A stretch of DNA of 61,076 bases, the filler included, from Malassezia furfur (lineage: Eukaryota): the NCBI GenBank assembly GCA_052055015.1. It is 5 parts of 5 records of this genome, joined end to end, with 100 filler letters (N's around TTAATTAATTAA, not from the genome) between each part and the next. Parts side by side here need not be neighbours in the genome. Positions count along the whole stretch, not along the records: positions 24,620 to 36,741 come from JBQJIT010000342.1; 4 more parts are not named here. The stretch is one strand, 5' to 3'. The notes beneath the pieces were generated by a model. It was given only the letters and a program-made list of their open reading frames with translations. It was not told the origin of the DNA and ran no database searches. Shown here in pieces: positions 1 through 61,076 of the stretch (position 1 is the first letter of the stretch; every line of letters starts with the position of its first letter). A program made the position numbers and the translations under genes.

Positions 1-1
1 G

Positions 2-955
2 GAGCGGGCGCCGGCGCGTGGCGGTCGCGATGCGCCGCGTGCGGCGCCCGAGCGTGGGCGCCGGCGCGACCAGGAACTCTTCCCCCCCAAACCCCGCGGC
101 AAGATGCAGAGCGACTCGGTGCCGGAGCTGAGCATCTTTGGGCGCGCGGGTGTGCCGGACCCCCACGCGGCGCCGTTTGTGCCTGACATGCCGCCGCCGC
201 CGCCGGAGGTCGCGGCGATGATGGCCGCGATGGCACAGGGCCCGTCGCTCTTCTCGCGTCTCGACCCCATGATGCCGAGCAACCCGCCCGTGGACGTGCA
301 GCAGGCGACGGACGCGGCCTGGACGCTGTCGCGTGACCCATCGACGTTCCCCACGCGCCCGTCGGAAACGGCGCTGTGCCGTTACTCGATCCACTGCACC
401 AACCCGCAGTGTGTGTACAGTCATCCCAGTCCGGCCAATGCCGGCAAGCACGGCGACGAACACGCGCTGGTCCTCAGCGAAGAGGCGTGCGAGGCCGGCG
501 CACAGTGCACAGACAAAGAGTGCGTCAAGAGCCACGTGTCGCCGGCGGTCGCGATCCTCAGCAAGCGGCCGGCAGCCGCGCCGGCGGCGGCGTCGACGGC
601 CCCCCCGTGCCGCTTCCAGGCCGGGTGTTTGAACCCTGCATGCACGTACGCGCATTACGACGCGCGCGGCCAGCTGGTGCCGCCGCCCGCGAGCGGCGGC
701 ACGCCGTGCCGCTTCGGCACGCGGTGTACGCGTGCCGACTGTGCGTATACGCACCCCACCAAGAGCAAGACGCCGTGCCGGTATGGCGATGCATGCACGC
801 GTGCGGACTGCATCTTTACGCACCCCCGCGACGGCCCCGCGCGCCCCACGGCGGACCGGCTCAAGCCGTTTGCGGAAGAGGGCGGCGCGATGGAGCGCAT
901 CCTGCCGGGAGGGCAGACGGACGCGCCCGGCGAGGCGGTGCCTGGCTCGGCCTAG
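2..955 (+). CDS. NAB2: CCCH zinc-finger poly(A)-RNA-binding protein, Nab2/ZC3H14-like, C-terminal part (5' truncated)
   Basis: Tandem C-x5-C-x4-C-x3-H fingers (CRYSIHCTNPQCVYSHPS, CRFGTRCTRADCAYTHP, CRYGDACTRADCIFTHP). The frame is open back to the window start. Confidence 0.7.
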   Translation, partial: ERAPARGGRDAPRAAPERGRRRDQELFPPKPRGKMQSDSVPELSIFGRAGVPDPHAAPFVPDMPPPPPEVAAMMAAMAQGPSLFSRLDPMMPSNPPVDVQQATDAAWTLSRDPSTFPTRPSETALCRYSIHCTNPQCVYSHPSPANAGKHGDEHALVLSEEACEAGAQCTDKECVKSHVSPAVAILSKRPAAAPAAASTAPPCRFQAGCLNPACTYAHYDARGQLVPPPASGGTPCRFGTRCTRADCAYTHPTKSKTPCRYGDACTRADCIFTHPRDGPARPTADRLKPFAEEGGAMERILPGGQTDAPGEAVPGSA

Positions 956-994
956 ATACCAGTAGTCGTACATAATGCTACACAGCGCGGGGTA

Positions 995-2644
995 TCAGCG
1001 CAGCCCGGCCATCTGAAGGGCCTGCTGCTGCTGCAGCTTCGAAAGCTGCGGGAGATGCGCATCGCCGTGCGTCACGGCAGGAGGTGGCGGCACCGGAGCG
1101 GGTGCGGCGCGCGGCGCCGGGGTGTCGGTGTGCAGCTCAGGCGTGGGCGGCGCAAGGTACACGCGCGGCGACTCGCACGAGGCGGTGTCGAGCGTGTCGA
1201 CGCTGGTGATGCGCGGTTGCTCAACAAAGCTCACCTGCGACGGGCGGCGCCCCTCGGGCGGGACGGCGATGCAGGGCGGCGGCGCCTCGAGGTCTTTGGT
1301 GGGCGACGTGCCGTTCTTGGCCGAGGCCGACGAGCGGCTCGACGCATGGCGCTGCTCGAGGTCGTTGACAAACTCTTGGAAACGGTCGAGCTCGCTCAGG
1401 CGCGAGTGGTCCAGGCGGCGCTCGCCGCCGACGACGCGGTGGACGAAGCGCCGCCCGGGGATGTCAAAGTCGGGATTGTACGTCGACCACACCGCGTCAA
1501 ACTCGGTCAAAATCATGTTTTGGCACATGACACACATCAGCGGCGCATACAGCGTCAGGAAACTTTTGGAGTGGATCGAGTTGACCTCCTCGAGCACAAA
1601 GTTGACCACGTTGAAGGCGGTCGCCACGAAAAAGTACACCAAACCGTTGGAGATGAGGCGCGCCAGCAGCGGCGTAAGCGTCGACCACCAGTGCATCATA
1701 CCGCGCACCGCGTGGTACGGAAAGGTGGCCACAGGCAGCAGCTGCGCCGGCACGCGCTTGAGCACATCCGCGGCCGACGAGCGGCGCGAGTTGGACTCGT
1801 CGTTCGGCGTGAGCATGTGCTCCTCCTTTTCCTGCTGCCGCCGGCGGTGCTCCTCGAACGGGTCCTTGAACACGGGCATGTCGAGGCTGCGGCCCATGTT
1901 GGCATAGTACACCAGCTTGTACGACGACAGCACCATGGTCACCGTGTCAAAAATCATACTGATGAGGTAGAACCACTTGACCGTGTTGACCGGCCGCGGG
2001 TCCTTGCCTTTGTCCCCCGGATCGATCGCCGGCCGGCATGCACCGGTGACCGTCACCGCGTCCTTCGACTGGTACAGCAAGCCGACACTCGTCGCAAACA
2101 GCGCCAGCGAAAACGCCACCAAGAACACAACCACCCACCGCCGGCGCCGCCAGATCGCGATCGTGCGCCACGAAAAGATACACGCCACCAGAAACTGCAC
2201 CACGGCGACCGTGATCTGCTCCTGGCGCGGGCAGTCGTCGCTGCTTTTGAAGTGGTGCCAGAGCGAATACGCCGGCACAATCAGCGCAGGAATCGTGCCG
2301 TAGCGGATGAGCAGGAAGAGAATCACCTGCGGCCGCTTGATCATGTGCATGCGGTACATGTAGAGCTCCCGCGGCAGCGTGCGCATGTACTCCCATGCGT
2401 ACAGCGTCAGACTCGCGACCGTGATGTAATTCGCAACCTGCACCTGCTCGTCGAACTGCTGCTCGGACAGCGAGCGCGAGGTGGTTGGATCATTGTACGA
2501 TAGCCCACCGCTGTTATCCAGACTGACAGGCTCTGCGTGGTCCCCGGACACGATGCCCAGCAGCGCCCATACCAGCGCTAGCCAGATTCGCGCGCGCCGT
2601 CGCATCGTGGCCGACGAACACTGCCTCGACCCAAGCCTCCACAT
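995..2644 (-). CDS. Multi-pass membrane protein with DUF6533-like N-terminal domain and low-complexity C-terminal tail
   Basis: YITVASLTLYAWEYMRTLPREL...LFLLIRY is the typical DUF6533 pattern. Several hydrophobic helices and a possible signal peptide. Start is 2644 or 2605. Confidence 0.65.
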   Translation of the reverse strand: MWRLGSRQCSSATMRRRARIWLALVWALLGIVSGDHAEPVSLDNSGGLSYNDPTTSRSLSEQQFDEQVQVANYITVASLTLYAWEYMRTLPRELYMYRMHMIKRPQVILFLLIRYGTIPALIVPAYSLWHHFKSSDDCPRQEQITVAVVQFLVACIFSWRTIAIWRRRRWVVVFLVAFSLALFATSVGLLYQSKDAVTVTGACRPAIDPGDKGKDPRPVNTVKWFYLISMIFDTVTMVLSSYKLVYYANMGRSLDMPVFKDPFEEHRRRQQEKEEHMLTPNDESNSRRSSAADVLKRVPAQLLPVATFPYHAVRGMMHWWSTLTPLLARLISNGLVYFFVATAFNVVNFVLEEVNSIHSKSFLTLYAPLMCVMCQNMILTEFDAVWSTYNPDFDIPGRRFVHRVVGGERRLDHSRLSELDRFQEFVNDLEQRHASSRSSASAKNGTSPTKDLEAPPPCIAVPPEGRRPSQVSFVEQPRITSVDTLDTASCESPRVYLAPPTPELHTDTPAPRAAPAPVPPPPAVTHGDAHLPQLSKLQQQQALQMAGLR

Positions 2645-2667
2645 GAATTTTGCCCTACCGGCTAACG

Positions 2668-5428
2668 CTAGGCGCCGAACAGCGGCGCCTTGCCGACCAG
2701 CGCTACATAGGTACGGTGGTAGAAGAAGGAGCGCATGCCGCCACGCAGCTCAGCCTCATGCAATCCGTCGTCCATCGTCGGCGCATGCGCACACGCAGAC
2801 ACACTCGTCCACGCGAACGACGCGAGGCGCAGCGAGAACGGCGCACCGTCGCGACGGCACTGGTTCTCGACCTCGCGCAGCGCGCGCGAAAGCATGCGCG
2901 GCTCACTCGTGAGCACCACAGCATACGTGTAGGGAGCGAGTGCACGCAGCACCGCCGTCATGCGCTCCACCGCCAAGGGGAAGAGCGTCGCGTGCGGCAC
3001 CTCGCGTGCTTTTTCGGGCAGCTCCACCACGGCGCCCTGCAGCGCGCCGTCGGCGGGCGCCTCATCGAGCACGGCACGCACACCGTGCACGCCCAGCTCG
3101 TCCTGCAGCGCCTCCGTGAGTGCGCGGTCGGTGCTCTGCAGTGTACTGACACACACACTGGCGTCTGTTGTCTCGGGCTCCGCGAGCGGCAGCAGTCCGG
3201 CAATCGCACAGCCACGCGCCCGCGCAATCGCCGCGCGCGTCTCCTCGGGTGTACCGGGGGCTCCCGGCGCGACGTGCAGCTGGAACAGCAGCGACCCGCC
3301 AGGGTTGCCTTGCCGTGACCGTGGGCCGGACTGCAGCGACTCGCTGACACCGAAGCGCGGAGCAAACGACATCTTGATGAGCAGCTGTGCACCCTTGCGC
3401 ACACGCTCCCAAGCACCCGGGCGTTCGGATGCGAGCCATGCGTCCACGAGGCTCGCTAGGTGCTCCTCGAGCGCCGAAGTGCTCAGCGTGGGGAACACGT
3501 ACGAGCTGCGGTCGACGGCAACGGCAAACGTCGGGTCGGCGCCACGGTCGTATGCTGCCAGCACTTCGGCGCGGAGCGCGTCATCGTGCGCCCACGCCTC
3601 GCTAATGTACGCCAAGAGCGCTTCTTCGCTCGCCGTCGGCTGCGCATTCACTTCGTGCCCGGCATGCCCGGCGCCAAGCGTCTCGGCACGCTCGGCGAAG
3701 AGTGCGTCGAGGAGCGGCTGCGGCAGGATGTGTCGGCCCATGTCATAGTAGGCGGCGATGACACTCGGCAGCTGCGCCGCGTGGTATAGACGCACCAAAT
3801 CACCTGCCACGCGCGACGTGTCGACGCGCACGACGCCGGAATGCAGTGCAGACTCGAGCGCAACCGGCGCATCAATCACGACGCGCGCGAGCAGCTCGCG
3901 CTGTGCGACGTCCTCGAGTCCCCGCGGCACCTCGAGCAGCAGCGCCGGCACCACCTGCGTCCCCGCCTCGCACGCATGCACCGGGCGCTCGACGACCGTT
4001 GCGGGCATTGTCAGTGCGCCATCGACGCGGCGGTGGGCGCCGCCTTTCCCGACGTCAACGCCCTGGTGGTGCGAAAGGAGTGGCCAGTCAGGCAGGCGAC
4101 GGTCGCTGGTGGCATGCGGATCCTGCCATGTCTCAGTCGCCCACCACGGCAGCTCATCCTCAAACGACCATGCATCCGTCCAGTACTTGATGGCGTGCAG
4201 GTAGATGTACAGCTCCTCCGGCGTAGGGTCGGGCAGCAGCGGGATGCGGCACACCTCGCACACCTCGGTGTCCATCGGTGCCGCATCTGCGGGCGGCGCC
4301 GGCGCGGGCTGCCCGTTGGGGCCGGGCACGTCCACCGTCTCGTACTGCATCTGGCGGTTGATCGTGCCAAACAGCACGTCGTCGCGCCAGCGCGCCCAGC
4401 CCTCGGAGTCGTCGCGCGCGCCTTTGAGCGCAGCCAACACACGTTCGACCTCGACGTTGCCCGACTCGCCGCCCACGCGTTCATAGTGCCGCGGCTGAGC
4501 CGTGGACAACACGTCGCGGTCGACCGACGCCCACACGGGGTGGTTGTACAGCGGGTCGTTGCTGATAGGATGGCCCAACCATTGCGCATGCACACGGATC
4601 TGGTGCGTGCGCCCGGTGATGGGCCGGCACATGACAACGCTAGTGTCCGTCTTCGGGTCGTACGAGAGCCGCTGGAACAGCGTGCGGCAGTCTTTGCCCT
4701 TGGGGTGCACAATGTTCAGGCCGCTCTGCCGGTCGACGGCCAGAATCGGCTCGCGGCAGTCGATCGTTTCGGTGGGGAACTGACCGACCACGCGGCACAC
4801 GTATGCCTTGTTCACAAGACCCGCATTGAAGTCGTTCCCGAGCTGTGCGGCGGCCTCCTTGGTCGTGGAGCACACCATGATCCCAGACGTGAGCCGGTCG
4901 AGGCGGTTGCTCGTAAACACCTGGTCAAGGCCGGTCTGCTCCTTGACCATTTCCACGAGCGTGTGCCGGTGGTAGCGCCCGGTGGCATGCACGGGGATAC
5001 TTCCCGGCTTTACGACCACCAAACGACCCTGCTGATCGTCGCGGTGCAGGATGCGCACTGGCGCATCGGTCACGGCAGGCTCGTGACGGTGTACCTTGTT
5101 GCTGCGTGAGTCAGGACACGTACACAATCAGGTCACTGTTTTGGATACGATAGGTCGGCGTCACAGATGCGCCATTCACCGAGCACAGGCCTGCGTCAGA
5201 AACGGCGGCCTACCATTGTAAATGGCCCAGGTCTATGTCAGCGCATGCCCGTCACGTACATAGTATTCCTTTGTCCGGTCACGAAACTCGGTCGTAAACA
5301 CCTCGAGGATTTGGCGCCCATACCAGCGCGTCTTTGCACGTGTCTTGTACTCATACCTGCGTCAGCCGCGCCGCGTACCAGTACGGCGACAGGCGCCGAA
5401 GCCCAGGCGCCGCGGCACTTTCGGCCAT
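2668..5428 (-). CDS. RluA-family pseudouridine synthase (Rib2/Pus8/Pus9-like) with long C-terminal THUMP-like extension; 4 introns
   Basis: Motifs NRLDRLTSG and [11 protein letters not shown]. The N-terminus ([44 protein letters not shown]) is restored by removing introns 5357-5378, 5233-5259, 5191-5213 and 5102-5123. Confidence 0.85.
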
Positions 5429-5447
5429 GGTACGAAAAATGGCTTAG

Positions 5448-6617
5448 TCAGCGCACTTCTCTACGGGGGGGCGCACAGAGCACCAGCTGCTCGGGGTTGG
5501 TATACATAGCGAGGTGCGCGGCGACGATGCGCGCGGCCGACTTGGCATCGATGCGATGCGTGGAAAGCGTACGGCGCTGTGTCAGGGGTCCATACGTACA
5601 AAAACAACACAAGTGCCCGCATAAGCGGCCTGGAAACAGGGATCAAAGTCACGCTCGCCCCGCTCCATGCCGCTGCCGACCAGCTGGTAGCGCACGAGGC
5701 GCTTGATGAGCGCACGGTTGGCCTCTTCGGCATTTTCGGTGCTCGGCGCGCCGGGCGCAGACAGGGCCGCTGCAATTGGCGTGAACGCTGTGTCCGGTGT
5801 GCTCGCCGTATTCCGCGCTGGCCGCTTCTCTCCGCGCCGGCCGGGCGTATGGCCCGTGTGCCGTGGGCGCTCCGGTGTCAATTCCACATGGCCACGCTTC
5901 CGCACGCGCACGTCCAGAGCCGTGGTGCGTTCATCGTCGCTCGAGTCCCAGGCCGAGAGGCTTGGTCGCCGCGCGCGTGGGAGAGGGTCGTCTGGCCGGG
6001 GCGCAGGCGTTTCGGTACGCGCACGTTCGCTCGGTTCCTTGCGCTTGGGAGCGGCACGGCCAATCACCAAGTCGAGCGTCGCCGCATCCTTCTGTGACGA
6101 CCGCGCGGTCAAAATGAGCTCGAGTGCGCCGCGGCTATGCAGCGCGGTCCGATGGATGGAGGCCAGGTCACTCGCGTGCTCGGATACGCTGGGGTCATAT
6201 ATGAGCGTCAGTGTCTGACTTGAGGGTATACAGAAGCGCTGGGCAAAGTAGGAGACCGTGAAGGGATACGCAGGGTCCAAGTGTCTGACGTTAGTTGCGG
6301 CCTACTCACAATTGAATGGCCCCTGACGCGTCCGCAACACTGGACTCGGTAGTCTGCGAGTCGGTGGACCGGACACACAGAGCGTGGTGGCGCACCATTT
6401 CGAGCGCGAGACACAGCTCGGCTTCGGCTTCTAGCGCGCCAGTCGCTACGTGCTCGCTGGTATGGAGGTGGGCCCACGGATGCATGCTGGTCACGATGCT
6501 TGCGCCTGGCAAGCACGTTCCATCGTGCAGGATGAGGCTGCCGCGCCAGAGCACTCGCGGTCGCTTGCTGGGTGACGCGCCGAGCTGGGACGTCGACGCG
6601 TCGGCCTCGCGCTCCAT
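5448..6617 (-). CDS. Protein with Sld7 C-terminal-like domain; introns 6285-6309 and 5577-5599
   Basis: Splicing joins ORFs 6306-6749 and 5582-6280 and a last exon ending ...IVAAHLAMY...*. EEANRALIKRLVRYQL..GMER...F......YAGT resembles Sld7_C (recall). Confidence 0.5.
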
Positions 6618-6646
6618 AGTGGAGGTCACCATCAAGCTGTGCGTCG

Positions 6647-7963
6647 ATGCCACGCCTTTTACCTGGGCTCCGTGGACGTGCGGCGCGTGCCATCCGCGCC
6701 GCCGCGCCAGAGGGCGGCGCCAAGCCCGCGTTCGCCCCACGGACATCATTCACGTTCCCTGCATCGGTACCGTCATGGTACATAGGCCATATGCATCGCG
6801 CGATGCGCTCGCTTCCTGCGATGCTCAGTCGCACACCGCCGCCGCTCGTGATCGAAGTACGCGACGCGCGGCTGCCACTCACGAGCATCAACCCACAGTT
6901 TGAGCGTGTGCTGCAAGAGGCACCCAAAGCACACGACCGCGTCCGTGTCGCGCCTGGCCAGCGTCTGCCGGCCTGGCGTGCGCGCCGGTTGGTTGTGTAT
7001 GCCAAGCGTGACCTGATTGACCGTTCACTCGAGCAGCCACTCACCAGCGCGCTGCATGCGTATGGCCAGGATGTTTTGTTTGCCGAGACGCGGCGTAAGA
7101 GTGATGTACAGCGCATCTACGACTGGGTTTGTGCCCGCGCGAAGCTGCTGGGCCAAGAAGTGGCACGCGCTGCGTCGCGCGCGTCGCGGCTCTACCGTCC
7201 GTCGCGCATGTCCGGTGCGGCGCGCTACACGCCGACGCCCGAGACGGGCGTGCGTCTGCTGATAGTCGGCATGCCGAACGTCGGCAAGAGCTCGCTGTTA
7301 AATGCGCTGCGTTTTGTGGGCACCGGCAAAAAAGGGGCGGCCAGCACGCACCCACACCCTGGACATACGCGCAAAGTCACGGGCACGATCCGCATCACAC
7401 CTGCTCCTCCTTCGCTGAACGAGCTCGAGGCGAGCGGCGGTGCGGTGGACCTTAAGGCGATTGTCGCACAGCAGGCGCGGCAGGCGCCCGCCGTGTACGT
7501 ATACGATACCCCTGGCATCATGGTGCCGCACTTTTCGTCGAGCGATGGGCGTGGCCCCGAGCGGGCGCTGAAGCTGGCCGTCGCTGGGTGCATGAAGCAG
7601 ACCTTGTTTGACCCCGAAGTCCTGGTCGACTACCTACTTTACCGCATGAACCAACGCTATCTGCGCACTGCGGCGCCTGATGCGCCGCTCCCGCCGTATA
7701 CCATGCTCATGGCTGAGCCGCACCTCACGGACGATGTCAACGTATACCTGCGGAGCGTGGCGGAGCGTGCGCCTGGGGCGAAGCAGCGGGGTGGGGAGCT
7801 GAGTCTCTCGGTGGCCGCCGAGTACGTCTTGGAGCAGTTCCGCCGTGGTGCGCTCGGGGACCGCGAGTTGGATCTCGACCTGGACCCCGCGGCGGCTACC
7901 CCGCGCGCCGATCAGATTCGTACGCGCGTCGATGCAGCCATGAGTGAGATCGGGGAGGCGTAA
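6647..7963 (+). CDS. MTG1: Mitochondrial ribosome-assembly GTPase (RbgA/YlqF family)
   Basis: WYIGHM, EVRDARLPLTSINP, GMPNVGKSSLLN, PGHTR and DTPGIM motifs of a circularly permuted GTPase. Arg-rich presequence. Confidence 0.88.
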   Translation: MPRLLPGLRGRAARAIRAAAPEGGAKPAFAPRTSFTFPASVPSWYIGHMHRAMRSLPAMLSRTPPPLVIEVRDARLPLTSINPQFERVLQEAPKAHDRVRVAPGQRLPAWRARRLVVYAKRDLIDRSLEQPLTSALHAYGQDVLFAETRRKSDVQRIYDWVCARAKLLGQEVARAASRASRLYRPSRMSGAARYTPTPETGVRLLIVGMPNVGKSSLLNALRFVGTGKKGAASTHPHPGHTRKVTGTIRITPAPPSLNELEASGGAVDLKAIVAQQARQAPAVYVYDTPGIMVPHFSSSDGRGPERALKLAVAGCMKQTLFDPEVLVDYLLYRMNQRYLRTAAPDAPLPPYTMLMAEPHLTDDVNVYLRSVAERAPGAKQRGGELSLSVAAEYVLEQFRRGALGDRELDLDLDPAAATPRADQIRTRVDAAMSEIGEA

Positions 7964-8182
7964 CCACTAGAACTGAGAAGTTAGATTTTCATTGCAGGCG
8001 TATGCAGGGGTGCATAATTATGCAGAAGAGGGGGCCGATGCTGCAATTCTCCACGGCGCCGTGGCGCGGCGGACGCGCAGAGCAAATTGCGGCGTCGGGC
8101 GCACACCTTGGGGTCTTTGTTTGCACTCATCGTACACGGTCGCGGGCGACGTGCAACGTCGAGGTTTCGTTTGTGGGAAACC

Positions 8183-8601
8183 ATGCAAAAAACCCTCCTC
8201 ATTCTCGCTGTGCTCAGTGCATTGGCCAGCACTAATGCCTCGGCATCGCCAAGCGCGCCGACGTCCGCGCCGGAACGCGTCGCGGCGTGGAACGGCGCGC
8301 GCATCGGCCACGCAGGCGGTCGCGGCGCTGCGTCGCCCAAAGTAGTGCGACGGCATTTGCAGCATCGCAGGCGACTGCCTGACCTCGCGTCGCTGATCCC
8401 TGGCCTCAACCTGGCGTCGTCGCTGTGGGCCGGCGAGTTCACGACGATCCCCGTCACACAGCCCGCGGAACGTTCTTCGTCTGCGCACAACACGCGCGGC
8501 GGCGAGAATGGCGGGCAGCGCACGCAGAGCTCCAACGACAACAACGGGCGTGGCAGTAACAGCGGAGAGCAGCGCCGTACGAGCAACCGCGCGTCGAGTA
8601 C

Positions 8602-8632
<31 letters not shown>

Positions 8633-9748
8633 AACGGCAACACCCAGAGTGCCAACGACAACAACAACTCGCGCTCGCGTGGCAGCAGCAATAGCGCATC
8701 GCGTGCGTCGTCGAGTGGGAATGGCGGCGCGGGCGCCGCATCGACGAGTGCGTCGCGTACGCGATCGAGCTCGTCGCCGACGTCGAGCTCTTCGCGCGCG
8801 GCGACGACGGTGGTGACGAGCACCGAATCGCAGGGTGCGACCCAGGGCAACCCGGTAGTGACATCGCACGTTAGTGTCACGGGCACGCCCACGTCGGAGC
8901 CTGCGGAGCCGCAGCACAAGGACAACCACACGGGCGTGATTGCGGGCGTCAGCACCGCCGGCGGTGTCGTGCTGCTGGCGATCATTGGCGTGGTGGTTGC
9001 CAAGCTGTTTGGCCGTCGCATCGTGCGCTCTTTCCGCCACGACGAGATCAAGTGGCCCGAGATGCAGCAGGATGCGGCGGCGGCAAGTGCGCCGCTGCCC
9101 GCGCGGCAGACGGGCGGCGCCGGTTTCGACATGGGTGGCGAGTCAGACGACGAGGGCAACGAGCATCCCATGCACGACGACTCGTTCAAGCCCGCCGAGT
9201 CGTTCGGCAATGGCTCGCTGCTCCAAGGCTCCGCGCCGGCGATGCAGCCCGTGCAGTACCCTGTGGGCGACATGTACATGCAGGGTGTTGGACCTAGCGG
9301 CGCTGAAACATACACAACGAGCTATGCCGGCGCCGCGCCGCCCACGACCCAGATCGAGGGTCTCGTGCCTGGGGCCGTGGTCTCGCACACGGCCGCGGGT
9401 GCGCCGCACGACCCGACGGGCGCCGAGGTGCCTGCTGCACTGCAGCCGGCGCATGCGCAACGGCCGAGTGCCAAGGGCGGTTACGCGGGCGCGACGGTGC
9501 CGCAGCAGTACCTGGACGTGGACCAAAACAACTCGTTCGAGACCTACTCGCAGGCGACGGACCAGCACGGCTACCCCGTGAGTGCGATCGCCGAAGTGTA
9601 TGGTGACGCACCGCCGTACGCTGAAACTGAAACCCACTATGGCGTGGCGTCGCACGACATCTATGACACGGCTGTCGGCTCGCCGTACGAGGCGGACGCC
9701 TATGTCCCGCACTCGTATGCCAACTCTTCTGCACACCACCACGGCTAG
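8183..9748 (+). CDS. Type I single-pass membrane protein with Ser/Thr/Asn-rich ectodomain (Mid2/Wsc-like sensor architecture)
   Basis: Signal peptide MQKTLLILAVLSALA, S/T/N/G-rich tract, TM helix VIAGVSTAGGVVLLAIIGVVVA followed by KLFGRR, and a Tyr-rich tail. Confidence 0.65.
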
Positions 9749-10054
9749 ATGGCCGCCGCTACGTGGTCTGCGCACGCTAATGTGTCCCTTGCGCTCATTT
9801 TTCCCGATCGTAGATTACGGTGATGTCCCCCGTCCCTCCCTGGTTTTCATAGTCTGTTCGCTGTACGTACCCCTACTGTGGCCCCACCCCCGACGCGGCG
9901 TACCGCCCCGTCTCCGCCTGCGGCGCGGTGCCGCGGGCCAATCTGGCGCAGCCAATCGGGCGGCCACGCGGTGAGTTGGATCGGGCGTGGTGGGCGTCTA
10001 TTCGTTCCGCGACGACAACCGGGGGCGCTACAGGTGGCCCTCTGTGAGCGCGCA

Positions 10055-12252
10055 ATGTTGCCCATGGTGACGATGGCGCTGCCATCGACGCCGTTCGGAG
10101 ACACTCAGGCGATACGCCGACGCTTCTCAACTTTTGGCGGCGCGGCGTCGCCCGAGATGGGCACCGGTGCCCAGGACGAGGGATCGACTGCCTCCCCCCG
10201 CCGCCTTTCGATGCTCACACGCAACCTGAGCATGCGCGGCAGCCCCCGTGAGCGCGCCTCATCTATGACTGAGGTGAACGAGACAGGCACACTCACACCC
10301 CCTGCGACGCAGCGCGCGGCGACGCGCGCCGACATGTACGATGCACCGCGCGGTCCGTCGTCGTCGCCTGTGCGCGCCTCGTCGCGACACGACGTGTTGC
10401 GGCCCGTTGCTGGCGCATACCCTGGCGCGAGTGCGCCGGTACGTGACGCAGCGCCCGCTGCGCGCCCAGCACCGCGCCGCGCGACGTCGCCATTGTCGCT
10501 CCGCTCGCTGTCGCGCGTGTCGTCGATGGTCTTTTCGTCGGACCGCCGGCGTGACGCAGATGTGGGCCTGTCTGTTCCGTCGTCCGACAGTTTTGGCGCA
10601 TCAAGCGAGCGCGTGCCGTCGCGCGCGTTGTCTGGCAGCGACGCAGCACCTGCGCCTTCGATGCGGCGTCGCCCAAGCTTTTTGCGCCGCGGCTCGGCGC
10701 AGGCGACCGATGCACCGTCACGCATGGGCGGCGTGCGCAGCTACAGCAGCGCGAGTGCTGCTGCACACGTGGAGCGTGCGGCCTCGCCTGGTCTGCACGT
10801 ATTCCCCGGCCCGGGGTCGCCGCGCTCGAGCGGCAGGACGACACCTGTGCCGCTGTTTATGCTGGGCGACGAGGTGCCGCGCTCCAGCTCGCCGCTCGGG
10901 ATCAGCGAAGTGGTGCAAGCGCCGCGCATGCAGTCGTCCGCAGAGCGCGTCGTGGTGCGCGTTGCGCCGTCGACGACCCACATCAACATGTTTGGCCCGC
11001 TTCAGGTCGCGTCGCACTACTCGCTCTCGGGCCGCGTCACGCTCGAGCTGCCCGTATGCATCGAGATGCTGGAGCTATGCACGCTCGACGTGCACCTGCT
11101 GGGCTACTCGATGTACGTCGACAGCTCTGCGCGCTTCTCATCCGTGCGCATCTGCGACGTGAAGCAGGAGCTGGTGCACAGCGTGACGCCGTTCCCCCCC
11201 GCTGGGCCGCACGCGCGGTTCGAGGTGGAGTTTGATCTGTTTGTGCCCGGGTGGCTGCCTGCGTCGTTTGTGTCGCGCTCGGCGAGCACCTTTTACAGTC
11301 TGGAGGCCGTGGCAACGATCGCCGCACAGGCGCCGTCGGCGATGCGCACTGTCCACGAGGTGCGCAGTGCGCCCATGCTTGTGCGCATAAGCCGCAGCCG
11401 CGACATGGTGCCGATCCCCGTCGCGCAGCTCGCCGTGTTCACGGGCGAGGACGTGCCGGAACCCAAGGCAGAGACGTCGCACCACCACATGAATCCGTTC
11501 CTACGGAGCACGAACCCGTTCCGGAGCGTGTCGAGCCGCAACCCCTTCTTGCACCACGTCGCGTCGCACATCCGGCACGCGAGTGGCGGCGCCAAGGACC
11601 ATGCTGCGGCAGCACATCGCGAGACCCACCGGCGCATGACGAGTCGTGTGCCGCTGCGCCACTTTTCGCACGTGCCCAAGATCCCTCTGCCGGTGCCGGT
11701 GGTGATCGAGGGCAAGGTGTACGAGTATCTGCCGCTCAAGCTCACGCTGTCCGTCCCCGCGCATACAAGCACGCACTCGGACAGCGACAAGGAGCAGGCC
11801 CCGCTCGTGTTTGGCCTGCAGGTGGAGCTCGATCCGCTGTGGGCGCAGTGCAAAATGTGGAGCGATCTGCGCCTGTGCGAGCTGGAGGCCATGTGCGTCC
11901 AGATGGAAAAGTACAGCTCGTCGCTCTCGCGCAGCTACTGCACAGCGTTCTCGCTGCCGCTCCAAGGCGACGTGAACGCCACGCAGCTCCCTGTATTTGA
12001 TCCGGCATCGTGTGCGCCGCATGCGCCGCCTGCAGGCACGGCGGGTGCCGCGGCCTATCCGTACAACCGCGCGCTCCTCGAGGGCCGCATTCGCCAGCAG
12101 CGCGCGGGCACGGCGCCGACCGACCGGCGCAACCACGCGGAGCGCTATCGCTCGTACACCGTCGGCCCCTTGCCGCAAACCGATGCCAAGGGCAAAAAGA
12201 AGCAGCGCGATGCCGCGCCGCCGCCACCGCCGCCCGCGCCGCCGGCGCCGGC
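10055..12252 (+). CDS. Arrestin-N-like fold protein with disordered Ser/Arg-rich N-terminus (3' truncated by gap)
   Basis: YSLSGRVTLEL...FEVEFDLFVPGWLPASF...FYSLEAVATI is an arrestin-like pattern. The start codon is uncertain. Confidence 0.5.
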
Positions 12253-12352
12253 NNNNNNNNNNNNNNNNNNNNNNNNNNNNNNNNNNNNNNNNNNNNTTAA
12301 TTAATTAANNNNNNNNNNNNNNNNNNNNNNNNNNNNNNNNNNNNNNNNNNNN
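12253..12352. other. Artificial contig linker (N44-TTAATTAATTAA-N44)
   Basis: 100-nt spacer with stops in all six frames, identical to the other three linkers. Confidence 0.97.
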
Positions 12353-13318
12353 AGGAGGGGGCACGTTGGGTCCCGGCGGGGGCGGAAGTGGACCGTCGCG
12401 CGGCGGAGCCGGCGGCAGTGCGCGGTTGGCTTCCGTAAGGGCGGCCACATCAAACTGGCCAGACGACGCAACGATAGTGCTTGTTAGCACCAAACCGGGC
12501 CAGGGAGTAAAGGTCGTTGTAACGGCGCCGGTCTGCGCCAATGCGTCAGACGTAGTCGCCTCGGTAGTGTTTTCGGAAGGAAGGGCCACGACGCTTGCTG
12601 TGGACGGATTGTCGGGCGCGAGCGAAATGGACTCATTGTCACTCAGCTTTGCAGAAGATGGCTTGCTGGACAAGCTCATCGACGCCATGGCGGAGTCAGT
12701 GTCGTCGGCGACCGATCCGGTGCGACTGCGAGCAAACTGTTCGCGCTCGCGCTCGAGCTCGTTCTTGAATGCCTTCTTCTCCTCGCGTTCGGTGCGGCGC
12801 ACTTCAGCCTCCTGGTCGCGCTTCTTGTTCCACTTATCCCAGTTCTGTCCGACGTTCTGCATCCCGGACATGAGGCCTGTCGAAGCGATCTTGGCCGAGG
12901 ACGTAGTGAAGTTTTGCACAGCACGTTGGCGCGCCGGATCGGTAATAGCTTTGGCGATGCGTTCCTGCGACATGGACACGATTTGCACAATCGAAGCGCG
13001 TTGGGAGCTGCTGAGCAGGGGCCCGGCCGCGACCGACAGAGCCGCATCTACAAGGCTCGGCAGCACGTCCGAGTTGGCCAGCACCTCGCGCGTCCACTTG
13101 TTTTTCGCCGAGAGTTTCTCCTTCTCGGTAGTTGCGACCACCCGTTCTGCACGGGCGGGCGGCTCCGGAGCGCGGATCGTAGCCGTGCTCAGAAGTGCCT
13201 CTAGCTGACGGACCAAGATGGAGTCGAGCGCGCCCGAGGCGGCGAGCTGCTCGACATTTTGGCGCGTTTGGCGCAGCAAAAATTCCTCGTGGGACAGCGG
13301 CGCGGAGTTTGGCGGCAT
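12353..13318 (-). CDS. Hypothetical protein with coiled-coil and Pro-rich segments (3' truncated); N-terminus resembles Pin3/Lsb1-type SH3 proteins
   Basis: Open frame from MPPNS to the gap. HEEFLLRQTRQNVEQLAASG is only weakly similar to the Lsb1/Pin3 N-terminal helix, and no SH3 domain is visible. Confidence 0.5.
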
Positions 13319-13507
13319 CGCAGCGGCAACCAAACCTGACAGGTGCACGGATCGTGTTCCTCAACTCGGCCGAGAAGCGGCTTGCACCGGGCCTGGTGTT
13401 GATCACGAATTGTCCGCGGAGCTTGGTCTCCGCGCACCGAGTCGACAAATTTTGCCTCCGCCCGCGTTGTCTGCTGGGCAATATACTCGCGCACACAGAC
13501 CCTGGCC

Positions 13508-16500
13508 ATGGATGATGCGCCAGCGCCGACAGGCGTGCAGCGCGCCAAGGGGATGCTGTCCCGTGCGTGGGGCACGGTGAAAAAGCTGGAGCTTGATCCG
13601 GAGAAGGCGTTCCGTGCGAAGCGTCCGCCGCCTGCGTCGCGCACCGTGACGGTCAACATACCGCTACCTGCCGAGGCGTATGACGCGAAAGGGCGCGTGC
13701 GCAAGGACTGGGTGTATGTGTCGAACCAGGTCACGTCGTCCAAGTACACCCTGTACAACTTTGTGTTTAAGAACTTGCTCGAGCAGTTCCGCCGTGTGGC
13801 CAACATCTTCTTCTTGGGTAGGTCGGCATATACTCACATCAGTACTCGTTATTCTACAGTTCTTTCCCGAGTTTACGACGATTAGTCCCGGTGTTGCCAT
13901 GCTCCCACTGTTGATTGTGTTGGCGATTACCATGGTGAAGGACGGGTACGAAGATATCAAGCGGCACCAGTCTGACCGCGCCGTCAATCGGCAGCGCACC
14001 GCTGTGCTGTCTGGCGGTGACTTCAAAAACTACAATCACACGCAGCCCAAGTCGGTGGGTCTGAGCGTGCTGCTGTCCACGTTTACCAACTTTTTCTCGC
14101 TGCGTCGCTGGGGTTTGCTCAAGAAGCCCGAGGCGGTGTCTGCTGCGGACGACCCGCACACGCCCCACCACGGCGCACCCGATGCGCCACAGATGGCGTC
14201 CCCTGTGGCGATGTCGCCGACGCCGATGTCGCCGACGCCGATGTCCCCTGTGCACGACGAGAGCCACAGCGTGCACTTTGCCACGCCGATGCCCGACGTC
14301 GGCGAGGAGGCGGACCCGCACCAGGTGCGTCCGCGCCCCAGTCTGCACCATGAGCGTCCCACGTCGATGGACATCCCGAATCGGCGCAATAGTGTGCTGA
14401 GCGAACTGTCGCACCACCACGGCCCGGTCCGTTGGCGCACGCGCCACTGGGAGGACTTGAATGTGGGCGACATTGTGAAGCTGCGCAACAACGACGAGGT
14501 GCCGGCGGACATCGTGGTGTGCTCCACGAGTGAGGACGACGGCGGCTGTTACGTCGAGACGCGCAACCTCGACGGTGAGATCAACCTCAAGTCGCGGTAT
14601 GCGGTGCCGGAGCTGCGGGAGATGACCACGCCGGATGCGTGTGCGACGGTGCCGTTTGAGATCGAGGTCGAGCCGCAAAACACCGACATGTACCGCTTCA
14701 ACGCGCGTGTCGAGCTGCACGACGAGCTGAACGACGAGGGCAAGTACCTCGAGTGCCCGGTGACGCTCAGCCAAGTGCTGCTGCGTGGGTGTACGGTGCG
14801 CAACACCGACTGGGTGATTGGTGTGGTGGCCATGACCGGCATGGATACCAAGATTGTGCTCAACTCGGGTGACACGCCGAGCAAGCGCAGCAAGATGGAG
14901 TACATTATGAACGAGATGGTATACATCAACCTGGCGATCATTGCGGTGATTGCGATTGTGTGCGCCATCGCCGACTCCCAGCTCGAGAAGCACTACTTTA
15001 ATCTCGGGGCGTACTGGGAGTTTGGCGCGGTGCATGGCGACGACAACCCCCGGATCAATGGGCTGATCTCGTTTGCCAACTCGCTCATTACCTTCCAGAA
15101 CTTTGTGCCGATCGCGCTGTACATCTCGTTCGAGGTGGTGCGTACGATCCAAGCCATCTTCATCTTCGAGGACCACGACATGTACTACGAGAAGGCATCG
15201 CGGCGCACCACGGCCAAGTCTTGGAACCTGAGTGACGAGCTCGGCCAGATCCAGTACATTCTGAGCGACAAGACGGGCACGCTCACGCAGAACCTCATGA
15301 TCTTCCGTGAGTGTTCCATCGGGGGCACCATCTATCAGGGCGACACGCCCGAGAAGCAGGTCGACCCTGAGGACGCGGCGCCCACGTCGGGGAACCGTCT
15401 GCGCGTGCGCCAGACGATCGCCGACGTGCCGCCATTCCGCAGCACGGCGCTGACCCAGGCGCTGAGGGACACCAAGAGCAGCGCACACGCCGCCGCCGAC
15501 GAGTTCTTCCACTGCCTGTCGCTGTGCCACACGGTGCACATCGCCAAGACCGACGAGAAGAACGTGATCATCTACAAGGCCGAGTCGCCCGACGAGCAGG
15601 CGCTTGTGCAGACGGCGGCGGACAACGGCTATGTGTTCTGTGGCCGGCACATCAACACCGTCGAGCTCCAAGTCCCGTCCAAGGACACGCGCGAGCGCTA
15701 CGAGGTGCTGCACACACTCGAGTTCTCCTCGGCACGCAAGCGCATGAGTGTCATTTTGCGCCGCGCATCGGACCAGCAGCTCATCATGTACACCAAGGGC
15801 GCTGACTCGATGATCTACTCGCGCCTCGCCCCCGGCCAGGACGAGATGAAGAAGCGCGTCGACGCGGACCTCGAGGAGTTTGCCAACAAGGGTCTGCGGA
15901 CGCTCTGTCTCGGCACGCGCACGATCGACCTGGGCTACTACCGCACGTGGGCACAGCGCTACCAGGAGGCGAGCGTCGCAACGCAGCAGCGTGAGGAGCA
16001 CATGGAGGCGCTCGCGAGCGAGATCGAGCGCGATCTGTACCTCATGGGTGCGACTGCGATCGAGGACCGCCTGCAGGACGGCGTACCCGAGACCATCGCC
16101 GACCTGAAGCGTGCGGGCATCAACATCTGGGTGGCCACCGGCGACAAGCTCGAGACGGCCATCGCGATCGGGTACAGCACCAAGCTGCTCGCGCAGGACA
16201 TGAACCTGGTGATTGTGCGCGGCGGCGAGTACGGCTCGTCGAACTCGGCGTACAGCCAGCTGGAGCGCGCCGTCGAGCGCTTCTTTGGCGGGCCCGAGGC
16301 GCTCGCCGACACCAAGTACAAGCCGCCGCCGCGCCCAGACCTGCACCGCTCGACGTCGCGCACCTCGCACGTGTCGAACGTGAGCCAGCTGTCGCTCGTT
16401 GGCGAGCAGAACGGCGAGCGGCCCGGCGGGTACGCGCTGGTGATCGACGGCCACGCGCTTGGCTTCGTGCTCGACGAGCCGTACAGCCGCGAGCTGCTGC

Positions 16501-18158
16501 TCCGCGTCGCGGTGCACTGCCGTGCGGTCGTGTGCTGCCGTGTGAGCCCGCTGCAAAAGGCGCTCATCGTGCGCCTCGTGCGCGACGGCCTGAAGGGCAT
16601 CACGCTCGCGATCGGTGACGGCGCCAACGACGTGTCGATGATCCAGGCGGCGCACGTCGGTGTCGGTGTCGCAGGCGAGGAGGGTCTGCAGGCGGTCAAC
16701 TCGTCCGACTACGCGATCGGCCAGTTCCGCTTCCTGAAGCGTCTCGTGCTCGTGCACGGGCACTGGTCGTACTACCGGAACAGCAAGATGATCAACCTCT
16801 TCTTCTACAAGCAGGTGATCCACGTCGGCACGCTGTTCTGGTTCCAGATCTACTGTGCATGGAGCACGACGCAGGGCATGGACTATGTGTACCTGCTGCT
16901 CTACACGGCGATCTGGACCGTGGCGCCCGTCGTGGGCATCGGGCTGTTTGACCGCAACGTGTCGGACCGTGTGTTGATGGAGGTGCCGGAGCTCTATGCG
17001 CCGTCACGCGAAGGAAAGTACTTTGGCCTGATCCGCTTTTTGCTGTACATGTTGGATGGGTTGTATCAGTCCGTGATACTTTTCTTCTTCTTCTTCTACA
17101 TCTACGACACCACCTCCCCGCGCAACGACGGTCTGAGCATCGACCTCTACGAGCCGTCCACCGGCATGGTCATGGCCACCGTACTCGCCGCCAACCTCTA
17201 CTGCGGGCTCGACACGCTCGCATGGACGTGGTGGATCGTGTTTGCGGTGTTCATCGGCCCCCTGCTCCTGTTCATCTTTGCGCCGATCTACGCCGCATTC
17301 ACGCCCAACGTGTTCTGGACCTACTCGTACGGCAACAATCACCTGCTCTACAACTCGCTGCAGTTCTGGTTCGCAGGCATCCTCACCGTCTTTCTGTGCC
17401 TGCTGCCGCGCCTGCTGTACGAGTACATGCGCGTCATGGTCGCACCCACCGACATCGACCTCGTGCGCATCATCGACTCGCGCGACCCGAACCACGACTA
17501 CGTGCACGACCCGCGCATGCCTGGCCTGCGCGCCGCGCAGGCGTACGAGCCCGAGGTCGAGATGGACGCGGACGCAACGATGCGCTCGGCCCAGGGCGAC
17601 AGCTACCCCCTAATGCCCACGCAGAGCCGCTCGAGCAGCCGCCAGTACGACATGAGCACCGGCGAAGAGTCGCTCTACCGCGGCTACTCGTACGCGGCCT
17701 CCGACACGCCCTCGGAGAAGCCACGTGGCACGCTGCGCAAGATCGGGCGCCGCCTGCAGCCGAAGCACTGGCGCCGCAAGCGCCGCGCTCCCGAGGGGCT
17801 CGACCAGCCCTACACGCGCGCGCGCGACACACAGGTGAGCCCGTCGCTGCACCGCGGCGCAAGCACGTCGCAGTCGGAGCCGTTTCACGGGAAACGCGGC
17901 TCGCTCATGGACGACACGGTGATGCACGACCACTCGCTCGCCGAGGAGCCCGTGAGCATCGCGCCGGTGCCTCCACCGCAGTTCACGCACGACGAGGTGC
18001 CACCGAGCGTCTCGGACACGTTCTTCTCTGTAATCGAGCCGGACACCTCGGTAACAAGCCGCACCGCGCCAGACATCTCGGCGACGAGCCGCACCGCGCA
18101 GGACCCCTTTGACACCCCCGGGATGCCTTCTGTCTACGAAACCCCGCGATTTATGTAG
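13508..18158 (+). CDS. DNF1: P4-type ATPase phospholipid flippase (Dnf1/Dnf2-like); intron 13818-13842
   Basis: SKYT...KNLLEQFRRVANIFF, DGEINLK, DKTGTLT, GATAIEDRLQ and GDGANDVSMIQ motifs. A 25-nt intron joins the two ORFs. Confidence 0.92.
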
Positions 18159-19614
18159 CAACATCATCTCGCTTTCCTCCCCGCAGCGCGCGCCACCGGC
18201 TCCACAGGGCATCGCCCTCCACGTACGTGCCCTTGAGCCAGCGGCCCACCTCGCCGGACGGCTCCGTGGCGTTCCACTCAAAGCCGCGCCGCGCGTGCAG
18301 CACCCGCCGGTTGTCAAACACGACACACTCGCCCTCCTCGAGCGCGTGCGTGTACATCAGCTCGGGCGAGAGCGTGCGCGCGGCAAACGCATTCAGTGCG
18401 CGATAGAACGCCTCGCGCTCCTTGCGCGTGCGCAGGCCAGGCGCGTGGAGCGGCAGCGGCGCCTGGAACGGCGGCGAGTAGTTCACCGCGACGATGCGCG
18501 GCATGCCCGACGCACCGTGCGATGGGCCCGCAAACGCCTCGGCGTCGTGCGCAAGCTCAATGGTGGGGTGTGTGTAGTAGTAGTGCTCGCCCGCATTCTC
18601 GTAGTGGAACGCGACGGGCGTCGACGCCAAGATGTCGAACGCCTCACGGTCCTCGACCCAGAGCTGCTCGGCCACGCGGAAACTGTCCACAAACATGCTC
18701 TCGCCGCCCTGGACACGCTTGCGTAGCATGTGCAGCAGCTGGAACCGCGGGGGGTTCTGGAAGTAGCACAGATCCATATGCAGGCCCAGGTCAACGTTGG
18801 TGTACGCAATGTTGCGCGACGAAGCGATCGACTGCACATCCCACAGCGTCCCGTAGAACGTGTGCCGCAGTTCACCGATCCGCTCCGCCAGCGCAGCGAC
18901 CATCGCACGCGACGGACCCGGCTCGCTACTGGTCGGGTGCGTCGGCAGATCGTGCACAAACGTAAAGCCGTCGCGCAGCAGCGCCGTCAGCATGCGCAGC
19001 AGGCTCTCGTTGCTCGTCTCGACCTCGTCCCAGGCGACCGACTCGGGGCGCCCGTGCTCGCGCAGCATCGCCGCGTCCCAGTACTGGCCGAGCGTCAGCA
19101 GGTCGCCATGGTGCGCGCGGTACTGTGCGGGGTGAATCTGCCGCACCAGGAACGACAAGGGGAAACGAGACTCGTGCGCAGCCGCCTCAGGAACCGACGC
19201 AGGCGACACGAGCCGCGTGAATGCATTCTCCACGGCATGCTCGCGCGCAAAGCGTACCACCAGCTCCGGCTCGGTGGTGTGCACAAGCTCGACCGGGCGC
19301 GGGACCTTGTCGAGCAGCTGCGACGCATCTTCGAGCAGGGGTATATCGCTCGTGTGAAACAGTTTTTGTTGCGATGACGCCTGCACACTCGTCGGCGCGC
19401 GGCACGCGTCGCGCAGCCAGACGTAGTCGAGCTCGTACGGCTCTGACAGGCCGTACGACGGCGCACGCATCTGCACGCCGTGCTGCCCGACATCGACCGT
19501 AACATCAGAATCCTCGTCACGCAGGGTGTACGCGTGGAACAGGCGCAGGCGCGGCGCACAGCATGGGGCACCGGCCCGCGGAAGCCGGCGTGCCTGGACG
19601 CGGAGCCACGACAT
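18151..19614 (-). CDS. TauD/TfdA-family Fe(II)/2-oxoglutarate dioxygenase (gamma-butyrobetaine dioxygenase/Aim17-like), probably mitochondrial
   Basis: WLRDAC, NIAYT..LGLHMDL.YF..PP..QLLH and FDNRRVLHAR motifs. Presequence MSWLRVQARRL. Confidence 0.85.
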   Translation of the reverse strand: MSWLRVQARRLPRAGAPCCAPRLRLFHAYTLRDEDSDVTVDVGQHGVQMRAPSYGLSEPYELDYVWLRDACRAPTSVQASSQQKLFHTSDIPLLEDASQLLDKVPRPVELVHTTEPELVVRFAREHAVENAFTRLVSPASVPEAAAHESRFPLSFLVRQIHPAQYRAHHGDLLTLGQYWDAAMLREHGRPESVAWDEVETSNESLLRMLTALLRDGFTFVHDLPTHPTSSEPGPSRAMVAALAERIGELRHTFYGTLWDVQSIASSRNIAYTNVDLGLHMDLCYFQNPPRFQLLHMLRKRVQGGESMFVDSFRVAEQLWVEDREAFDILASTPVAFHYENAGEHYYYTHPTIELAHDAEAFAGPSHGASGMPRIVAVNYSPPFQAPLPLHAPGLRTRKEREAFYRALNAFAARTLSPELMYTHALEEGECVVFDNRRVLHARRGFEWNATEPSGEVGRWLKGTYVEGDALWSRWRALRGGKRDDVAT

Positions 19615-19655
19615 GGAGTGAAGATGCCACGTGGAACGCACAGACACCGCTCGCC

Positions 19656-20390
19656 ATGCTCGGGTTCTTGGCGTGGCTGCGGGGGGCGAGGGTGGACGAC
19701 GCCCCTCCCCCGCGCTTTGCGCCCGTGCCCAACGACACCAACGATGCGCCCCCGCCCGTGCCCAACGATGCGCCGCCGGATGACCAGGCTCCCGACACCC
19801 CCACACACGTGTGGGACCGCGACCCCCACGCGGCGCTGCAAGTGCTCCGCTTTCGCGAGTTGCAGCGCGTGCTCTCGGAAAAGGGCATGCCGCCCGAACT
19901 CGTGCGGCACATTCTGCTGCTAGCCGACGAGGCACGCATGCTGAGCGTCACGCGCGCCGAAACCATGGTGTACACGGACGACGCCAACGAGTGCTATCTA
20001 CGTACCCCACCAATTCCGTCCAAGCTGCGGCACCACTTCATCCGGCGCATCGTGGTCGACATCGACAGCCATGACCAGGGATGGAGTGGCGAGCGCAACC
20101 GCAGCTGGCTCGGGACCTACCAAGGCAGCTATACATGGTGGGAGCTCTCGCTCGACCGCCGCAACGAGCAAGGCGAGTGGGAGGAGGTGCACCGCACGCA
20201 CCTCACGCACAACATCCACGCCTCGCGCGAGTTTCGCCGGCACACGCTCGAGTTCCGCGCAGACGACCCGATCGCTTTTGACGCACAGCCAGGCGACCGG
20301 CTCAGCGTGTGGGCGCGCACGCAGTTTGCCGCGTGGGTCAACATTGTGCGTTATGCACGAATCAGCGTATGGCTGGACTGGGACGCGTAG
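19656..20390 (+). CDS. Conserved fungal hypothetical protein (SHDQGW motif)
   Basis: SHDQGWS...GTY.GSYTWWE...PGDRL.VWAR..FAAWVN pattern seen in uncharacterised fungal proteins. Confidence 0.65.
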   Translation: MLGFLAWLRGARVDDAPPPRFAPVPNDTNDAPPPVPNDAPPDDQAPDTPTHVWDRDPHAALQVLRFRELQRVLSEKGMPPELVRHILLLADEARMLSVTRAETMVYTDDANECYLRTPPIPSKLRHHFIRRIVVDIDSHDQGWSGERNRSWLGTYQGSYTWWELSLDRRNEQGEWEEVHRTHLTHNIHASREFRRHTLEFRADDPIAFDAQPGDRLSVWARTQFAAWVNIVRYARISVWLDWDA

Positions 20391-21319
20391 ACGTGCCACG
20401 CAGCAGGAGCGGCACAAATGCTGCGTAAGGATGGCACATACCTCCGACCGCTGGCGCACCGGGCGCATGGTGCGCAATCTCAAAGATGCGCTGCATCACA
20501 CCCCCATGACAGGTCACACTTAGGACTGGATGAGTGCACGGGCCTACCTTTGGCGTCGCGTCCGACGCCCTCCCAAATCGACTCGAGCACGCGGTGCACA
20601 CGCGCACGCATCGCGTCGTCGGACTCGCGCGCGGGCTGCGTTAGGCTTTGACGCACGGTCCACATCTCGTCCGCCTCCACGAAGCGGTCCGCAAAGACGA
20701 CGCGCATCGGCGCCGCCTGCGCGATCTGCGACCGCGTCCGGCGCTGGTCGCATGTATTCTTCCCACACACCTCCCGCAGGTCTTCGTAGATGTACAACGT
20801 GGACGGCGCAGCGTCGATTGCGTCCCAAGTGATCGCGGCCGTGTCCAAGCTACGCCGCAGCGGACTGGAACACAGCACTGTCGGCACCGGCGGGGGGTCC
20901 GGGCCCGCGAGCGCTGCGCGCCATGCCTCGCGCACGGCTTCCGCCTGTGCGTATCCCAGCGGCGTCAGGGCAGGGTCCGGGCCCCAGGTCAAGGTATCGT
21001 CGCCAAAGCGCTTGGCGTGGTGCGACTCCCAAGCGGCGCTTCCATACTGCATTAGCGTGGCACATGCCTTTTCGTCCGCAAGGTCTGTGTGAGTGTGCGA
21101 CGTACTGTGGTACCCTTGGCCGTGCCGCGCGAGGTACACGAGCTTGCACGAGACATGCTCGTTACTCGACGCGTCGATCGCGCGCTCAATTTCCGACCAC
21201 GACGATGCCTGGAGGCCGAAGCGCGGAAGCAGCGCCGGCCATGGACCCGGCTGGTCGTACGCAAAATACGGCAGGGTCTAGGTTAGCGTGCGACGCACGT
21301 CAAACGTGATCGATGGCAT
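20362..21319 (-). CDS. PMU1: Histidine phosphatase / phosphoglycerate mutase-like protein (Pmu1-like); 6 micro-introns
   Basis: After splicing it reads RHGQGYHNLADEKYG..AW, DPALTPLG..QA, SSPLRR, LRE..G..TCDQR, RES and VTCHGG. Introns: 21278-21298, 21085-21105, 21047-21067, 20636-20656, 20526-20547, 20421-20441. Confidence 0.8.
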
Positions 21320-21398
21320 GACGACCTCGATGCCTGGCCACGTTTCCCCGCACGCGGTGCACTGCGGAGGTGGAGTCCTACTGCCAAGCTACAAACAT

Positions 21399-22763
21399 TT
21401 AGAAGCCCTTCTCCTTGGCCGTCAGGTTGAAGATGGTGTTGAGCTGGATGTTGCTGGTACCCTCGTAGATGGCACCAATCTTGCTGTCGCGCCAGTACTT
21501 CTCGATACCCTGCTCACGCGTAAAGCCCTGGCCGCCGGCCCACTCGATCGCCGAGCCGGCCGCACGCTGGGCAACCTGCGACGAGAAGAGCTTGGCCATG
21601 GCCGCCTCCTTGGTGAAGGAGCGACCCTCCTCCTTGCGGCGCGCGGCGTTGTACACCATGTTGCGCGCAGCCTCGATCTCGGTCGCGATCTGCGCCATCT
21701 GGAACTGCATGCCCTGGAACTTGGCGAGCGGCTTGCCGAACTGCTCGCGCTCGAACGTGTATTGCATGCCGCGGTCGAACGCGCCCTGGGCGAGACCGAC
21801 CATCTGCGCGCCGATGCCCACGCGGCCCTCGTTGAGGATCTCGATGGCGATCTTGTAGCCCTTGCCCTCCTCGCCGATGAGGTTCTCGACCGGCACCTTG
21901 ACCTCGTCGAAGTTGACAGTGCAAGTGCTGCTGGCACGGATACCGAGCTTGCGCTCCTTCTTGGCGATCTCGACACCCATGTCCTTGGTCACGGCAAAGG
22001 CCGAGATACCCTTGTAGCCCTTGGAGGCGTCACCCTGCGCGAAAACGATGAAGAACTCGGCCTCGGCACTGTTGGTGATCCACATCTTGGAGCCGTTGAT
22101 GATGTAGTGCTTGCCGTCGTCCGACTTTTTCACCGAGGTCTTCATGGCGAAGGCGTCCGAGCCCGAGGCGGGCTCCGACAGGCAGAAGCTACCGAGCATG
22201 CCCGACGAGAGCTGGGGCATGTACTTTTGCCTGAGCTCGTCGTTGGCGTACTTGCGCAGCACCGTGTTGACAAGCGTCTGGGGTCAGTGGTGTCCAATAC
22301 GTACGTTGTGCACATCACACAGAACCGACACGGAAGGGTCGATCTTGGCGAGCTCCTCAATCACAATGATCGCCGACATGAAGCTGCAGCCCGCACCACC
22401 GAGGTCAGGGTCGGTCTCGATGGCCATGAGACCCTGCTCGAAGAGGCCCTTGATGATCGCGGGGTCCATCTTCTCGGCCTCGTCCATTGCCTCGACACGC
22501 GGCTTCACCTCGTTCTCCGCAAAGCGACGCACCGTCTCACGGAGCATCTCCTCCTCCTCGGTGAACTTCGCGAGCGAGTTCACGCCAAAGGGGCTCTCGT
22601 ACTCGTCGGCGCGGTTCGCCGACGACGAGAAGGTGCGCGTGGCGGCACGCGCAGCACCGGCCTGCGGCACACGCAGCGCCGTGTGCACGGCAGGGACGGA
22701 GCGCGACGTGCGCAGCGCAGCGCGCACGGCGGGCGAGTGACGAAGAACGGAACGCATCGACAT
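21399..22763 (-). CDS. Mitochondrial short/branched-chain acyl-CoA dehydrogenase (ACADSB-like); intron 22278-22304
   Basis: DVHNTLVN, FCLSEPASGSDA, NGSKMWITN, KLGIRASST and IGAIYEGTSNIQ motifs. Confidence 0.92.
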
Positions 22764-22898
22764 GGTGGACGAGAGAATTTGGACAGCGCACCTTCGCGCT
22801 TGAGACCGGGGGCGCTGCCCCACATTACACTCCACTCCGATTGGTTGCATTGACCAGCCGGAATTGCCGGCGGCGGGATACAGCCTATGACAGTACAG

Positions 22899-24519
22899 TT
22901 ACGAAAGGTCCCCGCGGGGATACGAGTGGATGCCCATCCGCTCGTTGTATCGGTCGATCTCCCACTGCGCCAGGCCGTCGGGGCCGTTCCAGTTCGCCGA
23001 GCTCGTGCGCTTGCGTATGCGCCGGCGGTCGCCTTTCCGGGGCGGCAGCATGGTATCGAGGGGCACAGGGCCCAGCTGGAACCCAAAGATCTCGTCGGGG
23101 TCCACCGTAGACTGCTGTAGCAACAAGTCCTCCAGCTCGCGCCCACGCGTCCACGACGGCTCAAGCTTGCGCTTCTTGATCGACGCCTCGTCCTCAGAGT
23201 CCGAGTACTCGCTCTGGACATCGGGCAGTTCATCGGTGCTCACGTTGCCCGCCGGCTCTGTCACCGCTGGCTGCTGCTGGAAGACGTTGGTAGTGCTCAA
23301 CGCCGAAGACCGCGGCGCTTCACCCGCCTTGGGCCACGCACGCGGCGCGCCCGTCACCGGACGCACAGGCGCACGCACCGTGCTGCCACCGGCTTTGGTC
23401 GATGGCATCGCCGTCGTCGTCAGCTTACTCTTGAGCGCCGACTCGGTCGAGACCCGCTCGTCGTGGCCCGACGGCTCACGTACCGGCTGCTGCGACACTT
23501 TCCGCCGCTTCCCCTCTGCATCGTACGTGTACGAGGGTGCTGCTGTCGAGACGCGCCCGGGCGTCGCACGCACCTGCGACGGCCGCCCAGGCGGCGGCGC
23601 ACGCGGCGGCGGGCGCACCGACGCCACGGTCACGGGGCGCGTTTGGAGCGACGGGCGCGACGCAGGCGACGGCTTGGGCGCAGGCCGCGCGGGCGCAAGC
23701 ACCTTACGCTGCACGGGCCGCGTGGGCGCAGCGCTCGCCTCCTTGGCACGCGGCGGCTCCGCCAACGCACCGGGCATCCCAATCACGGCCTGCACCTGGC
23801 GTTCCTCGAGCTCGTCCAGCTCGTCGTGGAAGCCGAGCGCAGTGTGCACCTCGCGGGCTGGCGACCCGGGCGGCGCAGTACGTGCCGGCGATGTGCCCAG
23901 CGCACTCATCGGGCGCGTCGTCTTGGGCGGCGCCTGGAAGCCGAGCAGGCCCTGGATCCGCGAGCGCAGACTCGACGGCGCCGGCTCGTGCTCAGCCGCA
24001 CTGGGCGTCGTGGTCAATTTGGGCGACGCGGGACGCGGAACCGTGTGGGTGAGCGGCGCAGCGCGCGACGATGTGCCTGTCTTGGCGGTGTTGTGCTGCG
24101 ACGAAGCCACCGTCGCGCGGAAGGGCGACATGCGGTCATCGCGCAGCTTGCCCGGCGATCGCGGCGCGGTGCGGCTTGGCGTCGTGGGCTGCGTCGCGGC
24201 GAGTTGCGGCGCTTTGCCATGCACACGGAACGGCGAGGTATGTAGGGACCGCCCTGGCGACGGTGTCGCCCGGCTTGATGGCGCGCCGGCACCGACGCGG
24301 CTCGGCGAGCGCGGCAGCTGCGAGTGTCCTGGCGAGCGCCCGGTATCGGCACGCGACAGCGGTCGGGGGCCTTCGGCGCGCGACAGGGGGCGGTCGAGGC
24401 GCGAGGGCGTACGGTCCAGCCGCGACCCAGGGCGCTCAGCACGCGATGGCGAGCGCAGCGCGAGGGGGATGCGGCTCGGCGTCGCGGCGGCCCGCGGCGG
24501 TGTCGCAGCGTCACGCGCC
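22899..24519 (-). CDS. INCENP / Pic1-like chromosomal passenger protein, C-terminal part with Aurora-binding IN-box (5' truncated)
   Basis: ELPDVQSEYSDSEDE...PSW...L..Q..VDPDEIFG...RKRTSSANW matches the IN-box. The frame appears open toward the gap. Confidence 0.78.
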
Positions 24520-24619
24520 NNNNNNNNNNNNNNNNNNNNNNNNNNNNNNNNNNNNNNNNNNNNTTAATTAATTAANNNNNNNNNNNNNNNNNNNNNNNNN
24601 NNNNNNNNNNNNNNNNNNN
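24520..24619. other. Artificial contig linker
   Basis: N44-TTAATTAATTAA-N44. Confidence 0.97.
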
Positions 24620-25657
24620 AGCATCGCGGCGCGTGCGCGAGACGGGCGCCAGCTGCGAAAGCCGCTCGGGCGCACGGATCGGCGGCGCGGGACGCACCTG
24701 GCCGTCGTCGGGTCGGTGCGCCGCGCGCTGCTGGGAGGGCGCCGCGTCGACCGCCACAGCCGGAGCCCGCGCAGGCGTCGGCGCAGGCTCAGTGTGCCGC
24801 ACCCACGCGTCGCTCGCATTCACGAGCCGGCGGTGCATGCGTCGCACACGCTCCTCGAGGCTGTAGCCCGCGAGGCGATCGCTCTCCCATGCCATGCGCT
24901 GCTGCAGCACACGGGGGTCGGTCGGCGCATCCGCCTCTGTGTCGCTGCTGCTCGCATCCGAGTGCGCATCGTCGGCCGGCACCGGTGCTGGTGCCGCTGC
25001 CCCCTCGTCGTCGCTCACGAACGGCGGCGGCGGGCTTTGTGGCACGGGCGCACGCGCGTGTGGCGCACTGGCCGCCGGCGGGGGTGGCGACGCTGTGGCC
25101 GCAAATGCCGGCGGCGGATCGATCAAGTCGAGCTCGGCCAACCCGGGGTCTGTTGAGATTTCGTCCCACACGTTCAAGCGGCGGTCCCAAGCGCGCCCCT
25201 CGGCGGCTGGCGGCGTACGCGGTGCCGCGCTTTCGGACGGCGCCTCTGCACGCGCCGTGTGCCGAGCCGGTGTGCTGCGCGGCGCGGCACTGCGTCCCGC
25301 CGCATGTGCGCGCGAGCGCGGGCGGGCGGTGCGCGAGGCGGAGGGGGCGGTGCGGCGTGCCGGGATGTGTGCTTCGCGCGCGAGTCGGTGCAAATCCGAG
25401 GTGCTTGCGCGCCCCGGCTGCGATACGAGCAGGCGCGGCGGGCGTGCGTCGGCCGCCTGGCGCTTGTCGCGGCCGCGGCGCCGGCGGATGTTGTCTGGCG
25501 CCGTGAGGGTGATGCGCCCGAGATGGTTCTCGACATTGGTGAGGAAGGGCGCGGTGGCCTGCGGCGCGGCCGCGTCGCACCCATTAAAGGACGAGGATGC
25601 CTGGTCCGGCGAGTCGGTTGCCGCGCGCTCGCCGCGCGCGTCTGTCGGCACCGCCAT
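24620..25657 (-). CDS. Hypothetical low-complexity protein, N-terminal part (3' truncated)
   Basis: ATG-initiated ORF running into the gap, divergent from RPL10. Short ordered patch PPPFVSDDE...WESDRLAGYSLEERV. Confidence 0.5.
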
Positions 25658-25909
25658 GCATGCACGCGATCCTTAGGAGGCCCCGGCGCAGGGCTCGCGT
25701 GGCTTGGCGTGTCCCTAGGCCCGAGCGGGGAAGTGGAGGTCGCCCCCCGGGGGCTCACGTGGTTTTTACAAAGAACTGTATGTGGCGTGCGAAACGGTGC
25801 GTGATTCCTCGGCCGCACGCCGCCCGCCGTTTCCTCCCTCCCACGTCTGAGCCAGAAGTCAAGGTACGTACGGTGGCGTCCGCCGAGCGACCGGTGCTAA
25901 CACGCGCAG

Positions 25910-26619
25910 ATGGGACGCCGCCCTGCACGTTGCTACCGCTACTGCAAGAACAAGCCTTACGTACGTATCTGCGGCATGTGTGAGAACAGACGCTAACCCC
26001 CGTCCAGCCCAAGTCGCGCTACAACCGTGGTGTGCCGGACCCCAAGATCCGCATCTACGACCTGGGCCGTAAGAAGGCTTCTGTGGACGACTTCCCCTTC
26101 TGTGTGCACTTGGTGTGTGACGAGCACCAGCAGATCACGTCGGAGGCTCTCGAGGCTTCGCGTATCTGTGCCAACAAGTACATGACCAAGACCACCGGTA
26201 AGGACTCGTTCCACCTCCGCGTGCGTGTGCACCCCTACCACGTTATCCGCATCAACAAGATGCTTTCGTGCGCTGGTGCCGACCGTCTGCAGACGGGTAT
26301 GCGTGGTGCCTTCGGTAAGCCCTACGGCCTTGTTGCCCGTGTGGACATTGGTCAGGTGCTCCTGTCGATCCGTACCCGTGACGCGAACCGCGCGGTGGCC
26401 ATCGAGGCTCTCCGCCGCTCGCGTTACAAGTTCGCGGGTCGCCAGAAGATCATTGTCTCCAAGAAGTGGGGCTTCACGGACATGAGCCGCGAGGACTACA
26501 TGGAGGCGCGCCAGAGCAACCGTATCATGAAGGACGGCTGCTACCTCAAGTACGTGAACAACCACGGCCGTGTTGAGGAGAACATTCGCCTCCAGGCGAT
26601 TGTGTCCCGGCAGAAGTAA
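25910..26619 (+). CDS. RPL10: 60S ribosomal protein uL16 (L10); coding intron 25961-26007 and 5'UTR intron 25864-25909
   Basis: [37 protein letters not shown]...[19 protein letters not shown]. Confidence 0.97.
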
Positions 26620-26916
26620 AATTCCGCATGCATGGTCCGGATGATGTGTGATTCTTTGTAGCTACATACGTCCGGTGGTGTACGAAAATGAAAGGCGTTG
26701 CCTCTGACACGAGTGGGAAAGGAGTGGTGTGGTGCATTGCCTCGGCTTGCTCGCCGGCGTGCACACGGTCGGGCGCCGTGGCCTCTCGCGCGCGCCACCG
26801 CCACCTAGGGCGACCCAAAAAAAAATTCGCGCCCCCGTAGCGAGTGTCCCCCCCAGCCACGTGGCCCCTTCGTTTCGCGCCGCCGGCTTGTGTCCGACCG
26901 GATTGTGCTTTTCGCC

Positions 26917-28155
26917 ATGCCTGCACCTCCCAAGCCGTGGGAGGTCTCGGGGGGGACCGAGGCAGGTCCATCCAGTGCACCGAGCACCAGTGCAGATGCG
27001 GCACCTCCCGTGCCGGAGCGCCCGTCCTCGCTGACGTCCGGCGCTGCGGATCCACACGGCTCTGCCCTCAACAGCGCCTACCGCTCCAACATGGGCGGCT
27101 ACGGCGCCGGCTATGGCTCAGGATATGGCGGCTACGGCGGCTACGGATCAAGCTACACGTCTCCGTACAGCCGCATGGGTGGCTACGGAGGCATGGGCTA
27201 CGGTGGCATGGGCGGCTACGGCATGGGGTACGGCGGCTACGGCGGTATGGGGTATGGCGGCATGGGCGGCTACGGCGGCATGGGTTACGGCGGCTACGGC
27301 GGCATGGGCTACGGCGGCATGGGCCAGCCCGGGGACCCGTCGCTGACCCAGCGTATGGAGAGTGGCACGCAGGCGACGTTCGAGCTGATCTCGTCGATCG
27401 TGTCGGCGTTTGGCGGATTTGCTCAGATGCTCGAGTCGACGTTCATGGCGACGCACTCGTCCTTCTTTGCGATGGTCGGTGTCGCGGACCAGTTCGCGTA
27501 CCTGCGCAACTACCTCGGCCAGGTGCTCAGCATCTTTGCGCTGTGGCGCCATGCCAAAAACCTGCTGCTGCGCATGACGGGGCGGCGGCCCGTGGGCATC
27601 GACGCAGACGAGTTCCGCAACTTCCGCAACCACGGCGGCACTCGCTCTGCCGCCTCGAAACCGAACAAGCGGCCCCTGTTTGTCTTTTTCTTGGCAGTGA
27701 TTGGCCTCCCCTACCTTATGGGCAAGCTCGTCAAGGTCATCACCGCGCGGCAGGAAGCGGAGCGTGCGCGCATTGCGAAGGAGGCGTCCGAGTCCGGCAT
27801 GAACCTCAAGCAGCTCATGGATGCGCAGGGCGGCACGATCGATCCGAGCAAGCTGCCGTTCGCTGTCGCACGCTGGGAGTACAAAGCCACCAACCCGATG
27901 GAGTTGAGCCTGAACCCGGGAGACATCGTTGCGGTGATCTCCAAGGTCAACCCGGATACCAAGGAAGAGGGGATGTGGTGGACGGGCCGCAAGCGCGACG
28001 GCAGCATGGGCTACTTCCCATCGCCGTACGTTGAGGTCGTCGATATGAACAGCCGCCCGAGCGCAAGCACCCAGCCAAAAGCGCGCGCGATCGAAGCGCC
28101 GCCCACGCCGGCGACCCAGCATGAGGCAGCGGCGAACAAGGTTCGGATGGCTTGA
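26917..28155 (+). CDS. PEX13: Peroxin 13
   Basis: PPKPWE N-terminus, YGG repeats, GGFAQMLESTFMATHSSFFAM and a C-terminal SH3 domain (W..G......GYFP.PYV). Confidence 0.95.
   Translation: MPAPPKPWEVSGGTEAGPSSAPSTSADAAPPVPERPSSLTSGAADPHGSALNSAYRSNMGGYGAGYGSGYGGYGGYGSSYTSPYSRMGGYGGMGYGGMGGYGMGYGGYGGMGYGGMGGYGGMGYGGYGGMGYGGMGQPGDPSLTQRMESGTQATFELISSIVSAFGGFAQMLESTFMATHSSFFAMVGVADQFAYLRNYLGQVLSIFALWRHAKNLLLRMTGRRPVGIDADEFRNFRNHGGTRSAASKPNKRPLFVFFLAVIGLPYLMGKLVKVITARQEAERARIAKEASESGMNLKQLMDAQGGTIDPSKLPFAVARWEYKATNPMELSLNPGDIVAVISKVNPDTKEEGMWWTGRKRDGSMGYFPSPYVEVVDMNSRPSASTQPKARAIEAPPTPATQHEAAANKVRMA
27090..27325 (+). repeat. Coding Gly-Tyr-Met low-complexity repeat (GGYGGMGY)n of Pex13
   Basis: Repeated GGCGGCTACGGCGGCATGGG-like units. 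Confidence 0.85.
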
Positions 28156-28216
28156 TTGTATGATAGTGCATAGTCGCGAAACGAGCCACATTGCTCGTCC
28201 TTCCTTCTGCCTCCAC

Positions 28217-29429
28217 ATGCGTTGGGCGTTGAGCTTGGGCCGCCCGCGAGGCGCACCGCTGTGCCTGGCTCGCACGTTGACCTCAAGTGCCCATTGCGGC
28301 GCGGCACATGCAGCCAAGGAGCCGAAAGGCAAGCCACACCGCGTGATCGTGTCTGGCATCCAGCCGACCGGGATTCCGCATGTACGTCGCACACACACTC
28401 ACACAGATCGGTAACTACCTCGGTGCACTCAAGAACTGGGTGGATCTGCAGAACACGGCTGCACCTGACGATGAGCTCTTCTTCTTCCTGGCTGATCTAC
28501 ATGCCCTCACGGTGCCGCAGGACCCGGCACGGCTCTACCAGGACCGGCGCAACATGATGGCCGCCCTGGTCGCGACCGGAATCGACCCGCACCGATGCAC
28601 CTTGTTCCACCAGGACCAGGTGCCGGAGCACACGCAGCTGATGTGGTTCCTCTCGTGCATCACGTCGTTCGGGCGGCTCGAGCGCATGACGACGTGGAAG
28701 TCGAAGCTTGCGACCCTCCAGGAGAGCGAGAAGGTGAACGAGGCGCAACTGCAACTCGGCCTCTTCTCCTACCCCGTGCTGCAGGCGGCCGACATCCTCA
28801 TCTACCACGGCACACACGTCCCCGTGGGCGAGGACCAAACGCAGCACCTCGAGCTCACGCGCGACATTGCACACCAATTCAACAATGCGGTCAAGAAGCG
28901 CTACTTCCAGCAGCCCGATTACATGCTCACACCCACGAAGCGCATCCTCTCTCTGCGCAATCCGGAGCAAAAAATGTCCAAGTCGGCGCCCGATGCCAAC
29001 TCGCGCATCCTTGTCACCGACTCGCCGGAGGAAATCCGCGCCAAGGTCCGGCGAGCCGTGACCGACAGCGAACGCAGCATCACCTATGAGCCCGAGCGCC
29101 GGCCGGGTATGAGCAACCTAATCGCGATCCTCGCGGCGTTCGGAGGCGGCACCGTGCGCGCGCGCCTCATGGAAGCCGAGAGCGATCCCGACCCCACCAG
29201 CGTCGCGGCCGTGCTCCAAGAGGTTACGGGCGGCTCGGGTGCCAAGCTCAAAGAGGTGCTCACCGAGAGCATCGTTGAGGCGCTCCGGCCCTTCCAGGCC
29301 GAGTATACCAAGCTCGTGCAAGAGCCGGCGTACCTCGACGAGATCGCCGAGATTGGCCGCGCCAAAGCAAGCCAACGCGCGGCTCAGACCGTGCACGAGG
29401 TACGCACCCTGCTCGGCTTGCAAAAGTAG
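28217..29429 (+). CDS. MSW1: Mitochondrial tryptophanyl-tRNA synthetase; intron 28382-28406
   Basis: SGIQPTGIPH|IGNYLGA, YPVLQAADIL, VPVGEDQ and KMSKS motifs. Confidence 0.95.
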
Positions 29430-29459
29430 ACAGGAAGTTCACTATAGTACACGAGACGT

Positions 29460-30086
29460 CTACCCCATCGTCAAAAGCATGTCCTGAACGAGACGGGCGG
29501 CCTCCTTGTGCAGGTACGAGTACTCCTCCTGGTAGTTCTCCTTCACCTTGGTCTCGCCCTTCTCAATCGCCTTCTTGCCGCCGCCCGGGACAATCATCAC
29601 GCAGCTGGTCGGGCGCTTGGTGCTGGACGCGTTCCCGAGCTGGTCCTTCGACGCCACGTACACGTAGGGGTTGTTCGTGTCCTCGCAAAGGCCGGGGATG
29701 TGCGACATGATGTCCACCGGGGAGATATCGCCGGCCAGAATCACCACACCGTTTTCGCCCTTGCGCAGGCTCTTGACCACCTCCTTGACGCCGCGCTTAA
29801 CGTGGCCGCGCGACTTGGACGCCTTCTTGATCGTCTTGAACACCTTCTTGGTCAGGTGCTTCTCGGCCAGCGGGTGAGCAATGGGGCTGAGCAGCGCGGG
29901 GTCCGGCTCGCCGTCGTCTTCTTCCGCAGCCTCGGTCATCGTCACGTCCCCGTCCGTGTCCTCCACGAACACCTCCTTCTTGTCCTTCTTGTCCTTCTTG
30001 TCCTTCTTTTCCTTCTTTTCCTTCTTCTCCTTCTTGGGAGAGTCTGCCGAAGCAGCCTTCTTCGACTTCACGTCCTCAGCCGCCAT
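29460..30086 (-). CDS. NHP2: H/ACA snoRNP subunit Nhp2 (L7Ae family) with KKE-repeat N-terminus
   Basis: SPIAHPLA, KRGVKEVVK.LRKG, AGDISPVD..SHIP.LCED and TKRPTSCVMI motifs. Confidence 0.93.
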   Translation of the reverse strand: MAAEDVKSKKAASADSPKKEKKEKKEKKDKKDKKDKKEVFVEDTDGDVTMTEAAEEDDGEPDPALLSPIAHPLAEKHLTKKVFKTIKKASKSRGHVKRGVKEVVKSLRKGENGVVILAGDISPVDIMSHIPGLCEDTNNPYVYVASKDQLGNASSTKRPTSCVMIVPGGGKKAIEKGETKVKENYQEEYSYLHKEAARLVQDMLLTMG

Positions 30087-30244
30087 GACGATCGCAGGGT
30101 GCGGCCTGCAGACCGAGCGCGCCTCCGTCAAACTTCCAGTGTCGGCCGAGGAATTTTTTTCCCACCTGCCCGCGAGTCGGCGCGCAGAGGTTTTCTTCTG
30201 CCGTCACTAGCGACAAGGTTCGTGCGAGCGCCGCCCGGACAATC

Positions 30245-30316
30245 AGGATGTTTCAACACACAAACTAGAGTCTCGCGGTGACCTCGAGTCAATTCGCGAT
30301 AACTTCTGTTGCCTGA
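30245..30316 (+). ncRNA. snR78: Box C/D snoRNA, snR78/SNORD52-like (predicted guide for 25S Um2421, yeast numbering)
   Basis: C-like box AGGATGT at 30245 and D box CTGA at 30313-30316. Guide CAAACTAGAGTC (30261-30272) is complementary to 25S GACUCUAGUUUG. The D' box is degenerate. Confidence 0.75.
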
Positions 30317-30410
30317 ACTGTCCTTTGCTTTTGCCGTGCAATGCTGACACCACAGCTTGCTCGTGCGCGCCATGGTCTTTGAGTTGTAAGTGTCTACCCT
30401 TCTCGGTTCG

Positions 30411-30509
30411 AGGATTACCTATCGATCGACTTTGTCGATTGCTGGAAATTACCGTCCGAGCGTGTTGGGCCGCAACCCCTTCACCAAACTGAGGATGCTT
30501 TAAGGCTGA
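30411..30509 (+). ncRNA. snR77: Box C/D snoRNA, snR77/SNORD65-like (predicted guide for 18S Um578)
   Basis: C-like box AGGATTA at 30411. Guide GCTGGA(A)ATTACCG (30441-30454) pairs with 18S CGGUAAUUCCAGC with one bulged A. D' CCGA at 30456-30459 puts the +5 position opposite the U of GGU. C' AGGATGC, D CTGA at 30506-30509. Confidence 0.75.
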
Positions 30510-30594
30510 ATTTATGAGTCTTTTCTCCCTCGTAACTATGTTGAACAGGGCTGACCACCAGACATGTAAGTGTCCCTCCCCAATCGCCCCTTGT

Positions 30595-30683
30595 AGGATG
30601 AGACCTTTCACGACGGTCTGCGTACGGCTCAGCCGCTGGCGAAAAGGCCCGAAACCCAATTCTGTATCCGGGCACTTCTCTGA
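30595..30683 (+). ncRNA. snR73: Box C/D snoRNA, snR73/SNORD35-like (predicted guide for 25S Cm2959)
   Basis: C box AGGATGA at 30595. Guide TCACGACGGTCT (30608-30619) is complementary to 25S AGACCGUCGUGA. Degenerate D' CGTA, D CTGA at 30680-30683. Confidence 0.78.
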
Positions 30684-30753
30684 ACACCCCTTCCCCTCCT
30701 CCATTGTGACAGCATACTGACCCTCTAGTGACATAGTCTTGATACCCTAATAT

Positions 30754-31571
30754 CTACGCAGGCTTTTGTCCGCGGCTCGTCATACACGGCTCTGGGATCG
30801 GCGAGGCTGGGTCGATGGGCGGCAGACGCGCCCGGCCCACCTTGTAGTAGGTGTGGTGCTCCTTGAAGAACTTGTGCCAGTTGTCGAGGGCGGCCAGTTC
30901 TTGGCGCGTCAGCCCACGCAGGTCGTGCGTTAGGTGCGTCGTGAAGCAGCCCGTGACAAACGCGCGCGACGCATCACGGCCGGCCAGATTGTGGTACGGG
31001 CTGCCCTTCCGGTAGTGCATCCGACCGGCGCTAACATCAAACACGTCGCCCTTGATCGAGAGCTGAAGGGTCAGTTGTGGTCCACGTACCAAGATCGGAA
31101 GCGAATCATTGTCGCCGTTGAACACCATCAGTCGGTCGGGCGTAAACACATGCTGCTCCGCCTGGGGTCAGGAGTGCGTCCACGTACCGGAATGTAGGTG
31201 TGCCAGTTGGTCCATTTCCCGCGATAACCCCACAGTGGGTCGTTGGCGAAAAAGAGGCCACTGAGCACCGCAATAGCGATTGCGATGAATGCAACCATAA
31301 AGGAAATGCCAAAGAAACGCGCAATGGGCGCATCGTCGTTAAAGTCGTCCAGCTCCGAGGGCGGCAAGGTTCGACCCTCGGCGCGTGCCTTCTTGAGCTC
31401 CTCCTTGCGTGCCTGCTTGGCAAGATAGCGCTGGTGCACAAGCATGGGCTGGTTGGCTTTTTTATAAGGCACCGAGCGTCCCGTAGACGGATCCACGTCC
31501 TTGCGTTCCTCTTTCGACGTCTCCGGCTGCGCTGGAGCACCGTTCGCCTTCTCGTTCGCGTCCGAGGTCAT
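30754..31571 (-). CDS. Cytochrome b5-like heme/steroid-binding membrane protein (MAPR family); introns 31162-31187 and 31063-31089
   Basis: TM helix, then LPIL|LSIKGDVFDVS.G...Y..GSPY..LAGRDASRAFVTGCF...THDLRGL...W..FF...Y.KVG. Confidence 0.85.
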
Positions 31572-31623
31572 GGGGAGCTGGTAAGCTCAGACCCATCTGG
31601 AGATATGATTACTAAAAGACTAT

Positions 31624-33044
31624 CTAGTGCTCCGCACCCGGAATGACCTCGACGGTGTCGAGCTCGTTGAGCGCCTCCTCGATCGCCTTCAGGCCGCGCT
31701 CAAGCTCCTCCTCGGTGATGACCAGCGGAGGGGCGAGGCGGATGATGTTTTGGTGGGTGGGCTTCGCGAGAACGCCCTTGGTCTTCAGCAGCAGGCACAG
31801 GTCCCAGGCCGTGCGGTTCTTGGTGCTCTTGGTCTCGTCAATGACGATGGCGTTAAGCAGACCCATACCGCGCACGGTCGACAGAAGAGGGTTCTGGATC
31901 TTGGAGAGACCCTCACGGAACTGCTGGCCGAGGCGCTCGGCGCGCTCAGGCAACTTCTCGTCGACAAGCACATCCAGCGCCGTAATGGCCACGGCGCTGC
32001 CCAGCGGGTTACCGCCGTATGTGCTGCCGTGCTCGCCAGCCTTGATGCACAGCATGACGTCCTTGTCGGCCAGCACAGCACTGACGGGGTACACACCGGC
32101 ACTCAGCGCCTTGCCGAGCGTCACAATGTCGGGGCGCACGCCGTAGTGCTCGTAGCACAGCATCTTGCCCGTGCGGCCAAGACCCGTCTGGATCTCGTCA
32201 ATGATGAGGAGCACGTTGTGCTTCTTGCACAGCTCCGCCACGCGCGGGAAGTAGTCGGGCGACGGCACCACAATGCCGGCCTCGCCCTGGATGGGCTCCA
32301 GCAGCACCGCGGCGGTCTCGTTTCCGTACTTCTCGAGCGCGCGCTCGATGTCCTCGACGTTGTTGTAGCGAATCTTGATGTCGCCCGCCACCGGACCGAC
32401 ACGCTCCAGGAAGGGACCGAAGCCGGTGCGGCTGTCGGGGTCGGTGCTCATACTGATCACACCAAAGGTGCGGCCGTGGAAGTTGCCCGAGGCGCTAAAG
32501 ATGCGCGCCTTGTCCTCCGGCACGCCCTTCTTGACGTACGCCCACTTGCGGGCGAGCTTCATGGCGGTCTCGACGGCCTCCGCACCCGTGTTCATGGGCA
32601 GCACCATGTCGAAGCCGAACATTTGGGTGATCTTCTTGGCGAACTGGCCGAACATCGAGTTGTAGAAGGCGCGCGACGAGAGCGTCAGGCGCTGCGACTG
32701 CGCAATGAGCGTGCCGACCACCGCCGGGTGGCAGTGCCCGTGGTTCACCGCGGAGTACGCCGAGAGGAAGTCGAGGTACTCGTTGCCCTCGGGGTCCCAA
32801 ACGCGCGCGCCGTACGCACGGTCGAACACGACAGGCAGCGGGTGGTAGCTGGGGTCAGTGCGGACGCAACGTACTTGTGCGCGCTGTAGTCGCTCTCGAG
32901 CGTCATCACCTCCTCCGACGACACGTGCTTACGCGTGGTCGCGGTCGCCACAGCGTGGCCTGCAGACGAGGCCGTCGACTTCATGGTGTCGCCCAGGTTG
33001 CCGAGACGCTGCTGGAATTGCTCGATCTGCTCCTTCACGGTCAT
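31624..33044 (-). CDS. CAR2: Ornithine aminotransferase; intron 32849-32874
   Basis: [48 protein letters not shown] and [10 protein letters not shown] motifs. Confidence 0.96.
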
Positions 33045-33139
33045 CTTGGAAGAACTGGGTGGGGAAGAAACTGCGCACGCCGGAGATCTCGGATGTATTC
33101 CACGTGGGGTCACGTGGACCCTTCTTGGCACGAAACGTC

Positions 33140-34206
33140 ATGAGCGTGGCAGCGCAGGTGGGCCTCTTTGCCGGCGGCGCGGTGCTGGGTGGAAGCGTCG
33201 CGTATTTCGCGCAGCGTTCGAGCGCTAAGCCGAGCGCCGTGCCCGCAGCGACCGTTCCCGCAGGTCCGGCTGCACCGGTACCGGCGCCGGCCGCGGCACC
33301 CGTCGCAGCGCCGACCGCAGCGCCGACCGCAGCCGCCGTCGCGCCTGTGTCGGACGCGCTGGCGCTGTCGGGCAACCCGGGCCCTGTCGACCAGCTGCTC
33401 CGGCACCAAGGCTACGTGTCGTCGTACGACCGCCGCCTGCGCCACCCCAACTGGACCGCCGAGCACCTCACCGCCGCGTCGATCCAGCGCAAGCCAGGCC
33501 CGGACGGGGCGAACCGTGCCAACTCGTTCTTTAGCGAAGATATGCGCATCCCCGAGCTCTTCCGCTCGACCAACGCGGCCTACTTCCGCTCGGGCTACGA
33601 TCGTGGACATATGGTGCCGGCGGCCGACGTCAAGTCGAGCCAGGCGGCGATGAATGAGACGTTCCTGCTGAGCAACATTGCGCCGCAGGTGGGTGCAGGC
33701 ATGAACCGCGACTACTGGGCGCACACGGAAGACTTTGTGCGCCGCCTCACGAGCAAGTTTGACGATCTTTACGTGTTCACCATCCCGCTGTACCTGCCGC
33801 GCCAGACGTCGGACGGCAAATGGCGTGTGTCGTACGAGGTGATTGGCTCGCCGCCGAGTGTGTCGGTGCCGACGCACTTTGCCAAGGTGATCCTCGGCAC
33901 GGGCCTCAAGGCGAGCGAGGGTTCGCTGATCGCCAAGGCCGGCCTGGGCGGCGCGCCCATGGCGCTCGGCGCGTTTGTGGTGCCCAACAGCATGATTCCG
34001 GACTCGGCGCCGCTGCGCAGCTTTGAGACGGACGGTACGTTGCGTGGAGTGCTGACCCAGTCGAAAGTGTGGAGCGCGCCGCCGGCCTTACGCTCTTCCC
34101 GCCGGCGATCAAGCAGGCGTCCAAAAAGCTGTGTGATACAGTCAAGTGCGAGATCATCGTGCGCGACTTTTCCAATGCGAACAAGCAGCTCACAAATAGG
34201 AGTTAG
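33140..34206 (+). CDS. NUC1: Mitochondrial nuclease (endonuclease G); intron 34035-34060
   Basis: SGYDRGHMVPAAD, ETFLLSNIAPQVG and VPTHFAKVI motifs. Spliced C-terminus VESVERAAGLTLF...KLCDTVKC.IIVRDF. Confidence 0.93.
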
Positions 34207-34673
34207 TGAAACGACACGCGCTTCTTGGGTGCAGCGTCGCGGCGTATGCTCGGCGACTTGAGGATGGGGCGCGGTCCATCGCCAGGCGCAGAGGCGTCGG
34301 CGTCGCCCGGTGCATCGGCGTCGTCGGCGCCCTCGTCGCGGTGCCGGCGGTGGCTCTTGCGCTCGCGCGATTTTTGCCGGCGCTTTTCCCGCAGGAGCGC
34401 GAGCATGGCGGCGCGTGTCGGCGTTTCGCTCGACTTTTTGGCCTCCATCTTCTTCTTGCGGCGCTCCTTTTCCGACTCCTTGCGCTGGGCAAGCGCCGCG
34501 TGCGTGCGGTCGACGCGGTGCTGGTATTCGGTGTCGGTTTTGTCGACGGCGTGCTGGCTGAGCGCGAGGAGGTGCGCCATGCCCTGGTCCTCGGTGAACT
34601 TCTTGGGCTGCTTCCCGGGACCGGGCGCGCGCTTGGGCGTCTTGCGCTCGCGGGCAGCTTGGCGCGGCGGCAT
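34203..34673 (-). CDS. Small basic protein, Loc1-like 60S biogenesis factor
   Basis: Lys/Arg-rich, KKFTEDQG..HLLAL plus a coiled coil, ending KKRVSFH. An upstream A8-GTTT tract resembles a ribosome-biogenesis element. Start inferred at MPPRQAA. Confidence 0.5.
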   Translation of the reverse strand: MPPRQAARERKTPKRAPGPGKQPKKFTEDQGMAHLLALSQHAVDKTDTEYQHRVDRTHAALAQRKESEKERRKKKMEAKKSSETPTRAAMLALLREKRRQKSRERKSHRRHRDEGADDADAPGDADASAPGDGPRPILKSPSIRRDAAPKKRVSFH

Positions 34674-34772
34674 CGGCGTCGGGGCGAACGAGCGCAAACT
34701 TTTTTTTGGTGCGACCGCGGTGGAGGGCGCCTTGGCAGCGGCGCCGCACCCTCGGGTTTCGCCCCGCGGACC

Positions 34773-35877
34773 ATGTGGAGAAAGGACCGGTGCGACCTGC
34801 CGCACAACGGCCCCGCGTTTGCGGCCGCGGCCGTGGTGTGTGTGGGTGTGGTACTGTCGTACATCCCCCAGGCGATGCGTATTCACCTCTCGCGCTCGTC
34901 CGTGGGCCTGTCGCCGTGGTTCCTGTTCCTGGGCGCGACGTCGAGTGCGTGTGCCATGTTCAATGTGATTGTGCTGCAGTGGCCGATTGTGCGATGCTGT
35001 GCATCGCTGAGCGCCCTAAGCTGTCTGGAGCACATGATGGGCATTCTGCAGGTGTCGCTGCAGTGGCTCATGTTCACGGCCATGTACGTACGGTATGGAC
35101 TCACGCAGCTTTGTGCTCTTCCTTGTGTACTACGTCGTGGACGACTCGCCGCTCCGCCGCGCGCGGCGCACGCGCCCGCGGGAGCATGCGCCGCGCGAGA
35201 CGGACCGCCTGCACCCGCACGCCGATGCGGACGACGGCCAGGAGTCGTCGGCGTCCGAGAGCGACCTGGAGGAGATCCACTCGCACTTCCACCAGACCTA
35301 CGGTGCGGTGTCGCGCGACGTCGACATCCGCCCCCACGAGACGCACGCGGAGCGCGACCACACGACGTACAGCAACATTCCCCGCGCGATGCGCCGCATC
35401 CTCGAGGTGTACTACCTGCCCGGCGAGCAGGAAGAGATCACGGGCAAGACGGGCACCGTGCAGGAATGGCACCTCGGCACGACGCTCGCGTGGATCACCG
35501 CCGGCTTCTGGGTGTTTTGTGTGGTGGTGACCACGGCGCTCCTCGCGACGCACGCGCACCACCGCTACATCCGGCACTGGGCGCGCTTCCTGGGGATCAC
35601 CGGCACGGTGCTCGCCGTGCTGCAGTACCTGCCGCAGATTGTGCACACGGCACGTGCGCGGCTCGTGCGCAGTCTGAGCATCCCGACGATGCTTTTGCAG
35701 GTGCCCGGCATGGTGCTGTTCGTGTATGCGCTGGCGTCGGGCGAGGGCCCCGACTGGACGTCACTGCTGGCGTACATTGCGGCCGGCACGCTGCAGGCGA
35801 TCCTGCTCGTGCTGTGCCTGTGTTGGCGCGTGCGGCAGGCGCGGCTGCATATCGACGACTACGGTAACCCACTCTAG
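34773..35877 (+). CDS. PQ-loop repeat membrane protein; intron 35084-35108
   Basis: Two PQ motifs (SYIPQ...SSVGLSPWFL and QYLPQI...SLSIPTM) and about seven hydrophobic helices. Confidence 0.85.
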
Positions 35878-36741
35878 GGTTGCAGCTGCGCAAGGTCCGC
35901 ACACACCGTCGTCACGCGTGCCTCGGGCGCGCGTGTCGCCCATGCCTGGGCGAGGTCGAGGGCGGTGCGGCGCGACGCGGCGCTCAGTGCGGCGCCCGCC
36001 GAGGAGTAGAGCTAATGGTTAGACAACAGAACGTACCAAGTTTCCGAGAGCCATCAGCGCGCGGTACGCCGTCTCGCTGTCGCTGTCCGAGGCGAGCACC
36101 TCGGTGATGAGCGCGAGCAGCAGCTCGCCCTGCGCAAACGACGCCGAGCGCACCGCGAGCACGGAGAAGTTGAGCGCGATCGTCGCGAGCGCAATGCGCG
36201 CGTTTTTGTTCAGCACGTCCCACGGCGGCTGCTGCAGCGTCGCGAGCGTCTCGAGCGCCATGTCGCCGACGGCCTCGGCGCCGCGCGGCGCCACAAAGCC
36301 GTTCGCGAGCGTGCGCAGCGCGAGCATCGCGTTCGTCTCGGCGGCCTTGCGGTCCGCCTGCGTCGCGAGACCGTCCCAGTCGGCGCCGACGAGCGCGTCG
36401 GTCGCAAACGTCGCAAACGGCGCGGCACTCGGCTTCGCCGCCGCGACACGCAGCAGGTCGAGCAGCGGGAAGCGCTTCGCGACCGGCCACGTCGACAGCA
36501 GCGTGCCCACGACGTCGATGCGCGTCGGTGCGCCGCTTTGCAGCGCTTCGACGAGCGCGTCGAGCGCCGCGGCTTGCGCGTCCGACAGCGGCGCATCGGC
36601 GCCCGCGAGCTCGGCGATCTTGGCGCGCGCCGCGTCGACGTTCGCCTGGCCGAACGCGAGGTACTGCTGGTGCGGCAGCACCTGCAGCTGGCGCGCGGCG
36701 CTCGTCAGCCCGCCGCCGCCCGTGAAGGGGTCGAGGGGCGC
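35874..36741 (-). CDS. DOA1: Doa1/Ufd3/PLAA C-terminal PUL domain (5' truncated); intron 36012-36036
   Basis: DPFTGG...LP...YL.F..AN, WP...RFPLLDLLR, N.MLALR.LAN.F, ALAT..LN.SV and DSE..YR.L.ALGNL motifs. Confidence 0.85.
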
Positions 36742-36841
36742 NNNNNNNNNNNNNNNNNNNNNNNNNNNNNNNNNNNNNNNNNNNNTTAATTAATTAANNN
36801 NNNNNNNNNNNNNNNNNNNNNNNNNNNNNNNNNNNNNNNNN
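36742..36841. other. Artificial contig linker
   Basis: N44-TTAATTAATTAA-N44. Confidence 0.97.
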
Positions 36842-37111
36842 AAGGACGGGTGAATACACCTGAATGGTATAAGCACACGGCCACCTGGACCGTCACTGTA
36901 CCACGTCCACACTAGCGAGACACAGGCGAAAGCTCGGCCAGCAATTTGCCATCATGAAACACATGAGTGCAGCATCGACGGTGCCAGTCCCATAGCTCTT
37001 CTTGCCATTGGTCGATAATACATGCAAGCAGTCCGTTGCAGGATAAATCTTCTGAAACAAGTCGTAACATCGCCATGCGCGGTGTTTTTTTTGGGTGTAC
37101 AGACGGAAAAT

Positions 37112-37740
37112 TTACTGCTTCTCCTCGGCCTCGTTCTCGACGGCGAGGATAGCCGCACGCTTCTCGGCAATGCGCTGAGCACGGCGCTCGCGCAGGTTCT
37201 TGTTGCGGAGACGGCGGGCCTCCATCTGGTCGGCAAGGTGCTTCGACCGCTGCTTCTCGGCCTTCGCCTTGTGGATGTGCTCCATGAGAACGCGCTTGTT
37301 CTTGAACACGTTACCCTTCGACTTCAGGTAGAGCTCGTGGTACCTGAGTGGTTAGAACCGGTATTCCTCGCAAGTGATACGTACAGGTGCTTGTCGATCT
37401 TGCCAGCCTCACGGTACTTCCGGAGCAGGCGGCGCAGCACACGCTGGCGGCGCATCCACTGGACCTTGGTCGGGAAGCGGGCCTCGGCGGTACCCTTGCG
37501 CTTACCGTAGCCAGTGTGACGGCCGACACGCTTGGCGGCGTGTAGGCGGCGAGTGCGCTCACGCGAGGCGCTCCCGACGGGCTTCTTAATGATCTGGCCA
37601 TCCTTGATGAGCTTGCGAACATTGGCACGCGAGTTCGCGTTCGCAATGTCGGTCTGCTCAGCCGGGTCAAGCCAAATCTTGCGCTTGCCCACACCAAGGA
37701 CGGACGCAGCCAGACGCCTTTGAATAGTAAGATTGACCAT
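37112..37740 (-). CDS. RPL19: 60S ribosomal protein eL19; intron 37344-37384 and probable 5'UTR intron ~37745-37789
   Basis: [26 protein letters not shown]...[10 protein letters not shown]...[30 protein letters not shown]. Confidence 0.97.
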
Positions 37741-38081
37741 GGCTGTGCTGTGTTAGTGTCTGTTGAGCAAAACACTAAGAATCACACACCTTCGGTTGCG
37801 TGTCTTGTGGTTAGGAGGAAGGGACAAGAGACAGCCGCTAGGGGAAAGGGCGAACGCAAAAACTCCTCGGCCGCCGCAGAGCCCCAAACAAAAGCCTTAC
37901 AGGCTCCTCCCAACATGTCACGCGCCGAACTGGTGATGGCGACATGCACGTGACCCTCTATATAGTACTTGGGTCGATTTGTGCAGGGGGGTGATTGGGT
38001 GCCGTGCCAGGGGCTCAGAACGACTCGGCTTTTCGCACGCCTCGCCACTTTCACCTAACACTACGTTGATATACGTTCAGC

Positions 38082-38419
38082 ATGGTATGTTGGAAGCACG
38101 GCGCTTTGGGACCAGGTGCTGACCACGTAACAGCCTCTTACCGTTGACCTCGTGAATCCCTCTCAGGAGCAGCAGGCGCGCTGCCACAAGCTCAAGCGCG
38201 TGGTCCAGAACCCCAACTCGTTCTTCATGGACGTGAAGTGCCCTGGCTGCTTCGCCATCACCACTGTCTTCTCGCACGCCCAGTCGGTCGTCCTCTGCGG
38301 CAGCTGTGCTCAGGTCCTGAGCCAGCCCACTGGTGGCAAGGCCCGTCTCGCTGTCGGTACGTAACTCGCCTCCCTCTCCTGCTAACACGACAGGCTGCTC
38401 GTTCCGTCGCAAGGCGTAA
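38082..38419 (+). CDS. RPS27: 40S ribosomal protein eS27; introns 38085-38133 and 38357-38393
   Basis: [10 protein letters not shown]...[22 protein letters not shown]...PTGGKARL..|GCSFRRK. Confidence 0.96.
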
Positions 38420-38608
38420 ACGACTGGCGCTTTGTACGAATCGCTGTTTCGCATTCGTTTCTTTCCGCCAAAGATCCAAAAAAAATGCCGTTTGGATGGA
38501 CGGTCACCCATATTCTTGACATGTTGCCCTGGGCGAGCAATATTATAGCCTATTCCCTATAGGTCTCGCAACGACCCATGTTTCACGGACCGACGGATTG
38601 GCCGCACC

Positions 38609-39704
38609 TCACTGCGCGCGTCCTCCTCGTGTAGGGTCGCGATGTGCTAGTGCAACAAGCATGTTCCAAAAGATGTCAGTGTGCAACAACGCATCGTGCG
38701 TGCCCTGCCAAGACTGTGTCAGTTTGCGTTCCCTGGGTGTTGTATACGCACCGTCAGATGTACCCAGTCCAGCTGGATGGCGCTTGGCACACCGTGCAAG
38801 GTGCCGTGAAGCATCTCTGCCACGGACGGCTCAGCACGATTCCCTCGATAACTGTAGGCCGATGCGGCCGAATTGTCCTCGGGCACGGGGATCTGAATAG
38901 CTTGGGCCACCTCGTCCGGTCCCCGAAGCTGGGCAAACCGCTCGAGCACAGCGCATGGCTGCGCTATGCTGAGCAGCTCGTCTTCGGGGGAATGCAAAAC
39001 AAGCACCTTGATGCGTTTTCGCGCATTCTCCGTCCATTTCCACGCCCGACTCGAAACCCCACGGTACGCGGCAGGGTCGTTCGTGGATGTACGTAGGGCA
39101 TTGGATACAAATCCATGGTATTCCGGGTATTCTTCCAACATCGCTTCCACATCGAAGATTCCATCCTGAGGTCAAATAGGGCATGCATACCACAAGAACA
39201 ATCTTATCAATGGCCGATCGCACAGATGCATCGAGAACGGGCATTGTAAGTGCATTTTTAGGCAGAGAAATTGATGCATCGGGTTCCATCACCGACGCTA
39301 ACGCCATCCAGGCGCCGACTGAGTGACCCACCAATATGAGACGCCGTGAGTCGTAGGGATACCCATGTGCATTTTGCACTAGAAAATGCAGCGCGTCGTA
39401 TACATCCAGGATATGATCCGGATGCTGAATTTCAGGCGCATCCTCCGTAGAGAGTCGATACTCGACCAACGCAACCGCTATGTTCTCGGACTGGGTCAAT
39501 CCCTCCGCCAAGTCGTGGAATTCCTTCTTGTCTCCGGTTCGCCAGGCACCCCTGCGTGAGAACAAATACTTACCCATGCACGAAAACGAGAAGCGTAGCA
39601 GGTTGTGTGCCAGACGCCGTACTGGGGAAGAAGAGATCCAGCGACTGGCGCGCACATGCCCCGTCGCGGTATCGCACGTCCAGGAACGTATGCGGAGGGG
39701 CCAT
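38609..39704 (-). CDS. BNA7: Kynurenine formamidase-like alpha/beta hydrolase; introns 39552-39573, 39166-39190 and one near 38706-38752
   Basis: Spliced LLVFVHG|GAW, VEYRLS, HPDHILD, GHSVGA, DGIFD, HSPEDEL and GTHD motifs. The last acceptor is ambiguous. Confidence 0.75.
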
Positions 39705-39736
39705 CGAAGTGTGGAGGTGTGTTGGAAATTTTGTCC

Positions 39737-40609
39737 ATGGCCGAACCTGGTGCAGTTGAGGAGCTTCCTGAGTCGCGATTGGGGACCAAAGAGCACTGGG
39801 ACCACGTCTACGCGTACGTACTAGGTTTAAACAAGTCGCGAGATCGATACGTACAAGGAAATTGGCGATGAAGGCGAGGTCTGGTAAGGGTCTTGTGTCT
39901 GACCCAGGTTTGGCGAAGACAGTGTCGAGCGCATGATCGCGTATCTGATTGAGCTATTGGAGGAGGATCCATTCCAGCACGCACCCTATGTACTTGATTT
40001 GGGGACAGGCAACGGACATCTTTTGTTCTCGCTACTTGAAGCACAGGATGAGCTGCCGAGCGATGCGCTCGACCCTCAGCGATTGTGTGGGGTGGACTAT
40101 TCACCCGCCTCGATTGATCTTGCACGCACGATTGCGAAGAAGCGCGGTGATGGATGCGAGGCAATCGTGTTCGATGAGGCCGACCTGCGTGATCATCAGC
40201 GTGTCGCACGCCTTAAGCAAGACGCGAACTCAGGAGAGGGGTGGGACATTGTGTGCGACAAAGGCACTGTACGTCTGTGGAGCTGACCCAGTTTGACGCT
40301 GTACGTTTGTCTTAAACTGACGCTAGATTGCGCTCTCGTCTCAGCCGGTGCACGGCAAGCTACCTGTGGATCTCTACGTGGAGGCGGTCGTGCAGCTGAC
40401 GCGTCGGGAGCCGACCGATCGTCCTGGCATCTTTTTCATTACGAGCTGTAATTTCACTCAGGAAGAGCTGGAGCGCAAGTTTGTGCCAGCAGGATTTGCC
40501 GTGGAGCACGTCGTGCCCGCGCCGATGTTCATGTTTGTGCGTCGCTCCGCTTACGCAGGGCGGCCAAAAAGGTTCCACCGTCACGACCGTGGCCTTCCGG
40601 CGGACATAG
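39737..40609 (+). CDS. EFM4: Elongation-factor protein-lysine N-methyltransferase; 5 introns (39814-39835, 39884-39907, 40269-40291, 40301-40326, 40537-40558)
   Basis: SRLGTKEHWD, GDEGEVWFGED, VLDLGTGNGHLL, DKGT|FDA|IAL, ITSCNFT.EEL and F.F|GG.KGS motifs. Confidence 0.92.
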
Positions 40610-40652
40610 ATCACGTGATAGATACGAAGGTTGTCGTCTGCCTGTCGTCGCG

Positions 40653-41114
40653 ATGCCGTCGTATGGAGACCTGTGCGTGCGTCTGCAGAACGCGTCGCGT
40701 GCGAAGCTGAAGTCGGTTCCGATTGCGAATACCAAGGCGAATCTATGGATCACATCAATTCTCCTGCAACATGGATTTATTTACAATGTGACGCGCGGCA
40801 CCATTGCAGGTCCGAGTGCCGTCGACTGGAATAGCGCGCCCGATGTGCGGCGGCGACTGTGGGTGGATTTGAAGTACCGCTCAGACGACCGCCCTGTTCT
40901 GGAACGTATGAACCTCGTGAGCAAGCCGTCGCGTCGGCTGTCGATGACCAGCGAAGAGCTTTTGCGCTGGGTGACCGGTCGCCGGGCCAAGTTTGTGACG
41001 CCGCTTCGTGCGGGTGAGATTGGCATCATTGACTGCGGCAAAGACGGATGGTTCGAGGCAAAAGAGGCGATGCGCCGCAAACTCACGGGCGAGGTGGTTT
41101 GCCGCGTGTCCTGA
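40653..41114 (+). CDS. MRPS8: Mitochondrial ribosomal protein uS8m
   Basis: DLC..LQNASRA, LWVDLKY, LVSKPSRR and GEVVCRV motifs. Confidence 0.9.
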   Translation: MPSYGDLCVRLQNASRAKLKSVPIANTKANLWITSILLQHGFIYNVTRGTIAGPSAVDWNSAPDVRRRLWVDLKYRSDDRPVLERMNLVSKPSRRLSMTSEELLRWVTGRRAKFVTPLRAGEIGIIDCGKDGWFEAKEAMRRKLTGEVVCRVS

Positions 41115-41259
41115 TACCACGGATGCTTGTACGGAGCGTCCTCCAGCGCCGACGCCTGTCCCACCTGTCGTACGGCGCCTCTCTTAGAACGAGCCAAAAT
41201 ATTTGATTGAGCAAATAGTTGCCATGTTTATGAACCAATCTGGCCAACTCTATTCTGGC

Positions 41260-42576
41260 TTACTGCTGCGTCTCCGCCTTCTGCACTGCCGCCTGGGCAG
41301 CCTCGTCGAGGTGGTCGAACGCGAAGATCTTCAGACCCGAGTTCCTGATGAGCTCCTTGGCCTCGGCCTCCTTGGTGCCCTGCAAGCGGACAACGAGAGG
41401 AATGGTGAGCTGCAGCTCCTTAGTGGCCTGGATAATGCCCTCCGCGATGATGTCGCAGCGCATGATACCACCAAAGATGTTGACAAAGATCGCACGCACG
41501 TCCTTGCTCTGCAGCAGCAGCTCAAACGCCTTCTTGACCGCAGCGGCGTTTGCGCCACCGCCGACATCCAGGAAGTTGGCGGGCTTGCCACCCTTGAGCG
41601 AGAGCACGTCGAGCGTGGCCATCGCCAGACCGGCACCGTTGACCAGGCAGCCAATGTTGCCGTCCAGCTTGATGAAGTTCAGGCCGTACTTGCCAGCCTC
41701 GACCTCGCTCGCGTCCTCCTGCGTGGTGTCGCGCAGCTTGAACACGTCCTCCTGGCGGAAGTCGGCGTTGTCATCAAAGCCGAGCTTGGCGTCCAGGCAG
41801 AGCACCGCACCGTCCTTGGTCTCCACCAGGGGGTTGATCTCGACCTGCGTGGCATCCTTCTGGTCGAAGAGCTTGTACAGGTTCACAAACGTCTCGGCAG
41901 CCTCCTTCTCGAGCTTGGGGCTCGAGAAGCCGAGCTTGTGCGCGACCTCCTCAGCGGCCTTCAGGTCGAGGCCCTTGGTGTAGTCGATCGGCGTCGTGAT
42001 GATCGCATCCGGGTTCTCCTTCGCGACATCCTCGATCGACATACCACCCTGGTTCGACGTGATGAGCACGGGGAGCTGCGTCACGCGGTCGTTGAGGATC
42101 GCGGCGTAGTACTCGTGCGCCGGAGCACGGGCCTCAGCGATCATGACAGCGTTGCAAACGCGACCAGCGGCGCCCGTCTGCTTGGTGATCAGCTTGGAGC
42201 CGATCATCTTCTGGGCGAGGTCGCGAACCTCTTCCGGACTGCGTCAGTGGGGGGGCAAAAATACGCACGTCTTCACCAGGTGGACACCGCCCTGCAGGCC
42301 GTTGTCAAAGTGGCCTTTGCCACGGCCACCAGCAAGCACCTGCGCCTTGATCACGACGGACTCGCCGTTGAACTTCTTAGCGGCCTCGTACGCCTCCTCC
42401 GGCGTCTTGGCGGGGATAAACTTGGGCGTATCGATGCCGAACTTGTTCAGCATACCCATGGACAGGTACTCGTGGATCGACAGAAAACGCTTCTGCGTGG
42501 CGGCCGCAGGGCCAGCACGCAGCATGCTGTTCGCCATCGAGGCACGCGAACGGAACAGGTTGTATGCACGGATCAT
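41260..42576 (-). CDS. LSC2: Succinyl-CoA ligase beta subunit, mitochondrial; intron 42239-42268
   Basis: [51 protein letters not shown] and [10 protein letters not shown] motifs. Confidence 0.96.
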
Positions 42577-42694
42577 GGCAGTCGTCGTTAGTCGCTGAAC
42601 AACTCAAATCCGCGCTACGGTGGCCGGGACGCCAGATCACGTGGGGTACCGCGGAACTTTTTTCGTTTGGCACGAGGGCTTTTTGCGTAGCGGG

Positions 42695-43494
42695 ATGGTG
42701 AAACCGGTCCCGGGCGCATCGAAGCTGCGCGTGTCGCTCGCGCAGGGCGCAGCGGCGCAAAAAGCGGCATCCAAGCGCAAAGCCAACGCAAAGGAGGACT
42801 CGGATGAGGCGATCAGCGATGAGAATTTGTCGCAGGACGACGAGACCGAGGATGACGCAAACGACACCGGAGACGACTGGGACGCGCAGGGCGACAAGCA
42901 TAGCAAAAAGACGACCAGTACGTACGCTATTCAGCTGACACAGAACGCAAGCGAAGAGCCGTGTCGCCAACGCAGTTCGGTGAGGTGATGGAGGGCCTGC
43001 TGGGTGGCAAAGAGACGACGGCGACGAAGCCCACGGCGTCCTCGATTCTGTCGCTCGCCCCGAGCGTGCGCCGCACAGCCAACAGCACGACGCTACGTGC
43101 GAAAGCGGCGCGCATGGCGCTTGAAAAGCGGCGTGAACGTGAAGAACGTGCACATGTGCGTGACGTGATCGGCGACTGGCTGCCCCCCGGCGTCCTGCCG
43201 GGCCAGACAGTCGACCAAAACACGCCGCAGATGATCGAGTGGACCGAGCAGGGTGGTGCGAAGGGATACGAGCGCCGCCTGCGCAAAGTTGCGCAGCGTG
43301 GTGTCGTGAAGCTCTTCAATGCGATCCGCGCGGCGCAAGAGACGTCGGTCGACGACGTGGACAAAGCGCGCGCACTCAAGCGCAAGAGCAACAAGACCAA
43401 CGCACTGGGCAACTCGGAGCGTGCCGTGAACGAACTAAGCAAGAGCAACTTTTTGGACCTGCTGCGCAGCGCCCCCAAGGGCACGTCTGCGTGA
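42695..43494 (+). CDS. RRP15: rRNA-processing protein Rrp15; intron 42918-42943
   Basis: ILSL, ERRLRKVAQRGVVKLFNAIR and LSK.NFLDLL motifs. Acidic N-terminus. Confidence 0.88.
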
Positions 43495-43518
43495 ACGATC
43501 AAATAGGATGTACAGTAA

Positions 43519-44263
43519 CTATGCAGAAGCCGCATCGAGCTGCGCGAGTTCGCGCTCGACTTGGCGCGCGCGCCGCTGATACTCTTCGATCTCGGCAGCC
43601 GCGGTGAGGTTCGCGGCGCGAATCGAGAGGTTTTTGGAAACAAGCGCGGCCCAGCGCGACTCAAGCGTAGAGAGCTTGTCGCCAATGGCGAGCTGTGCCT
43701 CCTTCCGAGCACGGTTTACCTCGGTGGTCGACTCTTCCACCGTCTTTCCCGCCTGTGTCTGGAGCTGGAGCATGGCCTCCTGGTCATAGTTGTGCAAGCG
43801 CCAAACGTTCGCTGGGTGAGTGGATTCACATACGTCCATACCGCCGAAGCAGCTCGATGTTTTTCAACCTGCGTCAGTCGGCATCCACGCACCGTCCGTC
43901 CATGTGCGCGAGCTGCACCTCGGCGTTTCGGACGCTTTGCTCCCACGCCTCTTCCGGCGCCTTGAGCCCCTGCGCAGGCGCATTCAGCTGGTATCTCGAC
44001 GTGTCTAGCGCTTCCCATTTCTCACCATGCTCGGCGCGCGCGAGCTCTTCGGCGAGCAGCCCCGACACCGCGTGTGCCGGGGGAAGGAGCGTATGGGGAT
44101 CGTAGTTCAGGCGCTTCTTTTCGGCCTCGATCTCTTGATCGACGAGCTCACGCATATGCGGAATGGTATCGATCTCCCGGTCATAGTAAGGGAGCGCATC
44201 GGTGTATGGGAGTTGTAGCACCACAGGCCGCGCGCCCGTCGGTTCCGTCGGCGCCATCTCCAT
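43519..44263 (-). CDS. SPF27: Pre-mRNA splicing factor Spf27/BCAS2/Cwf7; introns 43869-43892 and 43812-43833
   Basis: DALPYYD, LDTSRY.L, R|LKNIELL..YG|PNVWR.HN, VN..RK..Q and L..LE.RW..LV.KN motifs. Confidence 0.88.
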
Positions 44264-44373
44264 CGCGGCGGACGGCGAGCGGCCACGCGGCGTTGTATTA
44301 CGTAATTTCCTATTGGTCAGCTACACCGGCGATTGCAAATGTCCCGCCCAACTTGATCCTTCGTGTGTACGCA

Positions 44374-45273
44374 ATGGCGGCTGCGCGCAACTTGATGAGG
44401 CTCGCGAAGCCGAGCTACGCCGCTTCGGCAATGCGTTCCTCGGGCCGTGCGGCATGTGCCGTGCGTGGTCTGAGCACCACCAAGCTCGTCCGTGAGCAGG
44501 GCGACAAGGGTAGGTTTTGTCGACTCACGCAGTCATGTTCGACTCGCCGTTTGTGGAACGCGCCAACATGAACCCGATGGAGGTGTACGGGAAGATGCAG
44601 CAGCCACTGCACGACTACGCGAGCTGGATTCTGTCTGGTACGTTTGCCAGTGACGGCTCTTTCTCACACAGCGCTCCCCCGTTATATCCAGCAGTTCAGC
44701 GTGTACAAGGACGAGATCACGCTGCACGTCGCGCCGTCGGGCGTGATTCCCGTGATGGCCTTCCTGCGCGACCACACTCTGACGCAATACAAGTCGCTCA
44801 TGGACATCTCGGGCGCCGACTACCCCTCGCGCTCGCAGCGCTTCGAGGTGGTGTACCACCTGCTCAGCGTCCGCAACAACGCGCGCCTGCGTGTCAAGAC
44901 GTACGCGGACGAGGTGACACCTGTTCCGAGTGTCACGGGCCTGTTCCGCAGTGCAGACTGGTTTGAGCGCGAGGCGTGGGACATGTTTGGTATCTTCTTT
45001 GTGGGTCACCCCGATCTTCGGCGCATTTTGACCGACTACGGCTTCGAGGGTCACCCGCTCCGCAAAGACTTCCCGCTTACCGGCTACACCGAGGTGCGCT
45101 GGGACGAGGAGAGGAAGCGCGTTGTCTCGGAGCCTGTGCAGCTCATGCAGGCTCACCGCAACTTTGACTCGGTCTCGCCCTGGGAGCAAGTGGGCGAGGG
45201 CGCGTCGTACAAGCCGAACGAGTACAAGCTGGTGCCGCCGAAGCCGAAGGAGGAGGACAAGGAGAAGAAGTAG
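44374..45273 (+). CDS. NADH:ubiquinone oxidoreductase 30 kDa subunit (NDUFS3/NuoC); introns 44510-44532 and 44638-44671
   Basis: [33 protein letters not shown] and [23 protein letters not shown] motifs. Confidence 0.95.
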
Positions 45274-45476
45274 AAGATAGTGCGACTGCATCTATGGAAA
45301 GGCATATCAAGCCCATGTGTGCTTCGCGCGTACGGCGCACATACGAGCGGAGTGCAGACGGACGGCACGTTGAAGGCACTGTGCCTGCGCACTGCAAGCC
45401 TGGACGTACCGAGACGAGCCGCGGCGCTGTGCCCCCTTCTCACCGCCCGAACGCACACCAACAACCGCGCAGGCCC

Positions 45477-45630
45477 AACTGTTGCTGTCAACAATTATGC
45501 GTCGGATCATTCGCCAAAGCGTAGCCGGGTACATTCAACAGACAGCGTCACTCTACGAGCATTGCGGACGCACCGAAGCGCGCCGCGAGGGACAGGGGCT
45601 ACACGGGCGCCCCGTCGCCTCATGCTCGTC
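45477..45630 (-). ncRNA. Candidate box H/ACA snoRNA (possibly snR36/SNORA36-like)
   Basis: Hairpin 1 is closed by ACGAGCAT/ATGCTCGT and contains a cUUCGg loop. Hinge AGAGTGA is an imperfect H box. Hairpin 2 is closed by GCTGTC/GACAGC and followed by ACA+3. The pocket strands TGTTGA and AATTG meet about 14 nt from the ACA. Confidence 0.4.
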
Positions 45631-45658
45631 AGTAAGCAACCAGTATACCCACGTGGCA

Positions 45659-48069
45659 CTATGAAGGGCGCGCGTCGGCGTCGCGTGGCAGCGGCCCTAC
45701 GCCGAGGCGCCCGGCGAGATTGGACAGCGGCCCTGCCACGCCGTCTTGCGCTTTAAAGCTTTCGAGAAAGTTGGCAAGTGCATCAATCTCGGTGCTGCTC
45801 GCGCCGTTCGTATCCGCGAACTGCCGGAGGCTCTCGGGGATCGAGGCGCCAGACGCCAACAGCTGCTGGAGCAGCTCGGCGTCCTCCTCGCCCAGCTCCT
45901 CGTCTTCCTCCATGTCTGTAGGCTCCGGCTCCCGCACATGCCTGGCACGCTCATTCGCAAGCTCGTTCTCCATCGCGACCAGCACCGTATCGAACGAGTC
46001 GAGCTGGGTATTGGGCGCCGAGGGTCGCGGCGGCGAGGCAGGTGCGGCTGACTGCGTGTGGGCTGGCACATAGGCTGCATAAGTCGTCAATACATACCCC
46101 CACGCTCCTTGCGCTCGTCCAAAATCTGTGCGTACTGCGCATCCGACAGACCAAGCGCCTTGCGCGTAAAGTCGAGGAACCCGTCGAGCTCGTGCGCCAT
46201 ATCCACGCCGTCTTCCTCCTCGGGCGCCTCGTCCAACTCGAGCCACCGGCGGCGGTCGGTGCGCTCCTCTTGCGTATCATCCTCGTCGCCTTGCAGTGAG
46301 CCCTCGCTGTCGCTGTCGCCCTCGTAGTGCTCTTTCGACGAAAAGCCTTGGAGCCGCGTCGGGCGACGCCGGTCGGTTGACGCCGGCGCTGGCGTCAGCG
46401 CTGCTTCGGCGGTACGCGGCACAGGCGGCGCATTGCGCATCTCGGCATCGCACACGGCATTCGCTGCACCCCACTCCGATAGCGGCACGGGCTCGACGAG
46501 GTGCTCGGTGGTACGGGGCGCGTTGTCCTCGTCCGCCTCATCGTCGTCGTCGGCCCCGGCCTCATCTCCATCTTCAAACGTGTCGTCATCAAACAGGGCA
46601 CCCTCAACGTCACCTTCACCGTGGAGAAACTCGTTCATTTTAGTCAAAAACGTGCCCAGCCGATCCATGGTCTGGTCCTCAGCGTTGGCGCCCGGCTCAG
46701 CTAGCGCGTCAAGCTCCTTGGGCACCTCAGCGAGCCATGCTTCGCTGTCTTCGGCCGCGCGACTTGCTTTCACCTCAAGCGGAAGGGCGGCCTGCTGCAC
46801 GATTGAGTCCGGCTGCGCCTCCAGTGTTACACGCAGCGCACGCAGCGATAGCGAGGCATCGTCGCCGTGAGTTGCTGCCAACGCGCGCGCCTCGCTCGCC
46901 AATTCGTTCCAACGGTCGGTGTGCGGCGCCGCAGTACCAAAGTAGCCCAGCGCCGTAAGTGATGCCAGCAACGCCGCATCTGCCGCCGCATCGTGCTTCT
47001 CGGCGGCTTGGGCGGCGCGCGCACTCTTGGCTGCCCATGCGAGCTCGAGGCCGGCGGTGAGTTTGGCGCCCGTATCGCACCAGCGCCCCCACGTCGCCTG
47101 CTCTTCGCTCACACGGGACGCACGCTCGGTGCCGCTCAGGTACAACCGGTACTGCTCGACGGCATGCCGCCATCGCTCGCCATACGCCTTGGGAGGGAAG
47201 AAGCGGTCGTACGACAGCTGAGCATACAGGTGCTGTGTCATGCGCACGGGGAGGAGGACAACCCCGTGTGCGGGGACGATGTCTTCCTGTGGAACCACAT
47301 GAAAACGCTCAGCACGCTCTACTGCACGCATGCTCACCACGTCGCGACTTGTCAGCGCGTGGACCGCCTCGGCGACCATCTGCGGGTGGCCCAGCAAAAT
47401 TCGCGCGGCCGACCGCGGCACGAGCGCGAGCGTGCGGTGGCAATGACTTGCCGCCGCCGCGGGGTATCCAATCAGGCGTGCAAAGGCTGCGGTCTGGACT
47501 TGACTGGGTGCCTCCGTGGGCACCTGAGCATTGCGCACAAGTTGTACCGCGTCGGCGACGGATAGGTACGCTTCATGCTCGTCGTCGTGCGGCGCGTCGG
47601 TTGTGTATTCAAGCGGAATAAGGTGCAGCGCCCCCTCGTAAATCCAGACGCGGTTCATGGCGTTTTCTGGTCGCACCCACTTGGGCAGCTCATGCGCAGC
47701 TTCGATCAGAAGAAACTCGCCGTCTTCGTCCTCGACGCGCACGCACAGGCCCGAAGCAGACTGCGTCAGCGTCCGTAGGATGTAGGTCATGAACCACTCA
47801 TCCTCAACACTATCCTGTACGCGCATTCGAATTTGCACGGTCCCGGGCGGATCGGCCGCGTCATCGCTCGGTGCAACCATAGGCGCTTCGCGATGCCATA
47901 CGTAACCGCCGGCGCCCTCTGGTGGCGGTGTGTTGCACCGCGTATGAATTGCCTGGATCACCAGAGCTTCTAGATCATATACAGTGCCTCTAGCAGGGAC
48001 GAGCGTCGCAACAAACACCGCCGCACGTTCCCCCCCATCGTCCGGCAGTACGCTGCCCCGAGCGTCCAT
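45659..48069 (-). CDS. Ecdysoneless/SGT1-domain protein; intron 46075-46097
   Basis: YVWHRE, DSVEDEWF, DEDGEFLLIEAA..LPKW..PE.A.NRVWI..G.LH and N.LESFKAQ.G.AGP.SNL motifs. Confidence 0.88.
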
Positions 48070-48148
48070 GTGGAGGAAGAGGAGGCGCGCGTGGAGTTCC
48101 GTCGCGCCTCATCCTACCGCGTCGAGGTGGTTCCCCGGCGTGCTTGGG

Positions 48149-48911
48149 ATGCCGAAACGGATTCGATCGTCGACCGAGTCGAACACGCGCCCCAACATTC
48201 CGAGCGAGCCGTCCTTTCTGAACCGCTGGTGGGGGCATCTGGTCGCGTTGGCCGACACAGTCGCTCACCCACACCGGAAACGACGCGCGACCGAGGAGTC
48301 GGTGGACGGCATGCGGACGCGGGACTCGGACAACGATACCGAGAGCACGGCAGAAAAGGATGCTCCAAAAGCTTTAGAGCAGGTTGAGCAGACTCCCACT
48401 CAGCATGCACGCACTACAGAGCCTCTCGACCAAGGCATGCCCGCTTTCCAACATTCCCCAATGTTGGAGCCGGAGACGACGGTAAACGATGCACAACTGG
48501 TTGCAGAATCTGCTGAAAAAGATGCTGTGGAGCCGTCTACGTCTGCTTTTACTGAAGAGGTCGTCGACAGCGCTTCTACGCAGGACGCAGATGGCGCTCT
48601 TCCGATGGATGACGGCCTTGAAGCCGTTGCAAAAGATCTGGCATTGCAAGAACAACACAAGGAAATGCATAAACCCAGGCAAGAAATATGGCCGAAACCG
48701 GAGCATGACCAAGAACAGGGGAAAGAAAAGGAGAGTGAAGACGTCGCTGAGGAGAACAAAGAAGCCGAGGAAGGCGATCAAGAAGTGACCAGAGACAAAG
48801 CAGGGGTAGCAGAGGAGGATGCCGAGCAAGAAGAAGAGGAGGAAGAGGAGGACGAAGAAGAGGAGGACGAGGAAGAGGAGGACGAGGAAGAGGAGGACGA
48901 GGAAGAGGAGG
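48149..48911 (+). CDS. Hypothetical acidic protein, N-terminal part (3' truncated)
   Basis: Open frame into the gap with an Asp/Glu-rich tract. An alternative in-frame ATG lies at 48068. Confidence 0.55.
48830..48911 (+). repeat. Coding (GAGGAAGAGGAGGAC)n acidic repeat at contig end
   Basis: 15-nt units encoding EEEED, the likely cause of the assembly break. Confidence 0.85.
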
Positions 48912-49011
48912 NNNNNNNNNNNNNNNNNNNNNNNNNNNNNNNNNNNNNNNNNNNNTTAATTAATTAANNNNNNNNNNNNNNNNNNNNNNNNNNNNNNNNN
49001 NNNNNNNNNNN
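48912..49011. other. Artificial contig linker
   Basis: N44-TTAATTAATTAA-N44. Confidence 0.97.
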
Positions 49012-49230
49012 CAGCTTGTGCAGGCGCACAAAGTCGATCTCGCTGAGCTGCTCCCAGTCGGGCGCGGCGGCGGACGCATGGCGCCGGTGTCGACGATGCA
49101 GCGCGGCGCGCGCCGCGGCGGCTACCGCGACTGGGAGCGCACGCAGCGCAAGGCGCGCGAGGCGTCCATCACGGTCGCGCCCGACTGGGAGCAGCTCAGC
49201 GAGATCGACTTTGTGCGCCTGCACAAGCTG
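49012..49230. repeat. Perfect 55-bp inverted duplication (49012-49066 = reverse complement of 49176-49230)
   Basis: Direct base comparison. It sits at the contig end and copies eIF3d coding sequence. Confidence 0.92.
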
Positions 49231-50412
49231 CGCATGGACGTCGAAGCGCCCGTGGACCTGGAGTCGTACGGTGCGCTGTACGCGTACGACCGCTCGTACG
49301 ACCGTGTGAGCGTGCGCTTTGAGCGCCCGCTGCAGCCGCGCGACCGCGTGCACTACAACCCGACGACGAGCGACGACCCGGTGATCCAGCAGATCGCCGA
49401 GAGCCCCGACAACAAGGCGCAGGTGTTCATGACCGACTCAATCCTTGCGCTGCTCATGTGTGCGCCGCGCTCCGTGTACCCATGGGACGTGGTGATCACC
49501 AAGACCGAGGACGGCAAGATGTTCTTCGACAAGCGCGCCAACGGGCCGTTTGACTTTGTCACGGTCAACGAGAATGCCACCGAGCCGCCGATCGAGCTCA
49601 ACGACCCCGCGAATGGCCCGAACCCCGAGCGCAACGTGCGCGCGCGCATCAACACGCCGAGCGCGCTGAGCCTCGAGGCGACGTTCGTCAACGAAAACTT
49701 CGGCTTCCAGGTGTGCGACGAGACGAAGAAGCCGTACAAGTTCTCGCACCCCAACCCCTTCCACACGAGCGCCGACGACGGGCAGCTCGCGAGCTGCGGG
49801 TACCGCTACCGCCGCTTCAACCTCAGCACCGACGAGGAGGACCCCGTCGAGATGGTCGTGCGCACAGAGCTCAACGCGTACGTGCCGGGCGCCACCGCCA
49901 AGGCGCCGCCGTCGCAGCTCATCACCATCCGCACGCTCAACGAGTTTGACTCGCGCGCGCCGGGTGCGGGCGGTGCGCCTGACTGGCGCTCGCGCCTCGA
50001 CCAGTCGCGTGGTGCGGTGGTCGCGACCGAGATGAAGAACAACTCGTTCAAGCTCGCGCGGTTCACGGTGCAGAGCATCCTCGCGGGCGCCGACAACATG
50101 AAGGTCGGCTTCATCTCGCGCGCCAACCCGCTCGACCCGTACCGCCATGTGATCATGGGCACCTCGTGGTTCAAGCCCAAGGAGCTGGCGACGCAGATGG
50201 CCTACTCGCTCGCGAACGGCTGGGGCATTGTGCGCACCATCATCGACCTCGTGCGCGATGCGCCGCCGGGCAAGTTTGTGCTCGTCAAGGACCCGAACCG
50301 CCCGATCATCAAGTTCTTCAAGGTCCCCAACGACTTTGACCAGAACGCCGAGGAGGAGGAAGAGGAAGAGGTCGAGGAGGAGGCCGCGCCCGACGCGCCC
50401 GAGGAGGAGTAG
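49066..50412 (+). CDS. EIF3D: Translation initiation factor eIF3 subunit D (5' truncated)
   Basis: REASI.V.PDW..L.EIDF, TTSDDPVI, LMCAPRSVYPWD, DWR..LD..RGAVVATEMKNNS.KLAR and NGWGIVR motifs. Confidence 0.93.
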   Translation, partial: GGGRMAPVSTMQRGARRGGYRDWERTQRKAREASITVAPDWEQLSEIDFVRLHKLRMDVEAPVDLESYGALYAYDRSYDRVSVRFERPLQPRDRVHYNPTTSDDPVIQQIAESPDNKAQVFMTDSILALLMCAPRSVYPWDVVITKTEDGKMFFDKRANGPFDFVTVNENATEPPIELNDPANGPNPERNVRARINTPSALSLEATFVNENFGFQVCDETKKPYKFSHPNPFHTSADDGQLASCGYRYRRFNLSTDEEDPVEMVVRTELNAYVPGATAKAPPSQLITIRTLNEFDSRAPGAGGAPDWRSRLDQSRGAVVATEMKNNSFKLARFTVQSILAGADNMKVGFISRANPLDPYRHVIMGTSWFKPKELATQMAYSLANGWGIVRTIIDLVRDAPPGKFVLVKDPNRPIIKFFKVPNDFDQNAEEEEEEEVEEEAAPDAPEEE

Positions 50413-50498
50413 ACTAGCTAGTCCAAAATGGCCGCTGCGGCCCTGTTTGTTCATCGATGGCATCCCAGCTGCTTCCTATGTATACACGCGCAGGTGGC

Positions 50499-51116
50499 CT
50501 ATGCACCCGCCTGCTCCTTGGCCTTTTTGAGCGCACGGTACTGCTTCACGACCCGCTCGCGCTCCTCGTCGAGGATCTTTTGCCGCGCGAGCGACGGTTT
50601 CGGCCGCGCGGCCGCCTGGGCCTCGACGGCCGTCGGCGCCTGTGCCTTTTTGCGCTCCTTTGGCCGTGCGGTGATCACGGGCGGCGCCTGTGCCACGTCG
50701 TGCAGCGACCGCGTTTTGGACGCGCGCGCCCAGTCCGCCGCCGCGTCTTCGTGCGCCAGCTGGGGGTTGGCGGCGCGCTTCTTGGCCTTGAGCAGCTCGC
50801 GCCGCCGCTCGCGCTTGCGTGTATTGGACTCGGAGCGCTGCTCGCGCCGCATCGTCGAGTTGATGTCGGTCGCAAACGCGTTCTCGACACGCTGGTTAAA
50901 GTCGCGCATGCGCTCGTTCGGCCGGATCTTGAGCGCAGGGGTCTCCTGGGACGCTGCGTCCGCCTCCGCCTTGCGCTTGGGCGGCGGCGCACTGAACAGG
51001 TGCCGCGCACTCCGTGGGATGTCGTCGAGCCCCGACTTGCCCGCGGGCGCACGGTCAAAACCGAGCGCGTCGCGTTGCGAATGCCGCGCCGAAGATTTTG
51101 CGCGCTTGTGTGGCAT
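50499..51116 (-). CDS. Conserved basic protein, CCDC137-like
   Basis: MPHKR, DDIPRSA, I.PNE..RDFN.RVE, L.DVAQAPP and L.EERERVV..YR.LK motifs. Confidence 0.65.
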   Translation of the reverse strand: MPHKRAKSSARHSQRDALGFDRAPAGKSGLDDIPRSARHLFSAPPPKRKAEADAASQETPALKIRPNERMRDFNQRVENAFATDINSTMRREQRSESNTRKRERRRELLKAKKRAANPQLAHEDAAADWARASKTRSLHDVAQAPPVITARPKERKKAQAPTAVEAQAAARPKPSLARQKILDEERERVVKQYRALKKAKEQAGA

Positions 51117-51143
51117 CGGCGCTGGTGTGTGGAGGCAACGTCG

Positions 51144-52002
51144 ATGGACGACGAACCGGGGGGCGACTGCGGCCTGCTGCAGCTCGTGCGCGATCCACAG
51201 CGCGCCGCGCTTGTGAAGCAGGGTGCAGAAGCAAAGGTGTACCGCTTTGTCTTATATGAGCGCGAGGTCGGCGTCACGCTGCCAAACAAGCCCGCGGAAA
51301 GCCGCGTGGAAGAACACGTCGTGCTGCTCAAGCACCGCTTCTTCAAGCGGTACCGTCATCCGACGCTCTCGGCATCCATCACACTCGCACGCACCGTGTC
51401 CGAGGCACGGTCGCTCGTGCGCAGCGCACGCAGCGGCGTGGCCGTCCCACGCGTCGAGCTGGTCGACGAAACGCGCGGCCTGCTGGGCCTGGAGTGGATC
51501 GACGGCGTGAGCGTGCGCCGGTGGCTTGGCGGCTTCCCTGAGGACGGAGAGACAGACACAGCACTCCCTGACGACGTTCTGCCGCCAACCGAGGCAAACC
51601 AATGTGCGTGTGTGCAATGCTGACCCAGTGGACGCCATGGACCGGATCGGCGAACAGCTCGCGCGGATGCACTGTGCCGATGTGATTCACGGCGACTTGA
51701 CCACGAGCAACATGATGCTCCGCAAGGGCGCCACAATTGAGCTGGTGCTGATCGACTTTGGGCTCGCGAGCGTGTCGAGCTTCTGGGAGGACAAGGCGGT
51801 GGATCTGTACGTGCTGGAGCGTGCGTTTGCGTCGACGCACCCCGCGTCGCAGGCCCTGTTTCACAGCGTGCTCGAGAGCTATGCAGAGCACACGACGCGG
51901 TTTGCGCCCAAGGGCGGCAAGGCACAAAACGCCTGGCAGCACATCCATGCGCGCCTGCAAGAGGTGCGGCTGCGTGGCCGCAAGCGGTCCATGGTCGGGT
52001 AA
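51144..52002 (+). CDS. BUD32: EKC/KEOPS complex atypical kinase; intron 51604-51628
   Basis: KQGAEA, RF.K.YRHP.L, IHGDLTTSNM, IDFGL, EDKAVDLYVLERAF.STHP and VRLRGRKRSMVG motifs. Confidence 0.95.
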
Positions 52003-52019
52003 TGATGTAGTACACTATA

Positions 52020-52606
52020 TTACAACCAGTCCGGTCGGTGCTCTGGATCGAGCTGGACGCGCGCGAGGTCGAACATGACGATGAACTCCTCGTCGGCGAT
52101 TTTGTCGCCGGCGAACCGCGCATACTCTTCGAGGATGCTGATGTGGCTCCATCCCTGCAGGCGGCGCAGGCATCCAACGAGGCTGCCCACGCGGTACTTG
52201 CCCTTGTTGCAGTGGATCAGCACGGGGTGGTTGCGCTTGTCGAGCACATGCTCGAGCGCCGACGCGACTTCTGCCTCGTCCACTGCGGTGAGCGGCATGC
52301 GGACCTACTTTCGGTAAATGGCTCCTTATTGAGGTTGACACGGTGATGGAACACGTTGAGTCCCTGCTGCCGCGACCACTGCAGCACGTTAGGGCGGTAG
52401 TCGTCGTTCGCGAGGTACACGATGCTGCGCAGGTTGAGCCGCTGGAGGAAGCGGAAATTGCGCTCGTTCGGGTGCCCGCTGCGGTACACGCCCGGCGCGA
52501 CCATGTCAAAGTTCAGCGGGGGTACCACGATCTCGCTTGAGCCGCCCATGCGGCTGCCCCACAGCCCGCGCACGCCCGGCGGCACCTCGACCTGGCGCGG
52601 CTCCAT
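52020..52606 (-). CDS. Siw14/Oca-family (PFA-DSP) phosphatase-like protein; intron 52283-52308
   Basis: VPPLNF.MV.PGVYRSG.P, N.PVLIHCNKGKYRVG and EEY.RFAG.K motifs. Start is 52606 or 52549. Confidence 0.88.
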
Positions 52607-52641
52607 GGTAGGCCACGTGATTCCCTCGCCCAGCCTCCTCC

Positions 52642-54768
52642 ATGGCGCAGCGACCGAGCGGAGCGAGCGGGAACCGCGCCGCGAACGTGTCGCCCGCGGG
52701 CACGCGGCACTCGACGCCGCTGCCCGGCATGAGCGACACGGCATCAATGTTGCGTACGCGCCGCGCTGGCGGCGCACGCCCGTCGCAGCTGGAAGAGATT
52801 GACGATTTTGAGGTCGAGACGCCCGGCGATGCGGCACTGAACGAGCTGCCATCGGGCATCATCATGCCCGGCGTCAAGGGCTCGCGGCCCAAGGAGGCCG
52901 AGCAGCAGCCCACTGAGGCACCCGGGCGCGGGAACAAGACGATCAAGGCCCCCACGACGACGCGCGCGCCCTTCCCTCGCGCCGCGCCGCCCAAGCTGCC
53001 CTCGAGCAAGACGGGGGCGCCGGGGGCCTCGAGCGGCCCGCTGCGTGTCGGCGGGCCGAGCAAGCCGTCGGCGGGCCCGCAGCTTAAGGGCACGCCCGCG
53101 CGTGTGCAGCGCTACTCGCTGCCGGTGCGTGCCGAAAAGCCGGTGCGCACGAGCAAAGTGAGCGGCCGCCATGTGCTGCTGCCGAGCGAAAGCCAGCTCG
53201 CGCCGCTGCCTGAGCAGGCCTCGCAGGACGGCGAGAGCGACGAGGAGGAGGATGAGGAGGAGGACGATGCGGCGCCCACGCCCGAGCCGCGCCCGCGCCG
53301 ACGGGCACCGCCGCGCGGGCCGAGGCGCAAGGGTCCTGTGTACTATGCGTTTGAGCGCATGCCGCCGCAGGAGCGCATCGCGACACAGCTGCCGCGGCTG
53401 ACGTCGTACGCGATCTCTGCGTCGATCCATCTGCCGACGCTGCTCGGCTTTCTGCGGCGCGAGCATAGCGTGCGTCCGCGGCTGTACGAAGAGTGTGCCT
53501 ATGTTCTGTACTTCAAGCCGCTGCTCCCCGGCTTTGGGCGCACGTCGGTGAGGAGCTCGCGCGAGCCGCGCAGCGGCTCGCCCGGCGCCGAGTCGCGGCA
53601 CGAGCGCGAGATCGTGGCGCACGAGGAGAGCGGGTATGTGGGCAGCTACTTTGAGCCGCACGACGAGCAGACCAACATGGACAACGACGGGTACATCCAG
53701 GGCGGCGAGCGCAGCGGCGGCGCGCCCGACACGCCTTCGGGCATCGACAACCCCCCGCCGAACGAGGAGGAGCGCATCAACACGCTGCTCACCGAGACGA
53801 TGGTCGAAGAGGCGCGCGTCCCGGCGCCGAGCGAGCACGACAACCTCGACCCGACGCAGGCGGACCGTGCAGGCGCACGTGACATGATGCTCCAGGAGAG
53901 TGCGGAGCGCGCCGAGGAGCCGCGCGAGCAGCCGGACCCGCCGCGGCAGAAGATGGAGAAGCTGCTGCGCATCAACCAGGCGTCGCACACGCACGATGGC
54001 GAGGAGAACGAGCATGCGCCGCCGGCGATCCAGGACGCGCTCAAGACGGGCGAGCTGGTGGTGCTGCCGTACGGCGTCGTGGTCATGTTCAACTTTACCG
54101 AGGCCGAGGAGGAGAGCATCCTCGCAGACATTATGGCGTCCGGCAGCGTGCGTACGCCGCACCGCATGTACGACCAGGAGCTCTTCCACTTCTGCTACGA
54201 CCCGAACGTGCAGGCGCCGCGCATCTACAACGACTTCTTCACGTTCCGCGCGCCGAATCACCTGCTCAAGCTGTCGCTTGCGCACGCCATCGCGCAGTCC
54301 ACCAAGCTGTCCGAGTTCGAGGAGAGCATGCACCGCACGCTTGAGCTCACGAGCCACATCCCGCGCGAACTCGCACAGACCGGCGAGCTCGGCGTGAACC
54401 GGCGTGGGGCGCTGCGCATGTCCGGCCACCTGTTCAAGCTGCGTGTGGACGTGAATCTGACCTCGGATGTGCTCGACACGCCCGACCTGTTCTGGAGCGA
54501 GGCGAGTCTGCAGGCGCTTTACGACGCGATCCGCCAGTACCTCGAGATCGACCAGCGCGCGCAGACGCTCAACGAGCGCCTCGCGGTGGCCAACGACCTG
54601 CTCGAGATCATCCACGAGCACCTCAACAACAATGCGATGAGCAAGATTACGTGGATCATCATTGCGCTCATTGTCGCCGCGTGCTTCGTCGCCGTGGGCG
54701 AGATTTCCGCGCGTGTGATTGTCTCGGCACGGCACAGCCAGGGCAAGGGCGTGATGTATGGACTGTAG
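52642..54768 (+). CDS. Rmd1/Rmd8/Sif2-family protein (DUF155)
   Basis: RTSKVS..HVLLP, YGVVV.FNFT..EE, PRIYND, SLAHAIAQSTKLS, LFKLRVDVNL...VLDTP..FW.E, YLEI.QR...LN.R motifs and a C-terminal TM helix. Confidence 0.88.
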   Translation: MAQRPSGASGNRAANVSPAGTRHSTPLPGMSDTASMLRTRRAGGARPSQLEEIDDFEVETPGDAALNELPSGIIMPGVKGSRPKEAEQQPTEAPGRGNKTIKAPTTTRAPFPRAAPPKLPSSKTGAPGASSGPLRVGGPSKPSAGPQLKGTPARVQRYSLPVRAEKPVRTSKVSGRHVLLPSESQLAPLPEQASQDGESDEEEDEEEDDAAPTPEPRPRRRAPPRGPRRKGPVYYAFERMPPQERIATQLPRLTSYAISASIHLPTLLGFLRREHSVRPRLYEECAYVLYFKPLLPGFGRTSVRSSREPRSGSPGAESRHEREIVAHEESGYVGSYFEPHDEQTNMDNDGYIQGGERSGGAPDTPSGIDNPPPNEEERINTLLTETMVEEARVPAPSEHDNLDPTQADRAGARDMMLQESAERAEEPREQPDPPRQKMEKLLRINQASHTHDGEENEHAPPAIQDALKTGELVVLPYGVVVMFNFTEAEEESILADIMASGSVRTPHRMYDQELFHFCYDPNVQAPRIYNDFFTFRAPNHLLKLSLAHAIAQSTKLSEFEESMHRTLELTSHIPRELAQTGELGVNRRGALRMSGHLFKLRVDVNLTSDVLDTPDLFWSEASLQALYDAIRQYLEIDQRAQTLNERLAVANDLLEIIHEHLNNNAMSKITWIIIALIVAACFVAVGEISARVIVSARHSQGKGVMYGL

Positions 54769-54863
54769 ACGCGTCGCGCGCATGTGCGTGGCGCTACGTA
54801 GACACGGCATCGTACCTATGGAGCGCACCGGGAATGCGTGCGGGCACAGTGGCTTCTGCGCGG

Positions 54864-55342
54864 CTACTGGCCCGCATCGTACACGTCGCTGCCGCAAAGC
54901 TCGCGGAACTGCGTGAGTGGCGTGGCGTACCTGCTTGAGCGACGTCTGTTCGGCGTCGACGCGTGCCACCTGCGTAAGTCCGCTTGTCCTCGCGGCTACG
55001 TACCACTTCCAGCAGCGAGCCGGGCACAACGCGCAGCGTGTCGTGCGTCTTGACCTCGACGACCAGCACAGTGCCGTCGCCCTTGGCGGTGCGGTCGTCC
55101 GCCACGACAAACACGCGCGGCGACCACTTGTTGTCGTCCTGCTGCACGTACGTCTCCGCCGCAGCGACGGTCGTAGGCAGCCCCGACTCGGCGGGCACGG
55201 GCTGGACGAGCTCGGTGATGGAGGCCTCGACAGAGCCCTCTTCGCCGGACACGAGCTCGCGCACGTAGTCCGAGTCGTCGATGCGCTTCTGCAGCGTCGC
55301 ACGGTCCACGCCGGCGTCCCACACCCACAGCGACACGGGCAT
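54864..55342 (-). CDS. Small hypothetical protein; predicted introns 54970-55003 and 54909-54930
   Basis: FVVADDRT..DGTVLVV core. Splicing gives ...SLLEV|VARVDAEQTSLKQ|FRELCGSDVYDAGQ*. Confidence 0.55.
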
Positions 55343-55375
55343 CGTGCGTTCTGACTAAACCTGGGCGCATCCGCC

Positions 55376-58300
55376 ATGGCTTCGCAGCGGGGCGACGCGG
55401 CGGGGTCGCGCGACGAGGACGCGCCGGCGTCGCTCGTGGGCTTCCACTGTACGTCTCGGCACTCACCCAGCGATCGCCTCTATGCTCAATCATCCGCGCC
55501 GGCGGCCCAATCCGATCGACCCGAGCGCGTCCAAGTTTCCGCCGATCGGCCCGGCGTCGCACGCGCTCTCGGAGCTCGCGGCGCCGGACACGGCGGTGCT
55601 CGAGACGTACCTGAGCCGATACAGCGCGCTGTTTGAGCGGTACGAGCGCGAGCGCCTGCATGTCGAGCGTGCCGACGCGCCGGCGGACGAGCGCGCGGCG
55701 CGGCGCCTGCCGCCGCTCAGCACGGTGCCGCAGGTGTTCTTTGGCGCGGAGTTTGACCTCAACAAGCAATACACGTTTGATCTCGTTACGGAGCGGTACA
55801 AGCAGAGCACGGCACTCGGCATGGATGGCGCCGAGTCGTCGTCGTACGGCGTCGTGCTCAACCAGATGCTGCAGGAGAAGCTGAGCTACTACTCGGACGT
55901 CATCGAGCAGCACCTGGTCGTCGAGATCGGCGCACGCAGCGCGTCCTTCTTTGACGCGCTCGAGACGCTGCAGCAGCTCAGCAAGGACACGGCCGCATGC
56001 ATCGCGCAGATCGACGCGCTCCACGCGCACCTTGCGAGCGTCGGCGAGCAGGTCGCGAGTGGTCTGCGCCTCGCTGCGCTGCACACCGAGCGCGAGCAGC
56101 TCGCGAAGCAGGCCGCAATGCTCGACGATGTGCGCCGCCTGCTCGAGCGCCGCGACCTTCTCTTGCTGCTTGTGCAGCACGGCGAGCTGGAGAATGCGCT
56201 CGCGGTGCTCGACGAGCTGCGCGGCGAACTGGCGGGCGGTGCACCGCTGCGTGCGCTGCAGCCGCTCGTGCCGCAGCTCGACGAGGCGCAGGCGAGCATT
56301 GGCGCAGCGCTCCAGCGCGAGTTTGCGCAGCTCCTCGACGACGCGGTCGAGAAGCAGCCGCCCGTCGACCTCGGCGCGGCGCACGCACGCGACGTCGCCG
56401 TCGACGCCGTGCTGCCAGCCGCCGAGGCCGCTGAAGATGCGGCGTGGCCCGAGGCCGCGCGCGTCGTGGCGCTTTTGCAGCGCTGCAGCGCACTGGGCGG
56501 CGCATTGGCGACGTACGCCGAGCAGTCGAGCCGGCGTCTCGAGCGCGTTGCAGGCGCCGCGCTGGCACACGACGCGGACTTTGTGTGGTCGGCGGCGCTC
56601 GTGCGCGAGAACGACGAGGCGCTAAAGCGCGTGCGCGCCGCGACGTGGGACGAGTACGTGGGGCTGTGTGCAGTGCTGTTCCGCGCTGTGCTGCTCAGCG
56701 CGCGTGTGTGTGCGGCACAGGACGCACAGCTGCGCCGCGCCGCTGCCGACAGCCGCGAAGCCGCCGAATCGCTCGACACGGCGACGCATGCCGTCTGGAC
56801 GCGTGCGCAGCGCATCGCCACCCAAGTGCTGTCGGCGCGCACGTCGCGGCTCACTGAGGAGCCGCTCGAGGCGTTTGTGCCGTACTTTGCGCTCGCGCGG
56901 CAGTTTGTGCACCGCATCGAGTCCGCCAACGACCGCGCGGCCGTCGGCCTGCGCAGCGCAGTGCTGGCACAGGCCAAGACGTTCTTGGCGCATCTGCACA
57001 AGACGCGCATCGAGCGTGCAGTCAAGGCCGTCGAGGAGGAGGTGTGGGCGCCAGCCCCCGTGCCTCCTGAGCTCGTGCGCACCGTTATGCAGCTGCGCGC
57101 GACGGCGGAGCGCGACGGCGACGCGTACACAATCACGACGCGGCTGTTTGCCGCGCCGGCGCCGGCGGCGCCCGCCGCGACGGGCGAGGCGCAGCGTACG
57201 CTGACGCTCGACGACGAACGCTACTTTGTGGTGCGCGCGAGCGGCGTGGTGCTGACGCTGCTGAGCGACTATGTGCGTGTGCTGGTCAACCTGCCCATGT
57301 TTGCCGCCGAGACGCTCGGGTGGGTGGTCGAGTTTTTGAAGCAGTTCAACTCGCGCACGTGCCAAGTGGTGCTCGGCGCAGGGGCGATGCGCTCCGCGGG
57401 CCTGAAAAACATTACTGCGCGGCACCTCGCGCTGGCGTCGCAGTCGCTGTCGCTGATGGTGTCGCTGATTGCGCCGCTGCGGGCGCTGTGTGCGCGCCAC
57501 CTGCGGCCCCAGCAGGCGGTGTTGCTGAACGAGTTCGACAAGCTGCAGCGCGACTTTTCCGAGCACCAGCTCGAGATCCACGCCAAGCTCGTCGCGATCA
57601 TGGGTGACCGCATCCAGGTGCACGCCCGCGCGCTGGCCTCCCAGCACGACTGGGACGCGCCGTTTGCCGACGACGCACCGCCGAGCCAGGCGGTGCAGGA
57701 CCTCGTGCGCGAGACGGGCACTTTGCACCGCGTCATGACGCAGTACCTCGACGCAGCCTCGGCCCAGGCGATCCTCGCCCGCGTGTGCCAGGACATTGAC
57801 GCGAGCTGGAGCGTCGCCCTCGGCAAGATCGAGGTGCGCACACCCGAGGCGCACCAGCGTATGCGCCGCGACGTCGAACACATCGCGAGCAAGATGCAAG
57901 CGCTGCACGAGCCGGCGTGGAAGGGCGAGCGCCTTGCCGAGGTGCTCCAGACCAAGACGCCGCCGCCCGTGCCGCCGCCGTCGGTCGCGCGCGCGTCGAT
58001 GGAAAAGAGCGGCGGAAGTGCAACGCCGCCGCTCGCGTACCGCCCGCGGTTCTCGTTCGGGAAGCGGCCGCCCGCGACGCAGTCGCCGCGGCTCAACGCG
58101 ATGGACGCGTTCGAAGGCGGCAAGGAGCCGGGGACCCCTGCGCGTCTCAGCCAAGAGGGGCGGCCGTCGTCCGAGGCACCAGCGCGCAAGTCGCAAGAGG
58201 AGCGTACCGACGCGCCCAAGCCGCCTCCCGCGTCAACGACGTCGCCTGTGCCGCCACCACGCGAAACAGCAACGTCTCCGGCGCCCCCCGTGCCTGCGCG

Positions 58301-60620
58301 CGAGGACGCCAAGGTCGCTTCGCCGTCGCACGAGGCGCCGCCGCCGCCGGTACCGGCCAAAGACGCCGACGAGCGCACTGTGTCTCCGGCACCGCCGGCA
58401 GCCGACAAGCCGATGCCGCCGCCCGCAGTAGCGCCGCCTCCGAGGCCTGCGTCTACGGAACGTCCCTCCGACGAGCAGCCAGCGCCGCCGCCGAAGCTGC
58501 AGGTGCAAACCCAGCCGAGTCCGGCGCCGGGCCCCGAGTCCAAAGCGTCGCCGAGCGGCCCCAGCACGCCCGCCGACGCCGAATCCCGCGCGTCGTTGGA
58601 CGCTGCACCGGCGCCGCGTACGTCTGTTGAGGCGCCCATTACACCCAAGGACCCCTCTGCGCCCGCTGCGACGCCCACGACGCCGACCGACGCGCCGCCG
58701 ACGTCCGGAGCGCTTGACACGCCCAAGGACACGCAAGAGGCTGTGTCGCCGCGTGCAAAAGGACCGCGATCGTCGGGCCGCGTGGCGCTGCAGCAGCGCC
58801 TCGCCGAGTCGATGCGCCGCCGCGCAGCAAAGCCCAAGGCAGGCGCAGACGCAGCGCAGGCCAAAGCGCCCGCTGATGCTGGGGTCAAGGCCTCGAGCGA
58901 TGAGCGCAAGACGGAGACGGAATCGACGCCGACTGCACCGAAAGAGGCTCAGGCGAATGCCGCTGCCGCTCCCTCCGCTACGCAAGCTACCGAGCCTAGC
59001 TCGATGGAGACAAAGGCAGAGCGTGCGGAAGTGCCAACAGTGCCCGCCGAGCCCAAGGAGGCCCAAGGTATTCCTGAGGCTAAGGATACGGCGAAGGAAG
59101 CCATCGACACAAAAGAACCGACAACCGAGGTTGCCGCAGCGACGGAGGCGGTGGACGGAGCTGCCGATGCACAGAAACCGGCCGTCGAGGGTTCAGAAAC
59201 AAAGGAGCCGGCGGTGGAGGCCGTGGAAGCAAAAGAGCAGGCAGGCGAGACCAGCGACGCGGAAAAGCCGACCGTCGGGGCTACCGATGCGAAACCGGCG
59301 GGCGAAGTTGCCGAGGCCAAGCCAACGGCCGAGGCCGTGGAATCCAAGGAGTCTGTCGTCGAGGCTGCGGAATCCAAGGAGCCAGCTGTCGAGACCGTGG
59401 AAACCAAGGAGCCAGCCGGCGAAGCCGTGGAATCCAAGGAGCCAGCGGGTGAAGCCGTGGAATCCAAGGAGCCGGCCGTCGAGGCCGTGGAATCCAAGGA
59501 GCCAGCCGTCCAGGCCGTGGAATCCAAGGAGTCTGTCGCCGAGGCCGTGGAATCCAAAGAGCCGACCGTTGAGGCTACCAAAGCTGAGCCAGCTGCCGAG
59601 GCCGTGGAAACCAAGGAGCCGACCGTTGAGGCCGCGGAAACTAAGGAGTCGGCCGTCGAGGCTACCAAAACTGAGCCGGCCGTCGAGGCCACAGAAGCCA
59701 AGGCGTCGACCGTCGAGGCTACAGACGCGAAGGAGCCGGCCGTCGAGACCGTGGAAACCAAGGCACCGACCGTCGAAGCTACCAAAGCTGAGCCGGTCGT
59801 CGAGGCCTCAGAATCCAAGGAGCCGGCCGCCAGCACCGAGGTGCAGAAACCCGTCGTTGAGGCCGAGACGAAGGAGTCCCCAGCCGACGCCGCCAAAACG
59901 GCGCCAACAACCGTGGAAGAGCCGCCCGCGGTCCGCAACGCAGAGGACACGCCCACGGCCGCCGACGAAACGCTAGCGAGCCCGAGCAAGGCCGAGCCGG
60001 TAGCAGCCTCGGGTGTGCCCGAGTCGGGTGAAGCGCCTGCGCCCTCGCTCGAGTCCGAGGTGCCGGCCGCGCCCGAGAGCGCGACGACCGCTGCGCCGGA
60101 GGAGCCTGCAGAGGCGCCGGCGGCACCGGGCGGCCCGAGTGCAGAGGATGCTGAGCTCACCGCGCCGGATGCCGCTGGGCCTGCAGAAGCAGAGGTGCCC
60201 CGTACGCAGGAACCAACCGAGGCCGCTACGGAAACCCCCCGCGCGGACGACGAGGCCCCGTTGACGGAGGCCCAGACCCCCGGCACCGCGGCTGAGCCTG
60301 TCCAGGCCCCCGGCACCGCGGCTGAGCCTGCCCAGGTGGCCAGCATGGAGGCTGAGCCCAGCGCCCAAGACCCGGCGGCCAGCGCCGAGCCCATTGCGGC
60401 CGAGGCACGCGGTACCGATGCCGAGCCCAGCGCGGAAATCGAGGCGCCTAGTCGTACCGCCGCCGAGGCGCCGTCCACGGAGGCCGAGGTAGCCGGCCCG
60501 GACGCCACGCCCAACACGGAGGCGTCCAGCCCCGCAGCCGAGGCACCTGGCGCGACCGCCGAGGAGGCCCCCGCAGTGGAGGCGGAGCGTTCCGAAGCGG
60601 CCGGCGCCACTCCCCCATAG
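55376..60620 (+). CDS. VPS54: GARP complex subunit Vps54 with very long Pro/Ala/Glu-rich C-terminal extension; intron 55449-55470
   Basis: PPLSTVP.VFF...FDL....TF, LQEKLSYY.D.IE..LV.EI..RS.SFF.AL and FNSRTCQVVLGAGAMRSAGLKNITARHLALASQ motifs. Confidence 0.92.
59180..59880 (+). repeat. Coding 30-bp minisatellite (EAVESKEPAV)n inside VPS54
   Basis: AATCCAAGGA or a close variant recurs in exact 30-nt register at 59341, 59371, 59401, 59431, 59461, 59491, 59521 and 59551, with degenerate 27-30 nt units on both sides. Confidence 0.92.
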
Positions 60621-60672
60621 ACGAATGCGTAGCCACACGCCAGGGCGGCTACGGTGCGTTGCTAGTGTACAT

Positions 60673-61076
60673 CTATTCGTCGTCGATCCGCGCGGTCGCG
60701 GGATCGGGCGCCTTGCCGCCGCGTGCGTTCCCCCGCCCTGCGTGGCCGCCGCGGCACGCGCGGCGTCCGCGGTCGGGTCGTCCGCCGCGCGCCGCGCGTT
60801 CGGCGCGCTGCTGCTCTTGCTGCACGCGCCGCGACTCCTCCTCGAACCAGCGCTCAAACGCCTCGGCGTCCTGCTGCTCCTGCCGGCGGCGTTCGGCCGC
60901 GAGGCGCTCCTCGTGCTGGATCTGCGCAAAGCTCGTGGGCGTCTGCATCGCGACCTGCGCCCGCAGCCCCTCGGTGCGCTGCTGCTGCTGGATCTGCGCA
61001 AACGACAGCGTAGGCGGCGACACGTACGGTGCGGGTGGCGAGGCGGCGCCCGGCCCCCACTGTGGCGAGGCGCCGC
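60673..61076 (-). CDS. C-terminus of probable BTB/ankyrin/RCC1 protein (Btb1/IBTK-like), 5' truncated
   Basis: SFAQIQQQQ...SFAQIQ.EE...AF..WF.EES followed by an RGG tail. Confidence 0.5.
   Translation of the reverse strand, partial: GASPQWGPGAASPPAPYVSPPTLSFAQIQQQQRTEGLRAQVAMQTPTSFAQIQHEERLAAERRRQEQQDAEAFERWFEEESRRVQQEQQRAERAARGGRPDRGRRACRGGHAGRGNARGGKAPDPATARIDDE

Follow-up and report, generated by a model that had tools for sequence, protein, structure and literature searches.

The locus described here is a 666-nt gap in the genome of Malassezia furfur (assembly GCA_052055015.1), located within a 61,076-nt stretch of DNA that was analyzed as a whole (the window). The gap extends from the start codon of a minus-strand gene at 29460-30086 to the stop codon of a cytochrome b5-like (cyt-b5-like) gene, also on the minus strand, at 30754-30756. 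It houses a plus-strand cluster of three putative box C/D RNAs, designated sno1, sno2, and sno3. As an earlier sequence-only reading had pointed out, the cluster region is lower in G+C (53.9%, against 64.5% for the window) and, judged by sequence comparison, contains no credible coding gene. A 163-aa ORF on the minus strand (30243-30734) found matches in relatives only across the conserved snoRNA sequence that it overlaps. The window also contains runs of N, arranged as four pairs of 44 bases about 12.2 kb apart (12253-12352, 24520-24619, 36742-36841, and 48912-49011); this regularity looks like masking and not biology.

The protein encoded at 29460-30086 matched the Pfam L7Ae family (9.5e-24). 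When compared with solved structures, NHP2 was its best match (1.8e-41), with Snu13 at about 1e-20, which bears out the earlier naming of the gene. By these matches, the L7Ae-family neighbor is NHP2, a protein of H/ACA snoRNPs, whose coding sequence lies head-to-head with the putative snoRNA host gene. It shares 100% identity with a protein cluster named Malassezia furfur, and therefore the earlier placement in a minimal basidiomycete genome was right.

A metagenome scan with a pattern made of the sno2 5' guide plus its D' box (GCTGGAAATTACCGNCYGA) returned at least 94 loci. By their context, 70 of the 94 loci listed were snoRNA-like, 16 appeared to be chance matches, and 8 were ambiguous. An snR78-type guide motif was present within 1 kb upstream of the snR77-type guide in 68 of these 94 loci. 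The complete layout of the window was found in six loci (L074, L100, L109, L084, L098, and L093), which represent four distinct lineages among the matches listed. In these six loci, the snR78-type guide is located 146 to 185 nt upstream of the sno2 guide (175 nt in the window), and the snR73-type guide 175 to 191 nt downstream of it (169 nt in the window). The gene order TrpRS (+), NHP2 (-), cluster (+), cyt-b5 (-) is common to the window and the four Malassezia-like lineages, with NHP2, cyt-b5, and TrpRS each matched in five of the six loci. NHP2 was matched in none of the other 88 loci listed, so that, on this sequence survey, adjacency to NHP2 is genus-specific among the matches listed. The NHP2 protein of L109 shares 98.8% identity with a cluster named Malassezia arunalokei, and by sequence the six three-member loci are other Malassezia-like genomes.

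The comparison with these lineages revealed a clear conservation footprint. The snoRNA bodies of the four lineages are 66 to 90% identical to those of the window (82 to 88% for sno1, 66 to 78% for sno2, and 82 to 90% for sno3), and the intron flanks, with splice motifs excluded, are 17 to 59% identical. When all pairs were pooled, the bodies reached 84% identity versus 47% for the flanks, and the aligner gives about 47% for unrelated sequence. The TrpRS proteins across these loci are only about 60% identical. Locus L100 is nearly identical to L074 through the cluster, diverges abruptly within the NHP2 coding region (3481-3560), and has no full NHP2 match; this break could be an assembly join or a rearrangement.

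The cluster region can be parsed into three consecutive introns with exactly the coordinates and lengths proposed earlier. Intron 1 (138 nt, 30218-30355) begins with GTTCGT after an AAG, carries the branch motif CTGAC at 30344-30348, and ends in CAG. Intron 2 (176 nt, 30386-30561) begins with GTAAGT, carries CTGAC at 30551-30555, and ends in CAG, while intron 3 (163 nt, 30566-30728) begins with GTAAGT, carries CTGAC at 30717-30721, and ends in TAG. CTGAC lies 7 to 8 nt ahead of the terminal AG in each of the three. Exon 2 measures 30 nt in the window (30356-30385) and 1 nt in three other lineages; exon 3 consists of the 4 nt ACAT (30562-30565) and measures 2, 31, and 4 nt in relatives. Across lineages, the internal exons thus range from 1 to 31 nt, mostly 1 to 4 nt, and their sequence is not conserved. 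The last host exon begins at 30729 on the plus strand, and the gap left before the cyt-b5-like gene (30729-30753) is 26 nt in the window and about 47 nt in L074; judging by this spacing, the exon must overlap the convergent cyt-b5-like gene.

Splice signals were retained in every lineage compared. The 5' site GTNNGT is found in 15 of 15 introns (three in each of five lineages), and the branch motif, CTRAC in 14 of the 15 and CTTAC in one, is located 7 to 9 nt before YAG or AAG. The distance from the 5' splice site to the C box is 23 to 45 nt in the five lineages. From the D box to the branch A it is 28 to 61 nt, with sno2 of L084 and L098 as exceptions (10 or 29 nt at the aligned D box). The presence of these signals in all 15 introns, together with exons lacking a conserved ORF, is what would be expected of an intron-encoding, noncoding host gene, as had been suggested before.

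The three introns stand out from the usual introns of this genome. When all 61 kb were scanned strictly for intron signals, 10 plus-strand candidates emerged, three of which were the tiled cluster introns, and five short introns of 22 to 41 nt were also recovered; a sixth (26 nt, in the cyt-b5-like gene) was read by eye. The cluster introns are therefore about 3.4 to 8 times as long as the short ones, near the earlier estimate of 5 to 8 times. The spacing from branch to AG is the same in the cluster introns as in the ordinary introns. The latter are very short (22 to 41 nt), with GTACGT 5' sites and CTGAC or CTAAC a few bases before AG; they are located at 31063-31089 (-), about 31150-31180 (-), 36012-36036 (-), 5102-5123 (-), 37344-37384 (-), and 38357-38393 (+). 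Two of the very short introns belong to the cyt-b5-like gene adjoining the cluster.

Each of the three long introns contains one putative box C/D RNA on the plus strand. The snR78-type RNA sno1 (30237-30323) has a terminal stem of 5 bp formed by GGACA (30237-30241) and TGTCC (30319-30323), a C box AGGATGT (30245-30251), and a D box CTGA (30313-30316). In L084 and L093, the stems differ in sequence and still pair, and in sno2 and sno3 the terminal stem is weak or absent. The snR77/Afu_300-type RNA sno2 (30411-30517) carries the C box AGGATTA (30411-30417), a D' box CCGA (30456-30459), and the D box ATGA (30514-30517). The snR73/U35-type RNA sno3 (30595-30683) carries the C box AGGATGA (30595-30601) and the D box CTGA (30680-30683). 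The types occur in the order 78, 77, 73 on one strand within 440 nt, so the claim that cluster order is preserved held up.

The boxes deviate from consensus. The central GA is kept in all three C box/D box pairs (AGGAUGU/CUGA, AGGAUUA/AUGA, and AGGAUGA/CUGA). Compared with RUGAUGA, all C boxes of the window have a G at position 2, and two depart at one further position; in the relatives, the C box is canonical for sno3 (GUGAUGA or AUGAUGA) and GUGAUUA for sno2. C-box position 6 and D-box position 1 pair in the kink-turn. Among the matches listed, the sno2 C-box change G6 to U occurs together with the D-box change C1 to A in 5 of 50 distinct homologs. These five are all Malassezia-type sequences, and the other parsed homologs have G with C in 44 cases and G with A in one. 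This paired change looks like a compensatory change in the kink-turn. The D' box is degenerate in the Malassezia type (CGCG in sno1 and CGTA in sno3; that of sno2 is CCGA), although the guides are conserved. A plain helix, TCGCG/CGCGA (CGCG at the D' position), takes the place of the D'/C' motif in sno1, together with a small hairpin, the pairs of which covary among Malassezia types (GAC/GTC, GAT/ATC, and GGC/GTC). The 3' part of sno3 forms a hairpin, GCCCG/CGGGC (about 30646-30676; about 4214-4246 in L074). Its 19-nt loop hardly varies among the five Malassezia-type sequences, apart from two bases that the window lacks; in the ascomycete homologs a short loop takes its place. No partner for the Malassezia loop turned up in the rDNA examined. 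The 3' guide region of sno2 (30497-30513 in the window; homologs L046-L128) has a GGCT(N)TTT core from the ascomycete type to Malassezia, with two additional bases in the window. For the Neurospora crassa homolog of sno2, a U5 snRNA target is assigned in PMC2780460.

The targets of the guides were sought only in rDNA units of eukaryotes, yeast-like and other, that contaminate public prokaryote assemblies. The 5' guide of sno1 (30261-30272) is a perfect 12-nt complement of GACTCTAGTTTG, which is present in two yeast-like LSU fragments (L042 and L044; 11 to 12 contiguous pairs). This site precedes the sno3 target by 536 nt, which places it in the region of 25S U2421, given in the literature as the D' target of snR78 (PMC5824354; listed for N. 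crassa CD5 in the table of PMC2780460). In ascomycete-type snR78 homologs, a YUGA D' box follows one base past the guide (...CTAGAGTC-T), which sets the fifth base on the U of GACU; this geometry agrees with the same published target (PMC5824354 and PMC2780460). The predicted methylation by sno1 is thus at the 25S U2421 equivalent, the U of GACUCUAG, and the target site in M. furfur itself would be expected to read GACUCUAGUUU.

The sno2 guide, GCTGGAAATTACCG (30441-30454), formed its best duplex at the 530-loop site of 18S rRNA (CGGTAATTCCAGC), with 8+5 bp around one bulged A. The extra A is also present in the Afu_300 consensus; its occurrence in every locus fetched by the sno2 pattern follows from the construction of that pattern. 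With the D' box CCGA one base downstream of the guide, the U of GGUAA, which is the snR77 site, occupies the fifth pair. We take this U to be U578 of 18S rRNA. The predicted modification is at the U578 equivalent in the 530 loop, the U of CGGUAAUU; PMC2780460 gives 18S-Um575/snR77 for N. crassa CD24. The sno3 guide, TCACGACGGTCT (30608-30619), is complementary to LSU AGACCGTCGTGA, the snR73/U35 site, with 12 Watson-Crick pairs, or 15 when G-U pairs are included, and would direct methylation of the 25S C2959 equivalent, the first C of AGACCGUC. It had been claimed that each intron holds one C/D RNA with a guide of 12 to 13 nt; this description stands for sno1 (12 nt) and sno3 (12 Watson-Crick pairs) and fails in guide length for sno2, whose 8+5 bp are interrupted by a bulge.

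A sliding RNAduplex scan over the eukaryotic rDNA units (background means of -5 to -8.4 kcal/mol, standard deviation of 2 to 3 kcal/mol) placed the lowest-energy site of each 5' guide at the expected position, with energies of -16.9 to -18.9 kcal/mol for sno1, -18.9 kcal/mol for sno2 at the 18S site, and -25.5 kcal/mol for sno3 at the LSU site. Each guide motif is a single copy in the 61-kb window, at the cluster only. The guide targets and the snoRNA-type matches together fit the labels snR78, snR77, and snR73 given earlier. A custom search of the window in the manner of snoscan produced too much noise to be of use; owing to the degenerate D' boxes, it did not even recover the true guides.

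Two further assignments for sno1 were discarded. A 21-nt guide was considered; the 21-mer is absent from the genome and viral contig collections, and relatives vary midway in this stretch, which indicates a guide of only about 11 to 12 nt. A second, snR72-like 3' guide was also considered; the ascomycete motif (...ACGTCAGT-CTGA) is absent in the Malassezia type, and the 3' spacer varies in length. For the 3' guides of all three RNAs, no convincing or consistent partner was found in the rDNA examined. The best match of the sno3 3' guide was a variable 18S region of a single rDNA unit (L162, presumably from a plant), and its other match contained 6 G-U among 15 pairs. Loci L011, L017, and L019, filed under a Hyphomicrobiales MAG, carry tandem repeats of about 9.5 kb. 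In each repeat, a eukaryote-type LSU rRNA is represented by its 3' third only (model positions of about 2390-3400), accompanied by a separate fragment that scores as archaeal LSU. These repeats may be fragmented or rearranged rDNA of some eukaryote.

Rfam models of the snR78, snR77, and snR73 types had been proposed as a check on the identity of these RNAs, and at the gathering score no Rfam family matched in the window; the relative examined (L093) had no match either. At a permissive threshold, sno2 aligned end-to-end with RF01509 (Afu_300) at 22.7 bits (E value of 0.069, gathering score of 40), and sno3 scored 15.2 bits with RF00211 (SNORD35, or U35; gathering score of 36) and 15.0 bits with RF01166 (sn3071; gathering score of 40). 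The relative L093 likewise remained below gathering, with 26.1 bits for Afu_300 and 14.7 bits for SNORD35. For sno1, a narrow E-value scan returned only noise (sR15 and a lncRNA fragment). In guide and box layout, sno2 and sno3 resemble these three families over the full model length, while by Rfam's own criterion they are nonmembers.

The upstream region shared with NHP2 (30087-30217), which includes host exon 1, spans the 131 nt that separate the NHP2 start codon (at 30086) and the first 5' splice site of the host (at 30218). This is longer than the spacer of about 100 nt assumed before; in relatives it is 144 to 210 nt. Inside it lies the palindrome TCGGCCGA (30142-30149), next to a T run. 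This palindrome is the sole 8-mer common to the intergenic region in all five lineages, where it is located 54 to 68 nt away from the NHP2 ATG. Over the whole window it occurs about as often as chance predicts (2 copies, with 2.6 expected). It is reasonable to suppose that the host gene would share a promoter with NHP2 or use a bidirectional one. Public NHP2 models of some relatives (P0003 and P0009, 260 to 270 aa) align up to 3726 or 3813, on the minus strand of the oriented loci (2998-3813 in L074 and 2995-3726 in L109). In L074, the long model crosses the shared upstream region and the first 5' splice site (3795) and reaches nearly to the sno1 C box (3820). NHP2 is 205 to 215 aa in the window and other relatives, and the long models look like over-extended ORFs that mask the promoter and the first exon of the host.

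The reading that best accounts for these observations, to which we assign a probability of about 0.82, is that the locus would be the Malassezia version of the cluster I host gene, a noncoding host with three intronic C/D snoRNAs. That the three snoRNAs are real can be held with high confidence on the sequence evidence, and intronic processing is probable. The route of transcription, splicing, and processing is what we infer from the signals described, as are methylation at the targets and coregulation with NHP2. On this route, a short RNA polymerase II transcript without coding capacity would begin within about 130 nt of the divergent NHP2 gene and would contain three spliceosomal introns, each with one box C/D snoRNA. 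After splicing and debranching, exonucleases would shorten each intron until only the RNA shielded by the box C/D proteins (Snu13, Nop56, Nop58, and fibrillarin) was left. The mature RNAs, of about 75 to 110 nt, would then direct 2'-O-methylation by their 5' (D'-side) guides.

Release without splicing, in which real snoRNAs are freed from a polycistron by an endonuclease of the RNase III/Rnt1 type followed by trimming and the splice-like signals are unused, would be in keeping with Saccharomyces cerevisiae, where the homologous cluster is handled by endonuclease release (PMC3596301), and splicing at the Malassezia locus is itself a prediction from sequence signals. However, in five lineages each snoRNA is bracketed by a full set of 5' site, branch, and 3' site, and the remaining spacers have diverged to background. 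Splice signals kept around diverged spacers are expected if each snoRNA depends on its own intron, which argues against an unspliced polycistron; the branch-to-AG spacing also equals that of the genome's ordinary introns, and the basidiomycete clusters described in PMC3596301 are intronic. We consider this route improbable. A similarly low likelihood applies to an arrangement in which the snoRNAs are intronic and the tiny exons are not used as drawn, so that one or two larger introns, or alternative or recursive routes, would skip the exons of 1 to 4 nt. Such exons are rare, alternative exon skipping is reported for the cluster I host of N. crassa (PMC2780460), and Schizosaccharomyces pombe offers the precedent of a zero-length exon for a recursive route (bioRxiv 10.1101/226894). 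Nevertheless, every lineage retains the internal 3' and 5' sites although the intervening exon ranges in length from 1 to 31 nt, which is expected only when the sites are in use.

The last alternative, ordinary intergenic DNA in which boxes, guides, and splice signals arose by chance, would explain the lack of an Rfam match at the gathering score and the degenerate C boxes. It is very hard to reconcile with the contrast of 84% versus 47% conservation in lineages whose TrpRS proteins are about 60% identical, with three guides that each pair best in rDNA at a known methylation site, and with an order equal to that of the published cluster, and we regard it as highly improbable. The intronic host gene remains the preferred reading. 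A more ambitious extension of it, which we hold only tentatively and consider doubtful as a whole, joins several features: the host would have been stripped to nearly nothing but introns, removed successively by what is in effect recursive splicing; the long introns would be kept for snoRNP assembly; and the gene would be wired to NHP2 through TCGGCCGA. Since the internal exons are 1 to 4 nt in most lineages, neighboring introns would have to be removed one after another. If this extension were true, three introns 4 to 8 times the usual 22 to 41 nt would survive only because snoRNP assembly needs them, and TCGGCCGA, in a promoter region of 130 to 210 nt, would couple the supply of C/D guides to the output of an H/ACA protein.

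The locus adds three probably unannotated methylation-guide RNAs and a noncoding host gene to Malassezia, a skin commensal and pathogen; according to PMC5209728, the published M. sympodialis annotation was without snoRNAs at the time. A basidiomycete lineage would thereby retain part of cluster I as a linked intronic unit, which bears on the dispute over the age of the cluster (PMC3596301 versus PMC5824354). It also provides a compact natural case for studying the splicing of very short exons that lie between consecutive introns, and for asking why a few long introns persist in a genome that has shrunk its others to about 25 nt. As an annotation the finding is sound; the arrangement is of a kind already known in fungi, and the current understanding of snoRNA biology is unchanged by it. 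In the literature on Malassezia snoRNAs and on intronic snR78-snR73 host genes, we found no paper describing the three-member NHP2-linked unit.

Fungal snoRNA cluster I has the order snR78-77-76-75-74-73-72 (PMC3596301), and intron-nested versions in a noncoding host are known in fungi, including some Basidiomycota (PMC3596301 and PMC2780460). The Malassezia locus is like the UHG-like host of N. crassa, Aspergillus, and others (PMC2780460 and PMC3596301) in snoRNA types, in order, in having one snoRNA per intron, and in its noncoding host. Unlike that host, it has three members only, with snR76, snR75, snR74, and snR72 absent at the locus; its internal exons are as short as 1 to 4 nt, and it stands head-to-head with NHP2 throughout the genus among the loci listed. 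The full set of seven members, or six with a fused 78/72, is absent, and the space between NHP2 and the cyt-b5-like gene has room for three RNAs only. No snR72-type guide was found anywhere in the 61-kb window, and in contrast to the ascomycete-type homologs, the Malassezia sno1 is without the snR72-type second guide. Published accounts place the origin of the cluster before Ascomycota (PMC3596301) or at the root of Ascomycota (Canzler et al., PMC5824354). "Minimal, order-preserving reduction" is a fair description of the Malassezia version, and as these accounts differ on the basidiomycete ancestor, it may have arisen by loss of members or from members that were never joined.

The SNR72-78 polycistron of S. 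cerevisiae has homologous guides and targets (25S U2421, 18S U578, and 25S C2959; PMC5824354 and PMC2780460). In yeast the unit is not spliced but released by endonuclease cuts, whereas each Malassezia snoRNA is bracketed by conserved splice signals. The S. pombe hosts SPNCRNA.659 and SPNCRNA.445, studied by spliceosome profiling (bioRxiv 10.1101/226894), are likewise noncoding with one snoRNA per intron. They carry other snoRNAs in another lineage and have experimental support, whereas the Malassezia gene is predicted from its sequence. In one of these S. pombe hosts, a conserved zero-length exon and its recursive splicing were demonstrated experimentally (bioRxiv 10.1101/226894). By analogy, the Malassezia exons of 1 to 4 nt would be unusual, yet would have a precedent.
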